From assembly GCA_000934665.2 (NCBI GenBank), contig KZ538216.1, forward strand, positions 1 to 64,000: 64,000 bases of DNA. Reading direction: 5' to 3'. The notes under the pieces were generated by a model that ran no database searches, was not told the origin of the DNA, and saw only the letters and a program-made list of their open reading frames with translations. Numbering within the stretch: the stretch's first letter is position 1; each line of letters opens with the position of its first letter. A program made the position numbers and the translations under genes. This document shows positions 1 through 64,000 of the stretch, in pieces. The stretch is from Catajapyx aquilonaris (taxonomy: Eukaryota).

Positions 1-249
1 TGATGCAACAGAGTGATGGAATGTATGTTTACAGGCATGGGCTAGCTAGTTATGAACAAAAATCCCAAATCCCAGACCAAGGCTAGTTCCCCATTATATT
101 TGATCCATAAAGGGCGCAGGTAACTGTGCAGTTTTGTTTCGAAAATACTTGGAATAAATTGTAGAGGCTGTGTGGCTGTTTATATAATTTACGCAAGCAA
201 AACAGTCATTTGATTTTTATTGCATTTAGATGTTATGGTTAATAATGAA

Positions 250-1600
250 CAGAGTCCTGGGTTCCAGGAGGATGTAATTATAACTTCTTAGAAATATTGT
301 TTTTAGCAAGGCAATATTGTCGTCGGAGTATAGTGTAACAAGTGATGTCAGAAAAGTTTCTCCAAAAACTTTTGCCCACATTTTAAAACCCACGAGAACC
401 AGGTCCCTATTTCCAACCCCACAAAAACTGCAGTAATAGTTAGAGCAACGATTTAATGATACGAAAGTTTTACATGCATATACAGTAGGCCTATAAGCGA
501 TTCTCATGCACCTGTTAACTCATAGAAGAGTTGAACCCCCGCAGTATCTTCCATAATGGAGCAGAAAAAAAGACAAAGTTGGAAAGGACTGCGGGTAGGA
601 ACATGGCTTCCGTTTGAAGACTTTGCTGCTGGAAGGTTCCCTTTGTAGCATCTGGACAAAGGATAGGAAATGCAATATTTATCCTTCACCTTCCACCTTC
701 TTTCTTCTTGACGACTATTGTTCATCAAATCTTAACCTCGCAGTCGAGGGAGGATGGTCAGGGTGCGTCGAGGAAAAGGTACAAAGCAGTCCACAAGTCG
801 GCATAATATAGTATAGAAAGAGGACCATCAGTGCATTGTTGGCCTGGCAAAGAGAATGCACTTTATACATCCCTAGTTCGGAAGGCATTAATTTCTCTCA
901 CTTTGATTAAATGCTCGCACAAACAGCCCTTTTAGCAACTAGCCTCATTTATAATTTCCACGCCATTTAGAGTCGGGCCTTCTGACATTCCAGAGCAAAT
1001 GCCCGTAAGTCGTAAACATGCTGCTAACTGCCACCCGTGAATTACACCATCACCCATTGGGAGAACCGGAGAGAAGGTGCATTGCACAACTTTAACTTCG
1101 CAATGAATTTACGCTGTGTCATTTGGGATGTTTCGCCCATACTTTCTGCACTTGTGCGTACCATCCAGGGTGGCCCACAATTCCCGTGTGGCTAGCCCGG
1201 TCCCTTTGTTCCATTTAGAAGTTGCGTGGAGGAAACTGCTTGGATGATGCGTCTTTTGTGGGCCAATTTTCAGATTCATTTCAAAATCTTGGATGATTTA
1301 TGAGGTTCATGGACGAGTAGACTTCCAGCCATTTTTCAAGCATTAGCGTTATTTTCTGTAGCTTGGCTTACGTAACATTAATAACTGACTCAACAGTAAC
1401 ACTTTAATATTCAGGGGCCAGTCAAGCGCGGAATCGGCAGTGCAATGGTATGCTGGAGTTAAGGCTGAGGCCAGGAGGCATATTACCTCGGGGGTGGCCA
1501 ATATTCGATCCCTGAATTGAGAAAGTTTGGATGGGCTCTCAGTTGAGAGTGTTTTCCGCTTCCTACCGCATAATAAGCCACCGACAATGAATTGTTTCAT
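250..1600 (-). mobile_element. Fossil LINE (CR1/L2-like) reverse transcriptase region
   Basis: Collinear minus-strand remnants: PEVICLLASALTPAYHCT (cf. I..LA.PLT.IFN.S), frameshifted Y-RP-MNLI...SKILK (cf. YRPISLL...SKILE), AFRT...YYADLWTALY (cf. GFR...YLDLSKAFD), GVQLFYELT (cf. LFADDT). Many stops. Confidence 0.55.
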
Positions 1601-2747
1601 AAGGTGTGAGCAAAGTACATGGATTTATTAAATGATGATTGAATAAAATATCATCGTTTCTGAATTACTAAAAACTTGGAATGAACCAGTATTGTTCATA
1701 TATCGATTGCAGCACAACAATATATTATTACACTCCCGTTGTTATTTTACGAGGACTGAACCCTTCCTTCAAGCTACACCGTACACCGTATAGTACGATA
1801 TTTATTGGATGGGACCAAAATATGTGTGAGAAATTAATATCAGAACCCCACCTGCCTAGCAATCCCACTATTGTAATGCAATATGAATGAAACGTTTTTT
1901 TCAATCAACTATAAGCAAGTGACAAGGACAAAGGTCCTATTGAACCTTAGAACTTTCTGGGATATACCATAAAATATATATTTTCTCCCAAGTTGGAAAG
2001 GTAAGTTAGGAACTTGAGCTGTACTTGTATATATAATATGAAATTTTGATGAGAAAAATGCCAAAGAGCAGCTCTAATACTTGATGGACTCCAGTCCCAG
2101 AGAAAATTCCCACCCTTTCCAAGAAAAAAAGGGGAAAAAAGGGTGAAGTATCGTCATTTAGTTGCGTGAGAAAGTTAGTTCCTTCCCCAATTTCCAAGTG
2201 GCTTCTTGCAGTTTCTGTGTGACAAGATATCTGTAACTTTAATGCGAGCTTGATACTATTTTTATACGGGAGCTATTCCATTCTCTCGCCGCTCAATACC
2301 AAGTTACATCGACTTTTCGAAAGAAGAGACCGTGGCTCCAAATGTCTGCGGTGGGAGTGGCTTTACTCGTATAACTGGGCAAACGCTTTTCAAAGTTAGT
2401 TGTACAGTACTTTTTTCCCTTTTTAAGCCTATATTATAGCCTACCCCAGCCTACGGCCTGATCATATTTTAAAGGGACAAGTATGTTCTGTGTCATTTAA
2501 TCAATCATTCTCTGTTTTCACAGCAATATGGAAAGGTTTTTACAGGCCTCACTCATTTATATTGATAACGAACAGTAGAGTAATTTGCTTAATTTATAAA
2601 ATAGCAATTTTGAACTAAACATTAGTTATTATTTTCTTTACTCTGCCGCATAATTATGTGCTCGTAGTTTAATTAGCTAGCTGTTAGCGTAAATTACAAA
2701 TTTTGCTGCAGTTGTTGATGTTCAATTTTCCTTGAATTTGATTTTGT

Positions 2748-2748
<1 letters not shown>

Positions 2749-2811
<63 letters not shown>
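2749..2811. repeat. (TAA)n microsatellite, about 21 units
   Basis: Uninterrupted taa array. Confidence 0.98.
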
Positions 2812-2813
<2 letters not shown>

Positions 2814-5800
2814 GGCTATAGTTACGATTAATTTGAATTGCTTCACATTCAGTAGTTACTTGGTTGAGTGTATGCATACACTCAAGCAATCCCTGGATTC
2901 ATAAACGAAGTAAATGACATTATCTAGTTTCTAGTGATTGTGAAAAGGAAGCTTCAACGCTGACTTTGGCAGTCCATGCGTACAGAACCATCTCCCGCAT
3001 CCCTAGATAGTGCTCTAGACAATGCCAAAAGAGAGGGAGGCGCGGGAGGGTCAGGGAAAGAGGGATCTATGTCTACAAGCTACGTATATGAACTGACGGG
3101 AAAAACATGGTGGAACATTTTGAAATATTTTTCTTACACATGTTTATTTTCTCTGTATGGATCAGGTATACCATGTTTTTAGAGATATTTATTACGAATT
3201 AAAACAGGAATAAGATGCAAATGTTGTAATTTTGGGGTTAAATCGTGATCATTTTAAAATTGGAATAATTAATTAGACTCTTTGTATAGGATAATTATTT
3301 AACGACACAGATCAAAGGTGGAGATGGGACGGGAAGGAAGTCTCCGCGCGGTCATGTGAGGTAGAAATCTCATCCAGGAATTGACCTTGAGGTGACCGGG
3401 GGGTCCCCCAATCACCATGATTAATTTCAGTTTGATGATTTTTTAAAATATATATATCTGGGAATCTATGTTTAACGTTAATCTTGGAGAATCCACTTGG
3501 TTGGTTGGTTGGTAGGAAGGGTTAACCAGCTTGTATGGCTCTTTCTGAGCCGAGCCTTGGCAGCCGGGGGTAGGAGAGGAAGGTGTGGGATTGCAAGGTA
3601 GGGTGGGTGAGAAGGGTGGGGGAGAGGAGGGCTGGACCCGGCTGTACTGCAATGCCTGGTCCAACCCAGGGACGGGGGTGGGATATTCTCCCAAGCACCC
3701 CGTCCAACCAAGAAATGCGAGTCGGGTCCGAGGACCGCTCGAGGAAGAGAGTACCGTCGCTGGCGAACCAGCCGGGACCTCAATTGAATATACATTGCAG
3801 TAATTGCGACTCCAAGAGAGGGCGCCTGCTCTGATTTGGAGAATCCACGCCAGGGAGATAGTACTTGTAGAGGTTGAGAAACTCGCCCGTCTGCGGCAAC
3901 ATTAATTTTTGCGGCAATTGTATTCAGATGAAGGAATTGCGCGAGTGAGAGGGCAACTGACGCAGCCACACGCCGATCAGGTATGTGTATTATTGATGAC
4001 TTAGGCCAGTGTTGCCAACCTCAACAATGAGTACATGAGCTCTGATTCGTGAATAGCATTGCCAGATGAGTCATAATGTCGACAACAATTTACTAATTTT
4101 TCTGAGACAACCAATGGTTGTTGGAACCGGGAAGGAGGAACACAATCCACAGGTTAAGCAGCACTAAACTACAGAGAGCTCTTAACTGACAGTATAAAAT
4201 GTTGATGGAACCGGGCATGAGTAGTATTCACTTGATAGTTTTCGTCTATGAAACTTTGTGGGTACGGACTATAGTTGGCATGGAGTTACTGTTACTAAAA
4301 CTTTAAAGGCAGGTAGGCTAATAATTATATTTGTATCATTGCCTCAGGGAGCGTAGGTTAGAGTAGTTGAGTACATGAACTTAGCCTCTAGAGTGATCCA
4401 ATCAACAAGCAGGACAGAATTCGAGTTAATACTATTTTGACTTAGGGAGTAGTCCTCTAGGACCACGGTATCTGCCTATGTAGGTTACTGATCTATATCA
4501 AACGTGGGAGCGACCTCTTCGAAATTCTGTGGGAATCATTCCAATTTGTTGGCCTAACCAAAGAGAGAGAAAAAAAAGAAAGAAAGATTGATCTCTCCAC
4601 TGCTGCAATTCACAGTTCGTGCCTCTTGTACCAAGGAGTGTTCCACATTGCAAATGAGACGGAATGCTCCAACCAAAGTTGGGTTACGCCTCGGTCACTC
4701 CTACCCTCCTGCCTCCACCTTTTTTCCCCCCCATCCCATATTCTAGTAAAAAGGTTTGGAGACACAAAAAATTGTCCCATCACGTCACACACTTTCAGGC
4801 ACATTTTACATCTATACATTCCCCTATGCCTCATTTTCAGCGGCACCAACCACCCACCACATTCACTCTCCCATAACGTTAATTTGCCCACCACCCTCCA
4901 CCACCCCCGTACAGCACGCATACACACTCTAAACAGGACATGATGACGGCTGGGTAAGGGACACGAGAGTACCGTATCGCATATGGAATGATAATGAAGG
5001 TGGGAGGGGCAATGAGGGTGGAATTCGCCATAATGGATAACATATTTATTTGGCAATAATCGCCTCGCATAATTCGTGGATTCCCGGGGTGTGACAGATG
5101 TAGCTACGTCGGGGGTACTATGGATGGGGTGGATAGTAGGGGATGATTTTTGACTTTTTTTTGTTTTATTCCTTGCCCACAGGGTTTATACGAGCGATTT
5201 GGGCGCGCAGTTTGTGTTTGAACTCGTCAGTTAGGCCAGCCATCATAACAAAGTCTGACGCTATCACCAACTCGCACTGGACACTCAGTGCACCCACAGG
5301 ACGTGTAATTGTTGCGTTTCTACACAAACCGGCCCCTGCCCTGAAACGCGTTTCCCCTAGCCAGGTCAGCCCTAAAATGTCCACAGAGACACCCAACAAC
5401 CTGTTACGATCGCCATATTTTTGACCCACCTCTCCCCCCAGTTTTGTGGGGGGAGGGGAGTGTAGTCACACACAGATCACAAATAGACACTGTGCATTCA
5501 GTGCAAAAGGTCGGGTTGCAATTAGTGCCTAAATATGCCGCTCTCATAGCGCCCATCAGTATCCAAATCACGTGAAATATTTACGATTTGGATTACCTGT
5601 AACGGCTTGTGCTTGTTGAGATGAAATAATTTTGGATTCTATTGAACAATTCGGATGAGCCAAATTTGGTAAAAGTACCGCAGCGAAGCACATAAACAAG
5701 TGCATTAAGGTAAATTCCAAACAAGTTCACTTCATGTTGTGCAAAATTCTAGGACATTAACGTCCTCGAGTAATATGGGGTAAAACGTTATTAAATCAAA

Positions 5801-6179
5801 AATCATTAAAATGATGGTGATATGAGCAATCATCAGATGCGTTTGGACTCAGTGCGCATTCGTTCCTGCGCATGACGTCACTACTTTCCAACCATTTTGT
5901 CTGCGCCGTTCGGCCAGAGCTGTAAAGCCGAGCAAAATCAGTCTGCGTGGGAATTTGACGCCTGAATATCCGGCCGTTCGCCTTCTTTACCGCGGGTCTC
6001 CCATTCCGCTTTTGTACAACCCAACGCCCCCACCTGTCAACCTAAACAATTGGCACTACCACTAATTAAACTGCAGTCGACCAAAAGGAAATGATAATTG
6101 CTTGCAAGGAGGCCTCTGAGTCTGACATTTTCATTCCGAAACCGCACAAGAGAATTAATAATGAACTCTTCGAGGGGCT

Positions 6180-7540
6180 GGGCTTAATCGAAATACTTCA
6201 AAGCAGCCCGGATATCTCAAGTCTCACTTTGTAATACGCGGCTAAAAACGAGGGTGTGCTAAGTCAAGATTAGAGTAAAAAAGAATGGTACTCTTTGTTC
6301 AAGCACACTTGTTACAACTGCTTTGCCTATTGGTAGCTAAATATCAAGCTTGTATCAGAAGTTGTGTTAGCTCTAGTGGGAATGACAACCACTGATAGCG
6401 ACTGCTACTGGGAATGGCCAGAATATTTTCCTGAACTTTGTTACAGCCTGCATTGCAGGCGAATATTACAGTCAATATTGCGCAGAAAATATTATATATG
6501 ACTTCTGGTTTCATTGGTACCACGGTCATCAACCTTGTGTCTGTTGCTTTGTTGCTTTCTACAAAAACTAGCTTGAACCCTGCATAATATTAGTAAGTTA
6601 TAATATAATACAGTGCAAGTGTTCATTGGTCAATATAAAGAGCTACAACTTGAAAAAGATAGTAGGCCTACATAACTATTTGAAACTTGTAGCTTGCGGG
6701 ATGAAATTAAATTTTGCATAATGAGATTATCGTATGTTAGTATAATAAATATTTGCATCAGATACGTGCACCTTCCTAGGCAACGCATGTATGAAAGCTA
6801 CATTTCATGTTGACTAAGGATTTCCCAAGAACGGTTTCCTAACATTTGATATTTAGAAAAACAGGACATTATGCAGGATCGATATTCAACCGCACAAGGG
6901 ATAAAATAGAAGATATCTTACTTTATGTAGCCGAACATCAGTAGCTTGTGAAGTGAAGAGTAACTTTGCTCGGTAATCCCTAAAAATGCTCGTCCGAGCG
7001 AGAGATCCCCTGAGAGGCTACTCACCCGGACATCAAAGGGGCCGCCACGAGGTATCGCATATGCATAAGCTCTAATATGTGGTGACATGGTCACCCCTAG
7101 GCCTTTTATTCCAGGCAACAAGGTAAATACACCCACCTCATATACTAAACTCGTTGGATAATCCACTCAGCAAGAAAAAACAACATTTCACTCAAAAATT
7201 ATTCAAAGCCAGGATTATAAACTGTAAAATAATTGGTGTTGCTGGATAGTGAAGTCATTTAGTTTTTCAATCATTTCCTGTACTGAAGCACAGGTGGATG
7301 AGACCCCAGTATATGGGCGTGATACCACATGATACAGTAGCCTACAGTCAAAACGAAATGAAACCTTAATGCTATGGGTATCACCTGAAGATATTGACTT
7401 CACACCAGGCTCAGTCGGGGTTGAAGGTCGGTCTAATCGAAATTGAATGTCGTGGAATTGAACAAGTCTGACTTATTTAATCTCCTGCACAGGGTCAGAC
7501 ACGACACAGCATTCCGAGTAATGAATATTTATCAACCATA
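6180..7540 (-). mobile_element. Fossil LINE APE endonuclease plus linker region (CR1/L2-like)
   Basis: GVKSI...LLYHVVSRPYTG...VQEMIEKL (cf. VVYRPP), FIILALNNF (cf. IILGDFN), then PEVIYNIFCAILTVIFACNAGCNKV...QWLSFPL (cf. YN.F...L...FDKHAP.K...PW.T) and AYYKVRLE. Confidence 0.5.
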
Positions 7541-8479
7541 GGCGAAATGAAGGCGTCAGGTGCAATTACCCAGCCCTCTTTCCAACCCTGTACGAATCGT
7601 GTTGCTTCAATTTTTCAACCCTTCATTAAAAGTGTATGTGACGGGGTTGGGGTTGAGGTGGCGGGGGAGGGAATGTAGAAAAGGGGGAGTTTGGGAGATC
7701 AGGGGGAGAGAGACGGGAGGCGGGGACTTCTGCACTAACGGCCAACAAGTACCAGGTACGCTGAGTGCTGCAGTATACCGGCAAGCAAGAGAGGTGTAAG
7801 TATAACTATATATAGTGAAAGGCGGAAAATGATCAAATTTAAGCTGGCTCTAAACTGGGATATTAATGAAAATATTAATTGAATCATGGAATTGGAAAAC
7901 GGGCTGTGTTACATTGAAAATGAATGAACGAAGGTATGCATGATGCCACACAAATTTTAAAAGTGAGTTTGTATAATGTCCACAGACACGAGCTCATTTA
8001 TGCCCAAAATGAAATAAAAATTTGAGAAATAAAAACATTGTTGATATTTAATTACGGTACCAGGAAAACAAAATATTTGATCGAATGGCAAATTAGTCAA
8101 TTATTATTGCAGCGGCACATTTCAATCTAATAATTGCGCTGCCTTTTGAGTAAAATTAGATTGTTATTGATTATCCACCATAATAAAAATAACACATATT
8201 ATTACGGAGGAAAGACTGTGCAAACATGTAAAAATATTCCATCGCCTTCCTTTATTGACTAGCAAGTGATCGGCGTTTTAATGAGCTCACAAGGCCGCCA
8301 TTACAGGTCACTGCAACAAGTGTAATGGAGCGTGCGTTGTTAGCAGCGAAATGGCTCTGTAATACCAATAATTACATACTGTTGTCCTGGCCTATAGAAC
8401 CAAGCATAAATAATTTAGCGCTGTATTGTGGTATTCCAGAGCCGAGATGATTGCAGCACCGTGCTCATAGCTTTATGAG

Positions 8480-9020
8480 AGTAAATCTCCGATATTGGAT
8501 ACGCCTATGAATCGCTGGTAAAGCACCAGAGATGGATTCAGAAAGGACATTATTGGAAACTAGCAATAAAAGGAGGCAATACGATGCGTAGTCAAAATGA
8601 CACACCACTTTACAACCTGCATTGTGTGAACGACCTGCTTTTGTGAGGTATCGATAGTTCCAACCCGTACGGGCATATTTACCTGAACGAAGTACAGATG
8701 GCGCTAGAGCTGTGACGCATGAGCAGCGGTTATTTTGAATCCGCAGAAGAGATGACCCGCTGCCCGCATCCAACTTAGAGACCGCATGTGATATTGTAGT
8801 GGACAATAGTGGAGATATGTAAATTAGCCCACGTCAGTGAAAACCAAGGTCCAAGCTCATCGGCCAGAAACCAGTCCCAAAGAAGTGCAATTTTGTCCCC
8901 ACAAAGGCAGAACGACTCTCCAGAGGGTCCATATTAGATGGTATTTGTCAACAGCGGCCAAATTAACGCCCTCATATCAGAAGCAAAGGCTCGGTTACTA
9001 TTGAAATTTTCATAAATTAT
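8480..9020 (+). mobile_element. Fossil LINE RT N-terminal fragment
   Basis: IRL*IAGKAPEMD (cf. LK.GKAPG.D), TPLYNL, VSENQG...AIL...Y*MVFVN (cf. EEQ.GFR...VFID). Confidence 0.4.
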
Positions 9021-9826
9021 GAGCTGCAGATCACGAGCAACCCAACTAACTACCTCCCACATGCTCCCACCCGCCATTAGCATCGCTTTTCCCACTCGTG
9101 ATGACAGTGTTCTCTTTAGGGATTATCCAATGCCGTAAAGGACATGCTCATCAAGGCTCTAATTACGGTTAATTTTGCGGTTTACTAGTTTTACTCTGGG
9201 GTTTTGTGGTGCAGGAGGAGGAAAGATGGGAATAATACAGGAGTGAATATTTAATAACTACCGGTATTGATTCCTTGCAGTTCCTAGACGGAAAAATTCA
9301 ATTTGTTCTATAAAAAAGTCCGGGTTTTTTTTTCTCTCCCTTCCTTCCTAAAAACTAGGTTGGAATGTAAAGGTGCACCGCAGTCCGGGTAATTATGTTT
9401 CAGGAGAAAATGCTTCAATCCCTGCAGAAATGTAACGACAGTGCGTGCAACAGAATAGCTCACTCTGAAAACTCTCTCACTGCCGTCGCAGAATTGTAGC
9501 GGCAGTCGGCTTGGAAAGCACTTTACTTTTATGTTCCACTTTTAGTATGCTGCCTTAAAATTGCCTCTTGTTGCAATAGCTCTCGGGTTATTGTCAGTCA
9601 TTACATGGTGGAAACGAGCAAATTGAGCAACAAATTCAGAACACGGGATAATGGCATACAGAGGAACCTTGCCTGATTTTTTCTACTTAGTTTCCATTTT
9701 TGCAAAACGAAATATTACGCCAGGGTGAAGTTAGTGACTGTACACATTTTTCACTGCTACTTTTACTATTAATTATTTAGTTCTACTATGTGTACATCCC
9801 AGTGGTAGAACAGTAAAAATGAAAAT

Positions 9827-9902
9827 GGGTGCTCACATGAATAAAGAAATTCCATGACAGTTGTAACTAAGTTAACATGACTTTAGCTCATGTGACGACC
9901 CC
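9827..9902. repeat. Tiny inverted-repeat element, possible PIF/Harbinger-type MITE remnant
   Basis: gggtgctcacatgaataaag versus right-end reverse complement ggggtcgtcacatgagctaaag. Confidence 0.4.
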
Positions 9903-11033
9903 AAGTTAATTAGGCTTCAAGCGTGGCACTGCTGTCAACATCACATGTTAAAAAGTGGAATTAGTCTTAATCCATAGCTAGGAAGTCGTCGGTTTTTCTA
10001 TACTCATGAAATGCACCACTGCAGGTTAACACCTTAATTTGAATTAACCAGGTCCACACTTTTGGCTCCTCATCTATTCACTATTTACGGTACTATCAGC
10101 TACCTTCCACAAAATGTAACAAACAGCTTGGAAGAGTACAGTGTGGTAGTACACTACAAATTCCCATGCAAAATATTTTTGTTCTAAATGTCATAGCGCA
10201 CAACAGAGCACAAATAATTAAATTTCAACAGTCCTGTGACTTCATACGCGTAACGAGCATGTTTACATGCGTCTGTACAGTATACACCACTACTTGTGCA
10301 CCTGGCATTTCCTCAATGAAAAAATCAACCCCAGGAAAGCAGCAGGAGACGAGAATTCTACTCAAGGCACTCAATTATCCAAATCGCTTCCCAGCATGCA
10401 AACACATCGCAGTCATAAATTATGCATTACCTATTTTCTCTAATTGCAACTTCTTCCTGTCGCGCCCCTTTCTGCCGGCAGAGGATGCTGTAATCTCTTA
10501 TGGTTTTTTCCCCTCCCTCCAGAAGCAACCACTAGTTTTCCAGGAAAACTTCCTTGGGGCCACTGAATCATTGCCAATATCATACGGCAAAAGGAAATTA
10601 ACTCCTAAGGTCCAATTACGACCACGAAGAATGTGCTCGCAAATGAATGCGAAAATGGCGTTCATCGGCAGGAAACAAGTTGGAGAGTCCTCCACTCGGA
10701 AGAATCGGATCCAATTTGCATCCTGCGTGAGGTAAAAACTTGCTTGCGCCTTGTTTACGACAAGTAGACTTGGCTAATTTGTGTCTTTGCCTCTAATTAG
10801 GCGACGTAACAGAGCACACACGGTTTTTTTTAGGTCCCCAGGGCTTATTAAAAACCTTTCAGGACCTTTAGAGTAAGTGGCGCAACTAACAAACCCGCCT
10901 GCCGTTTCCTAACCTGCACTTGACTAATGAAGTGCTCCATACTAGTGCAGTATGCGCATCTCACATTCTTTCTCATTTTCTCATTTGTCTTACTGTCCTA
11001 CATGCTATGCACGCCACCTGGTTGTGAATGCTC

Positions 11034-11220
11034 TTACTCACGTTGATTTTGGCCATTTCGGTTTCAATGGTATGGTATCCCAGGGTATGACCGCGTCAGG
11101 GTATAGATGGGTGTTGGCATTACCCGCAGGATCACCCATATTCACGTGTATGTGGAAACAATAATTGGCATGCAATTAGCTCTGTAATTGAGCCGAAATC
11201 GCCGAAATCAACTAGAGTAA
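11034..11220. mobile_element. MITE with ~35-bp terminal inverted repeats
   Basis: ttactcacgttgattttggccatttcggtttcaat versus the reverse complement of the right end, ttactctagttgatttcggcgatttcggctcaat; TA at both outer boundaries. Confidence 0.65.
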
Positions 11221-13170
11221 TTTCGCCTTGGAATATCGCAAGTAACCCCATCCACTGCTAAATAGGTCTTGTACACAACCAAGCTGGGTCATGTCAAACC
11301 CATTGACCTTCCCTCCCTTCCCCTAACATAAAATGGCGCCATTAATGAGCAAGATTGGCTCCCTGAACAACCAACGTGCGATTAGATATTTCTGCAAACG
11401 ACAACTTGCTCCTTGTCGGACCCCTCCTTAATTGTTATAATTAACTCTTATTAACTGGTCTGGCGATTAAGATTGCGAGCATAGGGACTCTGAAACACAA
11501 AGTGATTAATCTGAAGTAATCTAGATGACTAGTGGAGAATTAATGAAGAGATGAGACTCCCCTCCTGTTTGTTTCCGAGCTCTCTGGTGTGGACGTGATC
11601 AAGATACGCGATGCATGGGAAGGGAAGGAAATTGGGAACTATGTTTCTCATTAGTTGATCTTCTGCGCAAGCGCGGCGTCCATTTTGGAGCCAATGCTAG
11701 CCAGGGTCATCTCTTACATTCGTTGACCCCAGGTTCAACTAATTTACAGTGAACACAGCGAACCAAAACTGACCGCTTTTTGACGCCATTAATATTTCAT
11801 GTCCTGTCGTTTGGCTGACACTGCAAATGTTTGTTTTGAATGCGGGGGTGATCATGTATCACCAAAAAACACACATTTGTTCCATAGCAGACGCAGATTG
11901 CGTAATTAATGTTGAAACCGCAGGAGGGTTAAGGCGACCACGGACACGAACTAACCTTTTACAAGTCATTCTGGGGTTGAGGGCTGTGGAAAAAAAGGGC
12001 AAAAGTCGGCCATATTTCGCCATAAGTTGAACCATAAAATTCGGAGGTCCTGGTCAGAGTGGCCACAAATACCAGTGGTGGTCACCTATGTCTCGTGGTG
12101 GCAAAGCACAACAGCGAAACTATTCGGCACGCAGCGCTCTGAGGTTACACCCCAAGGAACAATATCACGCAAAAATATGTCGGGTCCCCCCACTCCGCCG
12201 AGCCCAAAATTCCAGAAAGCTCGTGTGTCACCTTATCCCAGACACACACAAAAATATCTTTCACCTAACTGCAATTATTGCCATTCCACAGTCACCATCC
12301 ATTGTTTTATAATATTCGCGAAGGAATTTGATTGGCCAATTTTCATTCTACGAGCCCCCTGTGCACCTGTCCTTTAAGCGCCATATTTTATATCTTCCCT
12401 CCCTCCCTATTCTACGAATACCCTCCAAATTCCATTATTTATTGTTGTGGAGGCACACTGTTTTCTTTCCATGAAGAGCTCGTGCCGAGATTCCTTCTTC
12501 GGGACAATGGTATAGCTTGGAGCCGTGATATTCAACAACGTTCAGGCTTCATGTCATTGTTCACTTTTTCCTGCCATATATTACGACTTGGCATTGCCAG
12601 ACATGAAATACGAATCAAGTCAACGGTCACGGACACAATAGTTCCGGGATTTATACTCTAAATGCATTAATTTATGTGGACTTGGCGGCATCCGAACATT
12701 CTACACAATTTATATGTGTACTTTTGACGTGCAGGAACTAATTTATCATAAAATATTATTGAAGCGAATCAACGAGGCAATATTACACTCGAGCACTCTG
12801 TTGCACTAAATAGCGCGTTTCAAAAATTAGCCATGCGAGGAAAAATACATAACTCGATATGGGTACACTGTATATATGCTTCTATGCAGTGTATGAATGA
12901 TTGAACAGTGTAATCATTTACGGCCAATTTCCAAAGTCGCTTAATTACATGTCAAAACAATTTTATGTATTATATCATACTGCAGGACCCAGGGCATGAT
13001 TGGCACCGAGGCACATGCTAATTCCATCAGTCAGACATGCTACCTAATGGATTACTATCATCATACGTTACAGGTAATCCTAATCGCTTCTAGCCTACTG
13101 CTCCGGATGCCTCACTTGTTGTGTTAGAAAGAGAGATCATCAACTGTCAACATTTCGTGGCTGAAAACCA

Positions 13171-13380
13171 GCCCCCGGACACTTACACTACGTTCTGGTG
13201 TTATCACCTGCCGAGAAATTTTGCAGCCGGTGCTCACCTGAGAGCGCCATGTGACATTTAGGGGCCACAGTAAGTGGCCCCTAAATGTCTCATGGCGCTC
13301 TCAGGTGAGCACCCGCTGCAAAACGCCCCGGCAGCGGCAGGGGGTGGGTGGGAGTGACCAGACCTTACTTATATGACCGT
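13171..13380. mobile_element. Palindromic MITE-like foldback element with a near-perfect central hairpin
   Basis: Arms 13208-13268 and 13274-13334 are reverse complements (55/61 match, 5-nt loop agtaa); weaker inverted similarity extends outward; flanked by 11-bp direct repeat gctgaaaacca (13160-13170, 13381-13391). Confidence 0.75.
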
Positions 13381-14948
13381 GCTGAAAACCAACTACGTAG
13401 AATTTGGTTGTACCGATAATGATACAGTAAATTGTGCATGATTGATGTACAAGTACTGACAAAAATGCAAAGAAAATCTCATTTCGTAGACTTGCTTCAA
13501 AAAGTTGTGCTCGGTGCAATGTACGAAGGTTTCACTCTGTTGCATAGCAATACATGTTCCAACCAAATCACCGAATATACTATATATTTCGCATATTATT
13601 TGGTTGAGATGGTTGTGTGAAGGTAATCATTTCCACGGAATAGGTACAATGTATGCCGGGTAGAAACACACTGTAGAACTACATTCGCAATTCAGCCAGA
13701 CTCGAGACAATGCATACAGTATGGTAGCACTGCATGCTTTCCATCTTGCCGAGCTCATTATCATAGGCAATTCCTTCTATTTCTCAGTCCTGGAACGAGC
13801 GAATAATAATGCGAGCTGAATTGCCATTCTATGTCGGCAGCACTTGTAGCTCGCTTGCTTTCTTGAGGGGAGACGCCTTTCTGAAGAAAGGGAAAGGGAA
13901 GGTGAAAGGCAAAAAAAAACACACTGTCCGGAGTATTCAGGATGCAAAATGAAGGCTCTAGGAATACGCTTGCTCTTTTACGTCCTTAATCCGGAATTAT
14001 AGCTCTATTAAAAGGTTCTAGAGCAGTATCTGATTGGGGATCCCTAATTGGAACTTTCACGAGCAAGACGAAGCAATCAAGAGGGAAGGTGGGAGATGGG
14101 GAGGAACCAGCTGGAGTCTTTATTTTCACTTTTTTCTCGACTTTTTTTAGCCCTTCCTATTCCCATTTGACAATATATATTTGCTTGCAATTAAATAAAA
14201 GCGATTTTCTAAATTTGGTGTCATTAATATTCATTCCTCATTAATCGAGGTGGACGTTTGGGGCTGGAAAGAATCAGCATTGTTGGAAGGAAGCATTGTT
14301 CCCGATTAGACCAGTTGCAGTACCAGCATCGTCGCCGCCACCATCCGAAAGATAAGGCATCGCAGCAGCTGGAGCACAAGTTATCGGTGGAGATGGATGG
14401 GAATGGAGGAGAGCGAGTCTTACAGCAAATCGCTAAAGTTCCAGCGGACATTCCCAGCAATCTGGACCCATTGCCAATGATGGCGTGATAATTACAGCCG
14501 GAGTAAAGGCTGGAGGAAATGGGTGGAAGGGGTTGCTAATCGCCTGGGAAGCCATTAGAGAGGAACAAGTGCTTCTCTTTCAGGATATGCACCGTTGTTT
14601 TTCAGAGTGCCCATAACCACCCTGGGTTCAGTCCGGGAGGGGACGTTGACAACAGAGTGCAAAGTCGCCATTATGTAGGGAATCCCCCCGGAAGTGGTGG
14701 AGCTAAGTGTGACGTGACATCAGAATCCGTAGGGTTGTTGTCGACATTGGGAAGAGAGTTGCTGTCGAAGTCAAGGGAAACGTGGAGCAATCGTGTGATG
14801 GAAGTTGGTCTGTCCCTTCAAGTGATGCTTACTTCGCCTACTCTCTAATAAAATCTCGAATATTCCTTGGTTGCTCTTGGCGGAAGAGATAGTTTTGCTG
14901 ACAGAGGAAGCAAATAAAATGACAGTGACATTCCGGAATAAATATGTT

Positions 14949-15186
14949 GAGGGTGTTTCTCTGTCCAAGTTGACGATCCGAAGAGCAGTGTGTATGGGAA
15001 GGAGTTGATTGATTATTCACCCCTGCTGATGTAAACAAAGTCAGCGGTATACAAAAGGGTAAAGGAAGACCTAAATCTGGTTCCGAATCTGCACCGGAGT
15101 TCGAATGAGAACCAAGGGTGACTAATCCATCAACTCTTCCCCGTCGACCCTTTCCCTATTGTCAACTTGGACAGAGGAACGCCCTG
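14949..15186. mobile_element. MITE with long terminal inverted repeats, Tc1/mariner-like ends
   Basis: Left gagggtgtttctctgtccaagttgac pairs with right gtcaacttggacagaggaacgccctg; an inner pair ggagttgattgattattcaccc / gggtgactaatccatcaactc is also inverted. The CAGGGTG-type terminus is typical of Tc1/mariner; TA TSD eroded. Confidence 0.7.
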
Positions 15187-18100
15187 AATTTTTTCGGCCC
15201 CACCTTTTTTTCCATTCACTGTTCATTGATAAAAGAGTTATTTATAACGGAAAGTTATAATTACGAAGTCACATATGCTTCCACTACTACAAAGTTCAGT
15301 GACATTAAGTTATGATTCCTACAACTTATAGGAGGAGTTCCTCTCAACCAAACTATCACTTTATGTAGAGGTGTTAACTGAGGCTGTAGGGATGAATTGA
15401 CACCTATAAATAAAGTTATTATCAGATTCCCAGGAACTCACTCTAGAGGTTTGTCGGAATCATTTTGAAACACCCTGATTAGCATCACATGGTTTCAATA
15501 CACTAATTCCTCAGTGGTTACCTGTCTTCTACGGATGCAGGCACTGCAGTAATTATGCTTAATTCATTAGTACAGTGCTATACAGTACGACTACCAAACT
15601 CCTGATTCAGTTGGCGCAAAGTGCAAATAATGTCCGTGTTAGCAGAAAAATTAGTAGCCTAGAGTAAGTTGACATTTGAATATGATTACAGGGCGGATCA
15701 GAACTGCATGTTATCCATCTGTGCTTTGGCACAAACCAATTATTCTAAAATATAAAATATTCCTAATGGTAACGTAACGAAGCCTGGCAACAACCACATA
15801 TACGATATATCATTGCCGATTAAAAAATTACTAGTATCATGCAACCATCGGAGTTGATCACGGACAACATATATGATACAACTCACCTGTCATTTTCCCG
15901 TCAATTAGGTTGGATAAAACGTTCGCTGTAGCGGTTAGAGAAATGAATACTGCGCATCACAGAGAGCTAGCATGATTTTATTTACCGTTTCCCTAGGCAC
16001 GCACTATAGCCTGCACATACACAAGCCAATATTGCACTTCATCTGGCGGTGCCCTGTAAATCGACTGTTATGGCCCGGAAAACTGTTTGCAAATTTCGCT
16101 CCACATGTTATTCAAGCCTCTGATGGCTGCACCCATATGCCTTAGAGTCAGCACCATGATTATGCAACGTGTTATTTTTGCGCTAAAACACTAGATCTAG
16201 GCCTATACCTGTGCCCGCATCACAGTACTGCTGCTATTTAGTGAATACAACAGGGGCACGCTCACGGGCAAGTAGCTCTGAGGCCAAACAAATATTCCGC
16301 TTCATAGCTGCGGAAATTGTGTAATTATTGTTACTAGTTTTAATTATAATTATTCCCAAAAGAAAGGATTCCTCGTGTAATAGCGTAAATTTGTCACTTA
16401 CAGCGATGATTGCATGAAAATACGAGAGAATGTGCCATGCGCAAAAGCAATTATCATTATCATGCACACTAATATTTGCAATATTAATGAAAAGCAAATG
16501 CATTTAATAATTGCGTTGCACAACAATCTCGATTAATTTTGGCATAACATAGTACACAATATACGCACGTTCACTGTAATCAAATTGCAAAGGTTGTTGG
16601 GACCCACTGATATTCACAGCCTTTGAAAAATCAGACCATAACAGTCCCAAAATATCCGCCACGAGAAAAAGCTAGTCGAGCGAAATAATTTAAGCCCGGA
16701 TAGGCTTTCGTTAGGAAAATAATCTCGTCAAGTATTCAGAGAGGAAGGAAATAATTTAACTGGAGAGCTATCAAAGCGAATGACAAGATGGAGTGTCCAC
16801 ACCGGGGCACCTTTCATCTTGGCAGCAATTACAGGATTGCATATGCATTGTCCCCTGGTGACCCTAGGCCACCCACCTCCCTACTCTCTAGGCAGCTTTG
16901 ATCAATACACCACCCACCGACCCCCTCTCTAGCCCGCACCGCTATGCTGTGTATAGAGCAGGGGAAGGAGAAGAGGCTGGGGAGAGGCTGGGAGGGGGCT
17001 GGAGGGCGTGCGAGACGGAAAAATGTTGGCAGGGGAGTGTCGGACAGCGAAAAGTAATGAAACGTTGGTTTGGGTGAGACGAAGCGAGGACAAGGGGACA
17101 GAAGGCCAGAGAAAAGGAGGTTGGAGAGAAAAAGAACTCCCAAGAAAAATAAGAAGAGGGAAACTCCCCCCCCCCCTCCCTCCCCACCCACTCAAAAAAA
17201 AGCCTTGTTCAGTGTGGGGTGCGGGGAGAAAATTCGGCCAGGGAATTTCAATTCCCTATCCACACCCAAATCTGTGATGTCAAAATGACATTTCTATATC
17301 TATGCCGGAAATGGGGGCTGATTTTCAAAATGGAGTAGGCACGTGGAGTCTACAACGGTCCGAGTAATGTGCGACCACTGCGTCCCCTACCTCGCTCCAC
17401 ACCAACTAAATGTAATGCTCCACTAATCAGGTTGACAACTGAGCTAGACAGATGGTTTTATAATTGCAACCAGACGGGGTCAGAAATATTTAATCCGGGG
17501 CTACGCAAAGTTTTCATTCAGGAGGTGACGACGAGATTGCCTTTTCCTGTCGACTCAATAATGCATGCCATTTTATCTGGTGGGCTCGTTTCACTGTCTA
17601 CGCCGTTGTTTGTCACTTTAATTAGCATACTGGCCCGGATTCGTCACAAGCCTTCCCTGGGATGCCATCGCAGCATCTGATTCTATTAGCATGCACCAAT
17701 ATTTAGACAGTTCTCAAATTGGCAAAAAATAGCCACGCAAGAGTAATCAGGATGGGGGAGTGCGACACACTCCTGTGGTTGATAACGGGACACGTTATCA
17801 GTGTGCTGGCGTTGTTTACACATGAGATACCTGGTATGTGGGGATGGACCCTAACTTCAACATGCTCATCAGTCTGGATACAACCTATGGTTGGCCTACA
17901 ATCAGATGCAGCCTCCCTGGATGTTGCTGCGTGTACTCTACCGTGATTGGTTCAGCAAAAATTTATCAAAATTTAATTCAAATCTTTACGATGAATGCAT
18001 ATTTTATATCCGCTGTATAAACTTGTTATTACTTCACGACATGGTCATTTTTCTGCAAATATGTGGTTTTTATACGAGAAAGTGCCGAAAATTAAAACCA

Positions 18101-18599
18101 GCCAGCATTGTTCAGGCACTCCAAATTTCGCTGCACTTTGCTTCTCGCTTCCAAGCCACTGAATTTTCACCTGAGTTTCCATGCCCACTGGTGAAAAGGG
18201 CTTGGCAGGTTCTACTCCCCGAAAGTAGGTCTCTCTAAATAGCATGCACGCAGGACTGACTGGTGTTGACGGGCAAGAAAAGAATCACTTGGAAAACTTT
18301 TTGACTAGCCCTTGTACGTTTCAATAGTGGGGAAGGAGGGAGCTCTTTAGACTCATAGGGGCAATCGAGTGGCACCGGGAACGGACCTCCATCTGACCCG
18401 AGATTGTCCATTGCGAACCGTGGAGGGAGGCCAAATCGGTGCGATATTTTATTCCACCTGGCAGTTCAATATAGATCCCGGCCAATCCCATTACTTGCTC
18501 TGATTTTATCGGAAGGCTCTCTCCCGTCCCCCTCCTGCTCACCCACCTCAGGAACGAGAGGAGTCTAAAGGAAAGAGAAAGGAGCCAGAAAAATGGGGG

Positions 18600-20430
18600 A
18601 CGAGCACGTGGAGGAAAATACTGACATCTCGGACTTCTTCTCAAACAATTCTTTCCCCTGTATATTGAACAAGTTGTCATTTATTCACACTTCAGTCCGA
18701 TACAGCTAGAGCGTGCCACGCCAGAGAATGAACGAGCAGAATCATCAGGGTGGAAGAATGGTGAAGAATAGCTCCGATGACAGCACTGTATGTCTCATAT
18801 TTAGTCAAGGTTGGAAGCAAATTATTATTCAGGCATCGACTGATGTGAGTAGTACAAATGACATGGTGTGAGTGTGGATAGGGATAGTGCAATATTCTCA
18901 CAGTCTCATAGGTCTGTGACCGCAATGTATTCCGTAACTTCCCAACGTTTTAAAGGTCAAGCCCATGCCCTAATGGGCCAGCCTCCAGATCCGTCTGCAC
19001 CCGATACAGCAGAAGCCTCGAAATGACTTCTCCAGTGCGCTGTCAGCATATTGATTAAGTCGTGAACCCGGTTTTTTTTTGTGGTTCCAGCGCGTCATCC
19101 AAAGACTTGGCGAACTATACAGCGCTGCATTCCACATGGTTGAATAACAGAACGGATGCATTACCGCCGAGTCAACATTTGCTGAAATATCCCTACTGTT
19201 GCATCGAACGTGCTTTTGGTCCACTATAATCGCACATAATGTGGTCCGGTCCATTCAACAATGGGGCTATTGACAAAAATGACGCCAGCCACACTGTTTA
19301 CTTACGACTCCCGACAAAAGGCAGACCGGTAATCAGCAAAATGTGCCAGTGCAGTATAAATAACGAGGGCTGAAAGGATTTGCGATATTCCGTTGGTATC
19401 ATCGCAACTTACTAGCACTCATTAGCCTCGCGTATTTTCCCTAATATTTCCTTCGGCTTCTGATAAAGCCAGCTGAAGCCGGTGCCTATGTTTTATACGC
19501 CCAATTTCGCAATACCGTTTCCTCAGTAAATCTGAGGGGGCAATGATAAAGTATGGATTATAATTTCCCAGACTTTATAATTTCCCTCGAGTACTATGGG
19601 CTGTCCTGCGAGCAAAGGAGGGGGTTTTCAGACAGTAGTGGAGTTTTGAAATGTTAGAACGTGGTTTGGAGATGAGCGCATTAAATTCTCATTGTGCCTC
19701 TTATACCTTTATTTTCCCAGACAAAATCATATTTCCAATATGCTGCTCCAGGCTACTGTTCGCATGCCCACCTCCTAGTCCCTCTAGGCGGTAAATAGCT
19801 CAAAGCTCCATCATAATACTATTTTCAGGGTGGAACATGATCTTTCAGGCAAAGTGACTGAAGTCAGTATTTTTTGCTCCAAAGAACCGATTCGAAGGCG
19901 CGTGTTGCATCAAGTTTCCCAAATCACTTTCCTTCGTGCCTTCTAGGTAAAGAAAGCGGCTGCAGGATGGGGACTTCTTCACTATCCAGTTACCAATTTA
20001 AGGCTATTTTTAGGATCAGTGCTAGTTTGATTGAAATGTCAAGTTGGAAGCAGCCTAGTGTGGATATTTTGCGTCGTGCTTTCAAAATAATCAACCACAT
20101 CCATCAAGTGTCTGAAATCTGATGTTGCTAATATATTCTCCAGTACTAAATTAGCTTAATATTTCCCGAACACTTGCTAGCTCTCCAGAAGAAAGTTTCC
20201 GTCGAGGACAGTCGCAAGAAAAAAACCTAGGCACATTATGATATCCCAGAGGGCTGTAAATTTCCCATCTGGTGGTGTAGGGGCAGGGTTAGAGATGGGG
20301 TATGAGGTAGAGAGGGTGCTAAGCTGCTTATCCCAAGACAGCTGCAAGAGGAGAAGCCTCTCCAACACGCCTGACTGCTTGCCACTCTTCAGGTCTCCCA
20401 CCCACAAGATCGATGACCGGAAGCCATGTT
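18600..20430 (-). mobile_element. Fragmented fossil LINE: endonuclease C-terminus (~20430-19950) and RT N-terminus (~18930-18600)
   Basis: ILWVGDLKS...ISNPAPT...LWDIIM and ISDT (cf. GDFN...PT...LD..., SDH); RCLNNNLLPTLTK...SSTLMILL...WHAL (cf. RI.N.RL..YL...ST..AL...W..ALD). Confidence 0.45.
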
Positions 20431-21179
20431 GGGGATTTTTGTGATTGCTACCAACCTAGTGTGTGATCCACGCATCCACGCAAAAATTACATTTGGGTTA
20501 GAGTAGGTGGTGAATGGTGCTCAGCCCCCTAAATGAAGGGCCATCAGGCGTTTTGAATAGAAAATTCCCCGATCTTTTGAGTGGTGAATCCAACATGTTC
20601 CATCTAACCCTCATTTTTTTGGAGATGAGGGTGGAAGGGAGCATGAAATGGCGGTTAAGGTTTCATTATTACCATCCTGTTTCGTATGGAAAATGATCCG
20701 CTCTTTTTGGCTGGAGGGTTCGACATGCGGGTAGGCAGAATACCCTACCAGCCTATTCAGAGGTCTGTACAAGGAACGGGGTAAACGGCCCATTTCTACA
20801 GTGTGCGGGACCGAGCTGTGCGAGAAACTACTCCAGAGCAGAATTGTCGGTGATACATAGCCTATTAATGATTCATCTCAAGTGGGGCTTGAATTTTAAA
20901 CAAAATTCTGCTGCATGCTATTAGTTCATTGGCGGGAAGCTCATTCAAGTTGAGTGTTAAATATGCTGGAAGTGTGGTTGTATGCTAAGAACCTGCCGGT
21001 TTTACAGAATTTGTATTCAGTTTTATTTACAGTAGAGAGCAAATAGCATGCAAATCATGCAGAGCCTGGCTTTCATGCAACTGTAGGTTACCGAGAGCGG
21101 TAGATGTTAATGTTGCACCTACATGAAGGTATTGAAATAATGACGCACTGCTGCTGTCAATTAATTCAACCACACGTCA

Positions 21180-21720
21180 TGTGCAGGTAAACAACGCATT
21201 CAATGCTTTTGTATGCTTATTCACGACACCATTATATACACTTCACAAAACCATTGAATTATGCGCTGTGAAAGTTGGTGGCATATATCTGCACGTATGG
21301 AACATTGCCAACGTATTTTCCGACTTTAAGACACGAGGAAGTCCATGGGCAAACCTTACATTTTGCTTTATCTAATGACACGTTTTCATCATTTTCTTTC
21401 CGTATTATGAGACTACTATGCTGGGAAGTGGGGCCAACATGGGGCACAACCACTGAAAGTCTTTTTCTTCAATAAAAAACCTGCGAAGTATGTTACAAGT
21501 GACATGGACCAGCGCAAAGCACAAGGTTACTGCTAGTAATTCTATGCGAAGAGACTGTCCCTTTGGGATTGTAGAATGCCATAGAGTATGAAGACAATGA
21601 TGCCACATTTCGCCGGATGGTGATGAGTGATGTAACTGGACGGTCATCAGGGGAAACAAGGGTGCGGTTGGCTATAAGCCGACTTTGATAATAACTATAA
21701 TATGATACCCATTTCAATTC
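21180..21720 (-). mobile_element. Fossil LINE RT C-terminal fragment
   Basis: KWVSYYSY, STIPKGQSL (cf. GVPQGSVL), ENVSLDKAKCKV (cf. N.L.LN..KCKV), GVVNKHTKALNAL (cf. VVNKA.K.LG.L). Confidence 0.5.
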
Positions 21721-24648
21721 ATATATACTGTACATTCTGGCTGTTCATGCCATGGGGGGGGGAGGTTGCTTTCACGTCGATGTTTGTCATTATTTACGTC
21801 GCTAATGGTTGGCGCAATGGCGCCTCTATATTTGACACTTATTTTGGGCCGAGGAATCAACTGGTGGACGATCAAAATACTAATGTATAGTTTAAAAACC
21901 CTTTAATAACGAGGAGTTCAAAATTTTGATGCTAGTGACGCAAAACTTTGCAAAATGTTAATTAATGACCATGAGTTATAATGGTGGAATTTGAGAGGCG
22001 TTCGCCAGTTCATTAGCTAATTGAATCCAGTTTTGATTCAACAAATGTCCTTTTGTGCCCATTATTCTGAAATTTTACTTTGTTACATCGCAATAGTATT
22101 TTATTTTACTCCCTGTCAGCAATGAAAGTTTGGAATCGTATGAACCTGGGACAAATGAAGGAAAGAAGTGGGGAAGGCATGAAGGGGCAAAGGTTAATTG
22201 AGGTCAGTGTATGTTACTGAACAGGAGATTTATTTAGATATCTGGGGGAGGATCATGTTCTCTCGGGAGATTATTCCAGGTAAGTTCAGTCCCTTCTATT
22301 TTTTTCATAGTTCAGACCATGACTTTTTCACTCGTACGACACGGAATATATGTGCGTACATATTACAAGTTTTCAAAAGGGTAAAACAACTGCTTAAAGC
22401 TGACGGATGCGGAGCTCACCAGGGGGGNGGGGGGGGTTTGTTGATTATCCTGGCACGATGCAACACCTCTTGCTCACAGACGTCACATGGAATGGCATGT
22501 AAATGATGTTAATAATTTGGGTCGATGCGTGATAGGATCGAAATATGCCCGAGCTATACAAGAGCCACGAATGGTTCTATATAATGGCGGCCACACGGGC
22601 TACTACCCTTATCCTCTTTCGCACATCGTTTCCCACTGTAGACCGTATACTGTACTATGAACAGGAACATGACGTCCCTCGATGTGGTTTTCCCGAGGCC
22701 GTCCTGTCAATAGTGTCCACCTTTACCGGAAGATTATGGGATGATTATATTCCCTTTGGTGCCCGGCCTTGCCTTAATTATTAGGCCTATACAAGCCACT
22801 TGGACACTGCTCCGTTTTCTTCATCTGGTCAACTATTGCAATTATGAATTTTTGTATTTCCGGCAGCCCTGCAAAATTCCACGATATCGAATAGAGTATA
22901 GCTATATTTTTGTATGGAATTGACAGGATATTCTTGATGCTGCATATTGAGCAAAGGTATATTATAGAGTGTTTGCCTGAGTTATTCCCATTAGCACTGC
23001 TCCTGAGTAAATAATCATAATCAGAAAATGACCAGTTAGAACCACGTGGCATTTCTTTTGGGACAACAATAAATCGTGAATATGTATAATTTGACACATT
23101 GTAAGATAAGTTTAATTTACTGAGGTTGATATGCAAATATCCCGACACAAACATCATGATTTATTACACAAATATTTTGATTGCCGTTATGCTATTCATC
23201 AATATGTTCACGGTCAATCAGTCATACTTTCAAGCGTGAGTATTTGATTTTCATTAGCATAATCCATAATCGTTGGTGTGCATGTGCACAATATTACTAT
23301 CCTCTTCATTTTAAGGCTCTTGAATAATGAATCATTAATAATGATCTAGACAAAATTCCCGAAGAAACTCATGGATCATTTGATCTCTCAAGCTTCAGAT
23401 AAATTAGTATTAATTTTAAAATGAATGATACTGTATCCTATGTGCACTGTGCAGCTTATGACACTTCCATCGCCTCGGCGACTGCTTGCTATACCACATC
23501 AGATCTAGTCGTAACTTTAATTAAAATTGCATGACGACAACACTAATTAAAAATGCAAGGTGCACGGAAGGAGGCACACGTATGCATACCGTGATATTTT
23601 ATACCTTGTTAGCTTATTATCTCGGGGTACCGGAGATACATAGTCCAATCTTCTGGCACAGTACAGATGAATGCACTAGTGGTTTCTCTGAATAATTATA
23701 ACCTCATATTGAGATATTTGGGGCATATTCATATGCGAATTCCGCTCCAGAGATTCATAACTTAGACAAATGCTCTTTGACCCTATCTTATTTTCACTTA
23801 TGTCTATGAAGCCTCCGACTGTAATAATGTTAAAAGAATCCAGGAGAATAGTAGAATCCACTCAGACTCTACTATTATATACTTGTTGAATTTGAGTCAT
23901 CGTCCGAGTCGCCAAGTGGGCCAAAGTGTGCCCTGAGCCACTCTTTCCCACATAGGCTCCAGGTTTTTATGGCAAACTTGTGGAACGCAGTTTCCATTTC
24001 TTAGTCTCCCAAAGGCTGATGTTCTTCCCCATTCTGGACCTCGCTTAGGAAAGACCCATTAATCTGGTCCTCCTTTCTTCAAGGAAGAATACTGTGCTTC
24101 CCCCGTATCACCGACGGAAGAAAGGAAGATAACGACCGTAATTCGTTAGGTGAACAAGAGCAGTCCTTTCAGGTAGTGTGCTGACTAAGCTAGCCCCTTG
24201 ACAGGAGAAGGTCCACCCTGAATGTCGCTTACCGCCATTCTTAACCGCAAAACACAAACCAATCTATTCTTTGCTCGGCTACTGGCCGGCTCCTCTGGAC
24301 TCCCTGATCACTTTTCGGCTAGGAAATTGCACTTGACGAAAACGAGGCTTGCTTCCATTCCACCCTTCCTCTCCAGCACACTCCCGCCCGTCCATTCTCT
24401 CCATCCCCTATTGGCACGGACCTTGTGCTTCACAACCTCCTCACTTAATCGCACTTCCCATTCTATGCACGCCATCTTGTCTCCTCCGGGCTATTCCCTA
24501 CAGCAAGTGCAACGCCAAAGGACCCGGATGACAGCGATTCCATGCAGCGCGCCAAATTCTGTCTGCCTCGCTCGCACCGCCATTTTTATTCATGAGGACT
24601 TGCACCTCTTTGCACTTTTGCCATCCGATTGTTATCTCCGATGAAACA

Positions 24649-25003
24649 CATCCAATGTTACCCACTCCTAGTTCACCTCAGAACCTGAAATACTACCCAT
24701 TGTCAAAATGGCCGTTGCTCGGAATCGGATGAATGTGACAGGATCGTTTCGTATGTTTACGACATTCTTGGTGCTCGGTTTCTGGACCTGACGCTAATTC
24801 ATAGTCTGGTACTAAGTTGGTCGTGGTGAAGCCGCATCTACTCTTACCTACAGTTCACCTCGGAATCTGAAATGCGACCCTCTCTCAAGATGGCGGCGGA
24901 TTGTTGTCGCAATGTGGTGGCAACAGTCATTACTCATGTGTCACATGTTTACGACATTTATTATACAGGATGATGCACTCGACCTGACACTAATTCAGAG
25001 CTG
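24649..25003. repeat. Diverged tandem duplication, two units with starts ~186 bp apart
   Basis: Units ~24649-24808 and ~24835-25003 share agttcacctc.gaa.ctgaaat, tcaa.atggc, atgtttacgacatt and gacctgac.ctaattca.ag in the same order. Confidence 0.8.
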
Positions 25004-25946
25004 AAGCGGACTACATGGGATTACACTAATTCTGCCACATTTGTTTACACAGGACGGCAGAGGAATTTTTCTTTTTTGTGAGTGCCTATGTAGAGTCAGG
25101 TCTCTTCTGGGGGCCACACGTTGTACCCCTGACTCCAGGGGTACGACTAGCAAAATGAGATAGCCTTCCTTGATACGATACTCGCTTCCGCCAATAAACC
25201 TGGACTTGCCCTAACACCACAAAATCATTCGGCCTGTAATTATATTGCTAGCCTGAAAGCCGCGAGGGATGATTAAGGTTCCGTTCGATATCCGCTATAT
25301 TTTATAGCAGTGGTACTGGCAAATTACGGCAAATTACACCCTCAAGCAGCGTCAGTCCCTAGACTCTTTCGCTTCGAGCTTGTTTCGATATTGCGGAGCA
25401 GGGGTTGCGTCCAAACCGCGATGCAACGAATCAAAGTCTGCCCATGCTTGCAACACATTTTTCCTGCTTAGAGCGACACTTTTACAATGAAGCTAAACAT
25501 TGGCTTCCGCTAAGGTCAGGGGTCGGCAACTGTTTCCACGTTACACTGTCGGGCTTTGCTATTTCTGTCGGTCCCCTGACTCCCGGCGAATTCAGTAGAG
25601 GTTCTCCTCCGATAAATTTTGTGCAGATTTCTTGCATAGGCTTTGTTGCTAACATCTCTCAGGCATTTGAATGGACGTCATTTTTAGCTTTTCGAGGGAG
25701 CGGATATTGGACAAATAGTTCATATATGACAGCATGTGAGAAAAATACGTGCTGCAATCGACCATGCAGTCTCGCAATGTAGGTTATGTACACACTTCTG
25801 TGGCATTGTAGCACCTAGCTCATGTTGTGGCAGTGCTATCAGACGCAGAAAGGCTCCCGCTAAAATTATAAAGATAATAGAGGAAACACACAAGATAGTA
25901 TTTCATCAAACATAATAAATGCAGAAGCCTCAATACTGTGAAAATG

Positions 25947-26210
25947 CCGAAGCAGGTTGGTGTGGTGGTTAAGGAGTCGGGCTGCTAATCGGGAGGTACT
26001 GGGTTCGATTCCCGGGGCCGGCAATCCTGACAGTGGTTTTTTGTGGTTTCTCACGGTCTCCCCAGGATAATTCCGGGATTGCTTCCGTATAATAGGCCAC
26101 AGCCGCTTCCTTCCTTCCCTATCCTTGGCCCAATCCAATGGTGGTGGTCCACCCCAATAATGGAGCGCCGATTCTCCCAATGTGGCAAAAATAAATAAAT
26201 AAATAAATAA
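25947..26210 (+). mobile_element. tRNA-derived SINE, apparently full length
   Basis: Pol III A box tggtgtggtgg (25958-25968), B box ggttcgattcc (26002-26012), body with ggccacagccgcttccttcc, (TAAA)n tail, and 15-bp flanking direct repeats aatactgtgaaaatg (25932-25946) / aatactacgaaaatg (26211-26225) with 2 mismatches. Confidence 0.9.
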
Positions 26211-26349
26211 AATACTACGAAAATGGCTTCAGAAAGAAGGGAGATAATATCCTGGCATTTATGTAACCCTCAACACGTCCTAGCTTTTTAATTATTGTTA
26301 CCTTGCAGAAATTTTAAGTAGCTACCTTAAGTCAAGTAAATGTTAATTG

Positions 26350-26560
26350 GAGGAACTGTAGTGTAGTGGTAGTGGCTATCTCCACAGCATTCCACCCTTA
26401 AGGTTCCGAGTTCAATCCTCGGGTGAGACAGTAAAATTTCGCAGGTGGAAGGAGTACAGATATGCTCTCTCTCCCTGTTCGGGTGGTTTTTTTCGAAGTT
26501 CTCCCATTTCCTCCAACTCTCAAAATCAATCAGTATCGCAGTACTTGAATAAAGTCAGTA
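26350..26560 (+). mobile_element. Older, degenerate tRNA-derived SINE of a different family
   Basis: A-box-like tagtgtagtgg (26359-26369), B-box-like gagttcaatcc (26408-26418), and ggtttttttcgaagttctcccatttcctcc (26485-26514) resembling the GGTTTTCTCCGGGTACTCCGGTTTCCTCC core of V/Meta-type SINEs. No clear TSD. Confidence 0.6.
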
Positions 26561-26583
26561 TTTAAATGAGGATCCTCTTAAAG

Positions 26584-26763
26584 CAGAGGTTCTTAACCTT
26601 TTCGGGCCTCCGCACCCATTTGTAGACAATATTGGTCCTTGTCGCACCCCCTACACCAAGGGTGATTGATTAAGTTCATAGTTATACTAAGTCCAGAGGT
26701 GCACCTTGCTCACACCCCCACGCACCCCCTGGAGGTGCGGGCACCTCAGGTCAAGAACCGGGC
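26584..26763. mobile_element. Short non-autonomous hAT (Charlie-like) element
   Basis: Begins cagaggttcttaacct and ends aggtcaagaaccggg (imperfect terminal inverted repeat), with repeated gcacccc subterminal motifs. The right end is degenerate and the TSD is not recoverable. Confidence 0.55.
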
Positions 26764-28659
26764 CTATCACGGCGTAACATTATTGTTGCTCGTCAAAACG
26801 GCAAAGTCACTCAGAGGGTCGCAAAACTGTCAGGATATCCTATACCTTTTGTTTGAACCCCATTATCTCTTTAACGAGGCTGCGGGGATCCTATGTTTAC
26901 TTACAAAAAAAACATTTGTTCACGTGTGTCCTTTACCCATCCTCACTGGGTTGACATTTTGCCGTACACTGATTAGTTTACACAAATGCGAAATATAACT
27001 TTCGAAAACACATAAGCCACGTCCTCCCTATTTTCTGAGAATGTAAACACAGCTTCTTACAATTTACTTGCAAGTTGGCAGACCCTTCCACTACTTAAAC
27101 TAAGAATCTTGTTCACAAACCTACAAAGTCTAGTCATGCAAGCACGCAAACAATCGGCTTTTTTAAAAAAAAAACCAGAATGTCCCTTTTTCCCTCGACT
27201 TTTCTTAGTTTGTCATAAACTTTCAGAACGTATACAGATCCGACATTTGGTACAATCAGGATCGAAATCCTTGAGTATGATTCTATCGATTTAGTAGGGA
27301 TGGACAAGTGTGGCATATTCAGCTATCCCGCGCCGGTTTCAATTAGCCTTATGCTTGTCAGCCGCTGCGTTGTGGGCGTCGTAAAATAGGTGGGTAATTG
27401 GCGCCATCCGAGTGGCGATCGGGCTTTCCCCGGCCTATCCCTCCCCTTTCCTCCTCGGTCCTCCCAAGCCCGGGAATAAATGGAAAAGGCCAGGATTATT
27501 CCGTGACCTGAGAGCTGAAAGGAGGCTGCCCCGCCCCTGCTATAAACCGCGCAATATCGGAGCTCGATTATCGACGCGGTAGGCCATAAAGAAAGGCACC
27601 CGATGTGACAAAGTCCAGATGGGCGTGAAGATAGGATTTGCAAAAAGGGACAGACACACGTCATTACACACACCCCCTCCCAAAAGAGCAAAACCAAAAA
27701 ATACAAACAACAACATATTCTGGCTACGCCAGACTGGACATCATATTTCGATCCGTATTGATCAAAGATGCACCAAATTACATGTTCACCAATGCCTGCA
27801 ATGTGTCCTGTTTAAAATTCCCCAGTGCGCATTAGAAATGCAGGTGGAACGCAAAATATTTATCAATTCGCAATCATAATTTAAAATGGAGTTCCGCAGC
27901 GGCGCTGGCATTGAACTCATTAGCAAGCATTGTACATATATCCGATGCAGTCGATGCCAACGTTGAAAAAAAAATCCTAATGCACGCTACCAATTACTTT
28001 GGGCCCTTTGACTATTAATCAAGCAAAGTGCCTCCTCAGTGTGCTAGAGTCAACTAAAGGATATATTGCATATGTGCGGTCGGGCCTTAATCTCCGTATT
28101 TTATAGTAAAACTGGCCAATATCGGAGCATAATTTCCTGCTCTTTATTATGCGCTAACCTTGGCTAGTACAATTTGCAAATGGGATTCGCAATGAGCCAA
28201 GTACTCTTAATATCCCTGAGCGCGTTAAAGCTTGCTTCTTTCTGCACTGAAATCATTTTCGAACGAGCCCTGGAATACCAATTTACCCCTCGGTAAAATC
28301 TCCACAAGGGTAAGAACCATCCCTATATCTCCCGTTCGGTATTCAAATGATCAAAATTAACCGGATTATACTAGTAAGTTCGATCATGATCAGCACCAAA
28401 CAACTGATCATATACGGTAGCTTCTTGCAATAATGACTTTCATCCTGCTTTAAGTATGAGTTTCAGACTCAATACTGACCAAAAACAGTGGTTTCAGGCT
28501 AAGCTGGCTTACCAAGAGTGTAAATGATTGAAATAGCCAAAATGATTAGGTTATATCAACCAAAATGTTAGTCAGGACCTATATTAACGTTCAGCGGTAG
28601 AGTCAAACATTATTTTTGTTTATTCAACTGAATATAATATTTTTTAGGAAGGAATTTCA

Positions 28660-28824
28660 TAATAGGAGACCAAATGGGGCAGGGGTAGGGTCACGCTGCA
28701 CAACCTACCCCATGACCTAACCTTCCTTCCCGGGGGATACACGCCTATCTTTCAGCGGATACATGCCTATCCTTCAGCGGATACACACCTAGGAAAGTAG
28801 GTAAAAGTGCGGGGTCTCCTGTTA
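28660..28824. repeat. Short element with 12-bp inverted ends and an internal 22-bp tandem repeat
   Basis: taataggagacc ... ggtctcctgtta (11/12 inverted match); ggatacacgcctatctttcagc-like unit repeated about 2.6 times at 28735-28791; internal acctaacct motif. Confidence 0.5.
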
Positions 28825-29618
28825 CTTTTTTGAGTGTACCCCTATGTGACTCTCCTAGAGTTTAGGTACAAGAGTATAGTTTTGGTCCCAGCAGCAAGAG
28901 TAGCTCGCTTTAAAAAACTGGGGGACAATAAATCAAATGACCGTGAGCGCGGCAGTGAGAAATCAGGAGGCGAAAAATTGCCGCAAAGTTGCACACGTAA
29001 TTACGTTGACCGCCATCAAATACTCGCGGACATAAATTGACTGTGGAAATGCAATTTCATCCGAAAAAGAGGAGGGGGGGGGGCATTTCAATGGCGTGAT
29101 GGGCCAAGTCTTGGGCGGGGGAGAGGAGGAGGGAAACCTCTTATCTGCTATCTGCACCCACAAAAGAACAAGTTAATAAGATATCTGTCGTAATTTATGG
29201 CTTCCTTTTTCCAATTTGGCTCCCCTGTCATATATACGTATAGGCCAGACTTTACGCGTCGGTGAAACTAGGTAAAAGACGAGATTTCATCAATTTCATT
29301 GGGCCTGATTAGCTGGTTTGGTGTCTCCAGATGTTAACTCGGAAATTTTCCACTTAATTGTCACAATTGTAACGTTGAGCTGGATTACATATGTGTAACA
29401 TTACAAATGACATTAACATATTACATGTCAAAATAATTATACCTACTGTTGGCTACTCTGTTGCTTATCATATCCTACTGCAGGCTACGTTTCATCTCAA
29501 ATATTATATTCCCTATTCACCCAAATGACTTATTGCAACCTGCGGTTCAGCAGGCATGTATGGCTGTATTCAATGTTCAATTGAGGTTCAGGTGCGGAGC
29601 ACAATGCAGAGTACGTAC

Positions 29619-29875
29619 TTGAGCTGGGAAATATTTCGGTCAAGCTGGCGGGTGGGACCCAGGGACGAAAATGGAATGTCCCTGCTGAAGGATTCCAGGG
29701 TTCTTTTCTGTCCCTTGCTACGAGACGAAGCATTCCGGAGGCGAAGCCACGTTGTGGCACCATAAAAAGAAGCAAAGAGGTCGTTTCTCCTGGGTTTTTC
29801 CATTTCCGCGGGTAATTCGAGCAAATCCTCCGTGAAGCACGTCATGTATTCTCTTATAATATTGATACGCGCCAT
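29619..29875 (-). pseudogene. Degenerate first exon of a Myb/SANT-like gene (Myb_DNA-bind_5 / NAIF1-MSANTD-type N-terminus)
   Basis: caagATGGCG start; MARINIIREYMTCFTEDLLELPAEMEKPRRNDLFASFYGATTWLRLRNAS resembles the F.E.ELE.L...V..R...LF.SF.G..T...R..AW pattern, with the expected Trp replaced by TCG (one change from TGG); ends SQLK at donor AA|gtacgt. The middle appears frameshifted. Confidence 0.4.
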
Positions 29876-30737
29876 CTTGTGTGCAATGCGGATGGAACGC
29901 ATTAAACAATAATATAGAGGTGGAGTGGAAATATACGTCCCTTTTTGTCACCATAAGTTCGCATGATGGTATAGGCTTCAAAATATGTGTTGCATTTACT
30001 ATATGGTGTTTGTTACTAGGCAGACATTTGGCGCCACTGTACTATTGCTCTTGTGATCAAACCATGCTAACCTTACACCCTCTCAATAGCGTTTATATGA
30101 TTTATGAACCCTTCCTAATTAAATATCCTTGCACTTCGCATTGTATCAGATAGGGGCAAACTCTGACAGCTGGCGCAACAAATTAATGGCATGGCACAGA
30201 GATATACCTTGGTAACATCTTCCAAATTCTGCATACGATGTGAAGAGAGGGGCACAGAAGTGAAGTTCAAGTAAAATAATCTTGTTCACGACAAGCCCTT
30301 TGCTAAACCTCAACAAAGAAAGCGAGTAGCATTTGTATGAAAGTTGGCCCGTCTTGGGCCTAAAGGCTACTGAAACTTTCTCAAGCTTCATTTCCCTCTG
30401 GGTGATCCCAACTAACTGCTGTTAATCTAACATGACCTTTCCGCTTTATTGAATTTGAAAGTTTATTCTTTCCTTCGCTGCTTGGGGCAATTTCCCGTCT
30501 TCAGTTTCTTGTTACGGTGTAGGTCTCCTTAAACAAGCATCCCCCCCCCCCCTTTCTAACCCCCCTTACCCCTACCCACCATTTCATTTTCCTCCCAATT
30601 CGTTAGAACAAAGAGAAAACCCCTCTAGACATGTTCCAGAACAGGGCAAATATCAATGTACCTCCTCAGAACTCTCCATCCACCCACCTCCCCACCCTAG
30701 AGCTTTAGGAGAGTCAGCAATATGAGTGTGTACTCAC

Positions 30738-30946
30738 CAATCACGGTCAAGTTGACTTTGGAGTTTCGTGTCTGGGCTTCTTTAAAGTCCACGCGACATC
30801 GATATACACCTGCATCTCCTTCCTGCACGTTCTCGATGGCCAAAGAGGCAGGTAGGGTGGTCGATCGGAAGTAGGCCCGGTTTCCAAAAACGTTCTCGTC
30901 CGACCACCTCTCAGCTTCCTGGAACGGCCTCTCCCTAGCATCCACA
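30738..30946 (-). CDS. Next internal coding exon of the same Sidestep-family gene; second half of the V-set Ig domain
   Basis: Acceptor ttttttgtcttcag|T at 30946, donor GTGATTG|gtgagt at 30738; 209 nt, phase 2 in (AG|T = Ser, joins the previous exon in frame) and phase 1 out. Translates (S)VDARERPFQEAERWSDENVFGNRAYFRSTTLPASLAIENVQEGDAGVYRCRVDFKEAQTRNSKVNLTVI, with D-x-G-x-Y-x-C and the YRCRVDF..TRN..VNLTVI motif typical of Sidestep proteins. Confidence 0.95.
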
Positions 30947-31959
30947 CTGAAGACAAAAAAGAACAGTGTTGTAAAGACTGCTGAAGACTGATTTGCACTG
31001 TTGTGATCAGATCAGGGTGAAGGATACAGCAATAATGCAAATTTTAAACACTCCTTCAGACCCTTACACCAACTCTTCAGGTTACATTATGAACACTTGA
31101 TACATAATTCGTACACTATTGTCAAGGTGACATACCAGGCGTACTAATAACAGCAGGCTACTACATCGCCGATATGTACACACAAAATACGTCGTTTTCT
31201 CCCATACAACTATTGTGTTAAAGATTCAGTCGGTTCCGTAATGAAAGGCCTTCCCTCCAAGGAGCCAAGTTGATTGCAGCCTTAATAACAAGATAGAGTC
31301 GAGCCAATTTTAATATTCGGTATAATAAAGCAATTACTCTTCTTTTCCTTTCCCTCCGATTAGAATACTCCAAGCTGGTTGCGTGATTGCTAGCCCCAGA
31401 GTATGAAAATTAAGGGGGTTTTTGATGCTTTATATAATTACGAGTGGCACAGGCCCGGAGTAATTTTTACGAGGGACGGACTAATGCCGAACGTTGTTTT
31501 GAGCGTGCAGTCCAATTTGCTACAATGTGCAGTTTGTGCACCAGCCCCATTGGATAGCGTCGTAAGCTCAAAATAGCCTGCCAACTATTTTGGAAGGAAG
31601 TATCGACAAGAACTTGGAGCCCCCCCCCCCGCGCTTTTATTTGTTTACCTCGGTAATGACTTTTACTGTACACTATGTTTACTTATGCTGGGTAAACCAG
31701 TAAATGATTAGGTTTTACTGCACTTACGTCGCTTTATGACCCATCGGGCGAAAGGAGACTCAGAATTTTGGAACTCAAATATACTGTGATGCAAAATATT
31801 GTGTGTAATTTTATGTTACCCTATGTGAGTCTAGGGGTTGAACATTAAACTGATTTTTTTCATTTTCTAAGATTATAAATTATTCGATGGAGGCTAAACC
31901 TACTGTTTGATGAAACGGAAAAATCGTAATTCCCTGTACGTGTGACAAGTATGACTTTT

Positions 31960-32190
31960 GGATCAAACCACATTACCTAACATAATATTCTACCTAACAC
32001 CACAGCCAGTTTACCATTCACAACGTAGCTATCATATTATTTCAAATATTTCAAAGACTAGTGAAACTGCTCCAAAAGGTCAGCTAGATAAACCAACCTC
32101 CTTTTTAGAAACAATTTGGAAACCTAGTGCGTTGAAACTAAGAACTGATAGTGTTCAACTGGTATTAAGAGAACAGCTAAAATGATTACA
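31960..32190 (+). mobile_element. Short fossil LINE RT N-terminal fragment
   Basis: FYLTP...HIISNISKTSETAPKGQLDKPTSFLET (cf. KII..LK..KS.GPD.IP..FLK). Confidence 0.35.
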
Positions 32191-35100
32191 GCCGGCCTGG
32201 AACTTTGCTGTATGAAGCAAGTAACGAATGCCCCAACTTTAGATGAAGTTGCAATGGATACCGCGCATTTGGCCCACTTCCAAAGGAGCCAACCGGGAGC
32301 TTAACGATTCTTTATTACCACCCGGTGTAATAAGGTGCTAAGGCTGCGAGCTCCAAAACCTACACTAGTTTTCTTTGACCCCCCCACCCCCTCCACCGAC
32401 ACTTTTGAAGCAATAAGAGCGAACGACCAGATTTTTGCAAATGTCAAAATTTTGTACGGTCACCTCGACGCATCAACACGCCAACTGCATTTGCGTTTCT
32501 AACTAACATGCTCGCCTCTGCCTGCATAAAGGATGAAGGTAATCCCCACGAGGACACTTTATAACTTGAGGGGGTAGAGGGGGAATTCTGCATCGACCAC
32601 TCCTCCTCTTCCACACTTCTCCCCAAAACCTGACATCTCGTTTTCACATTTTCTCTAACGTCTGCTTCTGTGCCAACGTGCCATTCCGCTGCAACGTCGC
32701 CCATTTCTCTTGGCCCATGCAGCCATCTTGCTTTCACTTTTGCCAGCGATTGCGATTGATTACTTTGTTGCCCCTGTTTTCCCAGCCTTCTTTTTCATTT
32801 TTTTTTGTACTTGGGAGTTTCTACGCCCAAACCCCACCCACTTGGTGCCAGGAAATAAATCTCGCTTTTTTTCTTTTTCTTTTTTTCTTGCAAATAACAC
32901 GAACAGTGGTGCTGCATCCAAAATAACGTATCGGTCCGTGAGTGGTGATGTACGTTTAATGGAGTCCAACCACGTCTAGAACCCTGCTTTGATTAGGCGC
33001 TGTGCCAATTTCCGCAGAAATTCCCCCACAAGACAAGTGGCTCTAACGTGACTCTCACAACTACAAGGCACATTTTTGGAGAATAGTAGTGCTGTAAAAG
33101 GGGGCTGAAGCAGGTGAAAAACAAGGTCGAGTAGTCAGTCATTAATGTGATTTCAGACAAAAAGATTGATACGATTCGTGTACAATTTACTTCCGATAGA
33201 TGTCACTGTTCAAATGCAAATCAGCAGTTTTTTCACAGCAATTGTTTCTTCATCTGCAATGTAGGTAGCCTATACCTTACTCTCCTGTATGCAAAAAAAA
33301 AAAAAGCCTGAGACTCCAATAATCCGGACCGTATTCCCGGGACTGTTGTTGCAAACCGACGCGACGATTTGAGTGCCAGCGGTCCTCGCAGCGGTCAGAA
33401 CAATGTACCAAGCCGGCCTTATGCGTTGCATGCCAAACGGGATTTGACTGGCACGAATAGTACTAGCTTATGAATCGCACTCGCAATCAAAGTGAGCATT
33501 ACTCATTCTGGGTGGGGATAGGGCTGGGGGGAGGGGTAAAAAAAATAAGCGCCCAAAAAAAACCTCATGCAGAGGAAGCTCCCATAATAATCAAGAGTAC
33601 ATTCCACAATGCGGTGCAAGATAAATTAATGAAGCATATAGTGTTCCAATATGGGATCAGTGTTGTAGCTGCACGGTAATGTGGCTGATACTAGTAGCCC
33701 TAATGGTCTATATTTCAACCTGGAGTATGCACATTGGAGAAATTTAGCACGTGTGGAAAATGGGGTTATATCACAGAATAGGGGTAGTTTCTGTCCAAAT
33801 AACGTGCTGTTCGTTTGTGCAAAGAAAATACGTGGTCACAATTCATGCGGGATTAGGGTAGATGTGCGTAAAATACGTTGGCATATCGTTATTAGGCTTG
33901 CATACCGTTAGTTATTCAACCTCTGAAGCACGATTTATTCGACGTGCCCCCCAGACTCTATTTGTAACAGTGTTGGGCTCCCAGGCAAAGGAATAACGTA
34001 ATGTTCCTGCACTAACAGTACATCTAAATTCATTCAATCACTTTAAACGCTATCCCTCCACAAGCACGGCAGAACGCTGGCAGGGTATTAATTGCAATAT
34101 TTATTCATTTAACTAATTGGTGCTTGTGCAGAAGCACCGTAATCCCATCGTGCCTTCAAGTAGTGCGCATTGCAACATCATTTAACTATTATGCGTTTGG
34201 GCCAGCAGCATGTGGAACCGCTCGAATGAATGTCGGGAAGGCTTGAAATACTTGGGAGTTTTACATTGCGTGCTGTACTGGTATGCCTGCAGATCATTTA
34301 CCTGGCACCATGCATAGTGTTGGTCACATGATATTCTCTCAAGTGGCTCGACTGGAGCAAACATGCTGGCAACATTCCAGCCTCAGTTTAATGTTGCATG
34401 CTGCATCCACATTGCCATTGAATTCTGTTCCCACTTGTAAACTTCTGGCATGTGGCCATTGCTATTATTATCGGTCCCCTCTTGCAATATTGAATTACGG
34501 AGCCTAATCATTACGCCTTTGGATTATTTTCAGCACAAATCAAACCCTGTTGCACCACAGAGGGAGACACGTGTTTTGCTGGGACGCCAACTCAACAATT
34601 GGGCAAGTTTTCTCATATTTAAACCTTAAGCACACAGGTACTGTACGTTTTGGTGAAATAAAAATAACCGTTGGTATCCTTGGTGCCACAGCCGAAATTT
34701 GGGATACAGTCAAAAAATAAATTGCGCTCAGAAAAAAAGCCTCTAACAAGCTATTGTCATGCAAATGCAGTCCAACGCAACATGCTGGCGCAAGGGATAA
34801 AACGCATTGTGGCTGGTCCCACAATCATTCAAAAATGCAAATGCGTTAATTTTTATTCTTCAAAACAGATTTCTGGGTACAGCACATTTCAAAAAATTAA
34901 AATAATTGTAAAAAAGTGTTGCAAGGTTTTCGCTCAAAATGTCGAGCTCTGGTCAGACCGGTGGACCATCCTTTTCAGACCAGTCGCCAGAGCTAGCGTG
35001 TTCGTCAAGTGCACATCCATCAATCCTATTGTTTTTCAACGAGAGCGTTTTTTTGCTGCAATTGGGTAATACTAATACAATCATTCGGCAGACCGGTTTA

Positions 35101-36989
35101 TAAAAGTGAGTCAGGCCACTTTATGAATGAGCATGATTGGGATCACCAACTCATAACACCACCAATGCTAGTGGAACTCTTCATATAGGGGCAGTCCGAC
35201 TACAATTATGCAAATTTTTTGTCGCGTGTGGGACTGACTGCCTTGTTTGCAATACAATAGAGGGCGACAGCATTTTGCAAGGAAAAAAACCTGATCCTCA
35301 GAATTACTTTTTTTTTCCTCATTCAAAAGCGCCGGTCCTAGGATAACTGCTGCTTTAAAGCAGTTTTCCGCATAGCCAAGGTGACGAGGAGTTTCATATG
35401 CATATCGTTAAAATGTGGGGAGCAGTATTCTTTTTATTGTGACTGCCATATTCAGACAAGGGGTTTTATGTGGTTCATCGGAAATAACCTAGAAATAGGC
35501 TGCTTGAATGCAAAGGAAGGATACAGTTATAACTTTTGAGTGAGCCTGCCACATTGAGTCATGACCATCACTTAATGAATAATGCAAAGTCTGGCCCTGC
35601 ATTAATCAGCATTTTGTTTAAATTTTGGAATAATTATATTGCCTTGAAATGAAGTCAACAGTTCTGCAACCATTGCTGTATTATCAGTATTTTTTATAAT
35701 ACCACTGCGACAGAATTTTTGCTAGCTATCCAGTCAGTAATGCGGTATTCCAGGCAAATCAATATCATTTTAATAAATACTACTAATATGACACTATTGT
35801 GACATGGGGCTTTATATGTTTTAGGAGACTGTTGCTTCATGTGAAATACCAGTATCCTTTAACGGCTATGTTCAGCCAATGGAACAGTGAGCATGGCCAG
35901 CTCATATCAGGTCAAACCAAGACTAAAATAGCACATATTACACACCCGCATGACCTTCCAGGCAACATTGCCAGCTCCGAATGAGGCACTATTGTCACAA
36001 TATCCAGACCATGACCATTTGATACTAATTTGCACTAATGTTCTTAGTGGACCAAGCACAATGGGCGTCCTATAGATTACCTATCGTACTTGCTAATATT
36101 CTTCGAAGGTAAACGAAAGTGGGTCATGTGCACACACCTGAAATCGATAGATCACACTGCAGTTACTGCGTAGAGAATGCGGAGTCTGAAAATTGGGAAT
36201 CAAAAGTAATCATAGTGGAGTGGGGCCTAGAGAGGTCAATAATGGCGCGAAGAAAATTATATTTAATATTTATAGAGTGTCTCGTTCTCTGCGAGTATTA
36301 CGAATAGCCTACGTACGTTCATGCGGTCGACTAGACGGTATCCAATAAATTTTACTTTCCGTACACCACCTTCAGCGCTAAATTGTCTGATTTGGATGTT
36401 GATTTGGCACTTAAATGACTACTAAAATATTAAGGCTCACTTCCATACGGAAATGTTCTTATGCCATATCAGCAAAATACTGCATGTTTTTAAAATGCAA
36501 TTCAGTCCAAAAATACCAGGTCTGGTATGTTATACTGTCCATTGTTTAACTTTGGCTTTTGATCCATTGGCAGTGACTAGTTCATGTTTGCTATGTCACT
36601 AGAAACTAAGGCCATGTTGCTGTTTTTAATAGCAATCAAAGAGGTGTTTGTTTATCACTGCCCACGTACTGTGTAACACTCAATTAATATAAATGCAGAG
36701 TAGGGGCTCCCTGCTTTTAAAATATTCTGAGCGCTTTCATTTCATGTTATATGCAGTGTGCAAAATCCATAGAGACATTCTCATGTATCGAAACACGCTT
36801 TGTTCCATTTCAAATGGAATTTCCGCCTCCCAAAAAATAGATCGCTAATTACCTATGAATTTGAGCATCCATTTTCCTCCTAACCGCAATCCATATATTC
36901 ATTAAAATATTGTGAATTATAATTAACCGGTCAGTAAAGAAGGGGATTAAGCACAGGAGGTACTCAATTGGAGGCAACGTTTAGAAGTC

Positions 36990-38230
36990 TGGTCGTCTTA
37001 TGGGATGAGCAGGAGGATGGGGAGTCCGGACCTCAAAGTGTCTGAGATCGTAAAAACTGGTGACAGACGCTCATTGCTCGGCGGATTACTGCCTAAAAGC
37101 CTGAGCAAAAGGCGATTTCCCTCTGACAAAGCCGTCAAAATAAATGAGAATTGCTCTAGAGGAGTATAGGTGGGCGAATATTGCACCCAGGTTAACAAGA
37201 GATTCATGTGAAACAGCTTGGGCCCCAGTAATTAGCTAATTAATTAGCTAATTAATTAGTTGCGAGACTCCCCGTGGGCATTAATGTGCATGGTTTATAT
37301 ACACACTACACATACTGCACTTGGGGGGGGGGGGGGTGTTCCTNGTTCCTAAATGCAAGTGTGAACATACACGGAAGTGGGAGTGGGGAGGTGGTGATGT
37401 TGGCAGCTGACGCAGGGAGTCACGTTTTTCGACTTGTAAATCGCAATTTTTAATGTGGATACGATTTTTCCTAGTCTAGACTTTTCCCCAGCCTGAAATT
37501 AGCATTGCAAAATAAATTTGTAACCGTCAGAGAGTACAAATAGAGCAAGCCTGGCATCCGAGACAAGTGATTTTTGAGGGGGATGGCATTCCTGCCTGAC
37601 TTGCACTACCCTAAGGGGGTATAGGGGCTAGGCTCCCTTTTTTTCAACTACTATCCGATCCATGGCCTTAATTAATCTGCGCGCTGAAAAGCAGGCCTAT
37701 AATTTTCCGCTCCGAAGCTTCCGGGCAAAAAGATTTGCTAATGCATTGAAAGGATTTGTTCACTCCAGGGAGCGGTGAAGATATCTGTCCAGAGGAGAAT
37801 GGATGATGTATTGTACATAGAGACGCCACGAGCCTGTTGCCGGATATTATCCTTTCAAAATAATCCTTTAATTTAAGGCAGAGAGAGCTCAGAAGGTAGT
37901 ACTCTTGCAGTAGAAGCGCATGCAATTGGATCAAACAATGAAAAAAAATCGGATTGCACTGGATTATCTCCATACCAGCCAGCATATCAATTTCTGAATG
38001 AAGAAAATTGTCGCAAACAAATTATGATGTCAATTCCAATCCCCTCATCCAACATGATCTGTCGTAATTCGATTTGATGACAGCTTATCTTCTCTGACAT
38101 GGTGACACAATAATGACGCTTGTGGGCGAATGGGCCGATGAATTTCAGACCGGTAAGGGAAAGGCAGAAGGCTTTGCTTGATTTAATTGCCAAATATATT
38201 GAATAACCTATCCAGCAAAGCGTGAACACG
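36990..38230 (-). mobile_element. Fossil LINE RT inside the Ig1-splitting intron, interrupted at ~37210-37660
   Basis: LAIKSSKA...TGLKFI; LLSSLCLKLKDYFERIISGNRLVASL (cf. SLLS..K.FERII..RL); ERKIIGLLF; then ILTALSEGNRLLLRLLG...GLPILLLIP*D (cf. SFLSNR.Q.V...LGPILFLIYIND). Confidence 0.55.
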
Positions 38231-39173
38231 ATGGCATTCAGTTCCCCTCTTTTATAAGGTCATCGCTGCAAAGTGCACCTTTCATTCTTTGCGCCAATAC
38301 GAGGGGGCAAAGTAATGAAACGTTCCTCATGGAGTGGAAAATGACACTTACTATCAAGGTTTAATGCAACTTAATGACCCATGACGCTCCTATCCTCCAA
38401 TCTAATCCTCTACCAAAAAATCATTTCCCCTAATTTAAAACGTTACAGTCTGAGCAGCAAAGCAGCAAAAACAACATCTAGGTGGAAAAGAACCTGTTTC
38501 TTTAAAGCCTAACACTCACATAATTATGTTAAATACACATATTTGTTGCATCTTAGTCTTTGTGGAATACTTGACACACACAAAAAATGATGCTCGTTAC
38601 AAGCGCAACTGCGGCTGACACTGCACACCATGCATGAAATGACAAATCCAATGCTCTGGCCGTCCTCAATTAAACGAGCATTTCTTTTCATCTGGCCTTT
38701 TTCTGCTTGGGATAGTTGCCTAGTAAAAACCAGTGCGTACACGAATGCCACTCGAGATCGTATCATATATTTTTTGCGGAACCTTCTGCGCGTTTTAATT
38801 GTCTGAATCAGTCGCCATTTCCGACGTGGCAGGTGCGAGGGGCTTGGGATATTAACAGCCGTATTTAACACCTGACGTGGGATGAGTATGACGTTTTCAG
38901 CACTAGGAAAAAGCTTGGAGCTTTCATAGGATAGACTGTATATGTGACAGTGTGACCGGTATACACTCATGCAGATTCTAGTGTGTGGTGCATCTTGATA
39001 AATATTATACTGTTAACTCCTGATTAGGTCTAGTGCAGTTTCCAATACAGACCTAAGCCTGATTTTAGGCCTACGTGGAGGTTGCCCACAATATAATTAC
39101 GATTTAAAGAGGATATACATAATTTATTTTATGGTCAGCATGACTAAACACAGTGTTGGTCTAACGCACTTAC

Positions 39174-39315
39174 CTATAAATGGGAGTACCCAGGTCTTCT
39201 CGGTACCAAAGCACCAGTAGAACTTCGTCGTGCGGTTTGGGTGGATCCGGAAGAGCAATGTCACAGGGCAAAGACACGGTCCCTTTAATCACAGCTTGCA
39301 CGTGGCTGAGTGGAA
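39174..39315 (-). CDS. Internal coding exon of a Sidestep-family (nephrin-like) Ig superfamily gene; first half of the N-terminal V-set Ig domain
   Basis: Minus strand: acceptor ttctcttattcacag|TT at 39315, donor TATAG|gtaagt at 39174; 142 nt, phase 1 in and phase 2 out. Translates (V)PLSHVQAVIKGTVSLPCDIALPDPPKPHDEVLLVLWYREDLGTPIY(S), with the Ig B-strand LPC, C-strand W and the Sidestep-type LVLWY...PIYS motif. Not in the ORF track. Paralog not assigned. Confidence 0.95.
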
Positions 39316-39429
39316 CTGTGAATAAGAGAAGAGCAAAGCCTTGTTAGCCTTTGTCCAGGTCTCAGTATTTCATTTATACTCTAGCAAGGATTCCCCTGTT
39401 GAATTGCGTCTGTTTGGTGCAAAATGTTC

Positions 39430-40060
39430 AATTTACACACTAGCGTTTTTCTTTTCATCCCCATGGATTCTCTCGGCTTTCATTAGGTTTAGCAAGCAGT
39501 GCGGTGCATAGAGTAGAAGTTGCGGCCACTTGGACAAATTGTCCCAAGAGTTACTGAGTGCCTGGTGTGTATTGGACGTGACGTGTTTATAGTAGGAAGG
39601 CAGTCGAGTCTGAAAGCGAACGTAATTAGTTGGCCATGTTAATTCGGTTCTGAAATCCCCCTTTTCCGGATTGTCCACCGAGGAACGAGAGAGGCAGGAG
39701 CTAGTAAGAACAAAAAAATATATTTCCAAGCTTTCGGCAACAATTAGGGAAGAGCAAGAAAAAGAAGATAAATAACAAACCCTCCCAGCGACGGATTATA
39801 CGATCTGGCACACGGCCCAAGGGACTTGCTCTAATGGTTGCTTTGCCTGCAGTTTTAGGGAAATTGGGTTCCAGTATCATCAGTGATACCAACCCCACAC
39901 TTTTTAGTCTCCAATTGACACTATACAGGTATAGCAATATGGAGGGTTGCCGATGGCCAAAAGCCGGTAACCTTCTGTCGAGAAGCACAAACTTGAGCAT
40001 AATTACGGAAACGGGTACTGGCGCAGACATAGTACTTTGACTACTGCGGCTCAAGGGAGA
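39430..40060 (-). mobile_element. Fossil LINE RT fragment just upstream of the first Sidestep exon found
   Basis: SRSSQSTMSA (cf. FR.GRST.SA), WRLKSVGL, QTRLPSY (cf. INDLP), ALSNSWDNLSKW...LLNLMKA (cf. LQ.DLD.L..W...LN..K). Confidence 0.4.
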
Positions 40061-41279
40061 ACTTGTGCGGAATTCATTTCTCGTCCTTCCTCAATGGGAA
40101 TAATATAATGTGTGCCTGGAAGCTTAATGAATCCCACGTCAAGGGGGAAGGGAGAGGAGCTTTTGAAACGGGGAAACTACAGCAGGACAGTTCCTGAAAT
40201 AGGGTACCCCCACATGGTTTGCGCATTAAACCTCGCTGGATGTTCCAGAACATTGGACGAAGCCGGCTCGACTCATGTTTTCGCCAAGAATGCTAACCGA
40301 GCTTGAATGCCTGCTGGTCTACAATAGCATTCTACTCTACTTTTTACAAGGCTCTAGACTAGTATGCGTATAGATGATCACCACAACGTGACAATTCCCA
40401 GAGGACTGCATTATTATACTTCACATTGTAGGGTCTTTAAAAATGTGATGGTACTGGTTATATTACTATAAGCACTACAGATGTTATGAGTATATTTTTG
40501 TAGCATAGCCTACTGCAAACGCAATGTTTATTGATTTAACATTTTGAAGAGACAAACATGCCAGTGACCAACAACCACGCATTCCTCTCTCAATAGTAAA
40601 ATTTACTCTCACACAGAGACGCACAAATATTATCTAGCGACCCCTGGCTTTGTATCCTACGCATAATCATTGGAAAAGCTCAGTTAAATATTATTTTTAA
40701 AATATGTTTTACCTAATTATATCGTGATATTACATCTCTAACCTTAAGGTGCTGCGAGAGGTTTGGTTACATCTTAAGAAAGTCATGAAAGCAACATATT
40801 TGGTAGAGGAAAGTTTGCTCTGATATATGATATCATAAAATGAGGGCCTCCTATCATAAATATGGAACTACAGGCACCTCAACATCATTCATTTTATTAC
40901 TGAACTTTTACAGAAATGGCATTGCAACTCGATAAAATGCCAACAAATCTTCTACATTAAAATCATAATAAGATGTCCGGCAAAAAAATACTGTATTCAT
41001 GTGCCATGTATAGTACGTGTTTAGCAGGCACCTAACTACACTACCTACTAAAAAGCCGTCTATTAATGGATAGGCACTACTTAAATGCTGTCACCAGTCC
41101 TGATTCCCACAACCCCCTATTTCCGCCGTCATTCACATGCAAGGAATGACAGCATTAACTCAGAGCCACAGCCTTTTGAGGACTAAAAATTAATGCTCTA
41201 AGGCTGAAAGGTAGTTTGAAGAGAAGTAGCCCAACTTTTATTTTTGATCGGCCCTTGTCTTTGGGCAGTGCATTATGGC

Positions 41280-42030
41280 AAGTAGACACCTACGAGCCTA
41301 GCCGCTAATCAAGCCTAATGCCGGTAGCCAGGAATCCTCGCACAAAGCAGACTGGCCGCCCTGTGGATAGCAATTAACGTACTCATATGGCGAGGCAAGC
41401 CTCAGAGACCGGCCACTGAACCCCCAGGGCCCATACAAAATATTCGACCAGCAGAGTCCGAGAGAGGGGCAGGGGGTAGGGGGGGAAAAATTCGCTATTT
41501 GCCCAAATGCTTTCAGCACGCAGCTTCCCGTCGCCTCAAAGGCGTATATTTGCTGCGGTGCACTCGGTGAACACTTGATAGTGCCGCGAGCCAAATGGCC
41601 AAAGAAGCAATCAGAGTCCACTCGGCTCAGATAGGAAGGATAGCCCCACTAGACCACTACCAATGCCCCCCCACACCCACTAACCCTCACCACCCGATCC
41701 TTGAAATGCTCAACCAGCTAGTCGCCATGGTGAATCAATGCATTACACAGCTTAAAAGACAAGCTCGACCTCGGAGCTTTAGAAGCGCCAGCAAAAGAAA
41801 AGGACGATGATGGTAAAAGCACCCATTTCATTTTCTACAATATAACCCATGGCACTTGGAAGTGTGACTTCATAGTGTCCTGTACCTACTGCTATCCTGG
41901 CACCCAAGCAACCGCACCCTTGCCTCACTGTAGAGTATACCATTAAGGCGCAAACAAGCCCACCCACACCCCAACCGCGGGTGGCATACCCTTCAGGATA
42001 AACCAAATTCAGGTCTGAGACCCCTTAATT
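41280..42030 (+). mobile_element. Possible fossil non-LTR ORF1 end and APE endonuclease start
   Basis: Knuckle-like CCGALGEH, amphipathic ILEMLNQLVAMVNQCITQL, then FIFYN...TQAT...AGGIPFRIN (cf. WN...QET...GGVAILI). Weak. Confidence 0.3.
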
Positions 42031-45000
42031 GTGCTGGTGACTGTACAGTCTGCAACCACCTTTGAATTACTGTACATGCACATAATTTGATGAAACTACA
42101 CTGTAAGTTAAGAACCTTCCCTCTATATCCGCAAATTCCGGGTTAACTATCCTGTTAGATGTAGACCCACAGATTCCATCGGCCCGTACACGATGGAAAC
42201 GAGGCCAAGTCCAATTGCAACAGTTAAAATATCCTCTTAATCTATTTGCTTGTTCGCTAGGAAGAAGCGCTCGAGGGAGCTTGAAGAAACAAGCGGTACG
42301 AAACTAATGAAACTCGGGGGGATTGCACGTGACGCATCTACCCGGCTCGTTTCTTTCCGAGGAACAAGGGCTCCCGGTTGGGGAACAGCAACGCCAGCAA
42401 CGCTTCCACCCACCGGACGCTTACTTCATCAGGGTTAATAAGGGCGGACGGACGTGGCCACCAAAAGCCTCCCCAAAATGGCCACGCCTGCGCCATTTGA
42501 TTCACAAACATTGTACATACTCGCACGTGCTGTAACTCCCAACCCGAGACCCTCCCGGACTGTAATGGCTCCATTATATTCCCATAATGAACACGACAGG
42601 CACACTACAGGGTTGCAGGGATGAATATGGCGCAACTGTCAAAGTCTTTTTCCATTCCTGGCCAGGCCCCTATTCCACCATTCCTCCCCACCCTGTTGCA
42701 TTTTCACTTTTGTTGGAGCCAATATTGCGAGTGGTGATCACGCTTGATTTGCTGCCTGCGGGGTACGGAATTACGTTTAATGGAGACTCCAAAGGAAATG
42801 GTGACAGGTTGGCGCCTAGCTACAAAAGAAGGTGATTTTCGTGCCCATTGTTTGCTGCTAGGGTAACACTTCAACTGCCCATCCCCCTCGCTTCCCCAAT
42901 TTTGGCAGCGATCATTGCAGTGCGTCATTTCAGCTTACTGGTCTGGCACACAAATTTTTTTTTCGGCGCATGTGGAAGTTTCCACAAACTTTTTGTGATT
43001 TGATTGATTAGGCAGGGGGCAAGAGCAGCTGTCACAATCGATCCAAACTTTTTTTTTTGCCCTCAGCTAGCATCTCTTCCCAATTATAAGTCCAGGTTCT
43101 TTCAGGACTTGGGAAACAAGGTAGTGCCAAAGGGTCAAGTCAGCGTAGTGTGCGTATCGGAGTTCAGCCGAACGGCTTTTACCCTTTCCGCCAGGCTTTG
43201 TTGAAATTGGGCAAGTGGTCCTATAGGTGCGTCTCTGCTTGTGTCAACTTCACATGGGGCCCCATCTTTGGGAAACCGGAACCGGCTTCCAATCAAGCCC
43301 TCATTCCAGCCACGAGCCCTCTCCGCAAAAAAGGTCATCCGGGGTAACTGCATTACCTAGTCTAATCAAATATTCAGGATCGAAAGGTCTCACCATAAAT
43401 GTAGGCAAGTTTGTCCCTGACAACGTCAAACATTGTATATCCAGTGAAAACTGTTTATAGCCAACCCTGGATAATAAATAGTGAAATAAAATAGTGTCAA
43501 ATAATATTATTGTTAGGTACCGGATGATGATTTGCAGTGATTTTGTCGCATGCAACAGAAACTTGTTCAGTACAAAAAACTGGTGATCTACGGACAGGTT
43601 GCACTGTATAATCTATGAAAACCCATTAACAGCTAGTAAGGCTGTAGGAGCGAGACAACTTGACTATCTTTAGTTGCCATATAAATCTCACTCGTTACAG
43701 CAAAACCGGGTCCATAATTAGCTGAAAGTTTCAGTTGCATGTACCCGTAATGCCCTCTAGCTTAACATGATCCTTCAAAGGGATTCGCTGCATCAAATCG
43801 AGTTGGGGTAGCTTTTATAAAATTTTACGTCAATTAAAGTTTGTCAACAGTGACTGGTAACCCAGGCGGCGTATAATGTGCGTCAATACTGTTGTCCCTA
43901 AAATGCTGAAAATGAGAATCGTTTATTAGTCGTTAAATGCGAGACCATTTATTGGGTCTAAGACACTGCAACTCTACTGAATTATTTGCATTTATGGCCA
44001 TCGAAAATCGATGCAAATGGCTTTATTACCATCATTATGGACATGGTCTAGAGTATCGGATTCCCCCAGCGCTAAACGGAAACGAGAGCAACATGGACAA
44101 AAGGCGTATGAATGCGAAGGTCGTCGTCGGTTGGGTGAGAAACACGGCAATCTTTGGCAATGGCCTTCGAGATGATGATAGCCTTCCGTGCAAGAGTATC
44201 CCCACCATTAAATTTTGGACGTTTTTTCCGTCCGGAGGGGTGAGCCTGAGACAGGATGTGGCCCATTTAAAGATACGGCCGACGCGACTTGGAAACGGTC
44301 AAGCGTCGGCAGTAGCAACTCCCGCTTGACTTTGTAACGTTAGACTTTGACGGGGATATAATCCGGCTCCATCGTTGCAAGCTTAAAGGCACGAGTCAAG
44401 TCGGATCGGGGCCCCCTTGCGTCGCTCCCACGGGATTAGGCGTAATCCCGGAAGATTGCGAGTGCCGCAAGGCTGATTTGGGCCAGTATGCTGGGACACC
44501 CCCTTCCTCCTCCACCACTGCCATCTCTTGCGATGCAGGCAGGTACCCTAGCCAAAAAGCCTATCCCAACCCTAGGCCGCCCCGTAGACCAAGTCAAGAT
44601 TAGCTCCGAGCCGTTGGCAGCGCGACTGATTGGCCAAGTCTTGAGGAAACTCCATCGCTAACTTTCTAATCCCTGTTTGTCAACGCCTGGGGACTGCGGT
44701 ATACGCAGTGGGATATTAGCCGGCATAGCGTCGCCGCCAACTCTTAACCCAAAGTTGGAATCTCGTACGGACATGCAATGGATTCCGAGCAGGAATCCAG
44801 AGCCCTCCAAATGACCACACCCCGATCTTCCCACCATTTTCTTCCTTCTTCCTCTCGCGCGCCAACCAAACCCCGCCTTACAACTTCCCAACTTGCCAAC
44901 TCCACGTCATTTACAGAGGGGAGAAAGAGAAACTTTTCGCTCATCTTAACATCGTCGGTGGGTGATACTGTACTGCACAAACGATTGCTCTTCTAAGGAC

Positions 45001-46172
45001 GCAGACTGACAACCATTTTCAAATCACAAAACCTTTCCGGAGCATTCAAGTGAAGCAATATCTACTTCCAGATGCAGCTTCCACAGAATATGCTGCAAGA
45101 CTTCTTCGTTCCTATACACGATAGATCTCTTATGACTTTTTCACATATACCAACAGGGCGGCATTTCCTGGCCCAAGTAGATCGTGCACTTTGTATAGCT
45201 AGATTCCGCTGGGTAGCGGCCTTCTAATTCAGACCACAGAAAACATTCCATTTGGGCTCCTGTCATTACATTATTGAGGTGCGTATCAAATATTCATGTA
45301 AAGGGAAATGTCGCCTTTGCAGAAGGTGGCGGATGCTTATGCATTAGACCTGTTTGTTCCCCAGGAGTAGAGACGGAAATATTTGAGCGGTAAGGGCCAA
45401 GGGAAATTAAAGGCTCGCACACACACACAGAGACAGGTCATAAAATAGTAATAGATTCCCTGTACAGAGTGGAACGGCAAAGAGCTTCCCTTGATTTGGT
45501 TGGCGAGTGTCTCCGGCTAGAAAGAGGCTCTATCGGACCATTCTACCGCTGCAGAAGATAGGGCCGATTGACCATCCTACGTCACCAGAAGAGTCTGTCC
45601 GACCATTGTACGTCAACAGGGAAGGAGGCAAGCACGGCCCATTGTACGTCACTGGAGTGGGAGTGAGTTGAGACTCAGCATGAGGCGGGTCGTGGGCAAT
45701 TCCCGGTGAGTTGTGCTGGAGGGCCGCCAGGAGGCCTTGGTTCATCCCTCCTGAAGCGAATGACCTTCCGAGGCTGTTGTTGGGCGCATCATTGGTCCAT
45801 CCTCCGAGACCTCATCTGTCCCACAACTGCCCTTTCCAAGATGGCTCTCCCGCCCCATCCATCCACCTTCCCCATCACGTAATCCAAGCGCAACGTGTTC
45901 CGCTTACATGTAGCGTCTAACCGGACGCCAGAGCCTTTCAGGGTGACGCTTGCCTACTCCGTGCTGTCCATACTAACGGACGCTCCTGGCCTACTTGACA
46001 CGGATATTATGCTAGTGCCTCTACCTAGAGTAGGAGGCGCTGAATTGGAGCGATCCCCCGCAGCGACATTAGCGAAATTGGAGAAATGCGGGGTCTGACC
46101 AGCGAGCATAGTGCACACCAGCTTCCGGCCTTAAACGACTCCGTTGGCAGGTCTCCATGAAGGGGGTGAGGA

Positions 46173-46182
46173 CTGGCTGGCT

Positions 46183-46213
<31 letters not shown>
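46173..46213. repeat. (CTGG)n tetranucleotide microsatellite
   Basis: ctggctggctctggctggctgg... with one interruption. Confidence 0.9.
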
Positions 46214-46509
46214 CTTCGAACCTGTATTGATCACCCCAGCCAGAATAAGGAGACGTCTTCCATCTCAGGATGTGGAAGCGAAGAGGATCAATTTTCCATT
46301 ACGCAGCAGAATTAATTTGGGCGATATTTTTCCTCTACGTGAGGAAATGTGATGATAAAAAACAATTATTTTCATATCACTGGGATTTATCCCTATTTCC
46401 TCTAGAGCCCCCCTAATCGAAAATGTAATCGTTTAGATGGATGAAATATGCATATGAAAATCTCATGCATACCATCAACTTCCAGCGCGAGTCGTGAGGA
46501 TGCTGAAAT

Positions 46510-46905
46510 ATCATCTACCACATACCCTGGCCTTATTCTGCCTAACGGGAAGAGGTGCACTAAAATGTACTATTATTAGAGTGTGTGTACTCTGGTACGA
46601 CCACTTTTTTGTATCAAATCTACTGTGTGGAACAAAACGTTGGCGTTCCCTTTGCTCATTTTGTGTGCAGAAAAGCGAGGCTATTGATGCCAGCTCGGTT
46701 GAATGCAGGCTCAGGTGGCTTCCATCAACAAAGTTGGTAGGCTTGTGAAATTTAATCTCGCGACAGTGTAGCCACACACATCCGAATTAATCTCCTGCCT
46801 GACACTAATGTCAATTTGCTCTTCAAAAATCACTAGTGGCCCTTCAACAACAACCCTGCAACCATGTAGTGAACCAAAAATCAAAGGAAGAAAATCAGCC
46901 AACAA
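46510..46905 (-). mobile_element. Fossil LINE RT fragment
   Basis: LADFLPLIF, RLNFTSLPTLLMEAT (cf. PISLTS.PCKLMEHI), ERQRFVPHSRFDT (cf. QHGF.P.RS.ET). Confidence 0.45.
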
Positions 46906-48651
46906 TGCTGACTAAAAAGCATTCCTTCTCTTACAGATTGTTCTCTAGTCCCACACCCTCCAGCTATTCCTTGCAAAAGGCTGTCAAAATGAAAACCCGC
47001 GGCGGCAAACGACGTGCAATTGGCAATTTTGGACTTGAGTGTATACCTCCCTGGATGCTCCAGGCCACATAATCTTCCATTCTGATTCGGTCTGTGTTGT
47101 CCACCAGCGAAAAACCCGTTTCAGGGAGACGACAAAAATATCCCAAGCTTTAAAGAGGTCAAAATGCAATCGATAATGAAAAGAAGAAAAAAAAAAAACA
47201 AGCTCTTTTAGACTGGCTAAATGGTGCATGAAAGAAAGAAAATTCCTTCGTGACGTGGCGATAAGCATCGCAAGTTTCCTGTAATATTCGTTGGCAGCCG
47301 TATGATCTTCCGCGTGCTCCAAAATAAATAGGGCTAGCTGCTTGGTCGGCTGATTGGTCGGCTCTTTTTTGGGAAAAACTTTTGCGACGCCAAATCACCG
47401 ATTTCCTGTCGTTGTTCCGCTTGATTTCCTTTGCTTGGAATCGGCTTGCACTCGTTTGCTCTACGAACCAGAGATGCACTATGGCCCTCCCTGATTACTA
47501 CTAACCCTTCATGCGTTCAAATAATGTATTCTTTCTTGCTTGGCACAAAACGCGATCAAATCTGCGCTGCTAGAATAACTTCAGCTGAAACTCCAGTTTT
47601 CATCCAATTTTGATCCCCTAAATTCATTTGATTTATCTCTTTAATATTGGCAGATTACGCTAACAAATTCTTTATAGAGTGTTGTGTATCTGGTTTTGTT
47701 TTAAAATTAATTCATTTAGTATGATTAAACTTGCCACAAAGTCAGCTCTACAATATTTTTCAGATAAATGCGACAAATTTCAACATTTTGGGACAAACAA
47801 ATTTGCGTGGAAATAGTAAAGTTTTGGTGAAGAACTAGTAAAAAAACATTCCAGCCCTGCAGTGTCATCATCTGAGTCGACTATAGCAATAGTTCTGGTA
47901 TTTGAGGTCGCACCGCGACTGCCGTAACAAGTCCACAGCAACTCAACCGGTTCGAAGCCCCGAGGTGGGTGGATGGGTGGGCCCTTCCACCATCCTCGCA
48001 CTTTTCCACGCTACACATTTGCAATTAAATATTCAGTGGCCTAAAAGTCACCCCTCGAATCGGACTTGGCCAGAGCAAAAAAGAGAGAGGCCTCTGTTGA
48101 GCTATGCAGTGGGCGAAAATTGAAAATGTTTCATGGCAAACTACAAAGGAAAAGCCCCCTCTCTACCTCCCCTTCCTCTTTTCCTCACCCCCCCCCTCCC
48201 AACCCACCCTCTGAAATTCGAATATTTTTTGGTGCAGAATGGAAGCTGGCGCGACAGAGCTAGATACAAAAAAAAAAAAAATGGTGAAGGCGCTTCACAT
48301 GGCAACGGATTTCCAGGCAACAATGCGGCAATTTCTGTGTTGGGAGGCTTGGAACCTGAAGAAAGCTAGGATATATATATTTGGAGGCTAGAAAGGTAGG
48401 CTTTAATGTCTTGAGTAAGGTTGAAGTCAGCGATGAGGAATTTGTGGAGACTGGTGCAATGCAGCTGAAAGCCACTAAACCTGCGCTAATCGGGAATCAA
48501 GCTCCGAGTGGTTTGTGTCGAGAATAAAACATGTGCTACGAGGGTGGGGGATAAAATTCTCCGCAAATGACAACGTGTCTCCCAGCAGAATTCGAATGAG
48601 CCGGCCAGCACACACACATACACACACACACACATTTGCTGGTAGCGTATT

Positions 48652-49768
48652 ACGCTACAAAACTTGAAAACACGCCATGGTGCACATGACTCCATTACTC
48701 ATTCATTTAAATGTCCGTTGGCGGATCCGCACATTACCCGCATGCACTATTAACCACCAATGTAAATGAGTGACGGTAAGTGCCATTTGTCGATCAGTAA
48801 ATGAGCCGCTGATTTTTATTAATACGGATTCCCAAAAGTGCGTTTCAAAATCGAAATATGTCCGGCTATTGACTGCTTTTGCAATGTGTAACTATATAGC
48901 ATTCATATAGGCAATGCTCGGAATATTTTCTATTGTGTGCCGATAATTCCCGCGATATTTGGACCCATTGCAGATTGAATTTCATAATAGCGGCGATACT
49001 ATAATACTGTAAGTGACTTATGAATGTGGAGCACACAATTATTAAAGATTATTGTGCATAGGTGGATGTCTTTTTTGAAACAAAAAAAGGCAACAGAGCT
49101 GCTCTCTAATCAAGATTGTGAGGTATGAGCTGCCTGGGTCATCTCTTCTGCTCCTGAAGACTCACTCAGGGTCGTGGTCCAATAATACACAGGTTGCCAG
49201 CAACGTATTTTATTAGACCTAGCCTCGCTCAAGGCTGTCTCACAACTGCTATTATAACTTCAAACCTCTCTTCAGGTCCGCCATACGACACCCTCTATAT
49301 CCGCGCCATCTCTTGGCAAAATTAACAACTCACACAACTAACTCCATCTACAGGATGATATAAATGTCACAAGATTCACGCTGTCATTTGTGTTATTCAC
49401 ACACTACGTGTTTTATAAATTAGTTCACATTCATTTTGGATAAGGAATTCCATTCCATCCACTCGCCAGCACAGTTCAGGTACCCAGTACAACCTTTCAC
49501 ATCAGCAATAGTTCTGTTAGTATTTCCCCTGATTCCCAACGTAATCCCAGTGAACCTGTTAATACTGTACATGAAAACTAGCTCCACAATGAAATATTCC
49601 CAGTCGGTCTGGACATAACCCTACAAAAGTTGAAAACAAACCGTTCGGTGTGCATGAGCACTTGACTTATTCATTGACACGGCGCGTTGTCGGGTCCGCA
49701 CATGAACCTTCTGCACTATTAACCACCCCCCGTAAATGAATAACAGCAAGGGCCAATCGTTGATTAGG
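48652..49768. repeat. Pair of diverged ~150-bp direct repeats about 970 bp apart
   Basis: 48652-48797 and 49618-49768 share ctacaaaa.ttgaaaaca, attcatt, tccgcacat, tgcactattaaccacc and gtaaatga. Confidence 0.8.
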
Positions 49769-52709
49769 TTGACAGAGACAACCGTGGATACAGTAGCAGT
49801 GGCAATGTATATAGTCTGTAGTCATAGTGCGCTGTGGTTAAAGCAGTTGGGGAGTGATCCTCCTGTCCTCCCCGACCTCTCTATTAAACTTAAATGGGAC
49901 TGATCTTGATTTCCGAATGGAACTCATCCAAGATTAAAGAAGGAAGCCGTGAAGAGCTGGAGGCTACGTGCGCAGCAATCCTGACAAGTGGCTGCAGTTG
50001 TCTCCGGGGCATCTGGGGCTGTACCATCAACTGGCACGTAGGTAGGGAGGAAGGATTTTTTACAATGCTCTTGGGACAGGGTGACTGAGAGGGAACAGTT
50101 ATTGGTTGTGCCGTCGCAGTCGATTCCCCTCCAACACCATCCTCTACTCACCCCCACCCCCACACTCCCTACCTCCGGACCCTTTGATAAATACGAGTCT
50201 TGCCGTGGAAAACCTGTCACAGGAAAATAGGGCACCTCTTCTTGAATAGGACGACTTTCCGGCGGAAAACAATTTCTAGGAGAAAGATGATTACCATTTG
50301 TGAATATGCTGTTATCAGGCGTCAATAAGGAGTTTCCGTTTCTAACGGAAAACAAAAGCGATAAGCGGGCTCCACCCTCCAAGTCCTTCTGCGCCTGAGT
50401 TGTAAAAATCTGGCGCAGGCGCAGGAGCTCGAAACTGGCTAATGGCGAGCAGAACTTAAATGAAAACCCTCTTTTGTTCTACTCCTGTATGAGACCAGGG
50501 CTGCACACAAATTCAATCTGCACACGAATAGAAAATGTAGACAGGTATACGAGCGCCATAGCGCCTAGTCCTGGCAACGCCCAGGATAGTGTGCTCGACA
50601 AGCAGGGGATATTAAGACAGAAATGAAACACGGTTTAATTTCTGCCGTATAATGGAAAAGCTACACTTATCGTCCTCGGAATCTTTTGGCCGAGTGAAGT
50701 GGTTTCGCGGGAGGGCCCAAATATTTAACCGTTTAATTTAAATAATCTGTGTAGCTGGCGGAGAGGCATCCCCCCAGCGATGATTGAGCGTTTCTTCGTT
50801 CCTGATGGAAAAATCCATAGGAACTCGAGTGGTCGTCTTTTGAGAGCTACTTCCGGTGCCTTCATTATCTATAAAAGTTTGCTTTAATGATAGCCGCTCA
50901 GTCAGAAGCTTTTGCTAGCACAGAAAGTTCCTAACCAAGCTAGCCCACTGAATTAGAAGTACATCTGATGCGGGTTGTTCGGGCTGGGCCCTGGTCTGGT
51001 CTACTTTTTCATCCCAAAGGCTGCTGCTTACAAGCTCTCAGGGGATAGGATGATACTGAAAATATACAGTATAAAAGTTGCACAAACCAGCCTGAAAATA
51101 TTTGCAAAAGGTTGCACTGTATACGTGCATACCCGTGATTACTCGATAGCACAGCTCAGTCTTGGCCTAACCAAGTTTCCCACCGAAACACAGGTTTTTT
51201 CAGGGCCGAAAATGGTCCACTAATGGTCTAGACCCCACAACTGCGAGCGCTCCGTGACGACTGATAATGAAGCCACATTAGCACTCAACTCGTGCAAAAT
51301 GGATGAAATAGGCCTCTTGAAACGAACAAAAGACTATCTTATCTGACAGCATTTTTTCGCTCTCTAGCGCGCATACCCACAGCCATTGAACTTTGTGATA
51401 ACAGCAGCGTCCCTCACGTTTCCTCACCAACAACAAGTCCTTTTTTTGGGCTATACCGGGGAGCAGTTACTATATAGAAATAAATTTTTCATATTTATCC
51501 CTGTCTACCTAAGGGCTTAATGACTGGAGCATACACAGTTGGAAAAACGCAAATATTGCATAGAAGCGCTGGGGGGTTTCAATGAATTAAAGATGAGCAG
51601 GGAATTTCTCTTGAGCGTATATATACAGGGTTGGATGCTGGGTTGAATTGGTTTGGATCATGCTCATCATTTCCAGGCTGTGATTTATCTCAGTTAGCGG
51701 ATCCAGGAGTAATGTGATTCGACATCTGGCCCCTCCACTTCCCTTTCAATTCGCAGAAACATGACACTAAACAGAGTGATCACGGCCTACATCCACCACT
51801 CCAATGCGGCCAAACTTTTTTTTTTCGAAAGCGAAAAAATCATTAGAGTAATTATTCCCATTTTCCTGATTCACACAGATAAATCACAATACTGTGAGCA
51901 GGAAGAAAATTTCCGGTTGCCCGTCGCTTGCACTGAACATCATCAATTACGTCTGGACGAAATGTTGGAAAAGTGTGTATCACCCGGATTCGCACAACCT
52001 ATGGATGCCAATGGGATCACTGCAAATTATGGCCTATAATAACACCGCTTTTCGATCTGCCGATTTTTTTAAACAGTTGTGGAGTAATTATGGTTTAGGC
52101 ACGAAACCAGAGGCACGGATATTTTAATACGGTATAACACAGTGTATTACATGTAAAAAATTTATGTTTCACACAATGGTATCATGGAATTGATTTACAT
52201 CCTGTTGTAATGTTCCGTGTCAAAGCATTAACATTGCAAGGTATAACAAACTCTGAAAACATTTTTCCAGTGCGGGATGCCTCATTTTAGTATTACCTTG
52301 CGTTTGTTACATTATGAAATGAACTGTTTTTATTCTCTCTGTATAGATTCCCTTATAAACTTACAGTACTCTTCAACGAAAAGGGAGATCATTACAACAA
52401 CAGAAATTATAGTTTCGCATGTAATTTTTTCAGTACTCATACTTAACTCTTAAATTATACACGCGGTGATGAGCCATTAAATTAAAGCAAGATTCTCCGG
52501 TTTCCCTATTCCAAAACAATGTAACATGATTTAAGCCTGTCAGGGTGCATGGAAGCATGATTTTGCACTCTTACAATAGAACAAGTGCCCAACTCCAGCC
52601 TGGAAAAATGGTGGAGGCATAAGAAAAAATCGCAATTTCAAAATGATTTACACCACACGTGCAGATGTAGTTTTTATATATGACCGGAAGGGCTGTGTCA
52701 TTATGACAC

Positions 52710-54210
52710 AGTTTATACACCTACACGACTTACAAGTACTGAATGACACGCCATTTTGCACTTTGGTAGTACTGCGCCCTTGTTATATATTGAATACCGA
52801 GTTGGGCCCTTGCTTTGTTGGACAGATGACTGAAAATTAAACACCATAATACATGGACATCTTTGTGCCCATCCAGTTTGCCGCACTATAGTCGTGTCAA
52901 TTTTACGCTTCACAATTGAAACCCATCATCAGATATGGAATTAAGCACGGAGAAAAACTACTTTATAGCCGTGATTCAACTAGATTTAAAATGAAAAAGG
53001 TTTTCTTGTACCCCCACCATTTTTAATGCTGCATTCTATTAGGGCATTCAATTTGATCTTACGGGTAATTTGTCCCGAACACTATCAAAGGGAAGCACAT
53101 GGGGAAAGTTCCTATAACAATATGAGTTCCGTAAAGGGTCCAACCCCTCGGACCTAACCCCTAGAATATCCTCATGCTTTCTCCTCTGGTGTAAACTCTC
53201 GCGTTGATCGAAATCCTATACCAGTCCTTCACCCAACTGTGTGGCGCCTCATTTTCTCATTCAGGGTCAATACCCCTACCCCCTCACCCTACAGCTTTAG
53301 GCTTCAAAGCTGCATCCCAATGTATGGTTCTCAAAATGGTTGGCTATTAGCCTCAAAGGCTATGCATTTATACCAACCAACAAATTCGTTTCTTTCCGGT
53401 GCCCCTGTCACAACCTGCAATGTAGCTAGACCCCCCCCCCCCCTCACTTTCAGGTCACTTCCGGATCATTTTCAAGAGATGTGAATACACACATTATAAG
53501 CGGGCTGTATTTTTTGAGCTTTTATTTTGGAACATGGGGTGGTAGGGTTGGTAGCAAAAAACGGTATGTAGTACTTTCCGGTGTCAAAGAGCTCTTTCAT
53601 TATCGAATCTCGGTTTATGGCTGTGTCATCCATGATGCACAATGTGTACAACGACGTTTTTCCTGCCATATATTGTCGCAGGCAGTGTATGATATCATCA
53701 GTCAGTCGCCTGGACATTAATAGGTAATTTTGTACATTATACAAAAGTTAAGTCGCTCGTTATAGCATTGGGCTGTCAATTTGATAATGCGACCGTCATT
53801 GGTAATTTGATCTCCTCATTCATCCCTCCACGGCCGAATAATCCTCACCACGCACCGACGGTTCGCATGATGAGCTACAAGATGGCCGCTAATAGTCGCC
53901 AATTGTGTTACGCAACAAGCAAAAAGTCAATCTACGGGGAGGGGACATTTTTTTTGTTTGCTTGTTCGCGCTTCGGCGTACCATTTATCAGCAATTTATT
54001 ACGCAGGTGGCACATGCTGAAAGAGCGTAACAATGGGGTTTGTCACAATGCAGGTGAGAAGTACTGAAGGGCATAATGAGCTGGTTAGGAAATACATAAC
54101 TTTTGTTCCAGCACGACATATAGGGCCAACTGTTAACATGTCCTACCTGATGCATGTGGTGGGTGAAAATTTTTAAATAGGACATGTACTGCACAAATGT
54201 CAGCAAAAAT
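52710..54210 (-). mobile_element. Fragmented fossil LINE RT
   Basis: Collinear: WNKSYVFPNQL...DKPHCY (54200-53990); IIHCLRQYM...IMKELFDTGKYYIPFF (53740-53550; cf. LD.GK.V..IFLD); GWAQR...MVFN...YSIYNKGAVL...RVGV (52910-52715). Confidence 0.5.
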
Positions 54211-56103
54211 TTTCCACATTTTTCATGAAGAATTTATAATGCACAGTGAAGTACAAACCAACCACATCATTTTTGTGTAAAATGAACGTTGATTTAGTAA
54301 CCCTTTCATGGCGGCTCAATTTGGATAATTATAGTCAGGGCGTGCACTGCAGTCTAATCGTAATTTATTTTCTGGTATGTGTGAAGGTGACGAACGAATA
54401 TTTTTCACCAATAAAAAGCAACAAAAACATTTCGTCAGTAGATATTGTAATGCCATATATTTTCATTCGTGTTGTATTAGTATTTAGAATACAAAGGCTG
54501 CTGATTGGCTGCTATTAATTCCCAATACAATACAGCCCACCTTCGTCCACAAACTACCGTATTACCCAAGGACTTTTGCACTGAGAGGTCCATGACTGAA
54601 ACAAGCAGGAAGTGTATACGCTCCAGTGTCCCTATCCCTGAACAACTCCGCAAGAGCAAAATCCTTCCGACCCTTGCTTTTCCTCTCTGCCCTCTCCATG
54701 TCTGATCCGGCTTTATTACGTATACTTTGAGGACAGAAAGGACAAAAAAAAAAGCAAGTCAGGCCAAAAAAGCAGTGGTGAAGGAAGCAGGGTGGGTGGG
54801 AGGGACGGTCGGAAAGGAAATCTTGAATCGAGCCCGAAACAGCTGACTCGCTTTGCAAGGAAAGTGCTGCGTGTAGCGTTGGGGAGGCAAGGAATAGCCC
54901 CATCCAAAGAGAGTAGTGGATCAAGGCAGGAGGCAAAGCTCGGGGGAAGCGTTATTGGAAAGTGGCCTACCCAAAATGGGACACCGATGGGAGAGCCCAT
55001 TCAAGGAGGTTACACCAGGCGCAATAACACTGGGCGCATTCTAACCTCCCTCCTTCCCTCCCTCCCCGGACCTTACCCACCGATTCAACTACTGTAATAT
55101 GGGCTGGCCCCGAGGAGGCCCGGACAAATTCCAGCTAAATCCTTTCTCCTAAAGCCTAATACATACAGTATTACCAGAAGTGGAAGGAATGCGGGAGAGA
55201 GAGAGAAAAAAAAATCAGAAATGTGTGCAAGGGAATCAACTGGCGGTTTGACCACATGGATATGACGAATATTATGTATTCCTCAGGTGGCAATAGGCCA
55301 GGTAGTTTTTATTTATTAAGTAATGGATTTCTTCTACAGAGCCCTACACGATTATTTGTTGGATTAAGTAACCTCGTATCAGCATTTTATCCACATTCAT
55401 ACAGTTTTTTTATTATTTAAAAAAATCTGAATTATTATGCTACAGTACAGCTACAGCTAAATGAAACCTGAGATGCCACAGTTTCTTCATGAAATACGTG
55501 GAGTTGAAGTCTTTCAGGGATCAGATCCTAGCTCTCGCCCGTAAGCATGCAACACCATTATATCCCTCTTAAAAACCACACACACGTAGAGTGCTTTTTT
55601 AAAATTAATTTCCCCATAAGGCCATGTACAGTGCTTATTTGATTTTTTGTTATAAACAAGCACGGGCATGTGCAAGCGTCAAATCACAGACTTCACAGTA
55701 TGACAGTAATGAGACTGGTGGTTAAGCATTGTTAGATACTGTGCATGTTCCAGTACAAACATTTGATTGTTGCTAGTTCCAAAATTTTCTAATGCTGGTG
55801 CAATACTGGATCACTGTGTAGTCTACCAACTGAGGTACCAGGCCAGTTAAACAGATATGTTTTGTACTAGCTTGTAAGTTTTTTATTATTCAACCATTAT
55901 ATTTGAACAGTTACAGGAACTCAAAAAAAAATAATCCATTTTACACCAAAGAGAAGCGTTATTTGGAATTCAACTTACTTTAATTTATATTGAGTAGCTT
56001 TTTAAATGTTACGAATCAACAAGCAACAAAGTAACTATAATATTTCCCACGCACTGCCGCTTATTAGAAAAAATTGCTATATTCAGTATTAATTAACAAA
56101 TGG

Positions 56104-56432
56104 CAAGGGAGACGGAGTGGCGCCGCGGTAACGCTCGCGCCCACGGAAGTTAAGGTCCCGGGTTCGATCCCCACCCGGGGTTCCCACCTTCTTTCGTGCA
56201 GAGTTGGGCCATCTCTGGCTTCGTTTCGGGTGGCAATTTCCGATAGACTAAGCCACCCGGGGGAGTTCACAAAATGACCAATTAACGACAGCGCACATGC
56301 ACTTTGCACATCCCCTCCTAACGACCCGTGAAACACACTAAATACTTTCAGTATACTAGTTTCACCACAGATGGTGGTAGCCCACCCCCCTAAACGAGCC
56401 TCAGGCTCGAGCACGGGGTATCAATAAAAAAA
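56104..56432 (+). mobile_element. tRNA-derived SINE, third family, apparently full length
   Basis: A box tggcgccgcgg (56118-56128), B box ggttcgatccc (56161-56171), CpG-rich body, caataaaaaaaa tail, and a perfect 13-bp TSD aattaacaaatgg at 56091-56103 and 56433-56445. Confidence 0.9.
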
Positions 56433-58339
56433 AATTAACAAATGGTGCAGTAGATGAGGGCCATTCTTGGACTTCTAATTTTTCTAAAACTCTGCCAGAC
56501 TTAATGCATGTGGAGAGCCAAACAAAGAAAAAAATTGGTGACTCCAAACACTGCACTAATAATAATTAATCAGCTGACACTAAATAATAACTGAAAAGTG
56601 GCTGCATTGACCACACCAATACAGACTCGGGCAATCATATAGTGCACAGGCAGTTACAAACTGAGCCTTGCATTTCATGACGTGAGAACATTAAAATTAT
56701 ATGAAACAAATTTTTATGGTAACTTATGTACAATCCTTCCTATGTGATCATCTTCCAGAAAGTTTTGAGATTTCTTTGCATTCATTTTTGCAACAAATTT
56801 TATACATACTAATGTACTATTACTTTACTTTTACTATTGCTATTGATGTTGTATAAAGCATTGTTGTGCTAGAGTTGTGTTCTCACTCACACACTTGGTC
56901 ATGTCATTATCTTGACTTATAATAATTATGCCATTAGATCCAGGATATAGGAATATGCCACATTCCATACTGTTGGAAAAGAAACGTCATGCATTCAGTA
57001 TATGGCTGATGCTAACAACAAGGTTTTAAAGGTGCAATTATATTAGTGGACAGAGTCTGAAGGCAAGAGAGCAGGCACATTTGAACTGTGTTGCTCTTTA
57101 ATTGCACTTAAGATCTTACTGCAGGGACAGTGTTATAATGGAAACATAAGACAGCATAACACTTGGTACTCATTAGGGTTATGCTATTCCTAAACTGATC
57201 CTGTTCAGAATCATCTCTCCCCTAACCTGTTAATCTCACTACCTAAAACATAATAGGGGAGCACTGACTGGTCAATGGGAGCTTTAGATATGGAAGAAAA
57301 TCTCCAGATTTCATCATAGCATAATGAAGGGGTTTAATAGATCAGATTTATATCTCTTTGTAGCGCTCAGTCAATGAAATTTCAATAATGTGAAATGTCT
57401 CTAACATGTTTGAGATTTGTGTATCTGTATGCTGAAACTTTCACACAGTTTTAGAAGTGATTGTAAATGAAACTTGTGTATCTCTCTTGTTAAATGCTTT
57501 CTCATTTGGACATGCCAAATGTTGAAGATAATTGGACACCTAAGTTTCTCTTCTCCTTCAAGCCACTCTTCATACACAATGTGGCAACATGGGTTTTTAC
57601 AATGGAAAAAATGGGGACACATCAATTTAATTTAGGTTAATGCTTAACAAACTATAAGTGACTAAAAATTTTGACAGCATGTACCATTGCCATTAAAATT
57701 TAATACATTAATCCTCAAAGTTTCTCTACTGACTTGTAGGTACTTTAAATACAATGATATTTGAAGCCCAGACTTTCACAATTCAGAGTGCACACAAGAA
57801 ATTATATTCACTATTTCATCCAATACTGTCACAAGCAACTTCTTGCACTACAAATGATCGAGGTACATTGCAAAAACAATCATCCAAATAAAATGCCAAA
57901 TTATTCTTCAAATGTAATGCCTAATTAAATATTTTTAAAGATATACTGTAACATAATTTCATGCCTGTACAAAAAAAATGGCAATTATCATGTAAAGACC
58001 TGCATTTGTACAAAAACCGATTATGATCCTATCTACTCTGGTATAAAATAACCTTACTGAATTCGTGAGTCACAAAAATTGATTGCCATCCCCAACAGCT
58101 CATCCCCCCCCCCCCTACCCCCTCCCAGAGAGAGATCAATCCTCCCAACTCTTTATTTTACCACTATAGTACTGGTGATATCCAGCCATATACTAACTCT
58201 TGCATATATTATCGCATGAATATAGTAACAGAAACAAACTTGCTACATACACCATCGTACAAAAACTTTAATTCCTTTTCTTTAAAATAATATATTATCA
58301 TGATAGGTATACCCCCCAATTATCATCAGCTTGTGTTCC

Positions 58340-58448
58340 TCATTCAGGTAGGGCCTCATTCAGCAGGGCCTCATTCCGCAGGGCCTGCACTGCTGCGAGA
58401 AGAGTATATTGCTCTTCGCAAGGCTCTTCGTCACCAAAAAAATCCCTC
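58340..58448 (-). CDS. Exon 2 of the putative Myb/SANT-like gene
   Basis: Strong acceptor tcttctctcatttcttcag|G at 58448, phase-compatible with exon 1; reads RDFFGDEEPCEEQYTLLAAVQALRNEALLNEALPE* (TGA 58342-58340). AATAAA on the minus strand at 58157-58152. Confidence 0.55.
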
Positions 58449-58669
58449 CTGAAGAAATGAGAGAAGACATCATTCAATCAAAACATGTCGTTTAGTACTA
58501 CCAATTTTTCTTGAATTGCAGAACAATTATGGCGTTAAAAAAAGCCTCTCAGGTTAGGTTTATAAAGTGGTGCACTGCCCAAGTTAAGTGGAGGGGGATG
58601 GTCAGCCATATGGACCAACCCTCGCTTTAATTCTAGCCTTGCTGTTACATTATGTAAAGTGACAGTTAC

Positions 58670-58917
58670 TTATTCGAAATACATTGTGTATACCTGTCAT
58701 ACATGCACATCAAGACGATTGTTTTCATATGGCAGTCAATCCCGGTGAAGTTCTTCTGCATGGCCGCCGAAAAGACCTCTGCTAGATATGCCCATGATTC
58801 AACCCCACCCACGAAGGGGTTCAGCGCAAGGACGTGCCGTAGCAGCCAACGCTCTTCATGCCTCCATTCCTCTTCCTCTTCTTGGGTGGGGTACCGGTGA
58901 TGCTCTCCGAAGACCAT
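58670..58917 (-). CDS. Exon 1 of a small Myb/SANT-like (trihelix-type) DNA-binding protein gene, PIF/Harbinger accessory-gene-like
   Basis: caaacATGG start at 58917; reads MVFGEHHRYPTQEEEEEWRHEERWLLRHVLALNPFVGGVESWAYLAEVFSAAMQKNFTGIDCHMKTIVLMCMYDRYTQCISN(K), with W..EE..LL..V...NPF...W..LA...C..K...L spacing like SANT/Myb helices. Phase-2 donor AA|gtaact after 58670; an alternative phase-2 donor AG|gtatac follows 58694. Confidence 0.6.
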
Positions 58918-59880
58918 GTTTGACGAGAAATTTGTGAAAGATGTCTAACCAGAAACCAGCCTTGCTCAGGTCACAGGAGCGAGCAGATTAATTCTTGTGT
59001 AACGCATGCGCATTCAGGAGGACGCAACGAGCTCAGATAGCAGGCGGCAACTAGAGAAGGGGGACAACCGGCCTCCATCTTTGATCCAGATTGTGACAAC
59101 CAATTGAAGGAAGTGGCGGAAATTTGAAAACAGCACATGTACAATTAAATCAAAAATTACTTAGCACTTATGCACTTGTTGTTCTGAGCCTCACTGTACT
59201 AGGTACAGTATGCCACACGGAGCATCGCACGAGCACCAAACTCGGGTGGTAGGTGCACTTGGGTAATCCAAAACTATAGAGCATGTCACGAAGCCAATAT
59301 CAGTGACGAGTAAGGAACGGGAGCCGTGTCTACGACCTGACCTAACCTAACCTAAAATTACAGTCACCACAAAACCTGAATAAAGTGTAACAAAGAAGCG
59401 TCTGTGTGTGGGGAGGGGGAAAGGTTGCATGTGTTTAACGCTAACCTGTAACAAGAGCAGCGAGATGGTTGTTGTTGTTATTGTTGATGGTGACAATGAC
59501 TTGGCACTCTAGTCAGCGTCTCAAAATCGATGTAAAAAGTAGCAAAATTTTTGAGCTACTTCTTTGGTCACAAAGCATTGCTGGAGCCAGGGCTTACCTG
59601 AGGTCATTGAGGTCAACACTATCATGTGACAAAATTATTGTACAATAACATGATTAAAAATTGCAGACGTCATATAGTGAAATAAAATCCCCAAAATGGA
59701 TCACTAGTATCCTGCAAGAAAATAAACCTAAGCTGTATGGGAAATTGATAACATTATTAAGACTATTTTGACGTAAGTTGTGGACTGTTCCAATACACTT
59801 AGTCATATACGTTTTCAACACCATGAATTTCGCAGGTGCCTAAGAAATTATTAGCAATGATTTGCTAGTCAGCTCTATAA

Positions 59881-60080
59881 TACAGGGTCATCGAAAAAGA
59901 ATGTCCATTTTAAAAACCCTATAACTCGAAAACTTGCATATAGTACATATCTCAATGATTTAAGTTTCGAAATGCTAGGAAATGTCTGAAGTTTGGGTCG
60001 TACCATAGGGAGTGCTGACGGTATATCATGCCTAAACAGACAGTGCGCACTCTAATCCGATATAATTTCTTGCTGTTTCC
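59881..60080 (+). mobile_element. One end of a Tc1/mariner-like DNA transposon adjacent to an assembly gap
   Basis: TA|cagggtcatcgaaaaagaatgtccattttaaaaaccctataactcgaaaac resembles mariner-type termini; no partner end found; N-run at 60081-60091. Confidence 0.5.
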
Positions 60081-60091
60081 NNNNNNNNNNN
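60081..60091. other. Assembly gap (11 N); single Ns also at 22428 and 37344
   Basis: N characters in or near poly-C/poly-G runs. Confidence 0.99.
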
Positions 60092-62279
60092 CCCCCCCCC
60101 CCCCCCATTTTTGTCATTGCGAGAAAAATTGATATAAACGTCCAAAGGTGTCAAAATAAACATATGTTATAATATCCCGATATGCAGTGAGAAAAAACGA
60201 ACCAAATGGATCCTGAATGGTCGAAAAATATCTGGAAAACTGTGATAAATACCGGAAGGACGAATCTGTTCACAAGAGTATCGGGGTTCTTTTCATCAGC
60301 GAGGGCCCCGCACAAGTGAAATCATTCCGCCATGTCGATCAATTGCAAGCTCTCCACGCTCGGAATGCTAAATTTCAAAAGCACTTTCCGTTCCCGTCGT
60401 TTCAGCTCCAATTAAAACGCCATCAGGAAACACCTGCAAAGAGAAACTTTGCGTATTTCCATCTACGGAACGCGGGCGTTACTCTGCATTGTCTCTAATC
60501 CCTCTCGGAAGGCCAATTATGCCCGGCTTTATTCCAACAACCTTTCTCCAAACCACATTTGATTACTAGCCTTCCGGGAGCTGCTTATGGAGTCATTCGC
60601 GTCGGCCCAGAGAATTTGAACTAGTGCGGCATACCGGCTGCCTGTGGATGATGCCCTCATTCGGACTCACTTGATACCGTACGCGCATGTATCTTCTAAG
60701 AATTTGCTAAAAGTAGAGTGGTAAGTGGGAGGTGGTCCTATCTGGACCTCCTCCTATCTGGTCTGGAACCCAACTAGAGAGGAAGAGGAGAGAGGACAAA
60801 GTCAAAGAAGAGAGAGGGAGAGAGGGGGAAAAAAAGTCTCCTTTTGGAAAGTTTACAAATTTCACAAGTTCTACTTCAGCAGATATCAAATTTTCCTTGA
60901 CAGCAGTTGCCAACAAAAGTTTTCCACTTTTTTGGCATCGCGACATTAAATCGCACAGTCATCCAGAAAATCTTGTTAGCGCATTCGGAAATCGTGACAA
61001 AACGGTGTCATTTAGAGATTAATGGTATCAACCTTCCTCAGTCCTTCAGCTGAATTGGGCTGAAGTCGCAGCTCTGGATTTTCTTCACCATGGTTGGACG
61101 TTTCACTTAGGCCATATTATGGTATTATTAGAGTACTATACAGTAGTAGACAAGAGTGGAATAAAGTAACAACTACCTTCTGTTTAAGGCTGCAGCAACC
61201 CAGGATGAGTTTCCCAAACCTCCTCTGGTTAGTGTGGTACGCGTATCACAGTTTGAAAACCACTAACATAATGCCAAGACTGAACGATATTCCTTACGTG
61301 CACAGTCCGATATAAATCGATGAGTTGCGAACGACATCAGGCGGACCATTGTAGAAGTACACACTTGGTACCCAACACCTCCACCGGAAAGGGCAGCACC
61401 CTCGCTTCCGTTTGACCGTTAACGGCATGGAAAGTTGGCGCCATCACTCAGGCGCACTACTGGCATCGCTATCATCCTGATTTATTGATGCAATTTCTTT
61501 TGAAGTACCGCCATTTCGAATGCATACCGTGTTTGCTTACCGTGCTGAGCACTTCGTTACATGACGAAATGTTATGCAAATCAGGAGTGTAATAGAGATG
61601 ATGGATTTTATTTATCGGTCCATTGGTTTAATTAATTCATTCAGTAGGCTAATAACCTGCTCTTAAGTAAAAGGCTTTAGGCGGAGCCACCTTTAAGACA
61701 CTGAAGGGAAAGTGTGTTCGCTGAAGCTGATCCGAGCTCAAATAGAGTAAGCGTACGGTCTCACATCAAGGCATGTAACAGTGTACAGGGTGTAACAAAA
61801 GTCTATGCAAATCCGAACCTATCCTCTAGTTAATCATCAAACAGAACAACAAGACTGCTAGACTGGTCAACCTCCTCAACACCAGTGCTTCGACCATGTG
61901 ACAGCAATTCTGACACTACAACCTACCAGAATTAAAAAAATTCTGAAGGAACTTGCGTCACACTCTGCGTAAGGGCAGGGTAAAGGGTTGATTTGGAATT
62001 CCTTCTACGGCCCAGGACTTTCGAACCAAAAAAAGTACGTACGAGGCACTTGTACCGTAGTGTGATTGGAGAATTGGGCCTTAGAAATCCCGAGGGTGAT
62101 TGGAGAGGCGTGGGTGTGTGGGTGGTAGGTGAGTGGGGGGATGGAGAATGACCAGAAAAAACTTTGAAGGATGCGGTCAAGTCTACCGCTGGCGGATCTG
62201 CAGGAACCCTCTCAGCAAACATCTAATGAAATAACCCAATTTGTTGCCCATGTTTCACTGTGACGTTTGCTGATGAACT

Positions 62280-64000
62280 CTTCAGCAGTGTCACTGGAAA
62301 AGTGTGGTGACTACAAGACCTCAGTGGCACCATATATTAAGTCGTTTTCTTCTCTATTAAAATGGCGTTCCTGATAGTTTTTAGCAACTGGTACCCTAGT
62401 TGTATAATGAGAGTGACTTGATTATTTTGCATAACGATAAAGAGTACGTGAACGATGCAGTGACTAACCTCACTAATGCGAAGCTTGATGGATGAAAAAT
62501 GTCCGAGAACCAACGTAATTTTTTTTACCCTACCAACATCGCTATAATACTGTATACGTGTCTGGTGCCAACGCTAGCTGCAGCGGATGTTTTATCAGCC
62601 AGAGATTTCGTGTTCGGAGGTCTAATACTGGAGCTATTACGGGAGAAGCACGAGTCTCAGCTGATATTGCAATGTTCTGGTCAATTCCAGTTGCCCCTAC
62701 CGAAATAAATGTTCTGCGGATGTGATGAAGCTGCAATAACCTGACCCAGTGTGTCAAGAGGAAGGGAAAAAAAGAAGGAAAAGTAAAGAAGTGGAAAATC
62801 ATACGAGTCTGAAAACCAGGATTACAAACCTCGTGGCGATGACACTTTTGTGGTGCTCTGCACAACAGAGAAAATTAAATGCTGCAGTATTTTATTGCGT
62901 ATGATGTTTGTGCACACAAATAATATTAAGCACTGTCATAAATTGCATGATGTAATAGGTATGAAGCATTTATCCAGCTCTCGAAAAATACAGGTTAATA
63001 TAAGCTGCAGTACCTTCAAACTTGCATCAATCGCATTTGCAGGTTATGCTGTCACGCAAAAGCAAATATTAACCACTTGAACTGTGACGTGGGCATTCTA
63101 TTAGCACTCTCTACTCGCTAAAATTTCGACGTGGCTGTAAATAAGTTTCGTTATCTCGTACACTCTACGGCTATCTAAAGCTGTCCTGTTCCTTCAGTCG
63201 CATGCAAGCAGACATCTTCACATGTCATAACGTCGCAAGGTTAGCACCTAATCGCTCCAATATCAAGATCACAAGTTAGCTATTAACTACCATTATAACC
63301 TGCCTTCCGAATCGATCAGCTGGCTCTACAAGTATATTAGAGGTCCTGACTCTATCCGTATGTTGCTGGTCTATCGAGCAATGCAATTTGGCCACCAAAG
63401 TGCCAACTTTTCCTAGTAAACCTAAATATTCATTTCTCATTCTTGTCCACTTGCGTGTCCGCTATCGCAGGATACATCTCTGTATATGTTTCTACCTGCA
63501 AAATGCGCCATCATCGCTGATATACTGTCCAGACTTGATCGATCTCCATACTGTAATGGATTAAACCCATTTATTCTCGCATGACAGTCAACATTCAGCA
63601 CAAACGACTTCAGAGTCCGAGAAACGCGACTCATAATCTTTCCCTCCTTGCCTTCAGAAAATAGAAGTACTCCTGTCGGTATGCTATTCGGCTACCACAA
63701 CGTGGCATATAATTATGCTGTATATAACGCAATTTTGGTACCCCTAATGGTGGGATGCCATCCCGTCAAAAAAGAAACACAGTTGGTTTTTGCTTAGCAC
63801 AAAAGCCATGTGCCGACATCGCGATTAGCCATTCCAGCATTAGCAAGAGGACACTTAGTCACTCTTGGCATCAGGAATCATGATAGAGACCTGCATTCAA
63901 GGTTAATAACAGCAGGGATGTCACATCGCAAACTATACACTCGGAATGGCATGACAGCCATCGCAAAAAGTGTGATAGCTCACCACACGAGTCACTTCAA
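62280..64000 (+). mobile_element. Decayed DIRS/Ngaro-like tyrosine-recombinase retrotransposon (RT, RNase H, YR N-terminus), truncated by the window end
   Basis: Collinear plus-strand remnants: EKCG...VAPYIKSFSSLLKWRS**FLATG (~62300-62390; cf. KCG.GA.MAK.DIKSAFRLLPV.P.D..LLG), ADVLSARDFVFGG (~62583-62621; cf. V.HYLDDFLF.G), LFLQSHAS (~63190-63209; cf. LFTDAS), PAKCAIIADILSRL (63495-63536; cf. PG..N..AD.LSRL), then AYNYA...PVKKETQLVFA*HKS...HLVTLGIRN...RLITAGMS (63705-64000), resembling the YR SAM-like N-terminal domain. Multiple stops and frameshifts. Confidence 0.65.

Follow-up and report, generated by a model that had tools for sequence, protein, structure and literature searches.

Structure of the locus

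The window, the whole stretch of DNA that was analysed, is 64 kb long, and all coordinates are positions within it unless a contig or locus is named. On its minus strand we read directly from the sequence the two-exon gene that an earlier note had described (Table 1). The start context, the open first exon, the intron of GT-AG type with its pyrimidine tract, the in-phase second exon and its stop codon are all present, and the predicted spliced product comprises 118 codons. The AATAAA reported about 180 nt downstream was likewise found, as was the sequence cgcatgcgca upstream of the gene (59003-59012, plus-strand reading). The gene had also been described as clean; instead, its stop codon arises in a tandem repeat of 15-nt units, the third of which has 16 nt and is thereby frame-shifted. 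Exon 1 has two candidate 5' splice sites. The AG/GT of the upstream donor (58694) is common to 3/3 gene copies, and an in-frame TAA inside the downstream donor ends an unspliced product of 83 residues. Since the window holds 38 ATG-started ORFs of at least 80 aa, the length of the frame is uninformative by itself. We also considered and rejected coding by the other strand and coding that runs on into the intron (mismatches of 5/6/2 by position; the plus-strand frames score lower), and a search for an RNA hosted in the intron gave no Rfam match at E 1. Two sets of DNA reads, which may be the assembly's own source, have no variant letters within the gene. In one further read set of unknown kind (X5), which was used to check expression, coverage was limited to a probable SINE at 56.1-56.4 kb; the control Ig exon was equally uncovered, so this check is uninformative.

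Upstream of the gene is a promoter-like cluster of motifs, which we take to be NRF-1-like (59012-59003), YY1-like (59081), ETS-like (59114) and CHR/E2F-like (59128-59116). A 25-mer within the cluster (59109-59133) is unique in the genome. The 10-mer cgcatgcgca occurs once in the 99-kb contig, and the NRF-1-like 9-mer has a frequency of about 2-4 per 100 kb in other loci; given these frequencies, the NRF-1-like site lends modest support to a promoter. Near transposon genes, promoter motifs showed no enrichment.

Downstream on the same strand lie two exon segments of an immunoglobulin (Ig) gene. The gene described here had been placed upstream of, or nested in, a Sidestep locus; of this, the Ig V-set exon on the same strand is borne out by Pfam, whereas the name Sidestep is a label that we presume to apply. 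The first (signal-peptide) exon of the Ig gene was not found, one weak candidate lying at 52440. The 60 kb that precede the Ig exon (contig 39.4-99 kb, 179/341 ORFs scanned) showed no other recognisable gene, so the first intron of the Ig gene may be very long. The two-exon gene is tied to the Ig gene by position and strand only, and a literature search produced no relevant report of such a gene, whether Myb-like or derived from a transposon, at sidestep loci.

Table 1. Positions in the window of the features discussed in the text
Feature	Position	Strand	Remarks
Second half of Ig V-set domain, Sidestep-like gene	30733..30951 (ends approximate)	-	Pfam V-set E 3.8e-7
First Ig V-domain exon, Sidestep-like gene	39174..39315	-	19 kb downstream of the Myb-like gene
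Candidate polyadenylation signal AATAAA	58152..58157	-	183 nt past the stop
15-nt tandem repeat, 3.2 units, forming the C-terminus	58338..58386	-	third unit 16 nt, yields the stop
Predicted exon 2	58340..58448	-	in phase; 35 codons and TGA (58342-58340)
Predicted GT-AG intron	58449..58669	-	221 nt; acceptor with 14/15 pyrimidines
Downstream 5' splice site TAA/GTAACT	58664..58672	-	exon end 58670; 118-aa product
Exon 1, coding part	58670..58917	-	248 nt open; ATG at 58917 in caaacATGG; 82 2/3 codons
Upstream 5' splice site CAG/GTATAC	58688..58696	-	exon end 58694; in phase; 110-aa product
Promoter-like cluster	59001..59133	-	presumed NRF-1-like, YY1-like, ETS-like and CHR/E2F-like motifs
MITE TIR relic (77%)	59153..59337	-	185 bp, positions 37-209 of a 448-bp TIR; about 190-235 nt upstream of the gene

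Sister copies and coding constraint

With the DNA of the gene as query, the organism's own genome (285.6 Mb in 20,583 contigs) yielded three candidates in all (3 of 3): the gene itself and two sisters, on contigs C3346 (74%) and C5197 (79%). A 22-nt motif across the downstream donor has exactly 3 occurrences genome-wide (at most 2 mismatches), and with the C3346 copy as query no further family member was found. The C3346 sister spans from about codon 25 to just short of the acceptor and carries in-frame stops, and the C5197 sister consists of the last part of exon 1 plus some 11 bases of the intron; exon 2 and the 5' end are in neither. The sisters are dispersed, have stops or lost ends, and share no flanks. 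Read depth over the gene (27.8) equals that of the flanking contigs (about 26-30; read set X1), so no near-identical copies have been collapsed in the assembly, and the lack of close copies indicates that the gene is not young. Thus, the copy-number check suggested earlier revealed no near-identical dispersed copies, only two old broken fragments; on these matches, the gene is the one member of an old family of three copies that is still unbroken. A two-copy non-coding segment (75%; L152:1501-1684, on contig C2438, and L022:1851-2037) starts exactly where the likeness of the C3346 sister to the window ends. The C2438 segment was examined as a candidate and rejected, having no link to the gene.

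Compared with the C3346 sister over 41 codon pairs without stops, exon 1 has a pS of 0.60 (16.5/27.5) and a pN of 0.19 (17.5/91.7; Fisher p 1.3e-4), and compared with the C5197 sister over 25 codons a pS of 0.79 (11/14) and a pN of 0.21 (12/57.5; Fisher p 9e-5), the two tests not being independent of each other. Among the six frames, conservation is highest in the annotated one (BLOSUM62 3.6-3.7 per codon, against at most 2.8), and the gaps relative to the C3346 sister measure 3, 12 and 9 nt. Since pS lies far above pN and the annotated frame is the best conserved, exon 1 is real coding DNA that was under protein constraint at some time.

The intron is less simple to fit in: of 207 columns aligned to the C3346 sister, 39 differ (19%; 10 gaps), a divergence well under pS (p 2e-5); gap-optimised alignment inflates identity. 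Third-position changes also fall off at the upstream donor: relative to the C3346 sister there are 17/35 before 58694 and 0/8 after it (p 0.011), and relative to the C5197 sister 11/17 and 2/8 (p 0.077). Because these changes stop there, the comparison leans towards 58694 as the true donor. The low divergence of the intron and dual-donor stretch points either to a conserved non-coding signal or to a recombinant history; the conservation of the dual donor is partly a matter of ascertainment, as this stretch seeded the searches. Taken by itself, the stretch 58449-58693 is much better conserved with the C3346 sister (L022:1515-1838) than are the synonymous sites of the adjoining exon.

In a neutral simulation, a dead two-exon frame of 118 codons survived 10% divergence in 11% of cases without indels and in 0.7% with indels, and 5% divergence in 8-34%. 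Such low odds of neutral survival leave room for selection up to recent times, which they favour.

A probable Myb/SANT-like domain

Exon 1 probably carries a three-helix domain of Myb/SANT-like type, at about residues 18-75. The remote searches were made with exon 1 or with alignment A3 as query, and the spliced protein was scored against home-made profiles. In the Atlas, the ten best family matches of exon 1 all belong to one Myb clan (10/10; best 0.83, recognition 3245), and unnamed clusters score 0.80-0.81, scores below 0.9 being leads only. Against a PF13837-type (trihelix) profile built from 29/30 loci of the genome itself, the spliced protein scored 3.8 bits, a value reached by 27/2000 shuffles (p about 0.01); the alignment runs over helices 2-3 and puts both W42 and helix 3 in register. 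A profile of PF13873 type (24/30 loci, 2 of them extracted in the wrong frame) gave 5.6 bits, reached by 12/2000 shuffles, in three non-colinear pieces. AlphaFold placed three helices (12-31, 40-56 and 62-81) in both models, at a pLDDT of only 55-56.

Myb-like domains have a characteristic aromatic spacing and a usual place for the third aromatic. W18, W42 and Y73 are in this register, and the third W is T in 3/3 copies. Bulky, spaced aromatic residues are named as a feature of the Myb-like domain in the available part of PMC9392472. A regular expression for the Myb register matched the ORF of the gene and 0/100,000 shuffles, but also 0/29 true PF13837 domains; it was discarded because it had been fitted after the fact.

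The formal searches gave no match. With exon 1 as query, Pfam gave no family, whether over 75 aa at E 10 or over 92 aa at E 0.01, no profile match above the cut-off placed it in PF13837, PF13873 or the PF00249 clan, and the locus is absent from the own-genome lists of PF13837 and PF13873 matches, which are lists of candidates. No protein at E 0.001 or better was found among 1.84 billion representatives, and three word-based protein searches, a weak method for remote relatives, gave 0 matches. Foldseek, run on a low-confidence model, returned nothing at E 0.001. A wide structural search returned helical bundles of a generic kind (best Z 8.3, rmsd 9.6) and listed no Myb chain, which excludes nothing with a model of pLDDT 56; both fold searches used one of the two models. 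Four PDB sequence matches were set aside as being at chance level, and three metagenome loci that match 21 residues were taken as pattern-selected chance. Of the identity proposed earlier, then, a probable domain stands, on the Atlas, the own-genome profiles and the helices, whereas neither Pfam nor Foldseek provides a match that passes a threshold.

Transposon-related sequences around the gene

The genome itself has 153 matches to DDE_Tnp_4, 76 to PF13837 and 84 to PF13873; by these counts, two-gene elements are abundant in it. Many open transposase frames of 300-530 aa are found at loci L026-L055, several of them beside exonuclease-like frames, an arrangement that we take to be of ISL2EU type; these open frames suggest recent activity of the group in this genome. 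On the 98,993-bp contig that contains the window, no DDE_Tnp_4 transposase was detected by tblastn with 38 ORFs, by two home-made profiles or by Pfam on 179/341 contig ORFs, in agreement with the earlier statement that the gene has no transposase partner. The spliced protein has no similarity to the 1.5-kb flanks of 30/153 DDE_Tnp_4 matches or to 53 Myb-like domains of the same genome. The C3346 sister is followed 4 kb further on, in the same orientation, by a relic of about 70 codons of the C-terminus of a Harbinger-type transposase (C3346:12044-12255, L075:2044-2255; iE 0.006), to which Pfam gave no match. It is the only match in about 258 kb scanned, with 0 in 41 control loci, and lends weak support to a Harbinger origin.

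A search for a pair of terminal inverted repeats (TIRs) spanning the gene gave only chance inverted matches of 12-16 nt, a search that decayed TIRs would escape, and no short TIRs with a 3-bp target duplication, a PIF/Harbinger trait, were found at the gene. The earlier statement that no TIRs are visible nearby nevertheless needs correction, for a 185-bp TIR relic lies at 59153-59337. The relic matches 40 other places at 76-78% and belongs to a young MITE family of 0.75-1.35 kb with 448-bp TIRs that are 97.8% alike (L003:379-1709 and 8 further loci) and an internal 180-bp copy of part of the TIR. Since the outer end of the relic faces the gene, which therefore lies outside the element, and no partner TIR is present on the contig, we regard it as a separate old insertion and not as the carrier of the gene. 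Gene sequence was found in 0 of the 19 MITE loci fetched.

Two abundant repeats lie on either side of the gene. A young repeat of very high copy number at about 56100-56440 (97-100% matches, 610 candidates) is probably a SINE; the summed read depth over it is thousands of times that of its flanks. Positions 59873-60008 contain the end of another high-copy repeat (84-88%, 850 candidates), which from its terminal letters is presumably a Tc1/mariner-type MITE.

Origin and present status of the gene

With about even confidence, we read the gene as the last unbroken accessory DNA-binding gene of an old, extinct, low-copy family of DNA transposons, most likely of the two-gene PIF/Harbinger type; such an origin is plausible. 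In the parent element, the Myb/SANT-like protein would have bound the element ends and recruited the transposase, and the constraint on the protein would date from the active life of the element, the rest of which would have been deleted. What is made today would be at most an acidic protein of 83, 110 or 118 residues, probably without function, with a weakened recognition helix and a C-terminus shortened by a slip in the tandem repeat. Codons 74 and 78, R and K in both sisters, are D and Q in the gene copy. Over residues 18-83 the net charge is +1, against +2 to +14 in 29/29 own-genome PF13837 domains, a comparison that indicates no basic DNA-contacting surface in the gene's domain. Against a transposon remnant, the parent element is unseen, no sister having exon 2, a terminus or an adjoining transposase, and the protein has no likeness to the Myb-like domains (53) or transposase-locus flanks (30) compared. 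The Myb call passes no threshold and the C3346 relic is weak. Moreover, the gene is not young, yet a dead frame rarely survives 10% neutral divergence, and the gene has kept its start context, splice sites, AATAAA and promoter-like motifs.

The same signals, with the intact frame, the single-copy depth (27.8 versus 26-30), the lack of a TIR pair and the low odds of neutral survival, speak for a domesticated host gene. Such a gene would be derived from a transposon, kept by selection and expressed from a promoter of its own in the Ig gene's 5' region; its small product would act as a chromatin or transposase-binding factor and would not bind DNA strongly. Of the features by which the available part of PMC9710019 recognises domestication, the gene has an intact coding region and is single-copy without TIR or target-site duplication (TSD), two distant broken sisters existing elsewhere. 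We consider domestication possible but less likely than a remnant, as the stop is the product of a repeat slip, the changes R-to-D and K-to-Q occurred on the branch of the gene copy, and the changes unique to that copy in codons 63-82 comprise 6 altered residues and 3 clearly synonymous ones. In addition, protein searches gave no relative (the word-based ones being weak), and the gene has no adjacent co-domesticated transposase, which is the usual insect pattern in what is available of PMC9710019. Considerably less likely is a lineage-specific host family of small three-helix proteins that never derived from a transposon and left two pseudogene fragments. This would agree with the lack of any transposase or terminus tied to the window copy and of similarity to Harbinger partners, but the truncated sisters are dispersed in unrelated flanks, one of them near a weak transposase relic, and a search of public proteins gave no relatives. 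Quite improbable is a Myb/SANT mini-protein of an unnamed short-loop family, kept by the host and weakened in DNA binding. Its tandem 5' splice sites and in-frame stop, conserved above the neighbouring synonymous sites, would form a regulated splicing switch, with longer forms on one side and, on the other, an 83-residue form made of the domain alone. The protein would either decoy transposases or exert local regulation within the 5' region of the Sidestep-family gene. The intron of the P-element repressor offers an analogy for such a switch.

A chance ORF with chance splice signals in an old non-coding repeat is very improbable. The abundance of long ATG ORFs in the window (38 of at least 80 aa), the lack of a Pfam match and of independent support for exon 2, and a pN of 0.19 that equals the intron divergence of 0.19 would all be compatible with it, but a third-position bias and conservative replacements are seen in the annotated frame only, and the gaps in exon 1 relative to the C3346 sister are of 3, 12 and 9 nt. 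For exon 1, these patterns disfavour chance. To the proposal of the earlier note that the gene might be the cargo of a young non-autonomous element we give hardly any credence. A TIR-like segment does lie 235 nt upstream of the ATG, but it is a 77% relic whose outer end points towards the gene and which lacks a partner on the contig, and 0/19 MITE loci carry gene sequence. The gene being single-copy by depth, its nearest relatives being 74-79% identical and broken, and the contig containing no transposase or flanking TIR pair, this proposal is refuted as far as the present assembly goes.

As a transposon remnant, the gene would be an ordinary trace of a two-gene DNA transposon and would belong to a Myb-like subfamily missed by current profiles. 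Should orthologs and spliced reads come to light, this would be a case of the Myb-like gene domesticated by itself, in a genome of arthropod type; published insect domestications are transposase-only or paired in the available part of PMC9710019. A domesticated gene would moreover offer a young case in which to study how genes of this kind are retained, and its conserved dual-donor stretch would be worth a splicing study.

Comparison with known systems

Harbinger Myb-like proteins bind TIRs and recruit the transposase, according to the portion of PMC9392472 available. By analogy, the present gene most likely works or worked like the Myb-like (SANT/trihelix, MADF) second gene of PIF/Harbinger elements. 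Like such second genes it is small and spliced, with three predicted helices, and its W18, W42 and helix-3 register align weakly to the own-genome PF13837 profile. Unlike them, it has no Pfam match, its third aromatic is missing from the usual place in 3/3 copies, its loop is shorter, its protein of about 110-118 aa is acidic, and no transposase or short TIRs lie alongside.

As a lone, single-copy, intact Myb-like gene without element ends, it also resembles the domesticated NAIF1 and MSANTD1-4, which differ from it in being syntenic across jawed vertebrates and expressed (PMC9392472, available part); protein searches found no sequence relation to them. With the insect co-domesticated MADF genes APM1/2 and LPM2, as described in the accessible text of PMC9710019, it shares an arthropod-type genome, an intact spliced frame and the lack of TIR and TSD. 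APM1/2 and LPM2, however, adjoin a domesticated transposase and have orthologs with synteny and dN/dS below 1, whereas the present gene has no partner in the 99-kb contig.

The MITE TIR relic upstream is unrelated to the Myb-like gene. Its family resembles Sola1-type MITEs in the 4-bp AWWT target duplication, seen in 9/9 full copies examined, AWWT being given as a hallmark of Sola1 in the available part of PMC3845634. Its TIR of 448 bp, an unusual length for this kind of target, is far longer than the 28-36 nt reported there for Sola1_NA.
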